A DNA stretch of 64,000 bases from Candidatus Melainabacteria bacterium 17Bon1m. GTDB lineage: Bacteria; Cyanobacteriota; Vampirovibrionia; Obscuribacterales; Obscuribacteraceae. The first letter of the stretch is position 1. Each line of letters opens with the position of its first letter. The translations under genes were made by a program, and so were the position numbers. The notes under the pieces are model-generated. The model did no database searches and had not been told where the DNA came from. It was given only the letters and a program-made list of their open reading frames with translations. The stretch is taken from the NCBI GenBank assembly GCA_032128875.1, contig JAVLKG010000011.1, positions 32,001-96,000 on the forward strand, given 5' to 3'. Shown piece by piece: positions 1-64,000 of the stretch.

Positions 1-1
1 C

Positions 2-166
2 GAAGACCAAGTTCAACTGTTTCAACTCTTAGAACCGGAGCGTATTGGCGTGTCATTGAGCGAAGAGTTTATGCTCGTGCCGGAGCAATCGACATCAGCT
101 GTCGTTGTGGTTCATCCTGAAGCTAAATATTTCAACGTAAAACGCCAAGAGTCTCTGATCTCATAA
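2..166 (+). CDS. metH: B12-dependent methionine synthase, C-terminal fragment (truncated by window start)
   Basis: Manual translation EDQVQLFQLLEPERIGVSLSEEFMLVPEQSTSAVVVVHPEAKYFNV...TAA matches the end of the MetH activation domain (PEQSTSA...HPEAKYF). Confidence 0.9.
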   Translation, partial: EDQVQLFQLLEPERIGVSLSEEFMLVPEQSTSAVVVVHPEAKYFNVKRQESLIS

Positions 167-171
167 CTTAA

Positions 172-223
172 GTAGCCGAGCCGCATGCGGCTCCCTGACC
201 GGGAGGTTATATGCCTCCCTTAC
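172..223. repeat. REP-like double palindrome
   Basis: GTAG-CCGAGCCGCATGCGGCTCCCTG-ACC-GGGAGGTTATATGCCTCCCTTAC; GAGCCGCATGCGGCTCCCTG recurs exactly at 56817-56836. Confidence 0.7.
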
Positions 224-744
224 TTAATTGGCACGCGGCTCGCCGGCTCAGATCTCGCATTGTGGCTATCTGGTACCGAAACAAGGTTCTATATATAAGA
301 AATTAGAACTCTCTGAATTGGGAAAGCTACGCCAGGCTGGAATTTTGCGTTTATGCCTCCTTGGTCGAACCCGCGTTTGCGCCGGGCGGTCGAATGGGGC
401 ATACCCATACACGAAAATTGGGCCCCTGTAGACCCCGAAAAGACTATGTATTGGTCTAAAAACCCAGCTGGGTGACGCTCTTGCCTTCGCAACCCCGTCG
501 TCTTGTATCCCCTACCCTGTACATGTTTATAAGCATGGGGGAATTCGGCTATTGAAAAATGGGGGGAGAATGATAACGGGTCCTCCTGCGGGCAGGATTT
601 CCCGAAGAGACCCGAACAGCCAAATAGCGTTTGTCAGCTTGCAGCTCAGTTGCGAGGGCGCCGTTTGCGGTGCTCGCGGCGCCGCCTATATTCATGCCAG
701 GGCGCCTTTCGAAAATAGAGTGTGGATTCAAAGCCGGTGCCAAA

Positions 745-1725
745 ATGAAAGTAAACAGTATCGAAGATGTCGAAAGATTTTTGACCATTCAAGAGCAAGC
801 GTTGGGCTCGAGCAGCCCAGAAGTGGCGATAACACTTCAGCGGTTGGCCGGACTTTATCTCGACCAGGGCGATTTGCTCAAAGCAGAAACGATATACGAA
901 CGCGCGCTCAGCATACTAGAAGTGGCCGCCGCACCTCACCGCGCCAGCGCTGCTGCGGTTGGACAGAAGCTGTATGAGATCAGCCAGAAGAAGAGAGAGA
1001 AGGAAGCTGCTGCGGCACGACGCGGAGGCACGATTCCACCTCATGCGCGCAGAACATTGCAAGATACGCCGCTAACTCTATCCATGGGCGGCATTCCGAC
1101 AGTTGATGCGTACTTCGCAAAAATGAAGTCCACTAACGAACAGCCGCGACTCGGCTCCGCAACAAGCGATCATGAAGAGTTAGGTCTGTCTCACACGGAC
1201 TTGAGCGGTAAGACAGACAAGCCGAAGAAGGTCACCGAATCAATGATCATGGAGGCGCAGTCTGAAATTACACTGCTGCGCCAAATGGTCGGAAGCAAAA
1301 ATGTCTCAGTGGCTGACGCTCTGACAAAACTCGCAGATTTGTACTGTCGCAAAAAAATGTACAAAGAGATGGAGCCTTTGCTCATTGAAGCTCTGCAGAT
1401 TCGCGAAGATACCTTTGGCGAAGAACATCACACCGTCTCGACAGAATTGAAGAATCTTGCGCGCGTGTACATGGCGCAAGAACGCTTTTCAGTTGCAGAG
1501 CCGCTGTTGAAACGTGCGATCAGTATTCGCACCAAAGCATATGGACGCCAACATAGAAGAACCATCGACGCTCTGGAACTTTATGTCAACCTCTTGAAGA
1601 AAACCAACCGATTCGAGAAGGCGGATGAGATTCAACGTCGCATCAATGACCCCAACGACAAGGACGCAATCAGCACGGACACCTCCACCGAGCACGATGT
1701 ATATAAGTTCGACAAAGTGCGGTAG
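745..1725 (+). CDS. TPR-repeat protein (kinesin-light-chain-like TPR_10/12)
   Basis: Repeats such as VADALTKLADLY...EALQIREDTFGEEH and LKNLARVY...RAISIR; start chosen at MKVNS (ORF track opens at 631). Confidence 0.8.
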   Translation: MKVNSIEDVERFLTIQEQALGSSSPEVAITLQRLAGLYLDQGDLLKAETIYERALSILEVAAAPHRASAAAVGQKLYEISQKKREKEAAAARRGGTIPPHARRTLQDTPLTLSMGGIPTVDAYFAKMKSTNEQPRLGSATSDHEELGLSHTDLSGKTDKPKKVTESMIMEAQSEITLLRQMVGSKNVSVADALTKLADLYCRKKMYKEMEPLLIEALQIREDTFGEEHHTVSTELKNLARVYMAQERFSVAEPLLKRAISIRTKAYGRQHRRTIDALELYVNLLKKTNRFEKADEIQRRINDPNDKDAISTDTSTEHDVYKFDKVR

Positions 1726-1778
1726 CCGCCCGCTTGAAAGTCTCTCGTAGGACAAACAACAATTTTCGGTGCAGAAGC

Positions 1779-1805
1779 CTAGCCCGGTTTGAACAACCGG
1801 GCTAG
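1779..1805. terminator. Hairpin, probable terminator
   Basis: CTAGCCCGGTT-TGAAC-AACCGGGCTAG, perfect 11-bp stem downstream of the TPR gene. Confidence 0.55.
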
Positions 1806-1895
1806 TAGCTTGTTTGAGCGCTCCCCAATAATTTCCAAATTGCCAAATACAATTTTTGGCATCAATCCCCTTGCACTCCCTCACATGGAACGACA

Positions 1896-2168
1896 ATGTT
1901 CAACGATTGTCTGTACTCTCAATTGAGAGAATTGTTTCCCGGCAAATGTCGAAGCCGCTCGCTAGAGTCGTTCGAACCTAGCGATATGACGCCATTTATT
2001 GCGCCAGACGGCAGCAAGTTTTACACCGACCAAAGCGGTGACATCATGTATGCCGAGTACGCATCAGGAGCAATCGTCTCCCTGCAACACAGCATTGTCA
2101 CTGCTCGAACCGCTTGCGGCGACCATTGGATCGTCAGCTCAGGTGGTCTCTCCTTCCGCGTCGACTAA
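1896..2168 (+). CDS. Hypothetical protein (90 aa)
   Basis: ATG-initiated ORF filling an intergenic gap with protein-like composition; no family recognised. Confidence 0.5.
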   Translation: MFNDCLYSQLRELFPGKCRSRSLESFEPSDMTPFIAPDGSKFYTDQSGDIMYAEYASGAIVSLQHSIVTARTACGDHWIVSSGGLSFRVD

Positions 2169-2287
2169 GTCCACTGCAAATTTCGCACAAAGTCCGACAC
2201 AAAGTTTTTCCGCGCTGACAACGAGCTGGGCCCCCGGGCCCGGCTTATGTCATTTCACTCGCATTCAGACTCGATTTCTAACGCTTA

Positions 2288-4267
2288 TTACGACTTAGCG
2301 CCGGCTTTTGCTTGCGACTTGTTCTTGATGCGTTTTACGAACTGGCACATATCGTCGTAGCGACCGAAGGATGGGACGACGTATGTTCCTTGGCACAAGG
2401 GACGAAGTTGTTCCAGCAGTTCTTCCGCGAGTTCCAAACCAACCGCAGCGCCCTGGTCGCCTGCCTTTTCCATGGCTTTGCGAACCTTGTCGGGAATCGT
2501 GATGCCGGGCACTTCGTTGTGCAAGTACTCTGCGTGCTTGAAGCTGTGCAGCGGCATAATGCCAACGAGAATTGGAATTTTGCACTCGCCAAATTCATCG
2601 AGGAAGTTGGTGAGGTCGCTCAATTGATACAGTGGTTGCGTCATCGCGAAGTGAGCACCTGCCTCAATTTTCTTGCCGAAACGATCGAGTTCTTGTGCGC
2701 GATTTTCGTGAGTCGGATTGAGCGCGCATGCGATTGATAGCGATGTTGGCGTTCCAATCGAATTGCCTGCAATGTCCAAGCCCTGATTGAGCTGGCTAAT
2801 GATTTTGATCAAACCTACGGAGTCGACGTCATACACTGCAGTCGCATGCACGTAGTTACCCAGTGCAGGCGGGTCGCCAGTAAGTGCAATGACATTGTGA
2901 ATGCCGAGAGCCTGGCAGCCGAGAAGGTCGGCTTGAATGCCCATCAAGTTGCGGTCGCGTGTGGTGAAGTGGATGATGGTTTCGATTCCGACTTTTGTCG
3001 AGATCAATTGGCAGGTCGCGAGCGATGACATACGCACACGAGCCATCGGGCTGTCTCCGACGTTAATTGCGTCTGCGCCTGCTTCTTTCAATGTTTCCGC
3101 CGCTTGCAATATTTTTCTTGCAATAGCGCCTTTGGGTGGATCGAGTTCTACGCTCACATAGAAATCACCATTTTTCGGATTTGCCTTCGCTGCTGTTAAA
3201 CGCGCTGCCAATGCGGGAAGTTCATTGCCTGGCTTGGGTACTTCCTTCTTAGTTTCTGTAGGACGTGTTTTGCCAGAAAGAGAAATCAGTGCTTCTGGTT
3301 TCATCGCAGGCAAATCTTGAGCAGTCGCAGCCGAAGCGGTTTTCTGCGACTCGATGTATTTGTCAAGCTCCGCTCGCATAGCTTTGATGTGATGCGGAGT
3401 CGTACCACAACATCCACCAATCAAGCGCGCACCCGCTCGCACGTATGGCTCAACATAAGATGCGCAGTAATCAGGTCCTGACATAAATTGATATCTGCCG
3501 CCGCTCAAGCTCGGCTGACCTGCGTTGGGTAAGCATGAATAGTTGAGCTTCGCAGGGTCTACACCACGCTCTTTCAAAGCATGAGACATGCGCAGAAGCG
3601 AATCAAATACTGGTCCCGGACCCGCACCGCAATTGATACCAATGACGTCAGGTGCATCTGCGCCTAACTCGACGAAAAGCTTCACCACATCTTCCGGTGT
3701 CACGCCCAAAAGTGTGTGACCATCTGGGGAGAAACTCATTTGTGCGACGACTGGAAGTTTTGAAACAGCTCTGGCCGCACGAACGGCAATGGCTGTTTCT
3801 TCCAGCGAGGACATTGTTTCGATCATAAACAAATCCACGCCGCCCGCCAAAAGCGCTTCCATTTGCTCTGTAAATGCGTCCTTCAGATCATTGGCGGTTA
3901 CATCACCAATAGGAGCCATCAATTTGCCCGTAGGTCCGACCGAACCTGCGACAAACACCGGTTGCCCGCCGACCTCTCGCGCGTTTCTTGCAACCTTGGC
4001 TGCCCACAAATTGATTTTGTGAGTTTCCGCCTCAAGACCGAACGATGCCAATCTGTACCTGTTGGCAGAGAAAGAGTTTGTCTCGATAACATCAGCACCC
4101 GCGTTGATGTAATCGATGTGGACCTTTTGAATCTCATCCTGCTTGGTCAGGTTGAGGTGCTCGAAGCTTGCTTCCGGGGATGCGCCCCGAGCATAAAGCA
4201 GTGTGCCTATGCCTCCATCTGCAAGTAGAGGTCTTTTCGCGAGCTCTTTGAGGAAGGGATGCGTCAT
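2288..4267 (-). CDS. yitJ: Bifunctional homocysteine S-methyltransferase / 5,10-methylenetetrahydrofolate reductase
   Basis: DGGIGT, GINCG, GGCCGTTP (Zn Hcy-MT domain) then ELDPP, DRNLMG, TGDP, TQP (MTHFR domain); start MTHPF follows GGAG. Confidence 0.92.
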   Translation of the reverse strand: MTHPFLKELAKRPLLADGGIGTLLYARGASPEASFEHLNLTKQDEIQKVHIDYINAGADVIETNSFSANRYRLASFGLEAETHKINLWAAKVARNAREVGGQPVFVAGSVGPTGKLMAPIGDVTANDLKDAFTEQMEALLAGGVDLFMIETMSSLEETAIAVRAARAVSKLPVVAQMSFSPDGHTLLGVTPEDVVKLFVELGADAPDVIGINCGAGPGPVFDSLLRMSHALKERGVDPAKLNYSCLPNAGQPSLSGGRYQFMSGPDYCASYVEPYVRAGARLIGGCCGTTPHHIKAMRAELDKYIESQKTASAATAQDLPAMKPEALISLSGKTRPTETKKEVPKPGNELPALAARLTAAKANPKNGDFYVSVELDPPKGAIARKILQAAETLKEAGADAINVGDSPMARVRMSSLATCQLISTKVGIETIIHFTTRDRNLMGIQADLLGCQALGIHNVIALTGDPPALGNYVHATAVYDVDSVGLIKIISQLNQGLDIAGNSIGTPTSLSIACALNPTHENRAQELDRFGKKIEAGAHFAMTQPLYQLSDLTNFLDEFGECKIPILVGIMPLHSFKHAEYLHNEVPGITIPDKVRKAMEKAGDQGAAVGLELAEELLEQLRPLCQGTYVVPSFGRYDDMCQFVKRIKNKSQAKAGAKS

Positions 4268-4693
4268 GTGTCTCCGGGTTTCTTTCTTTGGCATAACTCA
4301 GGTTGTCGGGTGAAGGTCTGGAAGTAATTGTCGCCGGCGGTCGCCAATGGTTACCAGAGCGGAAATTGTGCTCCACGCGCCCGAGAGGACGCCAAGCCCA
4401 ACTACACCCTAAAATCGAATTTTAACACGCCGTTAAGGAGCTATGAGACGGGCGCCTGCCTGCGTTACGGAACATCTCACAGCCCCCGAAAGACCGCGCC
4501 CGACCAAATAGAGCAACGGGTTAGTGTGGTTTTATTGCTGATTTCTTGTCAAAACCTTCAGGTGGGCACCTGGCGGGCTTTTCCCTGATATCATACGGTT
4601 TGTTTAGACCACAGGCGCGCGCTCTGGTCTTTGTGAAGCCGCGCTAATAAGAGCTAACGCGTTTAACTCCCAGCAAATTTTATTTGGATCCCA

Positions 4694-6499
4694 GTGACAG
4701 CCGACCCTAATCTCATCCGCAACTTTTCCATCATCGCCCACATCGACCATGGCAAATCGACGCTGGCCGATCGTTTGTTGGAATACACCAAGACTATCGC
4801 CAAGCGCGACATGCAGGCTCAAATCCTCGACACCATGGATATCGAGCGCGAGCGCGGCATCACCATCAAAGCGCAGCCGGCGCGAATGGAATACACGGCG
4901 CAGGATGGCAAGCAATATATTTTGAATCTGATCGACACGCCTGGGCACGTCGACTTCGGTTATGAAGTCTCACGCAGTCTTGCTGCATGCGAAGGCGCGT
5001 TGCTAGTAGTTGATTCTAGTCAGGGCGTTGAAGCGCAAACTTTGGCAAACGTCCACCTTGCGGTGGAGAACAATTTGGAAATCGTGCCAATTATCAACAA
5101 GATCGACTTGCCTAGTGCCGATCCTGAGCGCATCCGCGCTGAGATTGAAGAAGTTATCGGGCTTGATGCCAGCCATGCTGTTTTGGCTTCGGCAAAGAAT
5201 CATATCGGTATTGAAGAAACCCTCGAAGCGATCGTGAATTTCATAGGACCCCCGCAAAATACAGTCGACAAGCCGCTTCGCGCGCTTGTATTTGACAGCT
5301 ATTTTGAAAGCTATCGCGGCATCATCGTTTATTTCCGCGTTAAAGATGGCGAAATCAAAATGGGCGACAAGATTCGCTTCATGAATAACAAGTCCGATTT
5401 CGAGGTCACGGAGTTGGGCGTTCTGCGTCCACAGCAGTACAAGGTCGACAGATTAGGACCCGGTGAAGTAGGTTATCTCGCCGCGTCTATCAAAGACGTA
5501 GCGACGCTCGTCGGCGATACGATTACACTCCAGGACAGACCTGCACCCGAGCCATTGCCGGGTTATCGCCCCGCAAAGCCGATGGTTTTCGCCGGACTCT
5601 ATCCAGTCGACAACGAGCAGTATCCGGATCTCCGCGAAGCGCTCGAAAAGCTGATTCTCAATGACTCTTCCTTGCAGTACGAACCAGAAACTTCCGAGGC
5701 GCTCGGTTTCGGATTTCGTTGTGGATTCCTTGGTTTGCTGCACATGGAAATCATTCAGGAGCGTCTTGAGCGCGAGTACGACTTGCGACTGATTACGACG
5801 GCTCCCTCAGTTGTATATCGCGTGACGAAGACAGATGGCAGTGTTCTTATGATTGAGAACCCTGCATTTTTGCCCGATCCAAACTATCGTACGATGATTG
5901 AAGAGCCATACGTGTCTGCTTCAATCATGGTGCCGAATGACTTCGTCGGGCAGATTATGGAACTCTGCCAGGGGCGCCGCGGTATCTTCCAAGATATGAA
6001 GTACTTGGATCCGCGTCGTGCGATGCTGCATTACGAGCTGCCTTTGGCAGAAATCATCACTGATTTCTTCGACCAATTGAAGTCGCGTTCTCGCGGTTAT
6101 GCAAGTCTCGATTATCACTTTCATGAGTACCGTGAATCCAATCTCGTGAAGCTGGATATTCTCATCAGCGGCGAACCTTGTGATGCCCTCTCTGCGATTG
6201 TTCACCGTGAGCGCGCTGCAAGTTATGGTCGTTTGCTTGCAGAGAAATTGAAAAAGCTTATCCCCAGACAGATGTTTGAAGTTCCGATTCAAGCGGCAAT
6301 CGGCGGCAAGATTATTGCGCGTGAAACAGTTTCAGCCCAGCGCAAAGACGTTTTGTCGAAGTGCTACGGTGGTGACATCTCCCGTAAGCGCAAACTCTTG
6401 GAAAAACAAAAAGAAGGTAAGAAGCGGATGAAGTCCGTTGGACGCGTCGAGATTCCGCAGGAAGCATTTATGGCTGTGCTCAAGCTTGAGGAAGACTAA
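4694..6499 (+). CDS. lepA: Elongation factor 4 (LepA)
   Basis: [53 protein letters not shown]. Confidence 0.99.
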
Positions 6500-7533
6500 T
6501 GCCCAAGGGCAAATCCGGTAAATCGGGCGACGATAAGCCAAAGAAGTCGGCGGCGAAAAAATCGGAACCTAAACCATCTGAGCAAGAACATTTGCAAGCG
6601 CAGAAGTTTATTGATGCTGGCGGCGGTGAGCCGGAAGTTTTTGATGAGGAAATCCAACTCGAGGATTCTCGCGTTTTCAAAATGCTGCAGGGACTACAGC
6701 TCTCTCCAGAGGAAGCACGTGAAGCAGCTGTCAGGCAGCGTAACTTGCTTATTGAATCCTGGAACACTCGCGATGAGCTTTACCGCGAATTATTCGGCGA
6801 GCCTAGATACGTAACTCCTGGTCCCTATGCACCGCCACCGGTGCTAAAGGCTGAGGATGTTATTTTGCCTGAGGATCAAGTAGAGCGCGGCGAAACTGGT
6901 GATCCTGGAAATCCTAATCTCGACGAGCAGCACCTCAATATCCTCGTCTACGCACCGGATCCGACACGCCCTTACTGGACCTATGTCACCGCTGGATTGA
7001 GCAGTCCCTGGCTGCAAGATGCACCTGCGGAAGTTACTGGCTTTGGCTGCGAGATCATGATTAAGACAAAGGAAGATATGCCATGGGCTGCGCAAATTCT
7101 TCGCACCCTGGCGTTCTACATTCTCAATCATGCCGGCACCCTATCGCCTGGTGTTCGAATAGATTTGAACGGACCGATCATTCCGGGCTCCAACTCGAAG
7201 CTCAGTAACATCTTTATTTGGTATCCAGACGATGCACCTGATTGTTGGTATTACCTACCTTCTGGTGGCTTCGGTTTGTTCATAGCTATCGGCATCACGC
7301 CAGACGAAAGACAATTCGCAGAGTCCATTGAAGAATATGGCACTTGGTGCATCCAACAAGTACTTCGCCAGATGGGACACGATCAAGTCACCGATCCTTA
7401 TCGCGGCACGGTTATGGATCAAGAAGGAATTGGCCTTGCTTTGTTGAAGACAAAATCCTTCGCAGATAACTTCCGTGCGAATGTTGCATACGGTAGTGAA
7501 CCCTCATATGGCAATGAGTCTTTTGAGTCGTAA
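6499..7533 (+). CDS. Suppressor-of-fused (SUFU)-domain protein
   Basis: WTYVTAGLS...GFGCE...WAAQIL...GITPDE pattern typical of bacterial SUFU domains; TAATG overlap with lepA. Confidence 0.7.
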   Translation: MPKGKSGKSGDDKPKKSAAKKSEPKPSEQEHLQAQKFIDAGGGEPEVFDEEIQLEDSRVFKMLQGLQLSPEEAREAAVRQRNLLIESWNTRDELYRELFGEPRYVTPGPYAPPPVLKAEDVILPEDQVERGETGDPGNPNLDEQHLNILVYAPDPTRPYWTYVTAGLSSPWLQDAPAEVTGFGCEIMIKTKEDMPWAAQILRTLAFYILNHAGTLSPGVRIDLNGPIIPGSNSKLSNIFIWYPDDAPDCWYYLPSGGFGLFIAIGITPDERQFAESIEEYGTWCIQQVLRQMGHDQVTDPYRGTVMDQEGIGLALLKTKSFADNFRANVAYGSEPSYGNESFES

Positions 7534-7538
7534 GCGCC

Positions 7539-7865
7539 GTGTCCAATCGCGAAGACGATGAAGATAACTTCAAACAGTGGCTTGGCGGAAGAGTTCAAGA
7601 CGCAAAACTTACGCCTGGCGAGGTAGAGGAATTCACATCATGGTTGATGTCGCGTTCGTGCGAGACCAAACATGAGGGAACTAAAGTTTCCTTCAAAGAA
7701 GTTTTGGAACTTGCCTCCTGGTTTGGCAGCCGCATGACGAGCGTGTTCTTCAAAGGCGATGAGCGCAAAGAGCTTTCCGGCTGGTTGTCTGATCGCCTTC
7801 AATCGCACAGCTGTCTCAGCGAAGACGAACTCAAACAAATTCAAGACGAACTCCGTGAGAAGTAA
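7539..7865 (+). CDS. Hypothetical acidic helical protein (108 aa)
   Basis: Starts 5 nt after the SUFU gene; repeated (F/L)xxW(L/F)xxR motif. Confidence 0.6.
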   Translation: MSNREDDEDNFKQWLGGRVQDAKLTPGEVEEFTSWLMSRSCETKHEGTKVSFKEVLELASWFGSRMTSVFFKGDERKELSGWLSDRLQSHSCLSEDELKQIQDELREK

Positions 7866-7884
7866 TAACTGTCCGCGTTTGACT

Positions 7885-7908
7885 TAGGGTCGACGCCATA
7901 CGTCGACC
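7885..7908. repeat. REP-like palindrome
   Basis: TAGGGTCGACGCCATACGTCGACC between convergent genes; similar to 17901, 18214 (reverse) and 55356. Confidence 0.6.
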
Positions 7909-7914
7909 ACACTC

Positions 7915-8157
7915 CTAGCGGACGTTCTGCTCTTCATCTTTACGCTTTGCCCACTTACCCATAAGCTCACAGGCGACCGCAACCATGTCGGGGTCAAACT
8001 CTGAGATGTAATCTCGATAGTCGTCGAATTTTGGGTCGGACTTCAAAGTTTCAAAAATGTCGTGCTCCGATTGCCCACTTGCGAGCAGCTCGAGAAGTGC
8101 GTCTTGGAACTTTGCTAGCGTTTCCTCCTCGTTCGCTTTTATTTCTTTATCAGGCAT
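7915..8157 (-). CDS. Small protein coupled to DUF692, putative MNIO partner (80 aa)
   Basis: ATG overlaps the DUF692 stop (ATGCCTGA); N-terminal LAKFQDALLELL recalls DUF2063-type partner N-termini. Confidence 0.7.
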   Translation of the reverse strand: MPDKEIKANEEETLAKFQDALLELLASGQSEHDIFETLKSDPKFDDYRDYISEFDPDMVAVACELMGKWAKRKDEEQNVR

Positions 8158-9028
8158 AGCAGAACTCCAAAATTTCTTCCATCGTTTCGAAGTCTTCGCG
8201 GAATTCTTCTTGTGCTTCAGGTTCCATCATCGTGTAACCGAGTCTTTCCATAATCACAAATTCAATGTTGGGACACAGTTTCAGTGCAAGCGTTGCGAGA
8301 TTGAAAACCTCCTGAGGCACGGCATCATCGTGCGTATCACGGCGCACAGCAGCTCGTTTACCCGATATGGAATGGCTCCATGTGCCGCCGGAGAGATGAA
8401 TTTCGCGTACTTTAGCCAGCGGATATGAGTTCAAAAGTTCTAGCTCTGCGACGCCAAAATTTGCTAATTGGCAGTAAATATTGTGCAAGTCTAATAGCAA
8501 GAAACCATCTACCGCGGAAATCAATTGGTCGATAAAATCTCCCTGCCTTTTCACATCTTCGAGGCTGAATGCAAATGCTAGATTCTCCAGTCCCACCGGG
8601 CATTGCGTTGCATCAGCGTAGCGCTTCAGCATCTCCTTGCCTTTGCGCAAGGACTCGGCATTCATTGGTACCGCAAGTGGTGCACCCTGCGCAATTGGTC
8701 CTGCTTCTGAAAAACCAAAATGCTCTGATGCATGAACATATTTTCGAGCCTTGAATTCTTCTCTTGCGTTATCGAGCCATTTCTCTTGGCGTTGTGAAAA
8801 CCGTGCAGAAAGTGGCGATAGATTGACACCGTGCCCTGTCAAAGCCTTCTTCGCGCTGAATTCGTCGAGTATTTTGATACACCATTCGCTGACTTGTGCA
8901 CCATTCCATGAAAAGTCAAAACTCCACTCGATTGCTTTTACTTGCCCGTTTTGAAACAGCGGAACCGTCGCCTGCTCGAAGTCTTCCGTCGGCATCAACG
9001 ATAGTCCAAGTTTAGGTTTGTATTGCAT
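8150..9028 (-). CDS. DUF692 family multinuclear non-heme iron oxidative enzyme (MNIO; MbnB/TglH/ChrH family)
   Basis: Metal-ligand motifs HGVNLS, SEHFGF, GLENL, LLLDLHN, EIHLSGG, DTHD, IMER in a ~290 aa TIM-barrel-sized ORF. Confidence 0.93.
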   Translation of the reverse strand: MQYKPKLGLSLMPTEDFEQATVPLFQNGQVKAIEWSFDFSWNGAQVSEWCIKILDEFSAKKALTGHGVNLSPLSARFSQRQEKWLDNAREEFKARKYVHASEHFGFSEAGPIAQGAPLAVPMNAESLRKGKEMLKRYADATQCPVGLENLAFAFSLEDVKRQGDFIDQLISAVDGFLLLDLHNIYCQLANFGVAELELLNSYPLAKVREIHLSGGTWSHSISGKRAAVRRDTHDDAVPQEVFNLATLALKLCPNIEFVIMERLGYTMMEPEAQEEFREDFETMEEILEFCYA

Positions 9029-9058
9029 CCGTCCACCTGGTCTCGTTCTGCGAAATAC

Positions 9059-10078
9059 CTAACCCATACCGCAATCTACGGCATACATATCTTGCTGTAA
9101 AGTCCACCATCTCAGGTGACCGCAAGCACCGTCAACTGGATAGAGTATTTTTTCATCTCTAATCCCAACCAAGTTATACAGGACATTTTTTTCGCTATCA
9201 GCGAGTGACTTCTTCCCAAGTTGCTCGTACCAGAGTGCCATATCTCGGTGCATCTTTCGCCTAAGATGTTGATCTGGTCCTAGGCGATCTGCAAGTGTGA
9301 TTGCTCTTAACCGGAGCTTTTCGCTTTTGTTGAAGTCGCTTTTAGTAAATGGATTAACATGTATTTTTCGCTCGCCGATTGCGCTTTTCGGCTCCCTATC
9401 CGTAATGCTGATCGGAATAATGTCCATTGCAAGCAAGTTCAATGCGGTGCATGCAGATTCAATTTCTTGTATGTCGATTTGCGTCTTTGCCTCACAAGTT
9501 TTAACTGCATCATCAATGCGAGTTTTGCATTCCGAAATTCCAGTAGTGTTTTCAGTTTTCTCGTAAATTCGCATGGCGATAAAGCATATTATCAACTTCG
9601 AGTACTTGTCTGTCATCGCATCTAGTTGCGACACTGCTAGATCGATTGCGGAATTTGCCAAAGCTCTATTTTGCTTCTTCTCTTCAGTGTTCGTTTTATG
9701 CGGCTCTGGCTTATTGTCTTTGAAAACAAAGAAAAATTTTCCTGTAAAAACATCTTGCGCCCAGCCATCAAGGGTGTTTCTGAATCTTCTGGGAATTTGG
9801 AAGGCTTTCGTTTGGTTCGCTAGTTCAGAAAATCTCGCTTCAAGATCTTTCTTATCGCATCCAGCCAAATAGTCTCTTGCAAGTGTCAGTAGAAAGAATG
9901 CTCTTATTTCAGGAGACAGATGTGAATTGTTGGCGATTTTTTGTCCGATGAGAGAATGTGACTCTGATTTGTTCTCGTTCGCTGCACTGACAGGTAGGAG
10001 TGCATTAAGTAGGCTGCTTGCAAAGACAATTGCTAGTAACGCCTTTTTCTGCCGTTCGTTTTTGCTGGGTGTTTTCAA
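9059..10078 (-). CDS. Secreted helical protein with C-terminal CGHxxWW...CGMG core, putative MNIO substrate (paralog 5)
   Basis: Signal-peptide-like N-terminus; ends YPVDGACGHLRWWTLQQDMYAVDCGMG; paralogous to the next four ORFs. Confidence 0.8.
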   Translation of the reverse strand: MKTPSKNERQKKALLAIVFASSLLNALLPVSAANENKSESHSLIGQKIANNSHLSPEIRAFFLLTLARDYLAGCDKKDLEARFSELANQTKAFQIPRRFRNTLDGWAQDVFTGKFFFVFKDNKPEPHKTNTEEKKQNRALANSAIDLAVSQLDAMTDKYSKLIICFIAMRIYEKTENTTGISECKTRIDDAVKTCEAKTQIDIQEIESACTALNLLAMDIIPISITDREPKSAIGERKIHVNPFTKSDFNKSEKLRLRAITLADRLGPDQHLRRKMHRDMALWYEQLGKKSLADSEKNVLYNLVGIRDEKILYPVDGACGHLRWWTLQQDMYAVDCGMG

Positions 10079-10155
10079 AGTCTAAAACCTAATCACACTT
10101 TGTCCGTTTGATTTTGGAGTCGCAGCGAAGCAGAGATACTTCCCTTCATTCTATG

Positions 10156-11190
10156 CTAACCCATGCCGCAGCCACCCCGAATCCGGAGTTCCTTGGTTTC
10201 CCACCACACAATATGTCCGCATCCTGCTTGCCGAGGATATAAAAGGCTGTCGCTTTTGTCACCAACCAGTTGAAAAAGTAGTTGTTTCTGCTGCTCAGAC
10301 TTTTCCTTTTTGCCAAGTTCTCTGTACCAGAGTGTCAAATTCCTGTGCGCCATCCTTCGTGCATGATCAATCGCGGGCAACTTATCGAGAATTGCTGCTG
10401 CCCTTAATCTTAGGCTTTCGCTCTCAAGAAAATTTCTTTCGGAGTATGATTCTAATGGCTTGGTTTTACCTCCCCATGGATAACTAGGGTCGGCTATGCG
10501 AAGCGAAATAGACTCGTTTGACATCAAGTTAAGCACCGAGGCTGTTGCTTTCCTTTCCTCTGTGGATGCAGAAGGGTTCTTTTCGCAATCGCTAATTGCG
10601 GTGTTCAACAGTATTTCGCATTTACGCGCTTCGATTGTGTCTCCAAGCTTGGTAAATACTCTCAACGCAATGAAGTGAAGATTCAACTTCGTGAATGATT
10701 TGGAAGCTTTCTCTAGTTGCCTGACAGCAGATTTTGCGGATTTGTCGGCTAATCTCATATTTTCAGCTGACGTTGTCCACACTTTCTTGTTTGACTTTGT
10801 GACTGAATTGGGCGGATACGATGTTCCATTTTCATCAGAATCAATTTGATCTGCCCACGAGACAAATATTCCTTCTCTTTTTTCGACGTTTTCCAGAAAA
10901 GAAAGATTGTCTCTGAGGTTTGCATATCTCGCATTGATTGACTGGGTCTCTGTTCCGATCAAAAAGTCCGTAGCGACTCTCAGCAGATAATAGGCTCTAA
11001 CCTCCGGAGAAAGATCTTGGTTTGTTGACAGTTGTGCAATAACGGAATCTTGTGCTGCAGTAATGTTAGTCGAGTTGGAATTATTGTCCGCAGAAAGAGA
11101 AATTTGCGGAAAGAGAATTCCGCTTGCGAAAGCAATTGCAATCAACGATCTTGTTCTATTATTTTTTTCGTCGGGCTTTATTTTTCTCAT
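10156..11190 (-). CDS. Secreted helical protein with C-terminal CGHxxWW...CGMG core, putative MNIO substrate (paralog 4)
   Basis: Signal-peptide-like N-terminus; ends YPRQAGCGHIVWWETKELRIRGGCGMG. Confidence 0.8.
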   Translation of the reverse strand: MRKIKPDEKNNRTRSLIAIAFASGILFPQISLSADNNSNSTNITAAQDSVIAQLSTNQDLSPEVRAYYLLRVATDFLIGTETQSINARYANLRDNLSFLENVEKREGIFVSWADQIDSDENGTSYPPNSVTKSNKKVWTTSAENMRLADKSAKSAVRQLEKASKSFTKLNLHFIALRVFTKLGDTIEARKCEILLNTAISDCEKNPSASTEERKATASVLNLMSNESISLRIADPSYPWGGKTKPLESYSERNFLESESLRLRAAAILDKLPAIDHARRMAHRNLTLWYRELGKKEKSEQQKQLLFQLVGDKSDSLLYPRQAGCGHIVWWETKELRIRGGCGMG

Positions 11191-11247
11191 TGGTTCTTGA
11201 TTCTCTCAGCCGCGGATTTTAGGCGTATATCTTTGTCCCAATTCGGT

Positions 11248-12285
11248 TTAACCCATGCCACAGCCAATAAGCGCGCCTTTGTAGGATTTGCCTGTTTGCC
11301 ACCAACTAACATGCCCACAACCACCGGGTTTAGCATACAGAATATCTTCGTCTTCAGTGCCAACAAGTTGGAACAAAATTTGTTTTTGCACTTTTGCCAA
11401 TTCTGGTTTGTTCAAGGCTAAATACCAAAGAACCAGGTCTCTATGCGTTTTCCTGCGTTCATGACTGCTCGGCGATAGCCGATCGATTATTGCTGCAGCT
11501 CTTAGCTTGAGACTTTCACTTTCTCTAAAATCGGCCTCGCTGAATGGCTTAACTCTCGGTACTCGCGCCCCGGGAGTAGTCTCAGGAGAGAAATCCGGTA
11601 TTCTGACAGGAATTTTTCTGTTTGCCATCACGTTCAAAATCGTTGAGACTGCCACTGCCTCTCCTCCGATGACGGACGGATTTTTTTCACATGACAGGAT
11701 CGAGTTGTCTAGGTATTTCTTGCATCGCTGAACGCCGCTCTCATTACCGGTTCTTTTAAAGAGATTTTCTGCGATTAAATACATGTCTAAAATCATTGTT
11801 TTGTTTGAGACTTTTTCTAGTTGCTTCAGAGCCGCCAGAACTGCTGAATCTGCAGCTTTAATTATGGACGGCGAGCTTGTCTGGCGCGCAGATTTGCCTG
11901 CTGTGTAACTCATCCCGTGCTTGTTACCCTCGGTATTTTCGACGACTTGAAGTACCCAATCATCCAGAACTTTGCCTCTCTTGAATAGCAAGTTTCCGTG
12001 CATTGGCTGGATACTTCTGAAGCTGTCATCTACGATCTTTTGATCGTTGTTTGCAAGATATGCTTCAGCCAGGCGAAGCAAATAGTATGCACGAACCTCT
12101 GCGGGCATTTCTGTGCGTTTCGCAATCATTTGTATCGCTGATTCATTCAATTGCGCCGGTTCCGGTGTTTTTTGCAATTTGACAGGTGCATTCCCCTCTG
12201 CAGGAAGTTGGTGCTGAAGAATTCCAGCTGCGAACATGATTGCGAGAAGCGTTTCTCGTTTAGAAGCTCTTCTATTTCTTTGCAT
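11248..12285 (-). CDS. Secreted helical protein with C-terminal CGHxxWW...CGMG core, putative MNIO substrate (paralog 3)
   Basis: Signal-peptide-like N-terminus; ends YAKPGGCGHVSWWQTGKSYKGALIGCGMG. Confidence 0.8.
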   Translation of the reverse strand: MQRNRRASKRETLLAIMFAAGILQHQLPAEGNAPVKLQKTPEPAQLNESAIQMIAKRTEMPAEVRAYYLLRLAEAYLANNDQKIVDDSFRSIQPMHGNLLFKRGKVLDDWVLQVVENTEGNKHGMSYTAGKSARQTSSPSIIKAADSAVLAALKQLEKVSNKTMILDMYLIAENLFKRTGNESGVQRCKKYLDNSILSCEKNPSVIGGEAVAVSTILNVMANRKIPVRIPDFSPETTPGARVPRVKPFSEADFRESESLKLRAAAIIDRLSPSSHERRKTHRDLVLWYLALNKPELAKVQKQILFQLVGTEDEDILYAKPGGCGHVSWWQTGKSYKGALIGCGMG

Positions 12286-12498
12286 GCAATTAAGTCTCCA
12301 TCGGTACTTCCCGGAAGTGTTTTTACTCTCGCAAAATGCGAGGAGTAAGACATAGGAAACGACAGAAGTTGCTTAGTAACTTTCTTACGGTCAGCCGGCA
12401 GCTTTGCTCTCCGGACGATTTTACGATATTAAAAACCCTACCAGCATTTTCCTACGGCGAACACCGTGAAATTACTATATTTTTGGTAAGTCTTGGCG

Positions 12499-13449
12499 CT
12501 ACCCCATCCCGCACGCTGGGCAGGGCGGTGCTGGGGGAAACAGCGTGTTGCGGTCGGTTGTGTGCATCAGGTCGCTCAAAATCTTCGTAGCAAACTCTTC
12601 TTTCTTCGTATCGCCGTATAAGTGGTACCAAAAGACCATATTCCGATGCGCATCAATTCTTGTCGGATCGGCAGGCGGAAGGCGGTCGTAGGCATTTAGC
12701 GCTCGCAAATGATAGTCTTCTGCGAGTTTGAAATCCTTGTGTTTTATTGTGCCCGGCTTTGTTGGCGAATCGTCCGGGACTACCTGCATTGGTTGCATCA
12801 TACGTGCAGCGCGGAATGCCGGTGAAGGCGCGTACAACTGCGCCATACGGAGCAACATCATTGCTAGTGAAAGATACTCTTCGCGTTTTAAATTGATGTC
12901 AGACTCGAGAAGTTTTAGCTCGCGATCGTAAGCTGCTGTCGTCTCTCGTTCTTCCGCCTCCATTCCTGCCATTCGATAACCTTGAATGGCACGCAAACCA
13001 TAGTAAAGTCTTTCGAGTGATGCGGCTGGATACTTATTGGCATACGGTTGACCATCATGTAAAACCTGTTGGGCTTTTGCTTTCAACTCGCGGCGCAAGC
13101 TGTCTGAGTACGATTTTTCAGCGCTTGCAGTGAGCAAAGCTAGTGCGTAGGTGCTAAACATATTCGGCAACGGATTGTTCTTAGGATTGGCGGTTGCCTT
13201 TTGAGCCACGACTGCTTTGTTAAACGTCTCATCGGCTTCTTTTATCATGCCGTTTCTTGCGTACATGCTGCAAAGATTGGCTAGGCGGATAGGGTATTGC
13301 GCATTGTCTTTTCCCTGCTGCGCGATAAATTCCTCGAACTGTTTTTCGGCAATTTTGACTGCCGCTTTGTCTGCGCGCGCTGGTAAAGAACCAACCATAA
13401 TTCCCAAGGCGACTAATGAAGTGACTACCTTTGAAGATGTGTTTTTCAT
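12499..13449 (-). CDS. Secreted TPR-like protein ending in CPACGMG, putative MNIO substrate (paralog 2)
   Basis: Signal peptide ending PARA-D; ends LFPPAPPCPACGMG, the ChrA (chryseobasin) core motif. Confidence 0.85.
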   Translation of the reverse strand: MKNTSSKVVTSLVALGIMVGSLPARADKAAVKIAEKQFEEFIAQQGKDNAQYPIRLANLCSMYARNGMIKEADETFNKAVVAQKATANPKNNPLPNMFSTYALALLTASAEKSYSDSLRRELKAKAQQVLHDGQPYANKYPAASLERLYYGLRAIQGYRMAGMEAEERETTAAYDRELKLLESDINLKREEYLSLAMMLLRMAQLYAPSPAFRAARMMQPMQVVPDDSPTKPGTIKHKDFKLAEDYHLRALNAYDRLPPADPTRIDAHRNMVFWYHLYGDTKKEEFATKILSDLMHTTDRNTLFPPAPPCPACGMG

Positions 13450-13492
13450 TAGACCCTCGAAATATTCAATACACCAGTGTGCTCAAATGTAA

Positions 13493-14473
13493 TTATCCCC
13501 TGCCGCACCCATGGCAAGGATCTTTGGGAGGAAAGAGGACATTCTTATCGGTCGAGTGCAATAACTTACTCAAAATCTGCGTCTGGGCTTTTTCCTGGTC
13601 GGTTTGTTTGAAAAATGCATACCATTTTGCAAGGCGACGGTGTGCCGCTATTCTCCTCTGGTCGCTTTCAGGCAGTTTGTCGTAAAACGTTATTGCTCGT
13701 AGCTCGTATTTTTCTCCGGCTTTGAACTTCGATAGGCGTGTCGACGACGGGCTTAAGAATGGTTCGCTATCGTTAACTACTTCCTTGGTTGCCATTGCGG
13801 TGAAATCTGTATTGGATGGAGATTCACAAAGGAATTGCGACACAGCGATCAAGTTTTTTGCAACTCGTACCGCTTCTTCGTTTGACAATTTTGGAGTACT
13901 TCCAAGTGCGTCGACCAGCGCATCAAATGACCTCAAGACAATGTTCATTTCGCGCTGTTTTCCCAACGATTTATAGAATCCGATTGCGTTGACCATGAAA
14001 CTCAAGCGTTGCGCCGAATTAATCGGAAGTTTGCTTACCAATTTCAGTCCTTCTGCAACAACTTCTTCGGCGTTTTGTAAGTCGGCCCTGTACGCGCTTT
14101 CCAGCCCTGCGTAATTCTGTGATTCAGCGGGCGTCATAAATCTTGCAATCTGTGGTCGGTAGGTAAGACTTGTTGCCCAGTTCATCATTGTGCCCGGCAC
14201 ATCAAAGTTCTTTATCGTCGATCCGATTTCTATTGCCTTGCGATATGTCTCATTAGCCTCCTTTCTTTGACCGTTTGCTTTGTACGCGTTGGCGAGTTTC
14301 ATTAGTTGATAAACATACGAGGGGCTGGCCGTTTGTCCTCGTGATTCAAACGTTTTTACGCTTGCTTCCGCGGTTTGAAGAGCCGCAAGATTGTCTGCGC
14401 GTGCGTAATGACTTGAAAGACCCATGCTGCATAACAGCAATGAGCTGAAGACGAGGCGAGACTTATTTTTCAT
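13493..14473 (-). CDS. Secreted TPR-like protein ending in CHGCGRG, putative MNIO substrate (paralog 1)
   Basis: Likely start MKNKSRL after AAGGA (ORF track opens at 14620); signal peptide ending YARA-D; ends LFPPKDPCHGCGRG. Confidence 0.8.
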   Translation of the reverse strand: MKNKSRLVFSSLLLCSMGLSSHYARADNLAALQTAEASVKTFESRGQTASPSYVYQLMKLANAYKANGQRKEANETYRKAIEIGSTIKNFDVPGTMMNWATSLTYRPQIARFMTPAESQNYAGLESAYRADLQNAEEVVAEGLKLVSKLPINSAQRLSFMVNAIGFYKSLGKQREMNIVLRSFDALVDALGSTPKLSNEEAVRVAKNLIAVSQFLCESPSNTDFTAMATKEVVNDSEPFLSPSSTRLSKFKAGEKYELRAITFYDKLPESDQRRIAAHRRLAKWYAFFKQTDQEKAQTQILSKLLHSTDKNVLFPPKDPCHGCGRG

Positions 14474-14675
14474 TCGTATCCTTATTGAGTTCAAACTCAT
14501 TTGTGTTCTGACCATTTCGCCAGACTTGATTTTGCGCGAGTCAATCCGCAATCGATTGGCTCGACTTCGTCCTTTTGCCTGATTTAGCAGACTTTTGGCA
14601 TGATTGCTCCTCATGCCCATTTTTTACGCAGGCTAGAAAAATTGCACTGGGGTTAACCCAAAAGAAAATGTCGGA

Positions 14676-15719
14676 CTAACGCTTGGTCGCTGTGACCTTT
14701 TCTTTGTCCGATGCGGGCAAAGTTTTTTCCGGCTTGGTCCAATATTGGTCGCGGTGCTTCGCGTAGTATTCGATGGTTTTGGCGATGCCTTCTTCCAAGC
14801 CGGTACGAGGACGCCAGCCTGTGAAGCGTTCGATTTTGGAGATATCCGAATAAAAATCGCCCGGTTCTTGAGCTTTTCTTTCCGGCGAAAACTCGGCAAA
14901 CTGCCAACGACCCGACTTCGCCACTTTTACGATGGCGTCGCACAATTCTCTGAAGCTGACCGGGATGTCAGAGCCGACGTTGAAGATTTCTCCATAGCAT
15001 TCAGGGGTGGTGGCGACGCGCAAGATTGCATCGACGCAATCATCCACGTAGCAGAAATCGCGCAGAATGCTGCCGTCTCCGAACACCTGAATTGTGTCGT
15101 CGTCCATCGCCAGGCGGATGAACCAGTTGGCGACGCCGAAGCGCGAGTGCATCATTTGCGAACGCGGTCCGTAAATATTGCTCAAGCGCAATGAGCAAGA
15201 ACGAATGCCGTGCACATCGTTGTATACCTTGATGATTTTTTCGGCGGTGAGATTGGAAATCTCGTAAATGCCCTTTGGATTTGTCGGCGCTTCTTCGTTG
15301 ACCGGCATCGAAACAACCGAGCCATACTGTCCGCGTGTACCTGTGTAAACAACTATCGCGTCCGGATTATGTTTGCGCAGCGCCTCCATAACAATGGCGG
15401 TGCCGGTGATATTCATCTCAATATCCGGAAACGGATTGGAAAGGCTCATCAGGTGGCAAACCTGACCAGCAAGGTGGAAAACATAGTCCTGACCGCGCAC
15501 CAGCCAATCGACGGCTGAGGGGTCTCTGATGTCGCAAAAGTTGATGCGGATTTTTTCAGATTCGGTGACGTTGAAGACGTTGCCGCCGTAATCCGGGATC
15601 ATGGCGTCCAGAATAGTCACCTTCGCGCCCAGCTCTGCCAGCTTTATAGCCAGATTCGAACCGATGAAGCCCATGCCACCAGTTATGAGAGCTGTCTTAC
15701 CTTTGAATTGTTCGATCAT
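14676..15719 (-). CDS. NAD-dependent nucleotide-sugar epimerase/dehydratase
   Basis: ITGGMGFIGS Rossmann motif, NIYGPR, GDGSILRDFCYVDD; the usual YxxxK appears as YEISN. Confidence 0.9.
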   Translation of the reverse strand: MIEQFKGKTALITGGMGFIGSNLAIKLAELGAKVTILDAMIPDYGGNVFNVTESEKIRINFCDIRDPSAVDWLVRGQDYVFHLAGQVCHLMSLSNPFPDIEMNITGTAIVMEALRKHNPDAIVVYTGTRGQYGSVVSMPVNEEAPTNPKGIYEISNLTAEKIIKVYNDVHGIRSCSLRLSNIYGPRSQMMHSRFGVANWFIRLAMDDDTIQVFGDGSILRDFCYVDDCVDAILRVATTPECYGEIFNVGSDIPVSFRELCDAIVKVAKSGRWQFAEFSPERKAQEPGDFYSDISKIERFTGWRPRTGLEEGIAKTIEYYAKHRDQYWTKPEKTLPASDKEKVTATKR

Positions 15720-15980
15720 GATCTGCGTCTAACTCTAAATTCGCGCTAACGTTTTGTTGTTCTGGACGCAGGCGTAAATGGTGATCCTGTGCGCGTTTCG
15801 GAAAACGGCGCCCGCTAAATCCAAGGCAATGATTTTACCACGCAAACCGGCGACAATTGGCGGAAATCCCACCGCTCTGTGACTTCTCGTCAGATGTCAA
15901 TTAAGTTGCTCTTAATTCGCTTCTTGACCATTTCTTCTAGTATGTGTGGGCCAGATTCTACAGATCAAAGGAGCGAACCG

Positions 15981-17126
15981 GTGAAAGTCCCATTCGGCGA
16001 CATGAAGCTGCACTACCAGGCTTATAAGAGCCAGATTGACCAGGCGGTCCATCGCGTTCTTGAAAGCGGTCACTATATCTTGGGTAGCGAACTCGAGAAA
16101 TTCGAAGCCAGCTTTGCAAAAGCATTGGGCGCCGGCTATTCCGCTGGTTGCGCATCCGGTACTGAGGCTATCTATCTGGCTCTGGCAGCGGCCGGAGTGA
16201 CTACTGGCGATGAAGTAATCGTTGTCGCACACACCGCCGTGCCTACCATCTCTGCGATTTCGATGACCGGCGCCACGCCTGTTTTCGTCGACATCGACCC
16301 CAAGACTTATGTAATGGACGTGAATCTCGTCGAAGCGAAGATCACCCCGAAGACCAAAGCTCTCGTGCCTGTGCACCTCTACGGTCAAATGGTGGACATG
16401 GAGCCTTTGCTCAAGATTGCTGCAAAACACAAGATCATGCTTCTAGAAGATTGTGCGCAATCGACTCTCGCTACTTATAAAGGTGCGATTGCTGGAACTT
16501 TGGGCGACTACGGTGCCTTTAGTTTTTATCCGAGCAAGAACCTGGGCGCGTTTGGCGACGGCGGTGCTGTTTCGACCAACTCCAGCGAAAACTTCGATAA
16601 GCTCGTAAAGCTGCGTAATTACGGTCAGTCGAAGCGCTACTATCACGACATCATCGGCATCAACAGCCGTCTTGATGAAATGCAAGCTGCAATTCTCGAT
16701 GCTCAACTTCCTTATGTTGAGCAATGGAATGAGCGCCGTCGCGAAATCGCGAAGCGCTACAACGAAGGCCTGGAAGGTGTTGTTGAAACTCCGTATGAGG
16801 CAGAAGGACGCAAACACGTCTATCACCTGTACGTAATCCAGACCGATGATCGCGACGGACTGCAAGCATATTTGCTGGAGAAAGGCATCCAATGTTTGAT
16901 CCACTATCCAAACCCGGCACATCTACAGAAAGCCTATAGCTATCTCGGATACCAACCTGGTTCGCTTCCTGTGACAGAGAAAATCGTCAATCGAATTCTT
17001 TCTCTGCCAATGCACCCCTGCTTAACTGATGAGCAAGTCGATGAAGTCATCGAAGCAATCAAAAGCTATAGCAGCGAGCAAAACTCTTCCAAATCTCCTA
17101 AAGTAACTGCCAACTCGATTTCATAA
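15981..17126 (+). CDS. DegT/DnrJ/EryC1/StrS family PLP-dependent sugar aminotransferase
   Basis: PVHLYGQ, EDCAQ, FSFYPSKNLGAFGDGG, NSRLDEMQAA; GTG start after AAGGAG. Confidence 0.95.
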   Translation: MKVPFGDMKLHYQAYKSQIDQAVHRVLESGHYILGSELEKFEASFAKALGAGYSAGCASGTEAIYLALAAAGVTTGDEVIVVAHTAVPTISAISMTGATPVFVDIDPKTYVMDVNLVEAKITPKTKALVPVHLYGQMVDMEPLLKIAAKHKIMLLEDCAQSTLATYKGAIAGTLGDYGAFSFYPSKNLGAFGDGGAVSTNSSENFDKLVKLRNYGQSKRYYHDIIGINSRLDEMQAAILDAQLPYVEQWNERRREIAKRYNEGLEGVVETPYEAEGRKHVYHLYVIQTDDRDGLQAYLLEKGIQCLIHYPNPAHLQKAYSYLGYQPGSLPVTEKIVNRILSLPMHPCLTDEQVDEVIEAIKSYSSEQNSSKSPKVTANSIS

Positions 17127-17148
17127 ACTGAAGCGGAGCCAAAATCAA

Positions 17149-17898
17149 ATGAGTGACATCAGCGTAAAGCAAAGCTCAAATACAGCAACACTTCCGAGAC
17201 GGATGCAAGCCATTCCGGGATCGGTATCGCTAGTGATACCGGCCTACAATGACGAAACAACCATCGGAAAGTTGATCACCGATGCCGATGCGCTTCTGAA
17301 AGAAGCCTGCTCAGACTATGAAATCATCGTCTGCAACGACGGCAGCCGCGACAATACTCTGGCTGTAGTTCAACAGTGTGCGAAATGGTTTCCCAACGTG
17401 GTAATCATCAACCACCCCGAGAACAAAGGTTTCGGATTCACCATCAGAGAGCTTTATCTAGCAGGTAAGAAAGACCTCGTCTTCTCTTTGCCGGGTGACT
17501 ATCAGTACGCACCGAAAGAGATCTTCGCGATGGCGAAAGGACTCAGAACCCATGATTTCGTGATCGGGCACAGAGTCAACCGCAACGACCCGCCGCGCAG
17601 AAAAATTCAATCGCAGGTGTATAACCTGATGTTGCGCGTCATGTATGGTCACAAGCACAAAGACGTCAACTCAATCAAACTCTTCCGCCGCGAAATCGTC
17701 GACCGCATCACCTTGCTGTCGCACACTCCATTTGTGGATGCAGAACTCTGCATTCGCGCTGAAAGAGCAGGCTACAGAGTCATTGAGATTCCGATCGAAC
17801 ACCTGCCGCGTTTGTCGGTTGGCGCTTCGGGCGGAAAGTTCTCCGTCATCTGGGAGACTTTCTCTGATTTGTTCAGCATGCGCAGAACATTCCGTTAA
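17149..17898 (+). CDS. Family 2 glycosyltransferase (DPM1/ArnC-like)
   Basis: SLVIPAYND, NDGSRD, HPENKGFG, EIPIEH. Confidence 0.9.
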   Translation: MSDISVKQSSNTATLPRRMQAIPGSVSLVIPAYNDETTIGKLITDADALLKEACSDYEIIVCNDGSRDNTLAVVQQCAKWFPNVVIINHPENKGFGFTIRELYLAGKKDLVFSLPGDYQYAPKEIFAMAKGLRTHDFVIGHRVNRNDPPRRKIQSQVYNLMLRVMYGHKHKDVNSIKLFRREIVDRITLLSHTPFVDAELCIRAERAGYRVIEIPIEHLPRLSVGASGGKFSVIWETFSDLFSMRRTFR

Positions 17899-17900
17899 TT

Positions 17901-18240
17901 GTAAGGACGACGCCATGCGTCGACCGGTTTTATTGTGGGGGCGCGTTGCACGCGCCCTTTTTTTCTGTCTTCGTGGGGGCGCGTTGCACGCGCCCTTTTT
18001 TTTGTTTCGTGGGGGCGCGTTGCACGCGCCCTTTTTTTCTGTCTTTCGTGGGGGCGCGTTGCACGCGCCCTTTTTCTTGTTTCGTGGGGGCGCGTTGCAT
18101 GCGCCCTTTTTTTCTGTCTTTCGTGGGGGCGCGTTGCACGCGCCCTTTTTCTTGTTTCGTGGGGGCACGTTGAGCGCCCTCTGTCTTAAATCTGGGAGGG
18201 GCGAGCGCTCCAGCCGGTCGATGCATGGCATCTACCCTAC
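17901..18240. repeat. REP/BIME-like tandem hairpin array flanked by inverted REP-like elements
   Basis: Seven units of GTGGGGGCGCGTTGCACGCGCCC+T-rich linker start at 17935, 17973, 18009, 18048, 18084, 18123 and 18159 (last degenerate); flanks 17901-17927 and 18214-18240 are inverted copies (22/27 identical). Confidence 0.9.
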
Positions 18241-18260
18241 ACTAAAAGGGCTTGCTTACC

Positions 18261-19562
18261 TTACGCGAAAGCCTTCTTCAGCGCGGCTGCGACCTTCTCC
18301 ACGGTTTCCTCGATATCTTGCTCGCTGTGAGCAGCAGATACACAGGCTGCATCGACCGACGAGGGCGGTAGATACACGCCATTGGCGAGCAAATTGTTGA
18401 AGAAAACAGCGAAGCGCTCAGCATCGATTCGTTTTGAATCAACAAAGTTTTTTACTGGAATGTCGCTGAAGATGATCGAGAACATTGATCCGGCGCGTTG
18501 CAATTGAATGGGCAAAGACTTGGCGGTCACGAACTCTGCAATTCCTGCAAAAAGCTGTGCAGTACGGGCTTCCAGGGTTTCGTAAACGCTGTCGTCATCG
18601 AGCAATCTCAATACCTCGATGCCACCGGCCATAGTGACCGGATTCCCTGAAAATGTTCCGGCTTGATACACTTCACCGATAGGCATGAGCGCGTCCATGA
18701 TGTCTCTGCGCCCACCGTATGCACCGATTGGCATTCCGCCACCTAATGCTTTACCAAAAGTGGTCAGGTCGGGTTTTACCCCAAAGAGCGCTTGAGCGCC
18801 ACCTTTTGCGACACGTAGGCCCGTCAATACTTCGTCAAAAATCAAAACAACATGATGTTTGTCGCAGAGTTTTCTAACTCCCTGGAGAAAACCGGGCTCA
18901 GGCAAAACTACGCCCATCGAGCCGCAAACGGGTTCGATAATAACTGTCGCAACCTGCCCGGAAAGCTTATTCAATGTGGCTTCCAGCATTTCCAAATCGT
19001 TGAATGGTGTTAAGACCGTTCGTTGTTTTGTCCCTGCAAGGACTCCTGAACTCGACTGATGAGTTGTAGAACCAAGAACAGAATCACTGTGTCCGTGGTA
19101 AGCGCCTTCGAACATCACAACTACATCGCGACCGGTAAAACCTCTTGCCAGGCGGATTGCGCTCATGACTGCTTCAGTGCCGCTGCTTACAAATCGGATT
19201 TGATCGATACTGGGAAAATGTCGGATGACACTTTTTGCCATTTCCATCTCGAGCAAAGTTGGTGCACCAAATACAGCACCAGCGCTGACGGCGTCCTGGC
19301 AGGCTTTCACTACTGAAGGATGGGAATGCCCTAGAATAGCGGGTCCCCACGCGCCCAAGTAATCTATATAAACGTTGCCGTCGATGTCGGTAACTTTCGA
19401 CCCCTGTGCGTCTTTGAAAAAGATAGTGTGCCCGCCCACTTCGTGAAACGAACGAAATGGGCTGTTTACGCCACCTGGGATAAGCGTGGCGATTTCTTCA
19501 GATGCGCTCTTCGAATTCTCTGTTTTCGCTGCTTGTGTAAGCGGATTTTGGCTTTTGCCCAT
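18261..19562 (-). CDS. hemL: Glutamate-1-semialdehyde 2,1-aminomutase
   Basis: IPGGVNSPFR, SSGTEA, FDEVLTG, FGKALGGGMPIGAYGG, YQAGTFSGNP. Confidence 0.97.
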   Translation of the reverse strand: MGKSQNPLTQAAKTENSKSASEEIATLIPGGVNSPFRSFHEVGGHTIFFKDAQGSKVTDIDGNVYIDYLGAWGPAILGHSHPSVVKACQDAVSAGAVFGAPTLLEMEMAKSVIRHFPSIDQIRFVSSGTEAVMSAIRLARGFTGRDVVVMFEGAYHGHSDSVLGSTTHQSSSGVLAGTKQRTVLTPFNDLEMLEATLNKLSGQVATVIIEPVCGSMGVVLPEPGFLQGVRKLCDKHHVVLIFDEVLTGLRVAKGGAQALFGVKPDLTTFGKALGGGMPIGAYGGRRDIMDALMPIGEVYQAGTFSGNPVTMAGGIEVLRLLDDDSVYETLEARTAQLFAGIAEFVTAKSLPIQLQRAGSMFSIIFSDIPVKNFVDSKRIDAERFAVFFNNLLANGVYLPPSSVDAACVSAAHSEQDIEETVEKVAAALKKAFA

Positions 19563-19569
19563 TTCTGTT

Positions 19570-20091
19570 TTAGTTCTTCTTCCAGAACTGCCAGAAATGT
19601 TTACCCTTCGCCTTCGGCTCTTCCTGAGCTTCTTGTCTGTCCAAATCGCTAGGCAGTTCTACTTGGACTTTGGTTTTTGCGTGGAATGCAACATTCGTGT
19701 CCGCGTGCTGCGCGCCAAGACTGTCGGCATTTATCACCAAATGGTAATTGCCCGGCATGAGCTGAAACTTTGGCGTGTGGAAAGTAGCTTCCGAGCCTTT
19801 ATTGTCGAAAACCTTGACCGTGATTGTGCTGTACGGTCGACTGGTCTGAACCTCAACATCGCCTACATAGAAATTAGCTGCAGTCCAACAAAAGAAAGTC
19901 CCGATGGCGCCAACAATTGGTAGACCGGTCACCAGGATGGTCAAAATGTCCTTTGTGCGCGCGGCGCTGCTTGGACCAGCCGTCACAATGATTTTGTCTT
20001 CCGGCTCCCAAACCTTCTCTCCTTTGAGAGCTGGCTGCGCCTGGGTTGCTTTTGTTTGGGATGGCTTGGATTCTGTAGTCTGTGGGCTCAT
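19570..20091 (-). CDS. Membrane-anchored hypothetical protein (possible PEGA-like beta domain)
   Basis: One hydrophobic segment followed by a beta-rich region (LMPGNYHLVI); co-oriented with hemL. Confidence 0.6.
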   Translation of the reverse strand: MSPQTTESKPSQTKATQAQPALKGEKVWEPEDKIIVTAGPSSAARTKDILTILVTGLPIVGAIGTFFCWTAANFYVGDVEVQTSRPYSTITVKVFDNKGSEATFHTPKFQLMPGNYHLVINADSLGAQHADTNVAFHAKTKVQVELPSDLDRQEAQEEPKAKGKHFWQFWKKN

Positions 20092-20331
20092 AAACTAGCC
20101 GTATAGGTGGGGGACGTCTCTTCTGAATAGATTTCAGCTGAATGGTTACAACCGAATAGCTTTAACCGAGTAGTTTCAACTGAAGAGTGTCTATAATTAG
20201 AGTGTTGTCAATAGCGCCGGTGGCTGCCAAGCATAATAACAACATCGAGGCTTCCGATCCTGAATGTTCGTATTTTCTAAGACCGGTCTTTACATGAAAT
20301 GGCTTGGTTGAGCAGAATTTAAAAAACGCTG

Positions 20332-21894
20332 TTATTCAAGATCTTTCGGCTCTTCGTACAGTTTCGTCATTTGCTCGTATTTTTTCTGGTCGGCATCTGC
20401 TGCTGATTTGTTGCCCATTTTTCTGTAGCACTCAGCTCTGAATCTATAGGCTTCTCGAAAGCGCGGACCAATTTTTAAAGCGCGATTCGCATCTGCAAAT
20501 GCTTCCTTGGTTTTGCCCAGTGCCAAATAGTTTCGCCCCCGCCCTACATAATTTTTGATTGCTTTCGGGTCGCCCTTAATAAGTATGTTGTAGTCCGGAA
20601 TTGCATCTTTGTACCTGCCGAGCTTTTCGTAACTCTTTGCTCGCGTTTCGTAAAATCGCGGCAACGGACCGAGCGGAATCACCTTGTCGAAGTCGGCAAT
20701 TGCTTCTTTGTATTTTCCCAGTGCGTAGTATGAAAGGCTACGCGGCCAGAGAATACTGAAGGAAACGCCCAAGACCTTTTCTGCTTTTACTCCGTACTCA
20801 ACCGCATTTGTATATTGCCCGATGTTGAAATAGACATTTGTCAGTTGAGTGTAAACGGTGCCATCGCCGGCGCCGATTGCTAAGGCTCTTTCCAATTCGG
20901 GAAGCGCAAAGATATGTTGATCCGCTCGATCGTGTGCAGCTGCACGAGTCAGGAGCATCTCGCGACTCAAACACTCTGGGTGTTTTGCCTTGTCGAGGCG
21001 CTCCCTCATTGAGCTTATCAATGAGTCTGCCCCTGCTCTTTCGTCGCTCACTCTAATCGCATGCGTCGCTCGTGAGATTGAGACGCCCATTGCGCCCACG
21101 TTGTGCATAAGATAAGACAGTTTGAGCTCGGCGAGCGCGTCATCCGGAAAGCGCGAAACTTCTCCTTGCAGAGTTTCGATCGCCGCTTTGATGTCGTATC
21201 CAGCCTGCACGCGAGAGAGAAAGAAATAGACTTCAGGAACTTTCGTAGACTTGATTATGGTCCTATACATTTCGGCAGCTTGGCGCGGGTTTTTCGCTGC
21301 CGTGTCCTCTGCAATATGTACAGCGTCCGATTCACGCTGATTGGATAGCCCAGCCGCCATGTAGACAAACATTATGTGGTCGGGTGATGAGACGATTGTT
21401 TCTATAGTGTCGGAAAGCGTGTGCGTTTTGAGGTAGTTGAGCCACTTCTTTTCACTGTCGGGATCGACCGATGGACGATTCAACAGGGTTTTATACATGA
21501 GCGCTATTTTGTCCTTTTGCGAAAGACCGGCAAAGCGTTTGCGAAATTCGGGCAAGCGCGTCAAGCCGTCATACAAGTCCGTGACGGCGAAGGGCGAAAA
21601 CTTGCCAAGTCGCGCATTCCAGTACTGCTGCTCTTGCGGGGTCGCCTTCCTGTTTAGAATCAAAGAGTAGGCATTGCTGATGATTTCTGCTGGGCTCTTT
21701 GGTTTTGTCGCTTGCTGCTGCGCTGGCTGCGCGTGAGCAGGTTGTGCGCCCGCGGGTTGTGCATATCCGAACTGAGTATACAGAGGCAACGCAACAATGC
21801 AGGCTTGGCACATTTGAGCAACGGTCAAAATTTTGCACGCGAAAACCTTCGCGCGCTGTGGGTTTTGACCGCTATTGCTCAATGACTGCTTCAA
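20332..21894 (-). CDS. Secreted TPR-repeat protein with N-terminal DUF4214/phycobilisome-linker-like region
   Basis: AYSLILNRKA and MYKTLLNRPS helical motifs, followed by multiple TPRs (LGKYKEAIADFDK). Confidence 0.75.
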   Translation of the reverse strand: MKQSLSNSGQNPQRAKVFACKILTVAQMCQACIVALPLYTQFGYAQPAGAQPAHAQPAQQQATKPKSPAEIISNAYSLILNRKATPQEQQYWNARLGKFSPFAVTDLYDGLTRLPEFRKRFAGLSQKDKIALMYKTLLNRPSVDPDSEKKWLNYLKTHTLSDTIETIVSSPDHIMFVYMAAGLSNQRESDAVHIAEDTAAKNPRQAAEMYRTIIKSTKVPEVYFFLSRVQAGYDIKAAIETLQGEVSRFPDDALAELKLSYLMHNVGAMGVSISRATHAIRVSDERAGADSLISSMRERLDKAKHPECLSREMLLTRAAAHDRADQHIFALPELERALAIGAGDGTVYTQLTNVYFNIGQYTNAVEYGVKAEKVLGVSFSILWPRSLSYYALGKYKEAIADFDKVIPLGPLPRFYETRAKSYEKLGRYKDAIPDYNILIKGDPKAIKNYVGRGRNYLALGKTKEAFADANRALKIGPRFREAYRFRAECYRKMGNKSAADADQKKYEQMTKLYEEPKDLE

Positions 21895-24379
21895 CGTTGT
21901 AAGCGCCCTTTTTCAATCTTTGAACACCCACGACAACCGAGTTGTTTATGCCACCAGGAGTGGTGACTAGCATCTCGTTGCCTCGTTGGATGCGCAAAAC
22001 ATCCGGAGTATTATTCGTCAATCGAACATTCACTTTACTGCTAGTGCCCAACACTTTGACCACCAACTTCGAGAGGTTCTCTCTGCCTGCTTCTCTCGGG
22101 TCTTGCTGCACTTCGGCTGCAATCACGTCGACAGTAGCGGAATTACTGCGCATACCGGCGGTTCCCACGCAGAATGAATGATTGCCTGGTCTTACTCCGG
22201 CTGGCAGGATTGCTTTCAGCTGTACCGGAGAAGCGGCAATGATGCGTGCTTCCTGCAATCCGTCGATTAGAATGCGATTGTGGTCTGCATGACCATCGAA
22301 ATTGTGACCTTCGACAACGAGCATGGCACGGGGCGCGACCATCGAGCTAATTCGTTCGATCTTCGGAGCTTGCTGCTCATAAGAGGTCGTGAGAGGTTGC
22401 AGAATGTCAACGAGATTTGCGCCCAGCTCAGGTCTTGACGCGAGACAAACATTCAGCGAACGTCCCGGAGTTGCATCCTCAGGAACCATATATAGTGCCT
22501 GTCCTCGACTATCTGTTGCCAAAGCTGCACCGTTAAAACTCAGTTCGACAGATGGCTCACCATTTTTGTCTTTATCAATAATGGATGTTGTTAAAAACTG
22601 TCCTGCAATCGCTTTTTCCGGTGCGACGATTGTTGCGGCCAAACTTGCTTGACGTGAATTTGGACCGTTTGCCGGGCTTTCCCAAACCGATTGATTGGAC
22701 GAGGGAACAGAACTGGTTTGACCAGGCAGACGACTCGTTTCTGTGCGACCGGAATAGGTTGCGGAACTCGCAGAATTTGGATAACTCGACGAACTGCGCG
22801 TTGTCATCGCCACTTGGTCGGCTGGCGAACTCCATGCGTTCCTGTCAACTTCAGGCGCGTCTGACTTTGTGCGACCCGCAGATACCGGATTAATCGCACC
22901 TTTGTCCACGTACTCTTTTACTGCCGATTCGGTCTTGGCGATGCTGGGCTTTGCTTCGGTTTTTACATCTACAGCTTTTGCGTCGCCATTTTTTGCATCA
23001 CCGGTTTTCGCATCGGCCAACTTTCTATCCGATTTTGCATCGCCGTTTTTGCCGCCCGCAGCTTTGCCATTACCTGCTTTTGCTTCTGACACTTTTGTGT
23101 CGCCGGTTTTCTCATCACCTTTTGCGTCAGCCTTTTCATCGCCTTTCGCGTCAGAGTCGGAAGAATCGTCAGAGTCCTCCGCGTCGCCTTTCAGCGTCTC
23201 GTCCTTTGTCAGGGATCTGTTTGTTGACTCTTTAAGTACTTTCGCTGTTGCTTCGGCAATCGCTTGCGCCGTTAATTGAGCGCGCTCATCGCTCGCCTTC
23301 TTCTCATCTTCAGCCTTCTGCGCGAGCAGTTGCTTTTGACGAATTTCGTAAGCGCTAAGGTCTCTTTTGTATGCGACGACGCGATCAGTTACGAGAATCG
23401 GCAGCGCCGCTAGAGACTTTTTTTTTACGTTTTCCTCACCGGTTGGCGCGGCTTCTGCGCTGCTTTCGCTCAAACAATCCGAATCGATTGTGGCAGTCGC
23501 TAATTGACCAAGCCAGAAGTTGACGTTGGATTGTGTCTGGATATCAAAGCCGGCTTCGATTGGTGAGCGCCCTGTGATTACGACCACAAAGTTGCCTATC
23601 TTCTTGCCGTTCGGAGCAGTCTTGTCTTTGCATTTTCCAGCGATGGTCAAATTGAGAAGACCATTGACGCGCTTTGCCCAAACAGCGGTCAACGAGCCGG
23701 TTCCATCACCGAAATTGACTTCGCCTGATGCCCAGGATTCGGGGGATAGAGTTTTTGCAAACTGGCGCTCTTCGTCAGCAGAAATAATGCGATTGAATGT
23801 AAGTTCGGAATTGTCCAGAGCGCGCGACAAGATGATTTGAGCTTGTGCGATCACTGCTTGGTGATTGGAATCTTCTGTAAGTTTTTGAACTTGCTCTGGG
23901 TCTTTGAGCGCTTTGGAAAGGTCTTTGAGAACACTGATAAGAGACGCATCGGGCGCATATGCCGGAGCCTTCTCCTCAGCCACTTCGCTCTTTTCTTCAG
24001 CTCTCTCGGCTGCCGCTTCTACTTTTGCGGGTGATTCGGCTTTCGCTTCGGCGGCAGGTTTGTCAGTCTTTTTGGCTGCCGTTGCATCTTTCGATTCCAC
24101 GGCTTCTTTGCCTTTCTTCTTGTCGTTTTTCGTTTCCTTCACGACTGCCGGAGCGGCCTTGTCAGTCTTTGTGTCGGCAGCAGGAGCTTTGTCGGCAGGC
24201 TTCTTCTTCGCATCCGCGTTTTTGTCAGTTTCTTTTCTAAAGAAAGGCAGTGCCGCTATCTGCACTTTGCCAGAGCGCAACGCTTTCGCCTTCGCGTCGG
24301 CGGGCTGATATGCCGAAATCAATGACACCGAAATTGCCAAACAAACAGAAAGCGCAGTTTTGCTTTTACTTGTAATCAC
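21872..24379 (-). CDS. Large secreted hypothetical protein with low-complexity linkers and a C-terminal IPT/TIG-like domain
   Basis: Signal peptide; K/A/D-rich repeats (DAKGDEK); PKIERIS...VEGHNF...ASPVQL pattern. Confidence 0.7.
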   Translation of the reverse strand: MITSKSKTALSVCLAISVSLISAYQPADAKAKALRSGKVQIAALPFFRKETDKNADAKKKPADKAPAADTKTDKAAPAVVKETKNDKKKGKEAVESKDATAAKKTDKPAAEAKAESPAKVEAAAERAEEKSEVAEEKAPAYAPDASLISVLKDLSKALKDPEQVQKLTEDSNHQAVIAQAQIILSRALDNSELTFNRIISADEERQFAKTLSPESWASGEVNFGDGTGSLTAVWAKRVNGLLNLTIAGKCKDKTAPNGKKIGNFVVVITGRSPIEAGFDIQTQSNVNFWLGQLATATIDSDCLSESSAEAAPTGEENVKKKSLAALPILVTDRVVAYKRDLSAYEIRQKQLLAQKAEDEKKASDERAQLTAQAIAEATAKVLKESTNRSLTKDETLKGDAEDSDDSSDSDAKGDEKADAKGDEKTGDTKVSEAKAGNGKAAGGKNGDAKSDRKLADAKTGDAKNGDAKAVDVKTEAKPSIAKTESAVKEYVDKGAINPVSAGRTKSDAPEVDRNAWSSPADQVAMTTRSSSSYPNSASSATYSGRTETSRLPGQTSSVPSSNQSVWESPANGPNSRQASLAATIVAPEKAIAGQFLTTSIIDKDKNGEPSVELSFNGAALATDSRGQALYMVPEDATPGRSLNVCLASRPELGANLVDILQPLTTSYEQQAPKIERISSMVAPRAMLVVEGHNFDGHADHNRILIDGLQEARIIAASPVQLKAILPAGVRPGNHSFCVGTAGMRSNSATVDVIAAEVQQDPREAGRENLSKLVVKVLGTSSKVNVRLTNNTPDVLRIQRGNEMLVTTPGGINNSVVVGVQRLKKGAYNVEAVIEQ

Positions 24380-24398
24380 GCTGATTTTGCCCCTTTAT

Positions 24399-26336
24399 CT
24401 AACGTCCGAAGATGTCTTCGTAAACTCCCAAAGTTTCGCCAGGTGTCAATCCGTATCCGACGTAATGTCCATCTAGCCAGATTTCGAAGTGCAAGTGCGG
24501 GTATTTCGCTCGGCCGGGCAGGTTTTGCCCTGTACCAGAAACACCAATGAACCCGACTATCTCTCCCCTGTTGACGAACGTGTCCTTTTTGAGTTTGGCA
24601 TTGATTCTATCTAAATGCGCATACCGCGTCACCATCCGGTTGCCATGATCAATCCATACCTGGCAGCCTCTGAAGAGGTCTTCATTCTGGTCCGAAGTCG
24701 TGTGATCCCTTGCGCACTGGCTCATTACGCGGTTGAAAGTGGGTGCGTCCATGTCTTTAAAACCATGGTCGATGCGAATAATTTTTCCGCGATCGGCAGC
24801 GATTGCCGGGGTACCCATTACAACCTTGTTGCCGCCCCCGTTAAAGAAGTCAACACCTGCGTGGATGCCGTAGCGGTAAAGGCGGCGTGCTCCCGGGAAC
24901 ACACCCAAGTGCGAAGGCAATTGGCCCTTTGGTACGGGAATTCCGATGCCGTCCAGGCGTGCGTCGAACGTACGTGTGTGTATTTCTGCGCTTGGTGCGT
25001 CACCCGAATCAAGCTTGCGGGTTACGAGACGATCTCCATTTACAACTACGAAGCCGTCTTTTATAGGCGCAAGACCCCTCAAATCACTTCCGGCTGGGAA
25101 AACATAATGAGCCGTTTGCCCGGTCTTTTTGTCTATAGAAAGAACTCGATTGTTTTCGCGCTCAACGATAAAGAGCGGTGATTGAGCATCTGTAATTATT
25201 CTCGATGGTCTCAAGCGCGCCTTGCCTGGTGCGCGATAGCCAAACTTCAACTGTTTAACGTTGGCTCTGGAGTTGCCACTAAATTTGGTGACTCCCCCAT
25301 TCTTGCGCAAGAGATATGTAAGGCCGTCGTAGGCAATGCCGATGCCGTCTCCGACGTAGTAATCGCCGCGCCTCACTTGCCACGGCATTACTTCTCTAAA
25401 GTAAGGCGTCAAGTATTTAGAGTTGGGTGGACAAACCCAAATATCGTTGCGCTCAGGGTCTATGAGAATAATGTCTTTGCCGTTAAAGGCAAGATCAACG
25501 TAATCGGGATCTGGAGAACCAGTCAACCAGAGGTTTGCACGATATTGATGCCAGGCGCCTGTTTGAGTGAAATACTCAAATAAGTCGCCTGCTTTGGAAA
25601 GAATAACCAGCGACTTTCTTGGCGGCACGGAAATCATATTATTGAATTCCTGCACCGGAATTTTTTCAATCTTAGCCGGCGGATGGCACGCTTTGAGAAA
25701 CGGCTTTCGCGGCTGACCAGCAGTTGGTTGCGTCCATTCTAGCGACCACAAATGTTTCGGTCCCAGAAAATAGAATTTTCCGTCTTGTGATACCACCCCT
25801 GATGGCGCGACCGGAGCACCGGTTTCGTCAAGCAATGGGATGAAAGTTCCCTTTTCTTTTTCCGGCGTTTTCACCGCTTGAACAGGGCGGGCAACAGCAT
25901 TTTGGTTTTGATTTCCGGCGCTAGGTGCGATTGTCGAATGCGGTTGAACTAGCGCCGGCGGAGCTGCTGCAGGGCGCGAAGGAGCCGAATGCATCGGTGT
26001 GATCGGCAGCTGGCGAATCGCTGGGTGTGGCTGCAAAATTACACTAGGTGGCAGCCCATGCAGTTGCGTATTGTGTCCGTCGATTGCTGATGCCTCGGCG
26101 CTCTCTCGCTTGCCGTGTAGTCCGCGAACAGCGTCTTGGGTCGCCGCGGTTTTCACCGGTCTGGAATTTCCTTGCGCCAGCACAAAAGCGTTTGTGGAGG
26201 CTGTTTCTCTGCCCGAAACAGACAGCGTTCTGCAGAATACAAATCCGACGACAAGCAGCGCTACTCCGGCGACAAACGGGACACGGCTCCGTCTTGATTC
26301 CAGAACCTCGGCACGTTTGTTTTTTTCAATCATCAT
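24399..26336 (-). CDS. M23 family metallopeptidase with N-terminal beta-propeller-like region
   Basis: HAGVD, TRYAHL, GVSG...HLHFEI motifs; N-terminal TM anchor. Confidence 0.88.
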   Translation of the reverse strand: MMIEKNKRAEVLESRRSRVPFVAGVALLVVGFVFCRTLSVSGRETASTNAFVLAQGNSRPVKTAATQDAVRGLHGKRESAEASAIDGHNTQLHGLPPSVILQPHPAIRQLPITPMHSAPSRPAAAPPALVQPHSTIAPSAGNQNQNAVARPVQAVKTPEKEKGTFIPLLDETGAPVAPSGVVSQDGKFYFLGPKHLWSLEWTQPTAGQPRKPFLKACHPPAKIEKIPVQEFNNMISVPPRKSLVILSKAGDLFEYFTQTGAWHQYRANLWLTGSPDPDYVDLAFNGKDIILIDPERNDIWVCPPNSKYLTPYFREVMPWQVRRGDYYVGDGIGIAYDGLTYLLRKNGGVTKFSGNSRANVKQLKFGYRAPGKARLRPSRIITDAQSPLFIVERENNRVLSIDKKTGQTAHYVFPAGSDLRGLAPIKDGFVVVNGDRLVTRKLDSGDAPSAEIHTRTFDARLDGIGIPVPKGQLPSHLGVFPGARRLYRYGIHAGVDFFNGGGNKVVMGTPAIAADRGKIIRIDHGFKDMDAPTFNRVMSQCARDHTTSDQNEDLFRGCQVWIDHGNRMVTRYAHLDRINAKLKKDTFVNRGEIVGFIGVSGTGQNLPGRAKYPHLHFEIWLDGHYVGYGLTPGETLGVYEDIFGR

Positions 26337-26371
26337 TGACCAAAAATGGAGAATTACGGTCGCTTACTTGC

Positions 26372-27739
26372 TTATCTTGTTGGCGTGTTAATCACGACTG
26401 AATCGCTGATAAACCATTTGCCGTCAATCTTTTCAATCGTGTAATTGACGTTGTAGGTATCTTCCGCGTCCTTCAGTGACTTATTTGTTGTGTCATCCAT
26501 GAAGCGACGAAACTCTTTTACTTGTGCAAAACACGCGTATTTTTTGCCAGGCACCAAGTCCTGAACCTTGTTCACGACGACGCCGCGCGAAGTCATATCA
26601 TAGTATTTGTGCGTCTTCATCAAATAATTGATGGCGCCAGTTTGCTTTTCCAGAGCCTTGCCGGTAAGAACATCAGAGAGCTCGGATGTGACACGATTTC
26701 TCACCGCGGTCTTCTTAATCGACTGCCACGTTTTGAGCAATTCAGTGAAAGTGTTCTTCAACGCGTCGGATTGATTTGTGGTAGCTGCGGGCGGGGTTTT
26801 AACCGCTGCAACAGGCGGCTTAACTGGTGGTCGTACGGTTGGAGGCGGTGTAGTCGCTACTTTGACCGGCGGACGTTCTACTACTTCGTCAGGAGTGGTA
26901 TCCACCGGTGTGTCTAACGCTGAAGTGGATTTGATTGAATCAGAACTCGCATCGCGGCTTGAAACTTTGATGACGAGCGCGATTTTCTCTTTCTTGTCTT
27001 GAGGCAAAGAAGAGAGATCTTCTTCTGTCGGCGCAGCGATCGAAACTTGATATTTGCCGGCAGGCAGCGAAAGTGGCTTTGGATCTTCCTTCACAACTTC
27101 AGCTTTGGACTTCTCCAGAGCTTTGTTGAAGTCTGAAATCTTGCCGGGTTTTACTCCTAACGCTTCCAAGAAGTAGTCGGCGGTCATCTCGATGTTGATG
27201 AAATTGCTTGCCGGATTAGGCTGTTTGACCAAACACAGCTCTGCTTCCGTGACCTTTTGATTGTCGACTGTGAGAAGCAAGTGATTGTCTTGGGCATCTT
27301 TCATTTCGTTTGCAGTACGGATGGCGCTGAAAGGTCCGATGCCCGGCCACGCTCCTGACTTGACGAAGTCACTGCCTTTAAATGTCTCTACCGTGCAAAG
27401 CGGCGCCGAACCTGTCGATGATGGACTGGGAGCAGCAGCTTCCTTCTCTTCCGAAGTGGTGGAAAAATCAGGTTTTGAACTTGTCGATTCAGTGGCACCA
27501 CCTGTGGTGACCTTGAAATTGGGAGAAGTATCGATGCTCGTCGGCTGTTTTACCTTTGGGCGGGATGCAGGAGCATCTTGCTTTGCCGGCTGGCTCTTGG
27601 ACGAATCTTGTCCTTCGCTCCAAAGCGCATCGAGCGAACTGTCGTCTTGCTGTGCGAGTGCCGGTGCCGATAATGCCAGAAGCATTTGAGCAATCAACAC
27701 CGAACGCATGGCTGGTCTTTTCATATTCTCTCTCGTCAA
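26372..27739 (-). CDS. Secreted protein with C-terminal ARC6/Ftn2 IMS (DUF4101)-like domain
   Basis: LLKTWQSIK...LSDVLTGKAL...AQVKE...YNVNYTIEKIDGKWFI resembles the ARC6 IMS domain; signal peptide. Confidence 0.65.
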   Translation of the reverse strand: MTRENMKRPAMRSVLIAQMLLALSAPALAQQDDSSLDALWSEGQDSSKSQPAKQDAPASRPKVKQPTSIDTSPNFKVTTGGATESTSSKPDFSTTSEEKEAAAPSPSSTGSAPLCTVETFKGSDFVKSGAWPGIGPFSAIRTANEMKDAQDNHLLLTVDNQKVTEAELCLVKQPNPASNFINIEMTADYFLEALGVKPGKISDFNKALEKSKAEVVKEDPKPLSLPAGKYQVSIAAPTEEDLSSLPQDKKEKIALVIKVSSRDASSDSIKSTSALDTPVDTTPDEVVERPPVKVATTPPPTVRPPVKPPVAAVKTPPAATTNQSDALKNTFTELLKTWQSIKKTAVRNRVTSELSDVLTGKALEKQTGAINYLMKTHKYYDMTSRGVVVNKVQDLVPGKKYACFAQVKEFRRFMDDTTNKSLKDAEDTYNVNYTIEKIDGKWFISDSVVINTPTR

Positions 27740-27864
27740 ATTTCAGTATGCATATACCGACAATCGGCTATGAAGTTAGCATATACTGCCAGGCTTAATA
27801 AAGCTCATCCGTCCAATGTAGAGCCATTTTGACGTTTAATACTAGGCAATAAAACGCGCCTATG

Positions 27865-29028
27865 CTAAGCCCTGAGCGCCTCTAGCGCCAGAATACTTGA
27901 ATTTTGCTCAACTTCGTAAGGGACCAGGTGTTCCCCATGACCCAGGCTTGCACCGTGTTTAGCTAGATATGAAAGGCATAGCGCTTCGGTTGCCAAGTGA
28001 ATTAAGGTGGGTTCCACCGAACCAGTTAACAAGACGATATTGGCAGGGTTGCCATCAGCCACGACATAAATCCGTTTTTCAGAGTCCGGACCGGCAGCAT
28101 CATGCAAGTGAAAACGTTGCGTTTTGAGCTCCAAATCGTCCACTTTTGTCGCCAATTTGCGCAGAGCATTCATGTCCAATTCTTCAGGCCAGTGCCCGAC
28201 GTTTAGGAAAATGGCGCCGTCTTTTGCCGCTTGCCAGTGGGTTTCACCGATGATTTGCCGTTTGCCTGTGGCAGTAACTACGACGTCTGCATTTCGCAAA
28301 GAGGTAAGCAAATCGTTGACTGAAAAGCCGTCGAAATGTGCGATCAAGCGTCGCACAGGATCGCTGTCCACAACATTGACGATGCCGCCTTCTTTCCTCA
28401 GGTGATATGCGACCCCTGAGCCTACGGCGCCATAACCGACCACAACTGAATTAAGCCCGGCAAGCGAACGCCCGGTCAGGCGCCGCATAAGGTCGACTAC
28501 GCCATCGCCCACGCCATGGTAGTTTTCAATTCGCGCCTTTAGGAGCCCGCCATTGATGTTGATAACAGGCAGCGACAAGTCTTTGATCATGCGCAGCTTT
28601 TCGATACCACTGGTGGTGATTTCTGATGCCGCAATTACTGATTTCGGACGTTCAGCCTGCGGCATTGAGAGATATTTGTCTATCATTACAAAGCCTGTAT
28701 CCGTGAGCAATTGCGGGGATTCTGCAAGGACCTTTTCGGCAGATGACTCGCCGACAAAGACCTGAGCACCGAGCGCTCTTATTGCATTAACGGCATCATC
28801 ATCCGTGGTGGCAGGATTTACTTCGCTAAGAAATAGCTGTGCTCCGCCTTCGACCAGTGCTTCTGCCGTAAGCAGCGTCAATTGCGTAAGATGGCAATGC
28901 CAGCCAATCTTGACGCCATTGAGGGTTCCATTCTGCTTGAGATGCTTTCCCAATTTTTCCATCAATGGAAAGAGTTCCATCAATTCCGGCAATTTTTCGC
29001 TCTTCTCTTTTTCTTTTTGACTCTGCAT
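27865..29028 (-). CDS. ahcY: Adenosylhomocysteinase-like protein (divergent)
   Basis: HLT, EITTSG, KARIENYHG, VGYGAVG, VTATG, NVGH correspond to AHCY motifs, with several substitutions. Confidence 0.75.
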   Translation of the reverse strand: MQSQKEKEKSEKLPELMELFPLMEKLGKHLKQNGTLNGVKIGWHCHLTQLTLLTAEALVEGGAQLFLSEVNPATTDDDAVNAIRALGAQVFVGESSAEKVLAESPQLLTDTGFVMIDKYLSMPQAERPKSVIAASEITTSGIEKLRMIKDLSLPVININGGLLKARIENYHGVGDGVVDLMRRLTGRSLAGLNSVVVGYGAVGSGVAYHLRKEGGIVNVVDSDPVRRLIAHFDGFSVNDLLTSLRNADVVVTATGKRQIIGETHWQAAKDGAIFLNVGHWPEELDMNALRKLATKVDDLELKTQRFHLHDAAGPDSEKRIYVVADGNPANIVLLTGSVEPTLIHLATEALCLSYLAKHGASLGHGEHLVPYEVEQNSSILALEALRA

Positions 29029-29056
29029 GTCGCCGTCCTTTACTTGCCGTTTTGCC

Positions 29057-29686
29057 TCACAGCCCGAGCACTTTCATGCCGGAGCGCCTTAGAAGATCAA
29101 CTGCTCTAGACACAGGCAGACCGATTACGTTGGAATCACTGCCGTCTACTTTGCTTACCAGAAATGCGCCTGTCCCTTGCAATGCATAAGCGCCGGCTTT
29201 GTCCATCGGCTCTTGCGTGTCTACATAAGCCTCGATTTCAGAGAGCTCGAGAGGGCGGAATGTGACGTAGGAAGTCTCCACAGCAGTTATGACGCTCTTC
29301 TTGATGCCGCCATTTTCGCTGGTTTTCTCCGCACAAAAAACAACGACTCCTGTGTGAACCATGTGCGTTTGCCCAGAAAGACTTTCAAGCATCTCAATCG
29401 CTTCTTTTCGGTCGCTCGGCTTGCCCAAGAGCTTTCCTTCGTAAGCAACGAGCGTGTCGGCGGCCAATATAAGGAATGGACCCTCTTCCGTTTCAATTCG
29501 CTTGCGAAGCTTCTCGAGAACGTCCTGCCCCTTTTGTTCGGCGATTGATAGGACAACCTCCTCAGGCGAGAGACCGGGCTGCACAACTTCATCTTTGTCG
29601 CTGGGTACGACCTCGAATTGCAATCCTAGTTTTTTAAGTAGGTCGATTCGTCTTGGCGATTGCGACGCCAGTATCAGTTGGCTCAC
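29057..29686 (-). CDS. maf: Maf family nucleotide pyrophosphatase
   Basis: LILASQSPRR, AADT, GKP, DKAGAYALQG, NVIGLP. Confidence 0.95.
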   Translation of the reverse strand: MSQLILASQSPRRIDLLKKLGLQFEVVPSDKDEVVQPGLSPEEVVLSIAEQKGQDVLEKLRKRIETEEGPFLILAADTLVAYEGKLLGKPSDRKEAIEMLESLSGQTHMVHTGVVVFCAEKTSENGGIKKSVITAVETSYVTFRPLELSEIEAYVDTQEPMDKAGAYALQGTGAFLVSKVDGSDSNVIGLPVSRAVDLLRRSGMKVLGL

Positions 29687-29734
29687 TTGTTTCCTCTGTC
29701 TGTTTTCAACAAATTCAAATTATATTGACGCTAC

Positions 29735-31795
29735 TTAGCCTTCTATTTGAAAGCACTGAATTCGGCGATTGCCTTTGTCGGCGATGTATATAGTGTTGCT
29801 TTCCGTATCGATGCTTACGTCTGATGGCGCCAGCAACTGTCCATCTTCTGAGCCCTTTTGACCAATGATGTAGAGAAAATCTCCAGTCGGACTGAATACT
29901 TGCACCCTGTGATTGAGCGAATCCAGGACATATATTTTGTCGTTTTGGTCGACTGCTACTGCGCGCGGAACATTGAATTGTCCAGGCGCGGAGCCCTTTT
30001 CACCAAAACAGCGTACAAGAACGCCGGCTTTGTTGAAGACGCTGACGCGAGAAAGTCCATAATCGACACAGTAAATCTGATTGAGCCTGTCCACAGCAAG
30101 TCCGCACGGCAACTGCATCTGTCCGGGGAGGTTTCCTTTCGAGCCGAGCTTTCTCAACCACGTGCCCATATCCGCCTGGAAGACTTGAATGCAGCCGTTG
30201 ACTGCGTCCGCTGCATAAATGATGCCGGTAGAGTCAATGGTAACTCCGGTCAAGCCGGACTCGTTTCCATGCACGTTTTTGAAATCTCGAGTGAATACGC
30301 CGGATGCATCGAAGACACGGATGAAGTGGTCGTTCGCATCAGTGACATAAATGCGGCCTCTGCCGTCGAATGCAAGCCCTGAAGGTTTGGTGACACTGCC
30401 ACCGCGTGTGGCTGAGTTTTTCGCGTCTGGTAATTGAGCCAAATCACCTGACCAGCGCCCTTCTTTGGAGAAGACCGAAAGCTTACGCGAGCCTACGTCG
30501 GCAACTACCAAACGACCAGACCAGAAGGCCAGGTGCGCCGGATCCGTGAATGGAATTTGCTCTTTTCCGCGGGTTGTAATCGAACGAATGAATTTGCCTT
30601 TTGTCGTGGACGCGCCTGAGAGTGAGCGCGATGCAGGAGATGCATAGGACTCTGTCTGGCGTTTGGGATCGAACGAACTTCCTGGTGCATTGACCGAGCG
30701 AAATTCTGATGACGTGCCCCAAGAGCTCGCAGAAGACGAGGACGGTGAATGCTGGCCGTCAGATATCTCCGGATAGTTGATCGCTTGAGGCGAGGGCTGA
30801 AAAGGCTGCATTGCAGGGTTTGCAGAAGTCTCCGCGGCAGATAGGTTAGACCTGTGAAAAGGGGGGTCCTCGTAGCCTGGCGGTCTGTAATTGGCCGGAA
30901 GTGCATCGAGATTTTCGGCGGTTTTTTGTCCGACACTCAAATTGCGCTGTGATGAGCCCGTTTTATCACTAAGGCTCGATGCGAAGTCGCGCGCGAAATC
31001 TTTGATGCTGCGATAGCGTTCGCGTGCTCTTTTGCGCATTGCTTTGGCAACGCACGCTGAAGTTTCTACACCAATGCCCGGGTTGTGAATATGCAGCGGC
31101 TTCTCTTCTTTAGAAACGATTTTGACGATGGTGGCGGCAATACCTTCGCCGGAAAATGGAATTTGCTTTGACAGCGCTTCATAGCTGACAACGCCGAGTG
31201 AAAAAATATCGGCGCGATGGTCGACGTTTTTAGCGTCTTGTAATTGTTCGGGAGAAACATATGCCAGCGTTCCCAGCATGACGCCGGTTTTTGTCAGTTT
31301 GGTCTCCTCGAAGTCCACTGCGCGTGCAATTCCGAAGTCGGTAATTTTGACGCGTCCATCCTTCAATATAAATATGTTGTCGGGCTTCACGTCGCGATGC
31401 ACTACATTCATCGTGTGCGCGAAGTCCAGACCTTCGGAGACCTGGCTCAGCAAGGGCCAGAACTCCTGTGGCGTCATCGGCTCTTTGCGCGCCTCTAGCT
31501 CACTCTTGAGGCTGTGCCCCTCGAGAAATTCCATCACATAGTAATACTTGCCTTCTTCCACTTCGACATCGAAAACCTCGACGATATTCTTGTGGCTCAA
31601 GCGCTTAATAGTGACTGCTTCTCGTCTGAATCGGTCGCGAAACTCCCGCATTTTTTCAGGAGAGATGTTTTCCATGACCAATTGTTTGATCGCGACAAGG
31701 CGATTTTCTTTTGGGTCGTAAGCCTGATAGACGATGCCCATCCCCCCGCGACCTATTTCGGAGAGGATTTTGTATCGGCCGAAGTCCGGCGTCAT
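29735..31795 (-). CDS. Ser/Thr protein kinase with C-terminal NHL-repeat propeller
   Basis: GRGGMG, VAIK, HRDVKPDN, DFG; NHL repeats (GQFNVPRAVAVD...NHRVQVF). Confidence 0.95.
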   Translation of the reverse strand: MTPDFGRYKILSEIGRGGMGIVYQAYDPKENRLVAIKQLVMENISPEKMREFRDRFRREAVTIKRLSHKNIVEVFDVEVEEGKYYYVMEFLEGHSLKSELEARKEPMTPQEFWPLLSQVSEGLDFAHTMNVVHRDVKPDNIFILKDGRVKITDFGIARAVDFEETKLTKTGVMLGTLAYVSPEQLQDAKNVDHRADIFSLGVVSYEALSKQIPFSGEGIAATIVKIVSKEEKPLHIHNPGIGVETSACVAKAMRKRARERYRSIKDFARDFASSLSDKTGSSQRNLSVGQKTAENLDALPANYRPPGYEDPPFHRSNLSAAETSANPAMQPFQPSPQAINYPEISDGQHSPSSSSASSWGTSSEFRSVNAPGSSFDPKRQTESYASPASRSLSGASTTKGKFIRSITTRGKEQIPFTDPAHLAFWSGRLVVADVGSRKLSVFSKEGRWSGDLAQLPDAKNSATRGGSVTKPSGLAFDGRGRIYVTDANDHFIRVFDASGVFTRDFKNVHGNESGLTGVTIDSTGIIYAADAVNGCIQVFQADMGTWLRKLGSKGNLPGQMQLPCGLAVDRLNQIYCVDYGLSRVSVFNKAGVLVRCFGEKGSAPGQFNVPRAVAVDQNDKIYVLDSLNHRVQVFSPTGDFLYIIGQKGSEDGQLLAPSDVSIDTESNTIYIADKGNRRIQCFQIEG

Positions 31796-31805
31796 TTACG
31801 CGTCC

Positions 31806-32261
31806 CTACTCAACAGAGAAAACCATTTCGGTTTTGCCGAAGGTCAACTTATCGCCAGGGAAGATTTGCTTGCGCTCCTGAAGCACTTCGCCGTTGAGCA
31901 GCGTGCCGTTTGTAGAGCCTAGATCTTCCACCCAATAACCACCTTGCATCTGCAAGACCCAGGCGTGGTGCCGGGAAACGTAGTGATCGGTAGTTATGGA
32001 AATGTTGTTTGTCTGATCGCGTCCAATCTTGCTGACCGATTGAGTCAGAGGATATTTTTCTGATGTCAATTTGGCAATTAGAAACGCCGGACGCGACGTG
32101 CGGCCATCTTTGCGGGCTGGTACCGCATAAAGGTCTTGTTGCGAACGGGAAGCTCCGCCAAAGCCGCCCTGAACCTCAGAGCTGACGCCGCAGACGGTAC
32201 ATGTTCCGTCTGGGCTAACTACACCGCCGCATCTCGTGCACTCAGTTGTGCTTTTGGACAT
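31806..32261 (-). CDS. FHA-domain protein with N-terminal Zn ribbon
   Basis: CTRC...CTVC; IGR, VSRHHA, DLGSTNGT. Confidence 0.93.
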   Translation of the reverse strand: MSKSTTECTRCGGVVSPDGTCTVCGVSSEVQGGFGGASRSQQDLYAVPARKDGRTSRPAFLIAKLTSEKYPLTQSVSKIGRDQTNNISITTDHYVSRHHAWVLQMQGGYWVEDLGSTNGTLLNGEVLQERKQIFPGDKLTFGKTEMVFSVE

Positions 32262-32269
32262 AGACCGCT

Positions 32270-33037
32270 TTATTTGCTTCCGTTGTCGGACGCTTCGTCA
32301 AGATACTGAATTACTACCACGGTTACATTGTCCGGGGCTCCACCGTCAAGAGTAAGCTTAACAAGGTCTTCGCAGACTTGTTCAGGCTCCTCGTGCTCGG
32401 CGCAGACTTCTCCAATTTGCTCATCTCTCAAAACTGTCGGCAATCCGTCTGAACAGAGCACTACCCAGTCTCTCGCTTTGAGCTCGACCGGTGTATGGTC
32501 GATTTCTACGCGCTCTTCATGCCCGAGACAGCGCGTGATTAAGTTTTTGTAAGGATTGATTCTGGCCTGCTCTTCGGTCAAGCGTCCGGCTCTCACCATT
32601 TCTTGTACGACCGAGTGGTCGTTGGTGAGAAGGACAGGTTTGCCTTCTCTGAGCAGATAAGCACGGGAGTCGCCAACGTGGGCGATTTCCAGAGCTTCTT
32701 CCGACTGGACGCCGACCACGATGGTCGTGCCCATGCCTCTAACCGAGGCGTCTTCTTCAGCTTGTTGCCAAACTGACTGATTCGCCAGATTTACGGTTTC
32801 GAGTAACCACTTCTGAATTTCGGAGCGTCCAATCGAGGGAGGAGGATTATCAGTCCACTGCTTCTCTACCGCTTCCACTGCCAATTTACTGGCTTTTGCT
32901 CCGCCTACTGCGCCGCCCATACCATCGGCAACCGCGAACACACGTAGGTCCGGGCTCACGTAGTAATTATCTTCGTTCCTTTGCCGTTGGCAACCGGCAT
33001 CAGTCCGCGCAGCCGCACGCCATTTGAGCTTCGTCAA
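32270..33037 (-). CDS. PP2C-family Ser/Thr phosphatase (Stp1/PrpC-like)
   Basis: RNED, VADGMGG, HVGDSRAY, LCSDGL, DNVT. Confidence 0.96.
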   Translation of the reverse strand: MTKLKWRAAARTDAGCQRQRNEDNYYVSPDLRVFAVADGMGGAVGGAKASKLAVEAVEKQWTDNPPPSIGRSEIQKWLLETVNLANQSVWQQAEEDASVRGMGTTIVVGVQSEEALEIAHVGDSRAYLLREGKPVLLTNDHSVVQEMVRAGRLTEEQARINPYKNLITRCLGHEERVEIDHTPVELKARDWVVLCSDGLPTVLRDEQIGEVCAEHEEPEQVCEDLVKLTLDGGAPDNVTVVVIQYLDEASDNGSK

Positions 33038-35088
33038 TCTCCGCTGCCCCCTTGAGAATCCGGCTTGTCTAACCGTGTTATCAAGCTAACCGGTGTCACT
33101 AAATGCCACATTATAAGTGCCACCATTACACCATTTCCAATCAAGAAATAGGGGGCTAATGGCCTAATTTCAGCAAACTGTATTGACCCGATATACGCAA
33201 GGTCAAAAACACAAAGAGCTGCTGACAAAAGGCTTAAGCCAAGCCGTTTGCGCTTATTAGCGGACAAAGTGGTTTCCAGTAGCTGCAGGCGATGGTTCAC
33301 GTTGGCAACCTGCCCTTTCAACTGAAGATTGGCTGCCTGTGCCTCTTTTATGCTCGCCTCCAAAGCTTTTTCTGTGCCACTATTGGTAATGCGAGAGCCC
33401 TTCTTTAGTGCGTTTTGCCCAGCAATAGGCATCTCATGCGTGCCAGAAAGTTTGGAAAGTGACTCTTCAAGTAAAGTTACGTTTCCGCCGTAGAACAAAC
33501 GCAAAAGCGGAACGGCTTGTTGCGGGCGATTCATGATCCACTTCTTGAGAGCTGGCTTGGCAGCTTCGACAAAGCTGAAATTAGGCTGCAAAGTCCTGGC
33601 AATTCCTTCAATTGTCGATCCCGCTCTCAAAAGGTAGGCAAGCGATGGCGGCAAGCAAAGTGATCTGTCCAATGCAATTTGATCGATATCGTTTTCAAGA
33701 TCGGTAAAGTCCAAATCCTTCACTTCTCGACCGGCGTAATAATCGATAAACGGCTTGACCGCACGTTCTATCGGCAAAGAGTTGGCGCCTTCTTTGAGGA
33801 TGCCCAGCTTGCGCAAATTGGCGATCAAATCCTCTGTGTCTTTTTGAATGACCGCTGAAATACAGCCTGTTATCGAATGCCGCTGCTCGTCGGAGATTTC
33901 TCCGACCATGCCGAAGTCGTAGATGACAAGCCGACCCTCTTCGTCTACTGCCAGATTGCCCGCGTGCGGATCGGCGTGGAAAAATCCATGCATAAGCACT
34001 TGTTCGAGATAGCAAGTGACCAGTAATTTTCCAAGGCGCGGCAAATTGACGTTGCGTGCAAGGAGTTCTTTGACTCTGTCGATCTTCGTACCCGGCAAAT
34101 ATTCGAGAGTCAAAACTCGACGCCCTGTGTATTTCCAAAATACTCTCGGCACTCGAATGTCCGGATAATCCCTGAGCACTCGTCGCAGCCGGTCTGCGTT
34201 TCGTCCCTCTTGGATATAATTGACCTCAGCAAATAAGTTGCGCCCGAACTCATCGGCCAGCTCATACCAGCCGCCCCAGTCTGCGTGTTTTTTGAAGAGC
34301 CCGCTGCCGAGTCTGATGAGAAATCGCATGTAGCCGAGGTCTTGATAAAAGCGCTGGCGTAGAGCCGGACGCTGCACTTTGACCGCAACTTCGGTTCCGT
34401 CTTTCAAGCGTGCCCTGTGCACCTGTCCGACAGAGGCAGAGGCGATCGGCACCTCTTCGAAGTGGGCGAAAAGCTCATCAGGAGACGCACCCAGATCGCG
34501 CTTGATTGTCGTTTGTACCGTCTGGAAGTCGAACGGCGGCACCTGATCTTGCAAAAGCGACAGCTCATCGGCAATCTCTACAGGCAGCGCATCGCGACGC
34601 ACCGACAAAAATTGTCCGAGCTTGATATATGTTTCGCCCAGGCTGATGCACGTTTCCTTCAAGCGCACTGCTCGTGTTTTCTGACGAGCTTCTGATTCCT
34701 CAGGGGTCTTAGGTGGGTGCAACTTGTCCGAGATGCTTGCGTAAGTGAAGCTGAGCATCGTCTTGAGCATGCTCCAGAAGCGGGCATCCCCAATGAGATT
34801 GCCCACCTTTACCGAGCGATCGGCTTCAGCTGGATCGTATGGACTGAACGACTCGACTGACGAAGACTTTCTCGAAATCAGCGGAAATGGGCTGCCGTGA
34901 TATGCGCGTATTTCCGTGCTCGGTGTTCGCGGCACAGGGGAAGCGGCTTCGCTGGTTTTGGGTTTCTTGTCTTTGGAGCTCTTGGCGACAGAACTGTCCG
35001 CGTCTGCCTTCTTGCCTGATGCGCGGCCTGCCGGAGATTTAGCCGGTTTGTCGTCCGAGGATTCAAATGTATCTTCGGGCGGACTCAC
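33034..35088 (-). CDS. ABC1/UbiB family atypical kinase
   Basis: LGETYIKLGQ, ASASVGQVH, VAVKVQRP, FFHADPHAGN, DFGM. Confidence 0.95.
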   Translation of the reverse strand: MSPPEDTFESSDDKPAKSPAGRASGKKADADSSVAKSSKDKKPKTSEAASPVPRTPSTEIRAYHGSPFPLISRKSSSVESFSPYDPAEADRSVKVGNLIGDARFWSMLKTMLSFTYASISDKLHPPKTPEESEARQKTRAVRLKETCISLGETYIKLGQFLSVRRDALPVEIADELSLLQDQVPPFDFQTVQTTIKRDLGASPDELFAHFEEVPIASASVGQVHRARLKDGTEVAVKVQRPALRQRFYQDLGYMRFLIRLGSGLFKKHADWGGWYELADEFGRNLFAEVNYIQEGRNADRLRRVLRDYPDIRVPRVFWKYTGRRVLTLEYLPGTKIDRVKELLARNVNLPRLGKLLVTCYLEQVLMHGFFHADPHAGNLAVDEEGRLVIYDFGMVGEISDEQRHSITGCISAVIQKDTEDLIANLRKLGILKEGANSLPIERAVKPFIDYYAGREVKDLDFTDLENDIDQIALDRSLCLPPSLAYLLRAGSTIEGIARTLQPNFSFVEAAKPALKKWIMNRPQQAVPLLRLFYGGNVTLLEESLSKLSGTHEMPIAGQNALKKGSRITNSGTEKALEASIKEAQAANLQLKGQVANVNHRLQLLETTLSANKRKRLGLSLLSAALCVFDLAYIGSIQFAEIRPLAPYFLIGNGVMVALIMWHLVTPVSLITRLDKPDSQGGSGD

Positions 35089-35140
35089 ATTGCCTGTCCC
35101 CGGTGTCTTGAATAAAAGTGTTTATCGCTTGAGAAGCGTC

Positions 35141-35491
35141 TTAGACACTGACTTTCATGGACTTGAGTTCGGAAATCTCAGCGCGCAGCGTGGCGATTTC
35201 TGCTCTCAATTCGTTGATTTCGGTGGTGTCGCCCAGGGCGCCCAGCGAGAAATCTGCGACTTGTCTGCGGATGCGCTCGCGCACCTGGCTTTCCAAAACT
35301 TCTGAACGTTGCCAAACGTTTTGCGAAATCTCGCTTGCAACTTCTTTGGCGCGATCTTTGTACTCATGTACGCGATCCGAGCCAGTCGACTTGTATTCGC
35401 CTGCCTTAGCGGTCAAGGAGTCCAGTGCGTCCTCGACTCGTTCGCGAGCAACCTCGAAGGCGGCTCTGCCCAGGAAAAACAATTTGATCAT
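35141..35491 (-). CDS. Phasin-like coiled-coil protein
   Basis: Amphipathic helix ending EINELRAEIATLRAEISEL; sits directly upstream of the ABC1 kinase. Confidence 0.65.
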   Translation of the reverse strand: MIKLFFLGRAAFEVARERVEDALDSLTAKAGEYKSTGSDRVHEYKDRAKEVASEISQNVWQRSEVLESQVRERIRRQVADFSLGALGDTTEINELRAEIATLRAEISELKSMKVSV

Positions 35492-35914
35492 TGGACGCAA
35501 CACGTAACTAACCTCCAAGCTTCAGGACGAGCCCGCTTTCGTTGGGATACCGGGCCGACCGGTAAGAGTCGTAACTTTGCCGTATGGAGCGCGCTACGTC
35601 AAATTTGACGACGGCGCCAACTGGCATGTTTTGCCCAGACAAAACTATCGAGAAATTATACACTAGGGGCATCGCATAGATGCTTGATTTGCTGATTTCG
35701 TATAGCGATGCTAACAACTGTTGCAATACGCAGTAATTCGCAATATGTGGGAACTTTGAAGCGGAACTAGTCCGACGACGGTTGAGCACGTTGGGTTGAA
35801 AAGAAATCGGACCAGAAAACCTTCGACAAGTACGGTCATCTAGTAATGAGATTGAAAGTCAATCGCAGTAGAGTTTAGACACTGCAAAACGAAACAAAAA
35901 CGAAACTAGTTAAG

Positions 35915-36907
35915 GTGGCGAAAGTGGCACAAACAAAAACGAATGAGCGCACGACCGAAAAGAAGCCGTTGACGGCAAAAGCACAACCCGGTCGCAATGC
36001 CCGTCCGGTCTCTCTAATTTATGTACCTCTTCATCTGGGTGGCAGTCACCGCGGTGCCAGTATGGGACCGGCTGCCATGAAAGTCGCAGAACTGCCTGAG
36101 CGTATCAAGGCTCTCGGATTTGCAGTGGCAGAGGAAATCGACATTGAAGTCCCTCATTCTGTTTGCTGGTGGGACAACGAGACGCAAAGCAAGTGCGTGC
36201 CTGAAATCTATCAAGTCAGCGAAGCGGTCGCCGATGCCGTGGAAGCGGCGATGGAAGCAGGCAATCTGCCGATCACCATCGGTGGCGACCATAGTCTCGC
36301 TATCGGCAGTATCGCCGGAGCTGCGAGCTATTACCGCAAGCATGAAGAGACTTTTGGGCTGGTGTGGTTTGATGCGCATGGTGACATCAATACGCCTGAC
36401 ACTACTGCCAGTGGCAATGTGCACGGTATGCCTTTTGCTGTTTCGCTCGGATTGGGCGATGAAAAGCTTGTTAATTTGAAGGGTTTTAGCCCTAAAGTGC
36501 CGGCTAAGCGTTCGTCACTGATTGGTATCCGCGATGTCGATCCGCCTGAGCGCGACATGATCACTCAGACTGGTATCACAGCTTTCACAATGAAAGAAGT
36601 CGATCACCTTGGACTCGGTCGAGTTACGGATATGGCTCTGGGAGCTGTCGGCGCCGATGTAAACGGTATCCACGTTTCATTCGACATCGACGTGATCGAT
36701 CCTGATGTAGCACCTGGCGTAAGCACTGCCTCGCGTGGTGGTCTAAGCTACAGAGAAAGTCACCTTGCGTTGGAGCTTTTGGCTGAGTCGGACCTGGTGC
36801 GTTCAATAGATATAGTCGAACTCAATCCAGCATTCGATGTTCGCAATAAAACAGCAGAGTTGGCGGTGGAACTGATTCTATCGGCGCTCGGCAAGCGCAT
36901 TCTTTAG
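35915..36907 (+). CDS. rocF: Arginase
   Basis: GGDHS, WFDAHGDINTP, SGNVHGMP, SFDIDVIDP, VELNP. Confidence 0.95.
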   Translation: MAKVAQTKTNERTTEKKPLTAKAQPGRNARPVSLIYVPLHLGGSHRGASMGPAAMKVAELPERIKALGFAVAEEIDIEVPHSVCWWDNETQSKCVPEIYQVSEAVADAVEAAMEAGNLPITIGGDHSLAIGSIAGAASYYRKHEETFGLVWFDAHGDINTPDTTASGNVHGMPFAVSLGLGDEKLVNLKGFSPKVPAKRSSLIGIRDVDPPERDMITQTGITAFTMKEVDHLGLGRVTDMALGAVGADVNGIHVSFDIDVIDPDVAPGVSTASRGGLSYRESHLALELLAESDLVRSIDIVELNPAFDVRNKTAELAVELILSALGKRIL

Positions 36908-36934
36908 GGCTTGCGGTAGCTTCGATCTAAAGAA

Positions 36935-36964
36935 AAGAACTCACCGCAATTGCAGTGAGTTCTT
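36935..36964. terminator. Bidirectional terminator-like hairpin
   Basis: AAGAACTCAC-CGCAATTGCA-GTGAGTTCTT between convergent genes. Confidence 0.7.
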
Positions 36965-36987
36965 CTTATTGTTACTTATTTCAACGT

Positions 36988-37299
36988 CTAGTCGTTCATA
37001 TCTTTGTTGGTGACTTTCATTATTGAGCCATCGGTTGCGTTGATGTGGAAGTTCTTCGCTTCTTTGTCGCCGCGGATGCTGACGGACCAGTAAAGAGTAT
37101 GCGGCTTCTTGTGCATTCTTTCCAAGTCTGTGTCGGTGATTTTGCCGGACAACTGCTTGAGCGCGATTGCTTCTGCATCAGCTTTGCTCAGTTTGGCTGC
37201 TTGTCCTCTTTTGGCAGTATCGTCATCTGCGAATGCGCATGTGCCGAACGATGAGCCCATCAAAGCGACAGCGGCTGCCAGCACCAATAACTTTTTCAT
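36988..37299 (-). CDS. Secreted PepSY-domain protein
   Basis: Signal peptide MKKLLVLAAA...AFA; LSKADAEAIAL...GKI...INATDGSI. Confidence 0.8.
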   Translation of the reverse strand: MKKLLVLAAAVALMGSSFGTCAFADDDTAKRGQAAKLSKADAEAIALKQLSGKITDTDLERMHKKPHTLYWSVSIRGDKEAKNFHINATDGSIMKVTNKDMND

Positions 37300-37652
37300 T
37301 TCAAAAACCTCGTTCAGCGAAAACTTGAAGAGCAAGATCTTATTACAGCTGTCTATTTGAATGTCTGCTTGGAAACGTTCTTGGCTTCCGTATGAAGATT
37401 TTGATGAGTAGTTGTAAATCTCCAGTCCAAGGATTTTGGGGCAGGCGGGGTGTTTTGATCTAATTGCCCGGTCTGCAATTACAGCGCTTGGAAATTTTTA
37501 CTACCTGCCTAAGTTGGGGCTTGTCACTCTTTAATTTTGGTACTATACTTACGTATGTATTCGGGGACTTTCATGTTCCCAGGTATTCGATGGGGAACTG
37601 CCTGCGACTTTTCCCGCTTTTCAAAACTGGGGCGGCACTAGAGGGAGAAATT

Positions 37653-38315
37653 ATGGATTTAGACTGCTTGCCGCCACGGCAGCGCGACGTAATAAAGTCT
37701 ATCGTTGACTTGACTGAAGAGAATGGCTATCCGCCAACTCTTGCAGAATTGGCGAAGGCGCTTGGTTTGCGCAACCGGATGACGGTTCACCAGCACGTGG
37801 CTGCGCTGAAAAAGAAAGGATACGTCCACTGGGAGCCAGGTCTTAACCGATCTCTTCGAGTGGTTTCACATATGACCACATCGGTCGGCGGCAGAACCAC
37901 TGAGACCACAATTGAATACCAAGAGTCTTACGATGAGCCGCAAGGCATTCCTCTGGCAGGCACTATTGCTGCCGGTCAACCAATCGACGCGATTGATCCC
38001 GGCGAATATCTGGCAATGGACAATCAATACGCGGGCACCAATTGCTTTGCACTAAAAGTCAAAGGCAATTCAATGATAGAAGACGGCATCTGTGATGGCG
38101 ACTTCGTTATCATCAAGCCCAATCCGTCACCACGTAACGGTGAAATCGTTGTGGCACTTTTAGATGATGGTACGGCGACCTTGAAGCGCCTCTTCAAAGA
38201 GAAAGGCGGCTACCGTCTGCAACCGGCTAACAGCGAGCTTTCTCCCATCTTCATTGATGCGAAGGATGGCCTCACTGTTCAAGGCGTTGTCGTCGCACTT
38301 TTCCGGAAAATGTAG
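37653..38315 (+). CDS. lexA: SOS repressor LexA
   Basis: GYPPTLAELA wHTH, AAG cleavage site, GNSM Ser and TLKR Lys; ATG after GAGGGAG (ORF track opens at 37464). Confidence 0.95.
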   Translation: MDLDCLPPRQRDVIKSIVDLTEENGYPPTLAELAKALGLRNRMTVHQHVAALKKKGYVHWEPGLNRSLRVVSHMTTSVGGRTTETTIEYQESYDEPQGIPLAGTIAAGQPIDAIDPGEYLAMDNQYAGTNCFALKVKGNSMIEDGICDGDFVIIKPNPSPRNGEIVVALLDDGTATLKRLFKEKGGYRLQPANSELSPIFIDAKDGLTVQGVVVALFRKM

Positions 38316-39201
38316 ATTCTGATTGAATTCCGTCGGAATGTCGGCTTGATAGATGTGTTTTGACGTAGGATTCTACGTACGAAAACCCTTCGGACATATT
38401 TTGCGAAATTTTGCATTTTGAAGCCATTTCTGCAAATGGTTTCTCCCAAGACGTTGGTGGCGGTAGAAGTTTCTCTGAAAACTTGTGTGTATTACGGCGC
38501 TCAAATGTTTTTTCGGTTGCTTTGCGCAGCTTTTTAGGATCCATGCCATTTTTTATAAGCAAGATCATGTCTACAAGATCCTTGACTCGGGAGTTCTCCC
38601 GCAGGTCTGGTCTAGTGTAAATATGAACCTTTTCGGCAAAATGTTGCTCTTTTGAGATCAAGGGATATTCTGAGGTACTTATTCCAGCGAATTCGAGTAA
38701 CTGTTCTGGTTTACTGATCTCAATTGGCTTAATTAGTGGATCGCCGATCGCTATGTCTACATGAAACGTCGCAAATTCCTTGCCCGCAACTGACGATTTC
38801 GCTCTGAAACGGGCACCACCATAAGTGGCATCTACGTCTTTAATCGGACCGCTTATTTCAAATTCAAAATAGTCGTACATATCCAGTCTGGATGCCTTTA
38901 CTAATATTTCGCGCATGAATTCTATTTGTTCGCTTTGAGATTTTGAGTGCACGAGTTTACTCAAGAGTGTCAAATCGACATCTTTTGTTGTTCTAGCAAT
39001 TGGCAATCTCAACTCCATTGCGTAGCCGCCTTTGAGAAGGATCGTGTCTTTGTTTTGTGAGAATAAACGTTCTAGAAGTCTGTCAAAAGCTAATCGCCTT
39101 CTCAATCCCATCAAATCTCGCTTTTCACCGAAAGCTTTTGTTTGAAGCCTTGTTTCAAGCGCGGTTCGAAATGCATTTGCAGTCGCATATTTGTTCGACG
39201 T
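38272..39201 (-). CDS. AbiEii/AbiGii-family nucleotidyltransferase toxin (type IV TA)
   Basis: LKGG, RTTKDVD, AEK, RVKDLVD; the frame extends upstream of the called TTG (39114) through KYATANAFRTALETRL to an ACG at 39201. Confidence 0.88.
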   Translation of the reverse strand, partial: TSNKYATANAFRTALETRLQTKAFGEKRDLMGLRRRLAFDRLLERLFSQNKDTILLKGGYAMELRLPIARTTKDVDLTLLSKLVHSKSQSEQIEFMREILVKASRLDMYDYFEFEISGPIKDVDATYGGARFRAKSSVAGKEFATFHVDIAIGDPLIKPIEISKPEQLLEFAGISTSEYPLISKEQHFAEKVHIYTRPDLRENSRVKDLVDMILLIKNGMDPKKLRKATEKTFERRNTHKFSEKLLPPPTSWEKPFAEMASKCKISQNMSEGFSYVESYVKTHLSSRHSDGIQSESTFSGKVRRQRLEQ

Positions 39202-39202
39202 A

Positions 39203-39829
39203 TCAGAGTCCTCCGTACTTGGAAGCTAGCTTTTGAACTTGTTCTTTAGCCCATTCTGGACCACTAATTTCAGCATTTTCGAAATCAGCTCGAAGAGCAA
39301 GCCCTTTTTTGATTGACTGATTTATCGCATCAATAATCATGCTTCTGGGAAGCTTTTCTTCTGCAACGATGTCCACCAGTGTTTTTACTGGAGTGGTTAT
39401 TCGAATTTTTTGTTTGTGAAGGATATCTGTCTCTTTTAGATCTTCGTAGTGCAAATTCAGTATGTCTGGAATTTCTTGGCTTCTTCTAAAGCTCTTAGGC
39501 ACTGTTATGTGCAATTTATCAGGCATGTTGTCGGAGAGTTCATAGAAGTCTAGCGCTGTCTCATAGCTAAAAGTTGATTGCGGTTTTTCGTCGCGACCTC
39601 GCGACCAAAGTTGCCAGAGCATTAGTTCTGGCCTGTTTGTGAGGTATGGAAAATCGGTGAGTCTATAGATGCCTCTCCAGGCTTTTATCCAATCTCCGTT
39701 CTTTAGGTGGTAATTGTGCGTGGAATCTGCGAAGCCTGCTGCGATGGCTTGTTTTGTTGTGAAATATCCTTCTTGATCGGCTGCGATTTCATATAGAGCC
39801 TTAGCTGCTTGCTTTGTGCCGTCCATCAC
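39203..39829 (-). CDS. AbiEi-family antitoxin / transcriptional regulator (type IV TA)
   Basis: QEGYFTTKQA, RGIYRL, SYETAL, HITVP, ITTPVKTLVD. Confidence 0.9.
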   Translation of the reverse strand: MMDGTKQAAKALYEIAADQEGYFTTKQAIAAGFADSTHNYHLKNGDWIKAWRGIYRLTDFPYLTNRPELMLWQLWSRGRDEKPQSTFSYETALDFYELSDNMPDKLHITVPKSFRRSQEIPDILNLHYEDLKETDILHKQKIRITTPVKTLVDIVAEEKLPRSMIIDAINQSIKKGLALRADFENAEISGPEWAKEQVQKLASKYGGL

Positions 39830-39832
39830 AAA

Positions 39833-39900
39833 TCCTCAAAAAATTTGAGGAAATGTGTAATTCCTCAAAATTGTAAGGTAATTATACAATAGGTATAATT
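39833..39900. promoter_or_regulatory. Inverted repeats upstream of abiEi, putative autorepression operator
   Basis: TCCTCAAA-AAA-TTTGAGGA, TTTGAGGAA-N8-TTCCTCAAA and AATTATAC-N5-GTATAATT in an AT-rich promoter region. Confidence 0.55.
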
Positions 39901-39964
39901 GTTTGGTGTTTTGTGTAAGGACTGGAAACCTTGTGCTGGTTAGGTTTTGAGGCTCCTTGATTAG

Positions 39965-40033
39965 TACGGAGCTATCCTGTACACTTCGGCGTTCGTACAA
40001 GTCTCACGCCGAAGTGTACAGGATAGCTCCGTA
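39965..40033. repeat. Perfect 28-bp inverted repeat with 13-nt loop
   Basis: TACGGAGCTATCCTGTACACTTCGGCGT (39965-39992) / ACGCCGAAGTGTACAGGATAGCTCCGTA (40006-40033). Confidence 0.9.
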
Positions 40034-40099
40034 GAGGCGCTTCTTTCGAAAAAGCTTACACCGACAGCGTTTTGATGAATCAAACTCTCTAAACAGCAA

Positions 40100-42094
40100 C
40101 TAATGGCTGAAAAGCTGTTTCATGCACTTCGGCATTGGAGCTGAAGTGTCGACTTCGAGCGTCTTTTCGTTCTCGTAACGAACTTGGCCGGGCTTGTCCT
40201 TGCCGAGTTTTTTCACATGCTTCACTTGCGTGTAGACAACTCTGACTTTCGACCCGGATGTTCCACCCTTCGATAGTCGGGCTGCTATTTGAGCGGCTTC
40301 CTTGAGGGTGGTCAGAGGTGGTTCTTGTTTTGAAGCCGGGACGCGAATAAGAACATGCGCTCCACCCGATCCCAGAATGTGCAGCCAAATATCATTAGGC
40401 TGTGCAAGTTTGCTCAAAAGCTGATCGTTTTCGTGTCTATTTCGACCGACGTAAATGGTCCAACCGTCTGATGAAGTGACGCTGAGCATGCGAGGTTTTC
40501 CGGACTTCTTCTTGTCCTGCTGATGCTGCTGCTGGCCACCTTTGTTGAGTTGTTGCTGCTGCATTACCGCTGCTGGTTTGCGTCCGATGATGAGCTCGCG
40601 CAGCGCTCTCAACTCCTCATTTGTCTGGGCATTTTCCAGTTGCTTCATTTGCGTTTCTACGACAGCCTGTTTTTTAGCTGCTTCGTCTAAAGCCAATTTG
40701 GCTGCTTTCTGGCGGCTGCGCGATTTTGAGAACTGCCGATAAAACCATTGAGCATTTTGAGATGGCGTCAGATTAGGATTCAATTTGATTTTGATTTTGT
40801 CCGAACCGCCCGTGTACAAATCCTCGACTTCTAGTTCGGTTTGTCCAGGCTCGATAGTGCCAAGATTGGCTAAAACAAGGTCTCCGGAACGTTTCATATC
40901 ATTCAAGTGTTCGTCATTTTTTACGTGTTGTGACGCCACCGAAATTCTAGAATTTAGTTTTTCATCTTCAGAGCGAAGTTCGTTGCGCAGTCTTTCACGC
41001 AGTTGTTGAAACTGCTCGCGCGCCTCAACAGCAGCGTAGTAATCATCTACCAAGTCGTTGACGGCTGGAAAGTGCTTCCACAATCCTTGCGCACTATGCG
41101 CACCATCAGCAGCATCGGCATCGGTATCGGTGGCGCGTAATTCAGGCATCAAAGACAAAACAGTAAACCTGGACAGGTCAGATTTCATTGCCGGTTTAAA
41201 GGTCAGACGCGCTTCGCCAAGCAGTTTTACTACCGACCAAATCTTTTCTTCGCTTGCCGGATCTTTCAGCGCTTCTGCAACCGGACTTTTGGCTTCTGAG
41301 GCAAGGACAAGTTCTTCTGATAAATTTCTGCCAAGACCGGTAAACGTGTGTATCAGCCATTGTTCGACGGTTGTGAACGGCGCCGCCGCCGCTGGTGCAA
41401 CCGAGGTTTTGGTTGATGTGCCGCCACCGCCCGCGCTGGCATTAGGTGATTCTGCAACTGAAGCTTGTGCAATCGATACAGCAGCGGCGGACTGCTCGAA
41501 ATTTTCCTTCAGTGATTTCCATTGACTTGCAAAATCATCACGCGTGAGCTTGAAAATATTCGGACGTTCTTGTCCAGGCGGTCTCTTGTAAGTCAGACCG
41601 GGTGCCACTTCTCGCTGGCGGCTCATCTCTTTGGTGACAATGTGCGAAGCGGCAATTATCTTCTCTTTCGTCTTGTCCCAAAAAATCAAATTGCTGTGGC
41701 GTCCCATAATTTCCGCAGTCAATACTTTGTGAGATGCGGTGCCTACTTCATCGGTGGATGAGAAAACAAAGTCGACGATGCGCTCGCCCGGCAACTGTTC
41801 GATATGAACGAGCGTGGCAGAGGCCAAAGTCTTTCGCAGCAAGAGCGCGAAATTCGAGTTATTTTGCGGCGCCCGGTCGTTTTTTGCACCCTGTGGCGCC
41901 TGTTTTACCAGACAGATGCGCCCGTAGGTGGCGTGCGCTGAAAGTAAGAGGTGAACCATCCCTGATTTTGAACGCAGGGAGATTAAAAGTTCGTCGCGAG
42001 CCAATTGAAAAACTCTGTCAACGCGCCGGTTGAGCAATAGTGGCTTGGCTTCGTCTAGCACAGCCCGAATTGTCAGGGCATCGAACGGTTGCAT
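40100..42094 (-). CDS. rqcH: Ribosome quality control protein RqcH (NEMF / fibronectin-binding A family)
   Basis: MQPFDALT, EIMGRHSNLI, PSQNAQWFY, VGRNRHEND, WLH...GAHV, VVYTQVKHVKK. Confidence 0.93.
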   Translation of the reverse strand: MQPFDALTIRAVLDEAKPLLLNRRVDRVFQLARDELLISLRSKSGMVHLLLSAHATYGRICLVKQAPQGAKNDRAPQNNSNFALLLRKTLASATLVHIEQLPGERIVDFVFSSTDEVGTASHKVLTAEIMGRHSNLIFWDKTKEKIIAASHIVTKEMSRQREVAPGLTYKRPPGQERPNIFKLTRDDFASQWKSLKENFEQSAAAVSIAQASVAESPNASAGGGGTSTKTSVAPAAAAPFTTVEQWLIHTFTGLGRNLSEELVLASEAKSPVAEALKDPASEEKIWSVVKLLGEARLTFKPAMKSDLSRFTVLSLMPELRATDTDADAADGAHSAQGLWKHFPAVNDLVDDYYAAVEAREQFQQLRERLRNELRSEDEKLNSRISVASQHVKNDEHLNDMKRSGDLVLANLGTIEPGQTELEVEDLYTGGSDKIKIKLNPNLTPSQNAQWFYRQFSKSRSRQKAAKLALDEAAKKQAVVETQMKQLENAQTNEELRALRELIIGRKPAAVMQQQQLNKGGQQQHQQDKKKSGKPRMLSVTSSDGWTIYVGRNRHENDQLLSKLAQPNDIWLHILGSGGAHVLIRVPASKQEPPLTTLKEAAQIAARLSKGGTSGSKVRVVYTQVKHVKKLGKDKPGQVRYENEKTLEVDTSAPMPKCMKQLFSH

Positions 42095-42232
42095 GGCTCT
42101 TCGTGTTTAGGTTTAATAGGGGCTCAACTTATAGAGGCTAATCTAGCAAAAAAGTGAAGCGGTATTATGAATCCATAAGGCTTCACTGTTTTCAAAGACT
42201 TCGGGCGATACGACTGACAAAGAGGGCTAACC

Positions 42233-42901
42233 ATGCCGGCCAGTAAAAGCAAACAGTCTTTGCCGAAAGAATCGGATCAAACTGATCCTGATTCCGAGCC
42301 TGTTGAGGGCGGCAAGGTGCCGCATAAGGTTAATCCAGGCAATTTGTTTGTGCTCACGGGACCTTCAGGGGTGGGCAAAAACACCATCATTGACCGTGTG
42401 CTGGCTGAAGCTGGCGGTATTGTCGAGTCTGTGTCTGTAACCACCCGAAAGCAGCGCGAGAGCGAGCTTGACGGTGTGGACTACTTCTTCACTGATCGCG
42501 AAAGTTTTGAAAAGATGAAGAAGCAAAATCATTTTATTGAACACGCTGAGTTCGCCGGCAATTATTACGGAACACCCAGAAATTGGGTGGAGAACCGCAT
42601 CAGGGAAGGTTTGGACGTGGTTCTTGTCATTGAGGTGCAGGGTGCAAAGCAGGTCAAGAAACAGTTTCCCTCTTCGATTCTGATTTTCCTCGCGCCACCA
42701 TGCATGGACGAACTTGAAAAGCGCCTGCGTTCACGAGCCACTGAGCCTGAAGACGTGATAGCCATGCGTCTTGATAAGGCTGGGCAGGAGATGAAGGAAC
42801 GCGATGTGTTCCACTATGAAGTTGTTAACGAGGATGTCGACCAAGCTGTCAACAATGTGCTCTCGATCGTGTATGCTGAACGTTGTCGCATAAAACCTTA
42901 G
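42233..42901 (+). CDS. gmk: Guanylate kinase
   Basis: GPSGVGK, SVTTR, GVDYFF, GNYYGTP, IEVQGA. Confidence 0.97.
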   Translation: MPASKSKQSLPKESDQTDPDSEPVEGGKVPHKVNPGNLFVLTGPSGVGKNTIIDRVLAEAGGIVESVSVTTRKQRESELDGVDYFFTDRESFEKMKKQNHFIEHAEFAGNYYGTPRNWVENRIREGLDVVLVIEVQGAKQVKKQFPSSILIFLAPPCMDELEKRLRSRATEPEDVIAMRLDKAGQEMKERDVFHYEVVNEDVDQAVNNVLSIVYAERCRIKP

Positions 42902-42978
42902 CTGGTGCCCCAACTTGGTGCCCGGATAAGGGACCCAAAACCATGGGTCGAAAACCGTAAAACATAGACAGGGACCTA

Positions 42979-43191
42979 ATGAGCACAACCAGAATCCTTG
43001 ACCAGTTGATGGATAAGCATGGCAACCGCTACGAGCTAGTGCTGAAAGTTGCTCAGCGCGCCAAAGTCATCAAGACCGAAACTCGCGATCAGCACAAAGC
43101 CACCAACGCCGTAATTCAGGCCTTGCAGACGGTCGCCGCCGAAGATGACGGCACCATCTTGATCTCCCCAGGCGGTTACCAGATTTATTGA
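42979..43191 (+). CDS. rpoZ: RNA polymerase omega subunit
   Basis: GNRYELVLKVAQRAK motif; directly downstream of gmk. Confidence 0.88.
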   Translation: MSTTRILDQLMDKHGNRYELVLKVAQRAKVIKTETRDQHKATNAVIQALQTVAAEDDGTILISPGGYQIY

Positions 43192-43280
43192 TCTGGAGTT
43201 CTGCAGCGATGCGGGGGCGATGCCATGCATCGCCTGGCTCGAAACTGCCAAATTTGAATTTAGAGAATCAATTAACCAAG

Positions 43281-43313
43281 ACTCCTGCGAATTCTTAGCG
43301 CAGGAGTTTTTTT
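43281..43313 (+). terminator. Rho-independent terminator after rpoZ
   Basis: ACTCCTGCG-N9-CGCAGGAGT followed by a T run; bracketed by inverted REP-like copies near 43213 and 43344. Confidence 0.8.
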
Positions 43314-43538
43314 GTACGCCGCATAGCTAAATGGCTCTAACCTGGATGCCATGCCTCGCCCCCAGAAACACCTATTAATCTTGACTTGGATTGTCTTCAG
43401 TGGGATTCTTCCCGTTGCCAATGAGACCGGGCGGTCTTAAGCTTTGCTCAAAAGGGAAATCAGGCCTTTTCTTCAAGGGGCAAATCGACCAGGTCTGAGT
43501 ATCAGTAGAAACCGGGGAAATTCGAGAACCATTACCCA

Positions 43539-43748
43539 ATGGACATCTGGGCAATAATCCTACTTTTCGCGTTCATGGTCGGCATTATGGGCTGGGGCAT
43601 GAACCTGTTCGTCAACGGGATTCTATGGTACTGCGACTGGCGCGAGGGTACCGAGATCAACTGGGGAATGGAGACTTTCTTCACTCTCGCCATGCCCTTC
43701 ACCTGGCTGTACACGATTTTTCTTATTGTCGTTCTCTACATTCGCTAA
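43539..43748 (+). CDS. Small membrane protein (69 aa)
   Basis: Two hydrophobic, Trp-rich segments; overlaps the dusB 3' end antisense. Confidence 0.5.
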   Translation: MDIWAIILLFAFMVGIMGWGMNLFVNGILWYCDWREGTEINWGMETFFTLAMPFTWLYTIFLIVVLYIR

Positions 43749-44738
43749 GAAGCGCTCTTTGCCTTCCTTGCCGCCTACAAGCTCGGACAGCTCAGCGAGT
43801 ATGTCTGCGGCATCCTGCGCGCAACCGATCTGCGTGAGACGCGCTCTGAATGGCGCTGCGCCTGTAATTCCTTTGGTGTAGTGCGTCATGTGGCGGCGTG
43901 ATTCGTTGGACCCGATACGCGGACCTTTGTAGCGTGTGAGCCAGACGCAGTGCAGGTATGCAAGGACCAGTCGGTCAACTTCATCGGGGGCTGGCAAAAG
44001 TTCGCCTTCCTCAATCAGGTGAGTGATTCTTGGAATAAGCCACGGATTACCCAATGTTCCGCGCGCTACAGCTACTCCATCACAGCCAGTGATCTCGAGA
44101 AGTTTTACTGCATCTTCTGGCTCAAAAACATCGCCATTGCCGAAGACCGGGATGCTGAGCGCGGCTTTAACTTTCGCGATAAAACTCCAGTCTGCTTTGC
44201 CTGAGTAAAGTTGTTGGCGAGTGCGCCCATGAACAGTCACTGCAGATGCTCCAGCCCGCTCGACCATTGCACCGAATTCAACCGCGTTGCGTGAGTTGTC
44301 GTCCCACCCCAAGCGGAATTTGACGGTGACTGGAATGGAAACCGCGTTTTTCACCGAGGTGATAATGTCGCGAGCAAGCTCAGGCTCTCGCATTAGCGCG
44401 CAGCCGTCTTTACCTTTTGTAATCTTGGGGACTGGGCATCCCATATTGATGTCCACGAAGTCAGCGCCTTTCTTCTCCGCCATCTGTGCGGCTCGCGCCA
44501 TGACGTCAGGCTCGTGTCCGAATAATTGGATACCGATGGGATGCTCCGTCGGCGACAGGTCCATAATTCGACACTCGGGGCGGTTCATCAGCGCGCGGCT
44601 TGATACCATCTCCGTAGACAGCAGGCAATTCGGGTCGACCTGCCTTACGATGTCGCGAAAAACTAGGTCCGTGACCCCCGCCATCGGTGGCACGTACACG
44701 CGGCTTTTCAAAGTAATAGAGCCGATTTGAATAGGCAT
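43623..44738 (-). CDS. dusB: tRNA-dihydrouridine synthase B
   Basis: PMAGVTD, DINMGCP, TVKFRLGW, VHGRT, GNGD. Confidence 0.95.
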   Translation of the reverse strand: MPIQIGSITLKSRVYVPPMAGVTDLVFRDIVRQVDPNCLLSTEMVSSRALMNRPECRIMDLSPTEHPIGIQLFGHEPDVMARAAQMAEKKGADFVDINMGCPVPKITKGKDGCALMREPELARDIITSVKNAVSIPVTVKFRLGWDDNSRNAVEFGAMVERAGASAVTVHGRTRQQLYSGKADWSFIAKVKAALSIPVFGNGDVFEPEDAVKLLEITGCDGVAVARGTLGNPWLIPRITHLIEEGELLPAPDEVDRLVLAYLHCVWLTRYKGPRIGSNESRRHMTHYTKGITGAAPFRARLTQIGCAQDAADILAELSELVGGKEGKERFLANVENDNKKNRVQPGEGHGESEESLHSPVDLGTLAPVAVP

Positions 44739-44768
44739 ATAGAGAGTTTACAGGACACGACCGGTGTG

Positions 44769-45971
44769 ATGTCAAATAGTAAGAAGGATTTCGATTTTGG
44801 TGAACTTAAAGCTGTTCTCGAAAACGCTTATGACATCGGGGAAATTAAGCACTTAGAAGCGATTTCTTGTGATGAAGAAGAATTACTTACGGCGTCTGGA
44901 GCCTTTCTGAGCCGTTCGGAAGTTACAGGAAAAACTCAATCTGCAACCAGTTTCCGTGTCTTAGCGGACCAAGGCGAATATTTTCTCAAGCGGGTAGGCG
45001 ATTGGATTAGTGACGAAAGACTTATCGCTATCGCCGATTTTATTCGATGGACAGAGGCTAGAAGCTATGTGTTATCGCCTTCGCTGAAGACTTCTGCTTC
45101 AGGTTCTACATACGTCCAAGTAAGCGGTGACCGCTTTCAACTCTTCGAGTTTCTACCTCAGAAGAAGAGGCAAATATGGATGCGTGCTCATCTTTCAGAA
45201 GATGAATGCGCTCTGGCTGGAGATTTACTGGGGAGAATGCACCTTGCATCTGCTGAATATTTAAGCGAAAACGAAGCGCGAAAAGTAGCTCATTCTAATG
45301 CCATAGATTGGAATGCGTGCTGCGAAGCGCTGTTTGAGCGAATTAAAAGCGAAGGCGCATCCGCACATCCGGTTTTGTTGAATGTTGCAAAAAACGAGGA
45401 GTATCTCAAAGCCAAGTTCGTGAGCGCAATTCAGCTTATGAGTTCTCAGGGTAAAAACGTGGTCCCGTTGCTCGTGCATGGCGACTTCCATCCAGGAAAT
45501 GTACTGTTTCTCGAGAACAAAACCGACTCCAGTTCCGTTCGGCTTGTCGACTTTGATTATCTCCGCCTCGACCATCCCTTTTTTGATGTTGGATATGCAT
45601 TTCTTATGTTTGCCCAGGTGCTGTCGTTTGGGAAGTCGCAGCCCACGACGGATACGCCGGTAGACTGGCGTTTCGGGAAAGCTTTTCTGCGCGGTTATTT
45701 CAGAGCTTTGCAGAAGAATCCGGCTGAAAAATTAGAATTCCAAATCCGAAAAGCTGAAATCATGGCTGCTTGCCTTCATCCGAGAACATTCCTGCAATAT
45801 ACGACGTTTGCATGTTTTCTAATATTGGAGTGGGCTATAGAAAAACTGATTAACGGAACAACTCATTTTTCCGCAATCTATTTGGATGTCATTGAAACTG
45901 TCGAAAAGCTCGTCTGCTACGAACTTGGTGACCCGGTGGTGAGCAACTGGATAGAAGCGATTATCCAATAG
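44769..45971 (+). CDS. APH-like phosphotransferase (type II homoserine kinase-like)
   Basis: LGRMH, VHGDFHPGNVLF, VDFD motifs. Confidence 0.8.
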   Translation: MSNSKKDFDFGELKAVLENAYDIGEIKHLEAISCDEEELLTASGAFLSRSEVTGKTQSATSFRVLADQGEYFLKRVGDWISDERLIAIADFIRWTEARSYVLSPSLKTSASGSTYVQVSGDRFQLFEFLPQKKRQIWMRAHLSEDECALAGDLLGRMHLASAEYLSENEARKVAHSNAIDWNACCEALFERIKSEGASAHPVLLNVAKNEEYLKAKFVSAIQLMSSQGKNVVPLLVHGDFHPGNVLFLENKTDSSSVRLVDFDYLRLDHPFFDVGYAFLMFAQVLSFGKSQPTTDTPVDWRFGKAFLRGYFRALQKNPAEKLEFQIRKAEIMAACLHPRTFLQYTTFACFLILEWAIEKLINGTTHFSAIYLDVIETVEKLVCYELGDPVVSNWIEAIIQ

Positions 45972-46039
45972 TGTTTTCATGTATATTTGGCAGTTGCGTG
46001 GGAGCATTATTGGAAACGTCTCGCGAAAGACAAAAACGA

Positions 46040-46684
46040 ATGGCAAAAAACTTCACTGGTATTCAAAAGAGTTTTTCACTCCTAGCCCTACTTGCATCAA
46101 CTTGCGTGCTTCCGGCATGCGCCGTCGATTTCATCATTAGCGGAAGAATTACCGATCCTGGCGCGCATCCTGTGAGCGGCGCAAAGGTTGTCGTCTTTGA
46201 TGACGAAGCGACTTGGTCGGCGTCTGCCGTTTCGGATGCTGATGGCAAGTTCTCCGTCAAACATGAGGAATGCCAATCGTGCTTCGTTGAGATCACTCCA
46301 CGTCATAAGGGTGAGCTTGCGGCGGCACTCATTGAAGAAGTAAACGGAAAACAAAACCGGCGCTTTCTCATTCAGTTGCATCACGGTTTCGTGGTGCGAG
46401 GAAATGTTGTGGACAAAGATGGAAGACCACTGAAAGACATCGTCGTTAAGATTTCCTCTGCAGACCCAAGCGACGATTCGTCTGCTCGAATTCATGGCGG
46501 TGGTGCTGCAGTGACTTCAAAGAATGGCGACTATGAGCTTTGTTTGACGCCGGGGCAAAAGCAACTCACCATCATTAATGAGAAGTACCCGACCCTTGTG
46601 AAACACCTTGTCCAAAAGTTTCAAGTCACGTCTGACGGAGCATTGGAAAACATTGTTCTGCCGGAAAAACACCGCACCAATTAG
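46040..46684 (+). CDS. Secreted protein with tandem carboxypeptidase-regulatory-like (prealbumin-fold) domains
   Basis: ISGRITDPGAHPVSGAKV...SDADGKF and VRGNVVDKDGRPL...TSKNGDY. Confidence 0.75.
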   Translation: MAKNFTGIQKSFSLLALLASTCVLPACAVDFIISGRITDPGAHPVSGAKVVVFDDEATWSASAVSDADGKFSVKHEECQSCFVEITPRHKGELAAALIEEVNGKQNRRFLIQLHHGFVVRGNVVDKDGRPLKDIVVKISSADPSDDSSARIHGGGAAVTSKNGDYELCLTPGQKQLTIINEKYPTLVKHLVQKFQVTSDGALENIVLPEKHRTN

Positions 46685-46731
46685 TCAAAAACTTGCAGAA
46701 TCTGCGAACGTTATAGTTAAAGGAACGAAAA

Positions 46732-48177
46732 ATGCGCACCGCCTTCTTTGATTGCCCCTTCGGAGCCGCAGGAGACATGCTGCTCGGTGCGCTTGTTGAT
46801 GCCGGGTTGGACGTTGAAGCGTGGAAGGCTGAGCTTGAGAAAATCGATTTGCCGAGTGGAAGTTTTTCTGTTCGTCCTGAAAAACTGTTGCGCTGCGGTG
46901 TTCATTCCACGAAACTGCATGTGTTTCTGAGTGCCGACGCGGCGCATGAATATGATCATAAGCATGATCTCGCGCACGAGCACCATAACCATGATCACGG
47001 ACATGAGCACAGTGATGATCATGATCATAGTCACGGGCACGACCATAGTCACGGGCACGACCATAGTCATGGGCACGACCATAGTCATGGATATGATCGC
47101 GGGCACCATCACGACCACGAACAACACCTTCACCGCCATGATCATCCGCACCGCGGATTATCTGAAATTCTCAGAATTATTGAGAACTCGTCCATTCGAC
47201 CTGCTGCAAAAAAGCTCGCTGCAGATATCTTTACTCGACTGGGAATTGCTGAAGCGAAAGTTCATGGAGTTACACCAGAAGAGGTTCACTTCCATGAGGT
47301 CGGCGCTGTTGATGCAATCGTTGATATCGTCGGATTCGCCATCGGTTATGACTTGATGGCGATTGAACGCAGCATTGTGTCTGCTTTGCCGGTCGGAGGT
47401 GGAACCATCAGTAGCATGCACGGTGAATTTCCCGTCCCTGGTCCGGCGACCTTGGAGCTTCTTCGTGAGGCTCGCGCGCCTCTTGCTCAGACCTCGATTG
47501 ACTATGAATGCTTGACTCCCACGGGCGCTGCAATCTTAACGACCATTGCCGAGCGTTTTGGATCTCAGCCAGATATGACTGCTATTGATGCCATCGGATA
47601 TGGTGCGGGTTCACTAAACCCTGCTGGGCATCCAAATGTATGCCGCGTTGTTATTGGTCAATCAGTGCCTAAGAAGGGCAGCGAGAAAAACGCCCCATCA
47701 TCGCGCTATCGCAGCGAACTGATCGCTGTTGTTGAGTGTAATTTTGACGACCTATCTCCTCAAGTAATCAGCTATACATCTGAAAAATTGCTAGCTGAAG
47801 GCGCTCTCGATGTATTTGTTACGCCTTGCACAATGAAAAAGGGGCGTTCCGGTCATTTGCTATCTGTGCTTTGCAAAATGGAAGACGAACTCAGAGTCAA
47901 AGAAATTTTGCTTGCCGAAACCTCCACACTTGGTGTTCGCAGCAGCGTGACAGAACGTTTGATTGCCGAGCGCGAGTTGAAGAAAATTGACATCAAATCC
48001 GGTGAATCAGAGATGCAATCGGTTAGAGTCAAAATTGGCAAAGACCTTGACGGAAACGTTATAAACGTCCAGCCTGAATTCGAAGACTGTGCGTCAGTTG
48101 CCCGCGCGTCCGGCGCTCCTCTAAAAGAAGTTATCAGCACTGTCGTGTCAAAAGCTCGCAATGGTCGCGAGACTTAA
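46732..48177 (+). CDS. larC: Nickel-pincer cofactor nickel insertase LarC
   Basis: GAAGDMLLGAL, VHFHEVGAVDAIVDI, TPTGAAI, MKKGR, ETSTLGVR, PEFEDC; long His-rich insert. Confidence 0.95.
   Translation: MRTAFFDCPFGAAGDMLLGALVDAGLDVEAWKAELEKIDLPSGSFSVRPEKLLRCGVHSTKLHVFLSADAAHEYDHKHDLAHEHHNHDHGHEHSDDHDHSHGHDHSHGHDHSHGHDHSHGYDRGHHHDHEQHLHRHDHPHRGLSEILRIIENSSIRPAAKKLAADIFTRLGIAEAKVHGVTPEEVHFHEVGAVDAIVDIVGFAIGYDLMAIERSIVSALPVGGGTISSMHGEFPVPGPATLELLREARAPLAQTSIDYECLTPTGAAILTTIAERFGSQPDMTAIDAIGYGAGSLNPAGHPNVCRVVIGQSVPKKGSEKNAPSSRYRSELIAVVECNFDDLSPQVISYTSEKLLAEGALDVFVTPCTMKKGRSGHLLSVLCKMEDELRVKEILLAETSTLGVRSSVTERLIAERELKKIDIKSGESEMQSVRVKIGKDLDGNVINVQPEFEDCASVARASGAPLKEVISTVVSKARNGRET
47020..47091 (+). 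repeat. Four 18-bp tandem repeats encoding HDHSHG within larC
   Basis: CA(C/T)GA(C/T)CATAGTCA(C/T)GG(G/A) x4. Confidence 0.9.
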
Positions 48178-48186
48178 CTGGTGGCG

Positions 48187-50031
48187 TTATTGGACTAACT
48201 GTCCTTCTTTGTCGAACTGAACCTCATTCAGCTTCGAGCCGCTAAATTGTTCTATCGGTTTGCCTAAGTCCTTCCGTTTTAAAGGTTTTTGCTGTTCGGC
48301 AGGCGGAGGCTCCGAGCCCATATTTATTGCGGGTGGTGGTTCGTTCAGACGATAGTGCAATTGACGCGGTGGCGGCGGAACCGTGTCCATGAGGATAATG
48401 TTTTCCTCACTGCTCTTCGGTTTGGTTGGAGCTTGAAAGGCATCTTTCATTGAAATGGCATCATCGGTTTGGAAGGAGATAATGTCGATTTTAATTTTGC
48501 CGAAAGAGTTGGCGATCTTAATAGTGTCGTCATCGGAAATCTTCAAATGTCCGGCATCAACAAACACTTCATCCCACGTCGGGTCGATTGAAATCCATCG
48601 TTTGCCGTCATAAATTTCATTCCAAACATGCCAATACCACAGCGGTTGCGGCGACTGCGTGTACATTAACCCCGTGACTTCACGCGAAGGAACCCCCGCC
48701 GCGCGAGCGAGCGCATTGAATAGAAGTGCATGCTCCGTGCAGTCTCCTGCTTTGCGTTCTAAAACCTCCAAGGCTGTTGTCGAATTTCTGTTTACGTCTT
48801 TGCCGATTAGCTTGTAAACCCAGTCTTGAATGCACCGAGCCTTTTCCAATGGAGCCGTTTTACCCGCAGTAATCTCTTCTGCTTTTGCCTTAATCAGCTC
48901 ATCATCCGACTGCACCGTTGGCGTTGCTTTTAGATATTTCGCCAATTGTTCTTTCGTAATTGAATCTTTGTCGGCGGTCTGGAAGTCACGATTGACCATC
49001 AAAGTCGTGCCGCTATCGCCCTTTCCATCGGATGTTTGCAATTGACGCTGGGAATTCGGGAGGTTGTATTTTATTCCGGAGATTTTGAGCAAAACTTGCT
49101 TTAGTTTTCTCGGATCACCCATGCGAACATTCGCCGGCACAGACGATGCCTCGATAAGGTCTACGCCCACGGTGTCCAGTTTTCGCGCTGTTGACTCCTC
49201 TTCCAATCGGAAAGTAATCGGACCAATGTTGCCGCGTATCAGTCGACCGTTGTTATCGCAATCATATTGCGTGACTTCGTCATCTCTGTCATCGCGCTGC
49301 TCCAATGAGTGAATAGTCGTCGGAACACCGTTGAGGACGAGGTCTTTCCTGGCAATGTATTTGTAGTGAGAAGTGTGCTCGTTAAAATCGCCGCCGTTGA
49401 AATCAGACGATTTGTAGTCGAATTCGTCGCCGGCTTTAGGTGAAGAGCGCAGCCAGTCGCCGAGCTGTTTGTCATTGTCGAGGCTTGTTTTAGGCGGCTC
49501 TATGGTGATTGACTTCGCGCTCTTGCCGCCCGAACTTGTTTCTAAATACTTGTCGCCCTGCTTCATTACCGCACTGGTATAAGTGGCGCCGTCGTGCTCG
49601 TTGACTTGCTCTACGCTCGTCAATTCTCCGTTTCCATCCAGATTGAAAAGACGAGTAAGCGTGCTTTTGTCGATGAACGGTTTGCCGCGCTTGGTCACGT
49701 TGAAGAGGGTTTCCATCTTTTGCTCGAAGAAGTCGGATTCTCCACGCTTGATGATTTTGCTGGTGCCAATCAGGTATCCAACTTTCTTGCCTTCCAGATA
49801 AAGTCCGCACGCAAAACTCCCCTGTGCGTTCTCTGCGAACTTCCGCAGCGGGTTCTCGACTGGAATTGCTGGTTGACCAGACAGTGTTTCGCCGTCGATA
49901 TTGGGCTTTGGCGGCTCGCCTTTGGAGCAGGATGTGAGGATGAGCAAGAGTCCGCCCAGAGCGCCAGCAGATAAAACTGTTTTCATGCCGCTGCCGCGCC
50001 GAACCAATTTGAATTCCTCTCCCTTTTGCAA
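48187..50031 (-). CDS. Transglutaminase-like lipoprotein
   Basis: GDCTEHA, HVWNE, IDPTW catalytic triad; lipobox-like LILTSC (alternative start 49986). Confidence 0.88.
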   Translation of the reverse strand: MQKGEEFKLVRRGSGMKTVLSAGALGGLLLILTSCSKGEPPKPNIDGETLSGQPAIPVENPLRKFAENAQGSFACGLYLEGKKVGYLIGTSKIIKRGESDFFEQKMETLFNVTKRGKPFIDKSTLTRLFNLDGNGELTSVEQVNEHDGATYTSAVMKQGDKYLETSSGGKSAKSITIEPPKTSLDNDKQLGDWLRSSPKAGDEFDYKSSDFNGGDFNEHTSHYKYIARKDLVLNGVPTTIHSLEQRDDRDDEVTQYDCDNNGRLIRGNIGPITFRLEEESTARKLDTVGVDLIEASSVPANVRMGDPRKLKQVLLKISGIKYNLPNSQRQLQTSDGKGDSGTTLMVNRDFQTADKDSITKEQLAKYLKATPTVQSDDELIKAKAEEITAGKTAPLEKARCIQDWVYKLIGKDVNRNSTTALEVLERKAGDCTEHALLFNALARAAGVPSREVTGLMYTQSPQPLWYWHVWNEIYDGKRWISIDPTWDEVFVDAGHLKISDDDTIKIANSFGKIKIDIISFQTDDAISMKDAFQAPTKPKSSEENIILMDTVPPPPRQLHYRLNEPPPAINMGSEPPPAEQQKPLKRKDLGKPIEQFSGSKLNEVQFDKEGQLVQ

Positions 50032-50183
50032 ACGTCTACTCTGGCTGGTTTTTCAACAAAAAACGGAAAAGCTGGCCTTTATTAGTCGCCCATCTTAACC
50101 CGCTGACAGTCATCAATATATGTCTGAAAACCTACTGGACGTGGAATTAATGAAACAGTTATTGGCTCAGGTTTTTACTACGA

Positions 50184-51602
50184 ATGGCATCTAGCGAGAA
50201 GCCGGATTTCATCGAAATTGCAGAGAAAGAAACGCCCGTAAAGCTAACGACGGGGGGACTTTTTGGCGACGATGCTGCATCGCAGAGCGATGATGGCACT
50301 GCGCAGCGGCAGACCAGTCAGCCGATGCACCCCAGTTCTTCCGCCACCGATCGAAGTGCCGTCGCGGGCAACCCGTCAAATAGCCCAATCTCCGGCCTCA
50401 AACCACACCAGATAGTCAATGACGATGTCGCTAACCTCCGCGGGCAGTTGCCGCCTGGCTCCTCAATGAGCCAGCTGCCTGGTGGAACCATGTTTTTCAT
50501 CGTTTTGCTTGCCGCGGTCTGCTATTTCGGCAACCAAATTGACGAGATGCGCAACAGAACTCTTACAGATTTTGCTAAAGGCATCTCCATGAATGGCAGA
50601 GGTTTTGTGCAAACCGCTGGTGATCTTGGAGACACCTTGATACGTCATCATAACCTTGACGGAGCAAAAGCTGTCTACGATAAGGCTCTATTCGACTTAT
50701 CTTCCAGCGGATTGGATTCGGGGACTAAAGGTGCCTTTGTGCGACTTAAGTTGGTTGAAATCGCTTTTGCGAATGCCAACATCGAGTCATCCAGAGGTCG
50801 TAAAGCACAGGATAGTAGGACGCGGCGAGAAGCTTTCGATAGGTCATGGAAGTACGAGGCAGAGGCGAAAAGTCTGGCGAATCAAGCTTCAGAGATGCTC
50901 AGCAAGGATCGCGTCCATGTCAACACTGAAATACAATTTTTGCTTTCCAACGCTGGAAATAATTTTGAAGACTGGTTCGACTACAAAATGGCGATCAAGT
51001 TAAACGAGCAAGCTCTCAACTATTGGCCTAAGAGTTGGCGCAATGGTCGTTCTTACGTCGATGGTAAGCTCGGCTTCGAACATCTTATGGTCGGCAATTT
51101 TTTGACCGCAGAAGAGCATTTGAAAAACTCGCTCAACTGGACGATGAAAAACGGCTCCACTAGAGATAATGCTTGGAAGTTGTCGATTCTTGGTCGCTCG
51201 CAGATCGACTTGAAAAAGTATATGGATGCAGAAGTCAATTTGAACCGTGCCATCGAAATATGGGATGACCTGAACAAAAATGAGCGAAATCTTGATGTCG
51301 ATTATGCGCGAGTCTATACCGATCAAGGTCGAGTGAAAGCAGCATTGGGAAATAGCAATGAGGCTCTCAAGCTTTTCCAGAAGGCAGAGTCGCTATTGAA
51401 AGAGCATCCGGATTACACTTTCGACAGCATGCGAAATCATTTGGCCATGGCTAATTATTATCGCGACATTGGAAACTTTGCGCAGGCTCGGGATCTGTAT
51501 TCAGACATCATCGGGCGGATAGACCAAGGTGATGAAGGACCTGACCGAAAATCTGTTATGCGGGAATGGGATCTCTTGCGCCGTTTATCTGGAGGACGTT
51601 GA
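50184..51602 (+). CDS. Membrane-anchored TPR protein
   Basis: One TM (MFFIVLLAAVCYF) followed by TPR-like helices. Confidence 0.75.
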   Translation: MASSEKPDFIEIAEKETPVKLTTGGLFGDDAASQSDDGTAQRQTSQPMHPSSSATDRSAVAGNPSNSPISGLKPHQIVNDDVANLRGQLPPGSSMSQLPGGTMFFIVLLAAVCYFGNQIDEMRNRTLTDFAKGISMNGRGFVQTAGDLGDTLIRHHNLDGAKAVYDKALFDLSSSGLDSGTKGAFVRLKLVEIAFANANIESSRGRKAQDSRTRREAFDRSWKYEAEAKSLANQASEMLSKDRVHVNTEIQFLLSNAGNNFEDWFDYKMAIKLNEQALNYWPKSWRNGRSYVDGKLGFEHLMVGNFLTAEEHLKNSLNWTMKNGSTRDNAWKLSILGRSQIDLKKYMDAEVNLNRAIEIWDDLNKNERNLDVDYARVYTDQGRVKAALGNSNEALKLFQKAESLLKEHPDYTFDSMRNHLAMANYYRDIGNFAQARDLYSDIIGRIDQGDEGPDRKSVMREWDLLRRLSGGR

Positions 51603-53047
51603 TGGCTGAGCTAAATGTTATAGTTCCATATCGCTCAATGCCGTTGAAGGTAGTGTTCTCGTCCATGTGCGCGCTGTTTCCGCTATGGGCGGTTATTGCG
51701 CCCGCTATCATGGGATTTCTGATTGGACGTGCGTTTGCCTACCCAGGTGTAATTCCTCCGCATTTGGTGGCGATTGGTTGCACCACTTTACTCATGACTA
51801 TGTTGTCCGGTTTGGCACTGTCAGCGGTATCAGAGAACAACCGAATTCATATTTCTAAGGACGGGTTATGTTTTCCTCCTTTCTTTTTACCTAGATTGAA
51901 GTTTAAGCGAAATCGCAATTGGAGCGAGCTGCAAGCCGCCAATCTAGTGAAAGATGCCGGACCCTATGGCGGAACTCTTCTTCTGTCTTTCGATAGTGGA
52001 GAGCGTCTAAATCTTCCGCTTCGAAACATCAAAGAATCAGACGTTGAACAGCTTCTTCTGGGTGTTGAACTTTGGGGTATCAACTGCAATCGGTCGCCGG
52101 AATTGATTGAATACCAGCGCACTTTGCAAAATGAGACTCGAGGTGTTGGACAGAAAAGTTACACACAGATGTGGGAAGATGAGCTTTCTCGCAGATTTGC
52201 GCCCACCACTTTCGTTCCATTAGAGCCTGGAAGAAAGCTTCAGGGCGGCCGAATTGAAGTTGTAAGGCAACTAGCATTTGGTGGACTGTCTGCGATTTAT
52301 CTTGCACACCTGAATAAGACCGACCTTGTTGTTCTGAAAGAAGCCGTCGTTCACACAAAGGCTGATCCTGAGGCAAAGAGGCAGGCGGAGCAACATTTGG
52401 ACAGAGAAGCAAAAATTCTCTCGACGCTCGTGCATCCCAACATCGCCCGTGTGCTCGACCACTTTGTTGAAGATGACAGGCATTATTTGATTTTGGAATA
52501 TATCAGTGGACAAGATCTTCGTCAGTTCGTCAAGCAAAACGATGGACAGGAAGTTGGGAATGTCCTTGATTGGGCGATTGATGCAGCGACAATCTTGGCT
52601 TTCCTGCACGGTAATGAACCTCCGATCATCCATCGTGATCTGACTCCGGATAATCTTGTAGTGCGCAATGACGGCGCACTTATTCTTATAGATTTCGGGG
52701 CTGCTAATCAGTTTGTAGGATCTGCAACAGGAACGGTTGTTGGCAAACAGGCGTACATCGCGCCTGAGCAGTTGCGTGGAAAAACCGTCACGCAGAGCGA
52801 TTTATATAGTTTGGGTGGGACTATTTACTATTTGCTCACTGGGCGTGATCCGATGCCTTTGTCGATCAGTCATCCGAAAACTCTACGCCACGATACACCC
52901 GATGCGCTTGACGAACTTGTGGCAAGATTGAGCGCCTTCGAGCCTGAAGATCGTATACAGACAGCGGCGGAGGTGGTCGAGCAATTAATGCTCATAAGGG
53001 CGAGGTTTGATTCGCGTGGCGTTGTCGCAACAGGAGATGCGCTCTAA
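51602..53047 (+). CDS. Membrane-anchored Ser/Thr kinase (C-terminal kinase domain)
   Basis: Two N-terminal TMs; VLKE, HRDLTPDN, DFG, APE; TGATG coupling to the TPR gene. Confidence 0.92.
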   Translation: MAELNVIVPYRSMPLKVVFSSMCALFPLWAVIAPAIMGFLIGRAFAYPGVIPPHLVAIGCTTLLMTMLSGLALSAVSENNRIHISKDGLCFPPFFLPRLKFKRNRNWSELQAANLVKDAGPYGGTLLLSFDSGERLNLPLRNIKESDVEQLLLGVELWGINCNRSPELIEYQRTLQNETRGVGQKSYTQMWEDELSRRFAPTTFVPLEPGRKLQGGRIEVVRQLAFGGLSAIYLAHLNKTDLVVLKEAVVHTKADPEAKRQAEQHLDREAKILSTLVHPNIARVLDHFVEDDRHYLILEYISGQDLRQFVKQNDGQEVGNVLDWAIDAATILAFLHGNEPPIIHRDLTPDNLVVRNDGALILIDFGAANQFVGSATGTVVGKQAYIAPEQLRGKTVTQSDLYSLGGTIYYLLTGRDPMPLSISHPKTLRHDTPDALDELVARLSAFEPEDRIQTAAEVVEQLMLIRARFDSRGVVATGDAL

Positions 53048-55359
53048 TGGAAGAGCGGCAAGATCAGTTGGGTGGCGGACTTGCTGGACAATTTACAGCC
53101 AGAGGTCAGGGTTTTGAGACTAAAGAGCAGTCTGCCACTCCCGAGTTGAAGATTGCACCCGATGACGTAAGCGGCGAATTACTGCCTGCTCTGGCCGAGG
53201 AATCTCACTCCACAATTGGCGATATTGCTAAAGCACTGCCTTCCAAACGCACCAATTCCAGTAAAGGAGAAGGTTTCGAGCCTCTGGCGAAACTCCCACG
53301 TATTGGATTTGGCTTGCTGTTCACTATAGCCGCCAGCTTTATTTTGTTCCAATTTTCGAAGTATGGCGCTGCTGGAATGTCAACGACTATCTGGATGTCT
53401 ATTCCGGTAGTCATTTATTTCGCGCACTGTATGTTGCGCCTGAGTGATATCACCGGCATGAAGACAGGGACACGTCCTCCTCTTTCAGCATCCACAGTTA
53501 CCTTGATTTCTCTGATCACGCTTACTTGTTTTCCTGTATTCGGCGAGTTTTATCACTTTCCGAACAGACTGCTTGACCCGTTCTTCGCCGTTTGGATGCT
53601 TGCTCAATTCATATGGCCAGTGCTTATTTCACATGCGATTGAGCGCACGGCAAAGGTCCGCACGTTGGTATTGGGTTTGGTGGCGGCAGTGCCATTTTTT
53701 GCAGTGGCTGGACTTCCTGTCCTTTTTCACGAGTGGATGTTTTTCCTCCCCGTCTGGCTGATGTCACAGTTTGTCTGCGCTGTCTATCTGAGTGAGCGCT
53801 TGCGTCAGGTTTTCATAAATGACCTGAAAGTCAACATCGCAAAAATGACGGCATCGAAAGCGCAAGTTGTCGGAGCTACCAAAGATGATATCGTCGTGCG
53901 TTACAGACCGTTCTCGGCTGTAGAGCGTTGGATAGAGCAGCGTTTTACCGGAGGGAATTTGGTAAAAGGTGCTCAGTTGGTGGCGCTTTGGATTTCAGTT
54001 CCGCTAGTAATCGTGGCACTTTTGTTGGGCTTGACTTTTCTCGACATACTCGTCGGGACAAATACGTCGAGTAATCAGCATGTCGGCAAAGCCGCAGCCC
54101 AAGCCGCGGCTAATTTAAATACTAATTTTCTTCGAACCTTTCTTATTTTGGTCGGAGGGCTAGTTGGAGTTCCAGTCTTTGTCTACTTGCGAACTCCTAC
54201 ACACTTGTTGTTCAACAGGAGCGGTTTGCGCTTCTTATGGCGTCACAGCAGCAGACGTGGTCATGATGGTAAAGAGTTGAGTTGGAAAGATTTGCAGTCA
54301 ATTGAATTGGAACGTCCTCTTGGATCCACGCAGGCGCTTGACCAGTTTCTCTGCTTTAGAGCCCATGGCGAAAGAGTCGAAAAGATGAAACTGAGCGCCT
54401 TCGATACAATCGAGGATCGCGAGAAAATCCTAGCCATGATCCGCAGTTGGGCACCGAATGTTCCGCGCCCGCCCGAGGTTGAGCAGTGTTTGGAACCACC
54501 TGCGAATCACAGCTATACAGAAATGTGGCTGCAAGCACTCGCTGCTCCGCCTAAGCGCGAACGACTAAAACCGCTGATGGATGGCGGCACTGTGCAAGCC
54601 GGTAAGTACCGGGTGATCAATCAACTTGGAGTTGGTGGACAGGGTTCTGCCTATCTGTCAAAAGACAATATCAATGATCAAATAGTGGTGCTCAAAGAGT
54701 TTATTCTGCCTGTGCATGTTGATGTAAATGTGCGCAAGAGCGCGCTTGAGAGCTTTGAAAACGAAGCGCGAATTTTAAAGCAGATGGACAGCCCAAATGT
54801 CGTAAAGTTAATCGACTTCTTTGTTGAGGATCATCGCGCCTATTTGGTTCTTGAGCACATCGATGGAATGTCGCTCAGAGAGCTGGTTGAGGAGAATGGT
54901 GCGATGAAAGAACCGCAGGTGAAAGAACTTGCGCTTCAGATGTGTTCTATCCTTTCGTACTTGCATTCTTTGTCACCGCCGGTAGTGCACCGCGATTTCA
55001 CTCCGGACAATTTGATTTTGCAACGCGACGGCACTCTGAAACTCATCGATTTCAACGTGGCGCAACAAGTCGAAGCGACGGTTACAGGTACAGTGGTCGG
55101 CAAACATGCCTATCTGCCTCCTGAGCAGTTCCGCGGCATGCCAACCAGTCAGAGCGACATCTATGCTTGCGGGGCGACCCTGCACTTTTTGCTGACAGGC
55201 GCTGACCCGGAGCCTATTTCGCAATCGCATCCTGGTAAGCAGGTTGCCGGTTTGAGCAATGGCATCGACCACATCGTCGCTCATGCCACTCAGCTGGACA
55301 TTGGGCAGAGATACGACACGATTGGCGAAATGGAAAGCGACCTCAGGGTTTTGGTGTAG
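53047..55359 (+). CDS. Multi-pass membrane Ser/Thr kinase (C-terminal kinase domain)
   Basis: About 8 hydrophobic segments; GVGGQG, VLKE, HRDFTPDN, DFN, PPE; TAATG coupling. Confidence 0.92.
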   Translation: MEERQDQLGGGLAGQFTARGQGFETKEQSATPELKIAPDDVSGELLPALAEESHSTIGDIAKALPSKRTNSSKGEGFEPLAKLPRIGFGLLFTIAASFILFQFSKYGAAGMSTTIWMSIPVVIYFAHCMLRLSDITGMKTGTRPPLSASTVTLISLITLTCFPVFGEFYHFPNRLLDPFFAVWMLAQFIWPVLISHAIERTAKVRTLVLGLVAAVPFFAVAGLPVLFHEWMFFLPVWLMSQFVCAVYLSERLRQVFINDLKVNIAKMTASKAQVVGATKDDIVVRYRPFSAVERWIEQRFTGGNLVKGAQLVALWISVPLVIVALLLGLTFLDILVGTNTSSNQHVGKAAAQAAANLNTNFLRTFLILVGGLVGVPVFVYLRTPTHLLFNRSGLRFLWRHSSRRGHDGKELSWKDLQSIELERPLGSTQALDQFLCFRAHGERVEKMKLSAFDTIEDREKILAMIRSWAPNVPRPPEVEQCLEPPANHSYTEMWLQALAAPPKRERLKPLMDGGTVQAGKYRVINQLGVGGQGSAYLSKDNINDQIVVLKEFILPVHVDVNVRKSALESFENEARILKQMDSPNVVKLIDFFVEDHRAYLVLEHIDGMSLRELVEENGAMKEPQVKELALQMCSILSYLHSLSPPVVHRDFTPDNLILQRDGTLKLIDFNVAQQVEATVTGTVVGKHAYLPPEQFRGMPTSQSDIYACGATLHFLLTGADPEPISQSHPGKQVAGLSNGIDHIVAHATQLDIGQRYDTIGEMESDLRVLV

Positions 55360-55414
55360 GGTTGACGCCGTGTGTCGCCCGCTGTTGAACACGGTGGACT
55401 CCATGCGTCGCCTC
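55356..55414. repeat. Degenerate REP-like palindromes
   Basis: GTAGGGTTGACGCCGTGTGTCGCCC and GGTGGACTCCATGCGTCGCC resemble 7885 and 17901; the kinase TAG stop lies in the GTAG. Confidence 0.5.
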
Positions 55415-55511
55415 TTTTACATGGGTGCACTTAGACTTCACGTCTTTTAGGGAATAATGGAATTATGCCGGGTGCGTACCGCGGGCATGATGCATCAGAG
55501 GACCCCAAACC

Positions 55512-56807
55512 ATGAAAAGCATGAAACGGTCGACCTTTGCAGTCTTAGTGTTGGCTCTTTCCCTGGGGGCGACCCAGGCTCGTGCCGGCGACTGCGACCA
55601 TGTCATCAATAGCAATGAGGCGCGCACCGAAAATGCCATTACGGCGTCGAAGATTCAATGGGAGACGTCGCTGGACAAGGCGAAAGCCAAGTCAGCAGCC
55701 AGTGGGAAGCCTATCCTCTGGGTCCATATGCTCGGAAACATCGACGGGTACACTTGATCCGCGGCAAATAGCTTGAGAGCCGGGTCGCTCTCGAAAGAAC
55801 CTGTATTGTCCAAACTGCGCGACCGCTTCGTCTGCGGATACCGCAATATCATGAAAGACCCGTATTCGGGCAACTCAGGCATTCACCCTGCAACCGGACC
55901 AGCCGTGACCACGACGAATGGCGCCGGACCTCGCAACCTCCAGCTTTTCATCATGGCTCAAGATGGCACTGTGGTGCACTGTATGCCGGGCTACTGGAAC
56001 CCCAATGACCTCAATGCCGAGCTGGACTTTGCCGACCGCTTGCACCGAGTCTGGATGGACCATTCGATAACCGAGCCGCAGAAGAAAGCACTGTTCGCGC
56101 AAGAACAATTGCGGCATATTCAGACTCACTCGTCGGATGTGGTCGCCCGAAGTGAGCTGCAGGGCTTCGACAAGCAATTCTGCTACAAAAACAACGTGAC
56201 GGATGCCATCGCTAACGCCAGTCTTATCCCGGCTGATTGGCACGATGTTCCGAAAGAAGCGTTCAAGACGACAGACGTTATCCTTCACGAGCGCATGGCG
56301 AAGCAGCCTTTCGTCAATTATTCGGCGTTCAACATAGCCAGTTTCGTCAATTACGGCAGCCATCACTACGATAAGCACGAGAAAGATCTCGAGCCTGAAA
56401 CCATGGCTAATATTCGCGCACACAATCTGCGCGATGTTCTACACGAGACAGGAGATCCTGTTCCCAAAGCTAAGGTCACCAACGTTGCAGCTTCAAAACC
56501 GGCGACAAGTTATCCCAACATGATCACGAAGCCGAAAGAAGTGGAGAAAACCATGGTCGACGGCTTCTGGGGCTATGCTCGCAAAGGCGACTGGGTGAAA
56601 GCCGACAGGGTGGCGAACTACATGTTGGAAAAGAGTCCAGGCAGCCCAACTGGTCACGAGATGAAAGCCGTGATCGCTTACGGCAAGGCGCGCTACGCCG
56701 AAGCCTACTTCCATTCGTACAATGCAATTCGCATGGGCTCGAAGCACCCGACTATCGTAGGCATCTATCAGAAATCACGCACGGCCGCGAGCAGCGCCGC
56801 GAAATAA
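55512..56807 (+). CDS. Candidate secreted selenoprotein, SelN/thioredoxin-like with C-terminal TPR-like region (in-frame TGA at 55755-55757)
   Basis: ORFs 55512-55757 and 55773-56807 share one frame separated only by one TGA; joined sequence GKPILWVHMLGNIDGYT-U-SAANSLRAGSL parallels the SelN redox region. Confidence 0.7.
55773..55794 (+). promoter_or_regulatory. Putative bacterial SECIS element
   Basis: TTGAGAGC-CGGGTC-GCTCTCGA: 8-bp stem (one G-U) with a G-rich loop beginning 23 nt after the UGA. Confidence 0.55.
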
Positions 56808-56810
56808 GTA

Positions 56811-56863
56811 GTAAGGGAGCCGCATGCGGCTCCCTGCCAGGGCGGCGCATGCGCCGCCCCTAC
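56811..56863. repeat. REP-like double palindrome
   Basis: GTAAGGGAGCCGCATGCGGCTCCCTG-CCA-GGGCGGCGCATGCGCCGCCCCTAC; same layout as 172-223; contains the clpB stop. Confidence 0.75.
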
Positions 56864-59574
56864 GGTGCGCTTGCGTGAGCTGCTTTCGTTTCTTCGACGT
56901 CTTCGCCTTCGCTGTCGCTGTCGCGTTCAGCATCGACTTCGGCAATCGGACTTTCGCCCTTGCGGAAGGTCAACCCGTGTCCATCTGGAGTGGATTCAAC
57001 CGTAATGGCGTCACCGTCCATGAAGTCGCCTTGCAGAATGTGCAGAGACAGTGGATTCTCGATTTCCTTTTGAATCAAACGCTTGAGCGGACGCGCACCG
57101 TACATAGGGTCGTAGCCGGTTTTGGCCAACCACTCCTCTGCGCCCTCGGTGGCGGTGAGATGCATTTTGCGGTCTGCAAGTCTGCGATTGAGATAATTCA
57201 ATTGGATGTCGACAATGCGCTTCAATTCTTCCGGCTTGAGTGCATGGAAGACCACAGTCTCGTCGATCCGGTTAAGGAATTCCGGTCTGAAGTGTTCTCT
57301 CAGCGATTCCAACACTTTCTCGCGCATCTGCGGATAGCTGTCGTCACCCGTGACGGCTGCTTTCATCTGGTAGTCGAGGATGTGTTGGCTGCCGATATTC
57401 GACGTCATAATAATGACGGTGTTTTTGAAATCGACATGCCGGCCACGCGAATCAGTCAAGTGTCCTTCATCGAGAACCTGCAGCAACACGTTGAAAACAT
57501 CAGCGTGCGCTTTTTCGATTTCATCGAACAACACGCAGGAATAGGCTCGACGGCGTACTGCTTCAGTGAGTTGTCCACCTTCGTCGTGTCCTATATATCC
57601 GGGCGGCGCGCCGATCAAACGCGCAACAGTGTGACGCTCTTGATACTCTGACATATCGATGCGCACCATTGCTTGTTCGTCATCGTAGAGAAACTCAGCG
57701 AGCGCTTTTGCGAGTTCGGTCTTACCAACACCGGTCGGTCCAAGGAAGAGGAAACTTCCGATTGGTCTGCCCGGATCTTTTAGACCCGCTCTCGCGCGTC
57801 TGACACCATTGGCGACAACTTCAATCGCTTCTTCCTGCCCGATAACGCGCTGATGAAGATGCTCTTCGAGGCGCAGCAATTTTTGTACTTCGCCTTCGAG
57901 AAGCTTCGTCACCGGTACTCCGGTCCATTTAGAAATGATCTCAGCGATATCTTCTTCGTCGACTTCTTCCTTGAGAAGTCTGCCACCTCTTTTGGTATTA
58001 AGCGGCGCCTCGGCTGATTTCAATTTTTGCTCTAATTCGCGCAGCTTGCCGTACTTGAGTTCTGCAGCCTTTTGCAAATCAGTGGCGCGTTCAGCTTGTT
58101 CGATCAAGAGTTTTGTCGCTTCGATATCGGCTTTGAGAGTTTGAATTCCGCTAATCGCTTCCTTCTCAGAGAGCCACTGAGCCTTCAGCCCATCTCCCTT
58201 TTCCTGAATGTTGGCGATTTCACGTTCTATTTTCTCGAGTCGTTCTTTCGATGCGTTGTCTTTTTCTTTCTTCAACGCCTCGCGCTCGATTTCTAATTGA
58301 ATTCTACGTCTCTCGAGCTCGTCGAGTTCGCTCGGCATGCTGTCGATTTCGATACGCATTCTTGCCGCTGCTTCGTCGACTAAGTCGATGGCTTTGTCCG
58401 GCAAAGAGCGATCGGTAATATAGCGATGCGAAAGAACGGCGGCACTGACGAGCGCGGAGTCCTTAATACGCACCCCGTGGTGCACTTCGTAACGTTCTTT
58501 GAGACCACGTAAAATCGAAATGGATTCTTCTACCGATGGTTCTTCAACCATGACGGTTTGGAATCGGCGTTCTAGCGCCGGATCTTTCTCGACGTGTTTT
58601 CTATATTCATCAACTGTGGTGGCGCCGATGCAATGCAATTCACCACGTGCCAGCGGTGGTTTCAACAAATTGCCTGCGTCCATAGAACCTTCACCGCTCG
58701 AACCCGCACCAACCACGGTGTGCAATTCGTCGATGAAGAGAATGATTTCACCTTCTGCTTCGATGACTTCCTTGAGTACGGCTTTTAGACGCTCTTCAAA
58801 TTCACCGCGATATTTGGCACCGGCAATGAGCGAGCCCATGTCCAGAGCGATGAGTTTTTTGTCTTTCAAACCTTCCGGCACGTCACCTTTGGTGATACGA
58901 ATTGCCAGTCCTTCGGCGATAGCTGTCTTACCAACACCAGGCTCTCCGACGAGCACCGGGTTGTTTTTGGTTCTTCTTGAAAGAACTTGCATGACCCGGC
59001 GAATCTCTTCGTCTCTTCCGATAACAGGGTCGAGCTTGCCTCGCGCTGCCGCTTCTGTCAGGTCTTTGCCGTATTTTGCCAACGCTTCGTAGGTGGCTTC
59101 GGGGTCCTGACTGGTGACGCGTTGCTTGCCGCGAATTTGAGTCAACACACTGAGAATGGCTTCTCGTGAAGCGCCATGATTTTTCAGAATGCTGCCTGCT
59201 TGCGATTTGATGTCATCGGCGATGGCGAGCAAAATATGCTCAACGCTAATGAATTCGTCTTTGAGTTTGTCGGCTTCACGGTTTGCCGACTCCAACAAGC
59301 GCATCAAAGCATGGGAAACATGAATCTCGTCCTTTTGGGTGGTTATGGCCGAACCCTTGGGTTGATTTTGCAAATATTTGCTGACGTCTTCAATAATTTC
59401 CTTTTGGTCAATATTGAGGCGCTCAAGGATTTTGCTCGCGACTCCTTCTTCCTGCTCCATTAAGGACAGCAGCACATGCTCAGGCGTTACCTGAGTGTGG
59501 CCAAAGCGCGCCAGTAGTGTCCTGCAATTAGTGATTGCTTCTTGCGCTTTATGCGTGAATTTTTCAAGGTTCAT
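56860..59574 (-). CDS. clpB: ATP-dependent chaperone ClpB
   Basis: Two AAA+ modules ([16 protein letters not shown]), long coiled-coil M domain, GARPLKR. Confidence 0.98.
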
Positions 59575-59896
59575 AAAAACACCCGTTGTTCAGAGTTTTC
59601 AAAAAACGCTGCGTTAGAAACCGCCTCAACGACGGTTGCCTTTGTTGGCCGCCATAATTTGATTATGGAAGCTTTACTTAAGGCACATTCATTTATCCAC
59701 AATTTATTTATAAGCCTGGATTTGCCGTACCTTGGCGGGGCTACAGACTGCGACCATTCCTTGTATTCAGATTGGCACACTTGGAAAGCTCCTCTGGATT
59801 ATTCCAAAGTGGATAAAAACCTCGTCAAATCCTGCTACAAACGGCACCTAGGGCTTAAGATATCTAGTTAACGAGTAGAGTTGCAAAGTTAATAGG

Positions 59897-60619
59897 ATGC
59901 AGGAGTTCGAGGAAGATTACTACGCGGTCCTCGGCGTTGAGGAATCCGCTTCGCAGGAGGAGATCCGCAAGGCCTATTTGGCGCTTGCTAAAAAACTCCA
60001 TCCTGATCGTTTTCCCAACGACCCTGAAAAGCGGTTGGTGGCGCAGAGCGAGTTCGCCAAAGTCTCGCGCGCGCATGACGTGGTCAGTGACGCTGAGCGG
60101 CGCGCTGAATACGATGCTGTTCGACTCCTTACACGTAAAAGACATTCTCAAAGCAACCTGAGCGCCATCAGTCCCGACATCACAGAGGACGCAGAAGGGC
60201 AGCCCGTGGATGTTCCGCTGAATTCGACCGGCAATTTCATGATTCCCGGGAACGAAACTGAAGAAGAGAACATCAATATCAAATGGGCGAATAAACATTT
60301 GAGCAGGGCGGACGACTTATTCCGCAGGCGAAATTACAAAGAAGCTGAAACCGCCCTCAAGGAAGCTATTAGATTGGTCCCCACGGACCCGCGGTATCAC
60401 AATAAGTTGGCTGAGGTCTACCTGGCTAGAGGCTGGAAAACACTTGCGATGACGGAAGTGCAGTCGGCTCTCAGAAACGATCCTAAAAACGCAGAAGCGA
60501 AGAATTTGGAAGCAAAAGTGAAAGCTCTTGCGCGCGAGAAGGCTCAAACTCAGCAAATGCAGAGACCTAAAAAGAGCTTTTTCGAGCAGCTCAAGGAAAT
60601 TCTCACTCGCAAGCTTTGA
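59897..60619 (+). CDS. J-domain co-chaperone with C-terminal TPR
   Basis: DYYAVLGV...LHPD; TPR helices; divergent from clpB. Confidence 0.92.
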   Translation: MQEFEEDYYAVLGVEESASQEEIRKAYLALAKKLHPDRFPNDPEKRLVAQSEFAKVSRAHDVVSDAERRAEYDAVRLLTRKRHSQSNLSAISPDITEDAEGQPVDVPLNSTGNFMIPGNETEEENINIKWANKHLSRADDLFRRRNYKEAETALKEAIRLVPTDPRYHNKLAEVYLARGWKTLAMTEVQSALRNDPKNAEAKNLEAKVKALAREKAQTQQMQRPKKSFFEQLKEILTRKL

Positions 60620-60682
60620 ACCTTGTTCGGAGAAATTTGTCCGATGTTGACCTTGCTCAATGCAAGCTTGCCCAAAGCAAGA

Positions 60683-62005
60683 ATGAACATAAATTGGCTG
60701 AATAGGCGTGCCGTCTCATTGTCGGTCGCATTTTCATTGGCGCTGGGATTCTCAGTGGCACCATTTTCGGTGCCTGCTGCAGTTTGTGCGCAAACCACCG
60801 GTAGTGCCGCCACTATTACTGATATAACGCCGGCGATTGAAGAAGAGAGTTCTGATGCCGGCGAGGCACAAAAGGTAAGTTCGGCTCAAGCGACCAAGGC
60901 TAGTGCTGATACAGCAAAAGCAAATAGTGAAATAACAAAAGCAAGTAGTGAAATAACGAAGCCAACCTCTGCAGCGGGCGCGAAAACCGGTGCCAGCAGC
61001 GCCAAAGACGTCGACGGTAAGCTGTTGAAAGGATCGGCTACGAAAGACGTCGATCGCTCTCCTATCCTTGATGGAGTTGTGCAAACGATACCACCGGGAG
61101 TGGACGTCAACCTTACTTTGAATTGCTTTCTGAATTCCGAACTCACACAAATCGGCGATGAATTATGTGCACGAGTATCAGTAGATGTGAAAGACGGCAG
61201 CAAAGTGATGTTGCCCGAGGGATGGTACATACGGGGGCTTGTCACCGATTCGGCTGGACGAAAAAGACATTCGCGCGACGGATATATCGAAGTGACATTC
61301 GATAAGCTCATTAGTCCAGATGGAGATATCGAACTCCAATTTCCCGCTAAGTTTTCTACCAAGGACAGCACACTCAAGTCTGTTGCCAAAGTCGCTATGA
61401 TCGATACCGCGATGGTCACAAAAGGCGCCATCAAGGGTGGTTTGCTCGGTCTCAAATACGGAGGCATTCCGGCAGCGGTTGCTTCTTACGGTATCGTCCC
61501 TGGTTCTACTGCTGCCGCCGGCGCAGCTTGGTATGGATACAAAGCTTTGCGCAGGCAGGGCGAGATTCGCAATTTTGCGCCAGGAGAAGTAATCAAATTG
61601 AAGACCGCAGGGCCGATCTCCTTGCCTGGTTTCAACGTAAGAGCTTTACCTTCGTATCAAAAGGCGCCACCGCTGCGCGGTGCCGTCATCAACGTCAACA
61701 AATGCTGGTTTATGCCGGACGAACGCGACAAGAAAGCCCAGTTGTTGAAGGTCGATTTCACCTTCGTCAATGAGACAAAGCGGACGTACAGCTTCCGTGA
61801 TTTCATCGTCACAACCAACCTGGGGCAGCTCTATTACCCTGAATTTGCGTCGCCCTCAAATTACACCCAGATGAAGAAGACGATCCCGCCAAACATGCAG
61901 CAGCGGGGGATTGTTACGTTTAACGTGGATAAAGGGAAGGGTGAGTACTATCTAATATTGATAGACGACTCCCGCAGAGAGCTTTCTCGGGCGTTGATTA
62001 AATAA
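60683..62005 (+). CDS. Secreted hypothetical protein (TrbI/VirB10-like beta region, C-terminal Ig-like domain)
   Basis: Signal peptide; LNSELTQIGD...LPEGWYIRG...IEVTFDKL; C-terminal VDFTFVNE...QRGIVTF. Confidence 0.65.
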   Translation: MNINWLNRRAVSLSVAFSLALGFSVAPFSVPAAVCAQTTGSAATITDITPAIEEESSDAGEAQKVSSAQATKASADTAKANSEITKASSEITKPTSAAGAKTGASSAKDVDGKLLKGSATKDVDRSPILDGVVQTIPPGVDVNLTLNCFLNSELTQIGDELCARVSVDVKDGSKVMLPEGWYIRGLVTDSAGRKRHSRDGYIEVTFDKLISPDGDIELQFPAKFSTKDSTLKSVAKVAMIDTAMVTKGAIKGGLLGLKYGGIPAAVASYGIVPGSTAAAGAAWYGYKALRRQGEIRNFAPGEVIKLKTAGPISLPGFNVRALPSYQKAPPLRGAVINVNKCWFMPDERDKKAQLLKVDFTFVNETKRTYSFRDFIVTTNLGQLYYPEFASPSNYTQMKKTIPPNMQQRGIVTFNVDKGKGEYYLILIDDSRRELSRALIK

Positions 62006-62197
62006 GCCCACGGTTTTCCCCCCTGATAACTGGATCTGAATCCTAAATCGTACTAATATACTTCTGTTGATTAGATCAAAACCTGATGTAATCGAGTTTA
62101 TATCCTCTATATAAAAAGAGGATCAGGATCAAGATCTATATAAGGTCTGGTTAGGCAGGTTTGCAGTTCTCTGGCAGGGAACCGCAGGGGGATATCG

Positions 62198-62887
62198 ATG
62201 AAAGCCCACTTGACTCAAATGCTGCAGTCTTTTCACGGCACTTCTCGCAACCGTCAGGTTGAAGGACAGCTGAGAAAGTTGCAGGGCCAGATTGTTCAGC
62301 TCGAGCGCGGCCTGAAAGAGAAAGAAAGAGAGATTGATAGGCTCCGCCATCAGCTCTCCAACTCTGATGCTCGCTTACAAGAGCTTATGGGTACCGATGT
62401 GCTGACGAATCTTCCGAATCGGCATGTCTTCAAAGAGCACCTCACACATTCGATGAAGCGCGCTTTGAGACTTGGATATTCGTTGTCTCTGATGCTGATA
62501 GATATCGATCACCTTCGCGATATCAATCTTCGTTATGGACACGAAGTAGGCGATGAAGTGCTGATTGAAGTCGGCAAAATACTGAAGAGTTCGGTGCGTG
62601 AGATCGACATGCCTGCCCGTTGGGGTGGCGAAGAGTTGGTCACCGTGCTGCACGAGACGGACGCCGAGGGCGCAATGGTAGTGGCAGAGAGAGTTCGCCG
62701 AAGAATCTCCATGCTGGAAGTGAAGGATCCTAAGACGGGCAAACCGATTAAGATCACCGCAACACTTGCAGTCGCCAGCTATCCACAGCACAGCAACGAT
62801 CCGCAAGGCTTGCTGGAAGCTGCATGCGAAGCGCTCATTGAGGCGAAAGATAAGGGCTGCAATAACGTCCTTACCGCTCAAACTTAA
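62198..62887 (+). CDS. Coiled-coil + GGDEF-domain diguanylate cyclase-like protein
   Basis: DVLTNLPNR, DIDH, YGHEVGD, REID I-site, RWGGEEL. Confidence 0.92.
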   Translation: MKAHLTQMLQSFHGTSRNRQVEGQLRKLQGQIVQLERGLKEKEREIDRLRHQLSNSDARLQELMGTDVLTNLPNRHVFKEHLTHSMKRALRLGYSLSLMLIDIDHLRDINLRYGHEVGDEVLIEVGKILKSSVREIDMPARWGGEELVTVLHETDAEGAMVVAERVRRRISMLEVKDPKTGKPIKITATLAVASYPQHSNDPQGLLEAACEALIEAKDKGCNNVLTAQT

Positions 62888-62943
62888 ACTTCAACATCTG
62901 TTTCAATCTGTTGACACGATAACGGCACTATCAGTGGTGCCTG

Positions 62944-63339
62944 TTAACTGTCGCCAATAATCGCATCCGCTTCGATTTCGACAAGCATGTCTGGTGATAT
63001 CAGCTTGCTGATTTGAATCATCGAAGTGACCGGTCGAATGTCTTTGAAAAAGGCACCATGAGCCTCTCCGACTGCTTGCCAGTCACGCTCAATGTCGACT
63101 ACGTACATGCGGGTGCGAACAACGTCATTTAGCGAGGCGCCCAAAGCTTTCAACGCCTTCTCTATGTTTTCAATCGTTTGCACTGTTTGCTTGTGTGCAT
63201 CGCCCACTCCAACAAGTTCACCCGCATCATTTGTTGCAGTGGTGCCAGAAACACTGATGTGATTACCCAAACGAACTGCTCGGGAATAGCCGACAATCGG
63301 TTCCCATTTGGTTCCGCTTGCATAGTTGGTGCGTTTCAT
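62944..63339 (-). CDS. RidA/YjgF/UK114 family protein
   Basis: [34 protein letters not shown]. Confidence 0.95.
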
Positions 63340-63455
63340 TTTCGCCTCGCATTTTTGATGTTTCACAAAACAGGATTTAAAAACATTGGACCGGATCTCT
63401 GACGATCCGATCCAAATGAATTTTCAAATCTAGCTTTCGAATTTGCTTTGAAAAA

Positions 63456-63809
63456 CTATTTGACGTCCAATAGTTCTACGTCGAAAACCAATGTGGCATT
63501 GGGTGGAATTACTCCGCCAGCGCCTCTTGCGCCGTAGCCGAGTTCCGGCGGAATGGTCAGTTTGCGTTTGCCGCCAACTTTCATTGAAGCCACGCCTTCA
63601 TCCCAGCCTTTGATCACTTCGCCGCGTCCAATTGTGAATTGAAACGGTTGTCCGCGATCGCGCGAGCTGTCGAATTTTGTACCGTCGGTGAGCCAGCCGG
63701 TGTAATGTACCGAGACTCTTTGTCCTTGGCTCGGAGATGCTCCGTCGCCAACGTGGTCATCGTTATACTTCAATCCACTTGGAGTTGTAACTTCTTGTGC
63801 TTGAGTCAA
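63456..63809 (-). CDS. FKBP-type peptidyl-prolyl cis-trans isomerase
   Basis: [40 protein letters not shown] after AAGGAG. Confidence 0.97.
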
Positions 63810-63839
63810 CTTTCTTCTCCTTAAATCAGTCAGTGAAAA

Positions 63840-64000
63840 CTATTGGACGCCCAATAGTTCAACGTCGAAAATCAAAGTTGCGTTCGGAGGAACTGCGCCG
63901 CCAGCGCCTCTGGAACCATATGCCAGATCTGGTGGAATGGTCAGCTTGCGTCTGCCGCCGACTTTCATCGAAGCAACGCCTTCGTCCCAACCCTTAATTA
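63840..64000 (-). CDS. Second FKBP-type PPIase, C-terminal part (truncated by window end)
   Basis: Manual translation [55 protein letters not shown]; not in the ORF track. Confidence 0.95.

Follow-up and report, generated by a model that had tools for sequence, protein, structure and literature searches.

The window analysed here is a stretch of 64,000 nucleotides from Candidatus Melainabacteria bacterium 17Bon1m (contig JAVLKG010000011.1, positions 32,001 to 96,000), and the locus under study lies on its minus strand. Five paralogous genes come first in the direction of reading, namely paralog 1 (13493..14473, 326 aa), paralog 2 (12499..13449, 316 aa), paralog 3 (11248..12285, 345 aa), paralog 4 (10156..11190, 344 aa) and paralog 5 (9059..10078, 339 aa). 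They are followed by a DUF692 (MNIO) gene at 8150..9028, which encodes 292 residues lacking a signal peptide, and by a gene for an 80-aa protein at 7915..8157, with an 8-nucleotide overlap between the last two. For paralog 1, the longest open reading frame spans 13493-14620 (375 aa), and the start at 14473 (MKNKSR) gives the 326-residue product. The original prediction of five co-oriented paralogs ahead of a DUF692 gene and a coupled 80-aa gene is thus borne out, with protein lengths of 316-345 aa. The ORF listing also agrees with it that all five proteins end in CG(M/R)G and one of them in CPACGMG. Paralog 1 terminates in CHGCGRG (tail ...LFPPKDPCHGCGRG) and paralog 2 in CPACGMG (tail ...LFPPAPPCPACGMG), while the remaining three terminate in LIGCGMG, GGCGMG and VDCGMG, respectively, each with a cysteine placed further upstream (C323-GHVSWW-...-C342-GMG in paralog 3, C324-GHIVWW-...-C341-GMG in paralog 4 and C319-GHLRWW-...-C336-GMG in paralog 5).

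All five paralogs match one family profile (paralog 1 at 5.2e-91). In their alignment, where identity to paralog 1 is 17-34%, neither the two cysteines nor the final G-x-G varies (n=5). A crude hydropathy and charge check of their N-termini fits a Sec signal in 5/5 cases, with a charge of +2 to +4, then 12 hydrophobic residues (mean Kyte-Doolittle value 2.0-2.6) and a small-x-small site. No lipobox-like G, A or S before a cysteine was found at the N-terminus of any of the five, unlike DybA of Dyadobacter, which is lipidated via a lipobox. Pfam returned TPR matches only, all of them sub-threshold. The AlphaFold2 model of paralog 4 is an all-alpha solenoid (mean pLDDT 83.3) with a flexible tail, and a Foldseek search with it retrieved generic 14-3-3 and TPR solenoids alone (best E 0.022). 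The paralog body is therefore modelled as a TPR-like helical repeat lacking any other domain. From residue 320 onward the modelled tail has a pLDDT of 50-68, and this low confidence means that proximity of the two cysteines cannot be read from the model.

The C-termini fall into two types. The original prediction had taken all five as chryseobasin-like cores; this holds for two of them, which have C-x2-CGxG spacing (type A), and fails for the other three, whose first cysteine is separated by 16-18 residues from that of CGMG. The latter cores read C-G-H-x-x-W-W-x9-11-CGMG (type B, or long-loop) and lack both C-x2-C and the defining CPxCGxG spacing, and the strict CPxCGxG end is found in paralog 2 only (1/5). 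The tail of paralog 2 gave sub-cut-off matches to the ChrA precursor models NF050125 and NF050124 over its last 10-21 residues (18 bits against 40 and 14.4 against 50, respectively), and the other four paralogs did not match either model. Membership of the paralogs in the ChrA family was rejected, given that the scores fall below the cut-offs of the precursor models and the core alone is in common.

The MNIO matches Pfam PF05114 (4.3e-28, 98.7 bits against a cut-off of 25) and, over model positions 1-283 of 363, NF050165 MNIO_ChrH (2.7e-99). ChrH is its best NCBIfam model at 332.6 bits, compared with 85.6 for BufB, 66.4 for HvfB and 36 for ApyH. Because this score stays below the 600-bit equivalog cut-off of NF050165, the protein is no ChrH equivalog by the NCBI rule; fused relatives of its clade also reach only 319-350 bits. 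It shares 78% identity with the MNIO of the published mel cluster record (L074), with which it groups in a 24-row clade (SH-aLRT 100), so that the clustering with ChrH-type enzymes proposed at the outset was recovered with the ChrH-family MelH. Across 30 homologs, the ligand-like residues H66, E148, D180, H182, H211, D231, H233 and E261 do not vary, and H103 hardly does. The iron ligands of DybH are H65, H102, D179, H210, D228 and H230 according to the mechanism preprint, and the window residues were paired with them by near-equal numbering only, rather than through an alignment to DybH. Judged from its sequence, the window MNIO is a member of the wider ChrH/DybH/MelH subfamily and corresponds to the catalytic TIM barrel of ChrH-family enzymes.

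The 80-aa protein, treated as a partner of the enzyme in the original prediction, is not of the ChrI type. Although a direct hmmscan against NF050165 gave no match at E up to 0.1, BLASTP aligned it to the C-terminal ends of fused ChrH-family relatives, with 59% identity (3e-25) to residues 343-408 of the 409 in P0048 and 32% identity (2e-11) to the end of P0101. When four fused relatives were scanned against the 363-position ChrH model, three reached position 360-361 and P0048 reached 349. A separate ortholog of the 80-aa gene follows the MNIO gene in 11/11 related loci, and the split is present in all 23 close loci, defined by an MNIO identity of at least 65%. These features identify the 80-aa protein as the C-terminal helical domain (Hc) of ChrH-family enzymes, carried here on a gene of its own, that is, a MelHc-type protein. 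By contrast, in ChrH and DybH the Hc domain is part of the enzyme itself, a single chain of 363-370 aa.

Among characterized MNIO systems, ChrH/ChrA (chryseobasin, Chryseobacterium) and DybH/DybA share the ChrH-family enzyme with the window, the Chryseobacterium enzymes being 46-50% identical to the window MNIO. Hydantoin and macrocycle formation takes place in these systems at a C-terminal C-x2-CGxG core. However, the ChrA-type ORFs of Chryseobacterium loci encode peptides of 68-99 aa, as opposed to the 316-345 aa of the window proteins. Bufferins (BufA/BufB/BufC) and oxazolins (HvfA/HvfB/HvfC) are MNIO-modified and Sec-exported, as proposed here, but they are made by a different MNIO subfamily, as the bit scores above indicate, and differ from the window in their thiooxazole or oxazolone-thioamide chemistry and DUF2063 partner. 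The same genome holds its own BufB-type MNIO elsewhere (C6, 313.8 bits against a cut-off of 310). A copper-binding role found no support in this analysis or in the mel and ChrH-family literature consulted for comparison.

The closest described counterpart is the mel cluster of Candidatus Melainabacteria bacterium isolate SJ512, reported in a preprint of November 2025 (PMC12636315) and in PNAS in March 2026 (PMC13056109). According to the main text of the latter, MelA1 is a 34-kDa secreted TPR protein that ends in CPACGMG and loses 4 Da through MelH, which acts on it only if MelHc is also present, MelHc being the helical domain from the C-terminus of ChrH on a separate gene; ChrI is dispensable. 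S-methylation by SAM is spontaneous and needs no enzyme in the published chemistry, so the earlier background, in which ChrH works with ChrI and SAM, has been superseded. The second cysteine is oxidised first and the first cysteine closes the ring last; when that first cysteine cannot take part, glutathione captures the intermediate. For DybH, a 7-residue tag on GFP suffices and a ring larger by one residue is accepted. The C-terminal LysC fragment of the L074 type A ORF has a calculated [M+H]+ of 1388.62, the value printed for MelA1 in PMC13056109. The window shares with mel the secreted TPR-like proteins of ~35 kDa with a C-terminal core, the MNIO, the separate Hc and the logic of gene set and order. 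In addition to the MNIO, Hc is about 68% identical to its L074 counterpart. Paralog 2, the closest counterpart of MelA1, has 42% identity to the type A protein of L074 (317 aligned positions, E 8e-80), and type B paralog 4 has 36% identity to the type B protein of that record. Unlike L074, in which one type A gene lies upstream and one type B gene downstream of the enzyme, the window has all five substrate genes upstream.

With five substrate genes, and a sixth family member elsewhere in its genome, the window has one of the larger cassettes among the loci examined; the others contain one to six such genes. Among 40 relatives, an MNIO ortholog and the substrate family occur together in 11, the MNIO only in one, the substrate only in three and neither in 25, with the caveat that related genomes are kin and their locus counts are not independent. 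The three substrate-only cases are all flawed: G001 is a 2.7-kb contig in a 77% complete genome, the family match of G004 runs off a contig end and G014 has a truncated ORF with no core. Core-bearing homologs in genomes devoid of this DUF692, which would have argued against the proposed pairing, thus have no clean example among these relatives.

Combined with the published mel results, these observations lead us to read the locus, with a probability of roughly 0.8 that includes the mechanism, as a mel-type RiPP-like system of the ChrH/DybH family in Obscuribacterales (Melainabacteria), in which five Sec-exported TPR-like paralogs of about 35-38 kDa would be served by a two-piece MelH/MelHc enzyme. 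By homology to the published systems, a MelH-MelHc heterodimer in the cytoplasm would draw the flexible tail at the C-terminus into its multi-iron site and convert the cysteine of the final CG(M/R)G into a thioaldehyde by oxidation. The tail backbone would then be rearranged to a hydantoin, the upstream cysteine thiol would close a thioaminal macrocycle with a net change of -4 Da, and the modified protein would be exported with removal of its signal peptide by signal peptidase I. For the type A paralogs (CPACGMG and CHGCGRG) this scheme is extrapolated directly from MelA1. The central idea of the original prediction, one ChrH-like MNIO modifying a C-terminal cysteine core on full-size exported helical proteins, is supported, since it was demonstrated for the orthologous mel system (PMC13056109) and the window genes are close homologs. 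Its view that the architecture was undescribed does not stand in light of the two mel reports.

For the type B paralogs, we suggest that the ChrH-type rearrangement may occur at CGMG with the cysteine 16-18 residues upstream closing a ring of much greater size. In the published work the motif is CPxCGxG, and the ring enlargement tried is a single residue as compared with these 16-18; the main text of PMC13056109 has MelA1, a type A protein, as the sole substrate tested, and no mention of long-loop cores was found in the main texts of PMC13056109 and PMC12636315. Type B proteins are present in 21/23 close loci, where kin genomes are counted alongside one another and the G-numbered genomes partly overlap with the named loci. 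The first cysteine of type B aligns with that of type A, both cysteines are retained in 122/122 long-loop sequences counted, and 150/153 family sequences examined have a C-x(n)-CGxG ending. More broadly, and at somewhat less than even odds, the tail C-G-[HSQR]-[LV]-[VI]-W-W-x9-12-C-G-M-G could be the form of substrate that the MelH clade chiefly uses in nature, with MelH and MelHc rearranging CGMG and a cysteine 15-20 residues upstream closing the ring.

A competing possibility is that the two type A paralogs are the only true substrates, the type B proteins being unmodified or halted at the hydantoin or reactive intermediate, with their upstream cysteine put to another use, for instance in a disulfide or in capture by a different thiol or protein. 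The C-x2-C or C-x3-C spacing of all substrates tested is in line with such a restriction, as are the trapping by glutathione and the low-confidence tail of the type B model. However, 17/23 close loci carry type B alone beside MNIO and Hc, and all six family members found in G018 (94% complete) are type B. Strong conservation of the upstream cysteine and the G-x-[LV]-[VI]-W-W motif in long-loop sequences also argues for a selected role in an enzyme-dependent product, and we consider restriction to type A unlikely.

The distribution of core endings bears on the source of the substrate. The 7.55-Mb genome has 18,504 M-start ORFs of 60 aa or more, and seven of these end in CGxG: the five cluster neighbours, a sixth family member at another site and a 176-aa ORF unrelated to them. 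Independently of ORF length, a CGMG-stop DNA pattern has four genome matches, all within the cluster, against one for the reversed control pattern; together the two scans cover CGxG ends on ORFs of at least 60 aa and CGMG ends at any length. The clustering of CGxG ends at the locus is not due to chance. The alternative that the enzyme truly acts on a separate small precursor peptide, with the large proteins in an accessory role such as scaffolding or binding, is highly improbable, because these scans revealed no such peptide and MelA1 itself is modified (PMC13056109), even though most ChrH-family loci outside the clade encode core peptides of 60-136 aa.

The mel cluster has already established that full-size exported proteins can carry a RiPP core as their C-terminal tag, and the window adds no new principle in this respect. 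If the proposed long-loop modification is true, a thioaminal-linked loop of roughly 18-23 residues with a conserved Trp-Trp would end a 35-kDa secreted protein, a macrocycle closed over a much longer range than the rings of 4-5 residues demonstrated to date, and one enzyme in the window would produce rings of both sizes. The value of the window lies in its natural variation, with short canonical and long Trp-Trp loop cores under one split enzyme. Because the long-loop form is the commoner one among close loci and lies outside the published substrates, the cluster is a convenient one in which to explore the limits of ring size and the function of the modified proteins.

The segment from 7915 to 14473 on the minus strand of the window carries seven co-oriented ORFs. 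Five are paralogs of 316-345 aa (13493-14473, counted from MKNKSR, 12499-13449, 11248-12285, 10156-11190 and 9059-10078), followed by a 292-aa MNIO gene (8150-9028, minus strand) and an 80-aa gene (7915-8157, minus strand) that overlaps the MNIO gene by 8 nucleotides. The paralogs can be aligned as one family in which two cysteines and a terminal G-x-G are invariant, their C-terminal ends being CHGCGRG, CPACGMG, ...LIGCGMG, ...GGCGMG and ...VDCGMG. A crude check of all five N-termini found a charged N-region, a hydrophobic core 12 residues long and, after it, a small-x-small site. Together, these features confirm the original prediction of five co-oriented paralogs with signal-peptide-like N-termini, ending in CG(M/R)G beside an MNIO and an 80-aa gene. 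Twin-arginine export was judged by eye, and Sec export is preferred because the five proteins lack a conserved RR pair. Across the 7.55-Mb genome to which the window belongs, only 7 of 18,504 ORFs with an M start and at least 60 aa end in CGxG, namely the five cluster paralogs, one unrelated ORF and a sixth homolog encoded on a different contig, while a CGMG-stop DNA pattern matched four times, always in the cluster, versus once for the reversed control pattern. This clustering of CGxG-ending genes is far beyond chance.

A scan for promoters and terminators gave counts no higher than in shuffled sequence. In three RNA-labelled runs the whole stretch is present, in pieces of 13 kb from records as long as 137 kb that are identical to a DNA run of the same sample; this does not show transcription. 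Elsewhere in the window, a tandem array at 17935-18180 (period 36 or 75, with 6.6 or 3.3 copies) has a unit composed of a G+C-rich inverted repeat (GGGGGCGCG...CGCGCCC) and a following T run, an arrangement like stacked terminator hairpins, and the long ORFs that cross the array on either strand seem to be repeat artefacts.

The 292-aa protein contains the PF05114 domain, and its best NCBIfam model is MNIO_ChrH (2.7e-99, 332.6 bits, below the equivalog cut-off of 600), compared with 85.6 bits for BufB and 66.4 bits for HvfB. The MNIO_ChrH match ends at model position 283 of 363, whereas the model is covered to positions 360-361 in three of the four fused MNIO-Hc relatives scanned (Hc being the C-terminal helical domain of ChrH-family enzymes) and to 349 in the fourth, P0048. 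The next gene accounts for the 80 positions missing from the 292-aa protein: its 80-aa product matches the C-terminal end of P0048 (59% identity, E 3e-25, residues 343-408 of 409) and to that of a second fused relative, P0101 (32% identity, E 2e-11). These matches to fused members of the same clade identify the 80-aa protein, at the level of sequence, as the detached helical domain of a ChrH-family enzyme and not as a ChrI-like partner. A 30-homolog alignment of the MNIO shows no variation at H66, E148, D180, H182, H211, D231, H233 and E261, and almost none at H103; judged only from near-identical numbering, these may correspond to the DybH ligands of 10.64898/2026.10.27.762324. A complex prediction with MNIO, Hc, three Fe and the C-terminal 100 residues of one type B paralog (long-loop core, C...WW...CGMG) gave a median score of 0.13 against a mark of 0.32 and returned no verdict. 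The same genome encodes a second MNIO (C6:183274-184056, minus strand; L001) of the BufB, bufferin maturase, type (313.8 bits versus a cut-off of 310), so that the organism has two different MNIO systems.

[quoted passage not shown] According to PMC13056109, MelA1, a secreted 34-kDa protein of a Candidatus Melainabacteria isolate (SJ512), loses 4 Da only when MelH and MelHc are both co-expressed, and ChrI is dispensable; the name MelA1 suggests that its authors saw more than one precursor. PMC12636315 reports that a 7-residue tag on GFP is enough for DybH, which also accepts a ring enlarged by one residue (CPAACGMG). The reaction starts with oxidation of the second Cys to a thioaldehyde and ring closure by the first Cys comes last, glutathione adding instead when the first Cys is absent (DybA C44A, adduct of +303 Da), and methylation by SAM is spontaneous (10.64898/2026.10.27.762324). 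A literature search on CPACGMG, MelHc, MelA1 and DybH found only the papers cited here and the work that first reported chryseobasin.

Scanning the named genomes with the MNIO alignment gave 80 loci. In L074, the locus of the published isolate, the MNIO is 78% identical to that of the window, and an ORF with the short C-x2-CGxG (type A) core has a C-terminal LysC fragment with a calculated [M+H]+ of 1388.62, the value printed for MelA1 in PMC13056109; the CPACGMG paralog of the window is 42% identical to this ORF. A maximum-likelihood tree built from 82 MNIO cores places the window MNIO in a 24-row clade with L074 (SH-aLRT 100) and the Chryseobacterium enzymes in a separate clade. Homologs bear the names Candidatus Obscuribacterales, Candidatus Obscuribacter, Melainabacteria or Cyanobacteria. 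The window cluster is thus a same-clade relative of the mel cluster, for which modification of a C-terminal Cys core on a large exported protein by one ChrH-like MNIO has been shown; the original prediction was correct on this point, while its view of the architecture as undescribed does not hold (PMC13056109).

Flanking genes were rejected as parts of the system: LepA, a SUFU-like gene, an epimerase, DegT and a glycosyltransferase are each shared by no more than 3-7 of the 80 loci, all among those closest to the window, and a 108-aa ORF occurs in one. The SUFU-like gene (6499-7533, plus strand; 344 aa, PF05076, 6.5e-20) is convergent with the cluster, its synteny being limited to seven of the closest loci. 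A separate Hc was also seen in ten loci from Planctomycetota, Verrucomicrobiota, Bdellovibrionota and Acidobacteriota (L090, L110, L120, L121, L127, L130, L134, L136, L141 and L142), where its neighbours are small core peptides (67-136 aa) and, in L127, also a 275-aa core-bearing ORF. The split enzyme is therefore not confined to Cyanobacteriota.

AlphaFold2 predicts an all-helical solenoid with a low-confidence tail for the type B paralog 10156-11190 (mean pLDDT 83.3, pTM 0.79). A Foldseek search of the PDB with this model gave no specific fold match, only generic 14-3-3 or TPR-like ones (best E 0.022). The predicted solenoid agrees with the published TPR proteins without other domains. A word-based homolog search with a five-paralog profile found 8 proteins only; an exhaustive search with a 33-member family profile found 445 cluster representatives at E <=0.001, 182 of them at E <=1e-30. 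A C-x(n)-CGxG end was present in 150 of 153 family sequences examined, the other three being truncated or degenerate.

The co-occurrence of this family with the orthologous MNIO was counted in 40 related genomes: 11 have both, 25 neither, one the MNIO only and three the family only. These counts are not independent because the genomes are kin and loci derived from them partly overlap the named loci. In the MNIO-only case, G023, the gene lies on a contig of 3.3 kb that also has a 113-aa ORF terminating in CYGCGMG. None of the family-only genomes is a clean counterexample: in G001, which reaches 77% completeness, the hits take up the whole of a 2.7-kb contig, the hit in G004 runs off its contig, and the ORF in G014 is truncated and lacks the core. 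The sixth family member of the window's own genome (C1:267335-268222, minus strand; L151:2339-3271) lies far from the MNIO, has 295 aa from its first Met and a signal-like N-terminus, and ends in CHGCGLG, with similar orphan copies ending in CHGCGMG in L044 and L064. Members lacking the Cys core were seen as well. One, adjoining the MNIO in L024 (261-1232; G002:C96:267-1247), ends in ...GPRI, has one in-frame TGA in its genome match and is probably a decaying copy. Another is a 243-aa open frame in the window's own genome (C2:64067-64795; L150:1067-1795) that matches only the central part of the family profile (positions 152-307), so that the helical body exists also without the tag.

All family members share a homologous first Cys, and the spacer between it and CGxG varies. 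Across the family, type A cores (in the window, 13493-14473 and 12499-13449) have a spacer of 2 residues, in occasional cases of 3 or 5, and type B cores (in the window, 11248-12285, 10156-11190 and 9059-10078) one of 15-20 residues starting with G-[HSQR]-[LV]-[VI]-W-W. Among the 153 family sequences, the spacer is 2 in 20 and at least 14 in 122, proportions biased by a query profile richer in type B. We found no mention of long-loop cores in the accessible main texts of PMC13056109 and PMC12636315. In 23 loci the MNIO has 65% identity or more to that of the window, and every one of them has a separate Hc; 21 have type B proteins (17 type B only, 4 both types) and 2 have type A only, while type B is present in none of the remaining 57. 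All six family members in G018, a 94% complete genome, are type B, and its sole further CGMG-stop match is a chance ORF of 5 codons. Retention of the MNIO beside type B proteins alone argues that these are probably its substrates, and by analogy their conserved upstream Cys could take the ring-closing role shown for DybA. A further contig, L147 (G001:C169, 2757 nt), carries four shorter family members in tandem, three complete (about 200-240 aa) and a fourth running off the end; the complete ones have a third core form with C-x17-22-CG(M/R)G loops without Trp-Trp, and the contig stops too early for an enzyme gene to be seen. The loop of 10156-11190 holds a Lys and so a LysC site (...WWETK/ELRIRGGCGMG), and the long-loop core of three of the five paralogs is the part of this system worth an experiment.

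Follow-up and report, generated by a model that had tools for sequence, protein, structure and literature searches.

Two short reading frames in an Obscuribacterales genome very probably form one gene for a thioredoxin-fold selenoprotein

Bacterial SECIS elements are stem-loops located just 3' of the UGA codon, with an apical loop containing G/U, and cysteine is the usual counterpart of selenocysteine (Sec) in homologues of selenoproteins. An inventory from May 2026 recognizes 119 prokaryotic selenoprotein families (PMC13188914, Table 1). One of them, VPGUxxT (NF041382/NF041383), appears in the same table as 'hypothetical protein OS_HP5' and comprises bacterial thioredoxin-like proteins of about 290–350 residues, each carrying one Sec close to where helix 1 begins. 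The active site of selenoprotein N (SelN, SELENON) is described as an SCUG motif (PMC12839072). E. coli YbbN/CnoX, in which a thioredoxin fold is followed by a TPR domain, is cytoplasmic and has an SxxC site.

The gene described here lies in a 64,000-nt stretch of DNA from Candidatus Melainabacteria bacterium 17Bon1m, which we call the window. Homologue names and taxonomy place it among the Obscuribacterales/Melainabacteria, in agreement with the cyanobacteria-related lineage proposed in the first-pass annotation, which was made by a model from the DNA letters. The gene has the following features:

55498–55502, + strand: Shine-Dalgarno-like GAGGA, 9 nt upstream of the ATG (direct reading of the sequence)
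55512–56807, + strand: proposed complete selenoprotein gene of 431 codons with UGA-Sec as codon 82 (relatives align over their full length through the TGA)
55512–55586, + strand: signal-peptide-like N-terminus, residues 1–25, ...TQARA/GD (predicted from sequence; hydrophobic N-terminus in all aligned relatives)
55755–55757, + strand: UGA proposed to be decoded as selenocysteine, U82 (conserved TGA column; Cys in distant homologues)
55773–55794, + strand: SECIS-like hairpin with stem arms 55773–55780 and 55787–55794 and loop CGGGUC at 55781–55786 (pairing, synonymous-site constraint, and geometry shared with the C6 gene)

The ORF at 55512–55757 on the + strand encodes 81 residues, begins with the signal-peptide-like stretch MKSMKRSTFAVLVLALSLGATQARA, and ends with ...HMLGNIDGYT in front of its terminal stop, the TGA at 55755–55757. 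If this TGA is read as U, the frame encodes 431 residues with U82, and the next in-frame stop is the TAA at 56805–56807. The second table-11 ORF starts at the TTG at 55773, within the 5' arm of the hairpin. The database product P0002 (318 aa) has Met114 of the joined protein as its first residue, and none of the 120 homologues listed covers more than 80% of the joined protein. The first-pass annotation had claimed the 81-residue ORF with its signal-like start, the open frame behind it, the weak TTG start in the stem, and the splitting of the gene by gene callers, all of which hold. The two short ORFs are almost certainly one gene for an exported redox protein, in which the TGA encodes selenocysteine. 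Export of the 431-residue protein is plausible from its sequence, and the mature form is predicted to have ~406 residues. TGA serves as an ordinary stop elsewhere, as the window contains table-11 ORFs 770 and 904 aa long, and 14 of 28 complete relatives have an apparent TGA terminus.

Relatives of the protein were found in 88 of the 101 genomes sampled from this order, representing 27 genera, with one to six family matches per genome. An in-frame TGA occurs in 149 of the 150 matches listed: 144 have a single TGA as their only stop, five have one TGA and another stop, and the single match without a TGA starts at residue 82. In all TGA-bearing matches, the codon lies in the motif HMLGxxDGxT-U-SA[AG]NSLRA. 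It occupies the same alignment column in all 29 aligned loci and in 79 of 80 loci of a species-wide scan, although the sequences compared are related and the counts are not independent events. Residues W50, W70, G75, and T81 upstream of U82 and S83, A84, N86, S87, and R89 downstream of it are invariant. Neither a Cys version of the family in the genomes searched nor a sense codon at the Sec column among the relatives searched was found inside the order. The TGA is also present in two contigs from other studies. The contig from run X7 is identical in sequence, and that of a close strain from run X9 has the TGA and the hairpin unchanged, with 14 listed differences over 55461–56471 and zero between 55634 and 55892. 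One in-frame stop in one MAG would look like a pseudogene or a one-base assembly or sequencing error; this reading is contradicted by the recurrence of the same TGA in 88 genomes of 27 genera and in the independent contigs X7 and X9, as well as by the strong protein-level conservation on both sides, and we give it practically no chance of being correct.

The predicted structure of the protein, modelled with Cys substituted for Sec, is divided into four parts:

55644–56129, + strand: thioredoxin-fold domain, residues 45–206, with Sec at the helix 1 N-cap and a TTNGAGP loop before strand 3
56130–56396, + strand: conserved helical subdomain, residues 207–295 (invariant columns and model)
56397–56531, + strand: variable low-confidence linker, about residues 296–340 (pLDDT below 50 at residues 280–343 of the full-length model; poor alignment)
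56532–56804, + strand: C-terminal TPR-like helical domain, residues 341–431 (profile against the PDB; modelled helices)

The thioredoxin fold is predicted with a pLDDT of 94.9 and is of the DsbD-gamma/DsbH type, with Sec positioned at the helix 1 N-cap. The motif T-U-S-A-[AG]-N has no Cys at U+3, a CxxC-type dithiol is absent, and C108 and C157 are not retained in the Cys-containing relatives described below. Of two PDB sequence searches with the catalytic part, one was empty and the other returned only weak thioredoxin-like rows (3ira, E 0.025). ESM Atlas leads for the table-11 product P0002 all scored below 0.9 and pointed to TPR and thioredoxin-like clusters. The helical subdomain contains the invariant residues S214, Q217, F219, D220, D255, H259, and R261; no structural match to residues 207–295 was found, as the rows of the fold search leave this region uncovered. 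The TPR tail is modelled as five helices over residues 341–430, and the family profile has PDB matches only in this tail, the best being 4cgu (E 2.3e-7, profile positions 353–429), with no Pfam TPR match from the single sequence. The shorter paralogues, with matches that end near residue 291–298, lack the TPR domain of this orthologue group. A weakly sensitive search for longer relatives with fused domains, among them proteins as long as SelN, found none.

The domain organization bears on the annotation adopted by gene callers (P0002 of 318 aa; truncated homologues), in which the TGA is a true stop and the locus encodes an exported 81-aa peptide and a separate protein starting from the TTG at 55773 or the ATG at 55851. 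The break would then separate strand 1 from helix 1 in one confidently modelled thioredoxin fold. By inspection of the sequence, a purine-rich site comparable to GAGGA is absent upstream of both downstream starts. The stop is always TGA and occupies one column of an invariant motif, with neither TAA nor TAG at this column in any of 79 loci, and the Cys-containing relatives are uninterrupted single proteins. Two separate products are thus highly improbable, and we retain the single gene with read-through at codon 82.

The hairpin 3' of the UGA is formed by TTGAGAGC (55773–55780), the loop CGGGTC, and GCTCTCGA (55787–55794), with a conserved core stem of 55775–55780 and 55787–55792. The loop begins 23 nt past the A of the TGA and spans positions +27 to +32, counted from the U of the UGA; its consensus in the family is CGKGUC. 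The stem, loop, and 23-nt spacing had been described correctly in the first-pass annotation, and the SECIS-like hairpin that it placed 3' of the UGA is conserved across relatives. The overall folding energy is ordinary (z = 0.80; of 3000 synonymous variants, 1462 fold equally well or better), and since it is not significant, tests of the site-specific stem and of synonymous sites were used. Among 3000 synonymous recodings of the same peptide, 8 formed an 8-bp stem at the site and 176 a stem of at least 6 bp. Of the 468 stem cells in 78 unique sequences, 443 are paired, compared with 158–305 when the partner is shifted by 1–3 columns, and 76 of the 78 have a stem of at least 5 bp at the site. 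The four-fold site of Ala+8 in the loop is GCC in 75 of 75 sequences (background 0.39), position +9 is either GGG (17 of 17, background 0.10) or GTG (61 of 61, background 0.26), Arg+7 is AGR in 75 of 78 (background 0.24), and Ser+10 is TCG in 70 of 78 (background 0.18). Nearby, Thr-1, Ser+12, and Pro+15 vary freely at their third positions. Stem changes in the main register are one-sided (G-C to G-U), and two-sided changes are found only in rarer codon sets, which form the hairpin from different letters (ACGGGC-CGTGA-GCCTGT; GAGGGA-CGTG-TCCCTT), and in the distant C6 paralogue. C6 is an unrelated-looking selenoprotein gene of the same genome, with the Cys-Sec motif ...DDRFC-U-TNARLARTVLF, and carries CGAGAAC-CGUGYU-GUUCUCG at the same distance from its UGA in 12 of 12 loci.

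The genome encodes the complete Sec machinery, the presence of which had been proposed as a check in the first-pass annotation. The tRNA-Sec scores 67.5 bits (cut-off 47) and is called SeC with anticodon tca by ARAGORN; selB (285.8 bits), selA (496.8), and selD (370.2) are all above their cut-offs. Across the order, selA is present in 78 of the 88 family-positive genomes, and a convincing selA was not found in the other 10, which are 64–93% complete (G073 being the 93% one). Among the 13 family-negative genomes, selA is present in 5; the 8 genomes that have neither selA nor the family are 71–96% complete. As the family is Sec-only in the order and was not found in these 8 genomes, its Sec is probably not easily replaced. 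Neither an FdhA selenoprotein nor a true VPGUxxT member was found in this genome.

Cys forms of the family surfaced only in an exhaustive profile search of 1.84 billion representatives, which gave 831 matches at E ≤ 0.001; a word-indexed search with residues 40–165 returned 21 matches, which cover at most 62% and do not extend across the Sec column. The Sec column was examined in the 15 of the 150 matches listed that start at profile position 8 or earlier, upstream of the column. Nine of these have Cys (P0135, P0165, P0171, P0239, P0248, P0251, P0253, P0254, and P0264) and are single uninterrupted full-length proteins; P0135 has an E-value of 8e-78 in the profile search, and the clusters of P0165 and P0171 include Planctomycetota names. 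Homologues with TGA or Cys at the column and similarity on both sides of it, which the first-pass annotation had named as support for its reading, therefore exist. The other six representatives have Trp (P0030 and P0133), Ser (P0132), or Ala/Pro-type residues (P0192, P0199, and P0200). The two tryptophans could indicate that near-cognate or suppressor decoding inserts a standard amino acid (Trp, Cys, or Gly) at the UGA, resulting in a whole protein that is not a selenoprotein, and the presence of selenium is predicted from sequence. The tryptophans would be most simply explained by a gene caller that used a table with TGA as Trp. The complete Sec machinery that co-occurs with the family, the invariant-loop hairpin at the SECIS distance in two TGA-containing families, and the Cys in distant homologues speak against standard decoding, which we consider very improbable. 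We conclude that the gene very probably encodes a genuine selenoprotein with a thioredoxin fold.

Scans of the joined protein against Pfam and NCBIfam identified no family at threshold, and Pfam none at E ≤ 1. Among named selenoprotein families, VPGUxxT alone gave a signal: the window protein matches it with an E-value of 0.11 (residues 47–107, 12.1 bits against a cut-off of 275), and the C6 paralogue and P0135, a Cys relative, with E-values between 5e-4 and 5e-3. The window protein shares with VPGUxxT the bacterial thioredoxin-like character and the position of the single Sec, but has the motif GYT-U-SAAN instead of VPG-U-xx-T, and an additional helical subdomain and TPR tail. It differs from DsbD-gamma, Thioredoxin_7, and Thioredox_DsbH (DUF255) proteins in having a single Sec without CxxC or a conserved second Cys, and in ~90 additional conserved helical residues; its Cys relatives reach 14–23.5 bits, below the gathering cut-off of 27 for PF13899/PF03190. 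A Foldseek search with the full-length model ranks YbbN (3qou) first (E 2e-4), with a low TM-score (0.18–0.26) and an rmsd of 23.8. The resemblance is one of architecture only, since the two proteins have the same domain order, but the window protein has a signal-peptide-like start and Sec in place of the cytoplasmic location and SxxC site of YbbN.

The first-pass annotation had interpreted the gene as that of a secreted SelN-like selenoprotein. The part of this claim concerning Sec read-through of a split gene stands; the likeness to SelN is not established. The window protein lacks SCUG and has the family-invariant T-U-S-A, with Thr rather than Cys before Sec and Asn at U+4. Its N-terminus is signal-peptide-like only, with no type II membrane anchor, an EF-hand is absent (no Pfam match), and its SECIS is bacterial-type and located in the coding region. 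Profile searches of the PDB returned no SelN chain. That the window family and the C6-type Cys-Sec sister family are prokaryotic relatives of the thioredoxin-like domain of SelN is conceivable, but we regard it as rather unlikely. None of the 119 families in Table 1 of PMC13188914 fits the window family, although supplements of survey papers may list it among unnamed candidates, and we found no paper on selenoproteins in the Obscuribacterales lineage. With respect to that table, the family of thioredoxin-like selenoproteins appears to be new and previously undescribed.

Directly 3' of the stop codon is a further element:

56810–56864, no strand assigned: 55-nt double GC-rich palindrome between the convergent selenoprotein and clpB genes (direct reading of the sequence)

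The palindrome has 71 blastn matches in the genome, 44 of them of at least 45 nt, and depth spikes and numerous foreign contigs occur at the site. The element is a dispersed repeat, possibly a terminator, although a terminator scan left the palindromes uncalled and there is no T run. A promoter scan did not find a promoter-like site at the locus. In four RNA-labelled runs, the locus lies on contigs of 16–20 kb with flat depth, which are uninformative on transcription. The neighbouring genes encode two Ser/Thr kinases, ClpB, a DnaJ-TPR protein, and a LarC-like protein, and suggest no redox partner.

In the mechanism that we propose, SelB and tRNA-Sec would decode the UGA at 55755–55757 as selenocysteine, with the coding-region SECIS (a stem of 6–8 bp and the loop CGGGUC at +27 to +32) acting as the read-through signal. 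After signal cleavage, the mature protein would consist of the thioredoxin-like domain of the DsbD-gamma/DsbH/Thioredoxin_7 type, the helical subdomain, and the TPR tail. Sec82 at the helix 1 N-cap would take the place of the nucleophilic Cys of thioredoxins. Since the superfamily lacks a conserved resolving Cys, Sec82 may act alone as the redox nucleophile, assisted by the invariant T81, N86, R89, and H125 and by the TTNGAGP loop, and the TPR tail may recruit a protein partner or substrate. The protein would likely be a reductase or an enzyme of the peroxidase type that works in the periplasm or otherwise outside the cytoplasm and is regenerated by an external thiol partner. We propose the one-Sec reductase or peroxidase chemistry tentatively, from the predicted fold and conservation.

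The finding adds an apparent new family to the 119 prokaryotic ones of Table 1 in PMC13188914. All public records of the family that were examined are truncated 'hypothetical proteins', and because these genomes have one to six family matches each, current annotation overlooks several genes in every Obscuribacterales genome of this kind. The hairpin common to two different genes represents a lineage-specific SECIS consensus, which can be used to find the remaining selenoproteome. If the relationship to SelN were true, SelN-type selenoenzymes would have a bacterial counterpart in a non-photosynthetic sister lineage of Cyanobacteria, and such lineages would keep the full Sec machinery mainly for exported enzymes of the SelN-related type. 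The family would then provide a tractable bacterial model in which to test the substrate chemistry of a human disease protein.

The gene at 55512-56807 (+) is very probably a genuine, conserved and mis-annotated selenoprotein gene of an apparently undescribed thioredoxin-fold family. Its split reading frame is arranged as the first-pass annotation had described. The 81-codon ORF starts at ATG 55512, with GAGGA 9 nt upstream, encodes a signal-peptide-like N-terminal stretch (MKSMKRSTFAVLVLALSLGATQARA), and runs through ...KPILWVHMLGNIDGYT to the TGA at 55755-55757. The frame then remains open to the TAA at 56805-56807, giving 431 residues when the TGA is read as selenocysteine (Sec, U82), and the weak table-11 TTG start of the second ORF falls within the 5' arm of the hairpin described below. 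The gene caller's product in a public collection (P0002, 318 aa) starts further downstream, at Met114. At least 120 homologues, all those among the matches listed in a search of 5.8 billion proteins, lack the N-terminus and align to no more than 80% of the joined sequence; those with names are each a 'hypothetical protein' of Cyanobacteria bacterium, Candidatus Obscuribacter, or Candidatus Obscuribacterales.

The TGA is conserved within the order Obscuribacterales. When 101 genomes of the order were translated in six frames and searched across stop codons, the family was identified in 88 genomes and 27 of 35 genera, with one to six matches per genome. Among the 150 matches listed, 144 contain one TGA and no other stop, five contain one TGA and another stop, and one has none; the latter starts at residue 82 and has its N-terminal part in another frame. 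A single column holds the TGA in an alignment of 29 loci, and the motif T-U-S-A-[AG]-N-S-[LM]-R was present in 79 of 80 further loci scanned in one genome per species, the exception being the same frameshifted contig. In 32 sequences with less than 72% mutual identity, residues W50, W70, G75, and T81 before the TGA and S83, A84, N86, S87, R89, S92, L93, and S94 after it are invariant. A close strain from another study (X9) has the TGA and hairpin unchanged and 14 differences elsewhere.

No sense codon was found at the Sec column among the genomes of the order that were searched. Comparison of a catalytic-region profile with 1.84 billion representatives produced 831 matches at E ≤ 0.001. Most of the best 150 start just past the Sec column, which is again a truncation artefact. 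Fifteen of these 150, starting at profile position 8 or earlier and thus upstream of the Sec column, were fetched. Cys occupies the column in nine (P0135, with an E-value of 8e-78, P0165, P0171, P0239, P0248, P0251, P0253, P0254, and P0264), and the clusters of P0165 and P0171 contain Planctomycetota-named records. The Trp in two full-length proteins (P0030 and P0133) is probably a TGA called with a Trp table by the gene caller. P0132, with Ser at the column and altered loop residues, may be an inactive paralogue, and in P0192, P0199, and P0200 the site is degenerate, with residues of the Ala/Pro type. Homologues with TGA or Cys at the Sec column and similarity on both sides, which the first-pass annotation had named as support, were therefore found. 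Of 200 other genomes sampled from the phylum, including 73 from the family sampled in the same class, none contained a close relative, and 11 gave only weak, stop-free matches (30-41 bits).

The SECIS-like hairpin claimed in the first-pass annotation is present at 55773-55794 (TTGAGAGC / CGGGTC / GCTCTCGA), and its loop starts 23 nt after the UGA. With the U of the UGA numbered 1, the core stem comprises positions 21-26 and 33-38, and the loop positions 27-32 (CGKGUC). Across 78 unique sequences, pairing is seen in 443 of 468 stem cells, compared with 158-305 when the 3' partner is shifted by one to three columns, and the stem has at least 5 bp in 76 and at least 6 bp in 69 of them; these sequences are related, the counts are not independent, and in the main register each stem change affects one side only. 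The hairpin is not a by-product of the peptide. Among 3000 synonymous recodings of the window peptide with the codon usage of the family, 176 form a 6-bp stem at the site, and eight reach the observed 8 bp. The four-fold sites of the loop are invariant: Ala+8 is GCC in 75/75 (background 0.39), and position +9 is GGG in 17/17 (background 0.10) or GTG in 61/61 (background 0.26). Arg+7 is AGR in 75/78 (background 0.24) and Ser+10 is TCG in 70/78 (background 0.18), and all four bases occur in the third codon position at Thr-1, Ser+12, and Pro+15. Three rarer codon sets retain the hairpin with other letters, including CGG/AGC/CTG, which gives ACGGGC-CGTGA-GCCTGT, and GAC/TCC, which gives GAGGGA-CGTG-TCCCTT. 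The overall folding energy of the region is unremarkable. A scan of the organism's genome (G000) for an open frame with a TGA and such a hairpin identified four places only.

Places in G000 with an open frame, a TGA, and the hairpin
55512-56807, plus strand, in the window: the very probable selenoprotein gene (431 aa)
Contig C6, 272795-274135 (L133:1296-2636), outside the window: exported, thioredoxin-like protein of 447 aa, second candidate selenoprotein family
Contig C4, about 97536-98606 (L134:1037-2104): paralogue of 356 aa, HMLGKIDGAT-U-SAGNSLRAVSLS
Contig C9, TGA at 109196, minus strand: ...WWQKNL-U-ANLTIVLGRV..., frame open on both sides

The C6 protein (...MMGHLDDRFC-U-TNARLARTVLF) is 22% identical to the window protein and matches no Pfam or NCBIfam family above threshold. 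Its hairpin, CGAGAAC-CGUGUU-GUUCUCG, has the same spacing from the UGA as that of the window gene, with an A-U replacing the G25-C34 pair, and CGAGAAC-CGUGYU-GUUCUCG occurs at this distance in all 12 orthologous loci examined. The C6-type family is present in 41 of the 101 genomes of the order, with one TGA in nearly all matches. Two C6-type matches without an internal stop (G025:C1:709202-710023 and G054:C23:278521-279336) start at query residues 138-139, upstream of the Sec, and could represent Cys versions from the order itself. The C4 paralogue has a signal peptide and a basic C-terminus, and lacks the TPR tail. The C9 hairpin, with at least 5 bp and a CGKGTY loop 27 nt downstream of the TGA, could be due to chance or mark a further selenoprotein.

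The full-length model of the window protein was mediocre (pLDDT 68, 14 sequences); that of the catalytic region, for which 46 sequences with the Cys relatives among them were used, had a pLDDT of 94.9 and a pTM of 0.91. Residues 45-206 are predicted to form a thioredoxin fold, in which helix 1 directly follows Sec82 and a TTNGAGP140 loop precedes strand 3, positions that in the established thioredoxin fold belong to the nucleophilic Cys and to the loop with the cis-Pro. A second Cys is absent at U+3, and the Cys relatives lack C108 and C157, which hardly vary in the Sec family; from these sequence features we infer that catalysis would be carried out by the one Sec and depend on an external thiol. 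A conserved helical subdomain follows at residues 207-295 (invariant S214, Q217, F219, D220, D255, H259, and R261), for which no structural match was found. The TPR-like segment at residues 341-431 (4cgu, E 2.3e-7) is absent from shorter paralogues, among them the C4 copy.

The window protein has no Pfam match at E ≤ 1. Its sole NCBIfam signal, to the VPGUxxT thioredoxin-like selenoprotein model, is 12.1 bits compared with a cut-off of 275, placing the protein outside that family. Its motif and architecture are unmatched among the 119 prokaryotic selenoprotein families given with domain identifiers in Table 1 of a May 2026 review (PMC13188914). The lineage is not mentioned in the available portions of Peng et al. 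2016 or the deep-Sep paper, and full-text literature on selenoproteins or selenocysteine in Melainabacteria, Obscuribacter, and Vampirovibrionia yielded nothing relevant, although survey supplements may hold an earlier, unnamed listing. The proposed SelN-like redox motif is not supported, although a relationship to SelN may exist. According to the review PMC12839072, SelN is ER-lumenal and thioredoxin-like, with its Sec within an SCUG motif and a disease site at Arg466, four residues past Sec462, whereas the window protein has T-U-S-A and an Asn at U+4, and thus lacks the SelN-defining motif.

Features flanking the gene in the window
46732-55359 and 56860-62887: LarC-like nickel insertion protein, transglutaminase-like protein, TPR protein, two Ser/Thr protein kinases (493 and 770 aa)
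46732-55359 and 56860-62887, further neighbours: convergent ClpB, DnaJ-TPR protein, DUF4352 protein, GGDEF cyclase
56810-56864, directly 3' of the stop codon: 55-nt element, a pair of GC-rich palindromes (GGGAGCCGCATGCGGCTCCC, GGGCGGCGCATGCGCCGCCC)

The neighbourhood, with its two Ser/Thr kinases and convergent clpB, provides no functional clue. The 55-nt element is a dispersed repeat with 71 blastn matches in G000, 44 of them of at least 45 nt, occurs in many other contexts among metagenome contigs, and looks like an intergenic element of the REP type or a bidirectional terminator.

G000 (7.55 Mb, 35 contigs, 93% complete) can read UGA as Sec. The Sec machinery, for which the first-pass annotation had proposed a search, includes a tRNA-Sec (67.5 bits, cut-off 47; SeC with anticodon tca according to ARAGORN) and selA, selB, and selD (496.8, 285.8, and 370.2 bits), each above its curated cut-off and without internal stops. 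TGA is no general sense codon in this genome; the neighbours of the window gene are table-11 ORFs (770 and 904 aa), and TGA is the apparent terminator in 14 of 28 complete relatives of the gene. Within the order, 78 of the 88 genomes with the family carry selA, in 77 cases scoring above the cut-off and in one as a partial match at the end of a contig, as do five of the 13 genomes without the family; this is the pattern predicted for a Sec-dependent gene, with kinship inflating any statistic. Completeness is 64-93% for the ten family-positive genomes without selA and 71-96% for the eight with neither selA nor the family, six of which exceed 90%. A formate dehydrogenase selenoprotein was not found in G000, where the best TIGR01553 match has 82 bits compared with a cut-off of 814 and no internal stops. 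Since selD also lacks an internal stop, the thioredoxin-like families seem to be the reason for which the organism has retained its Sec machinery.
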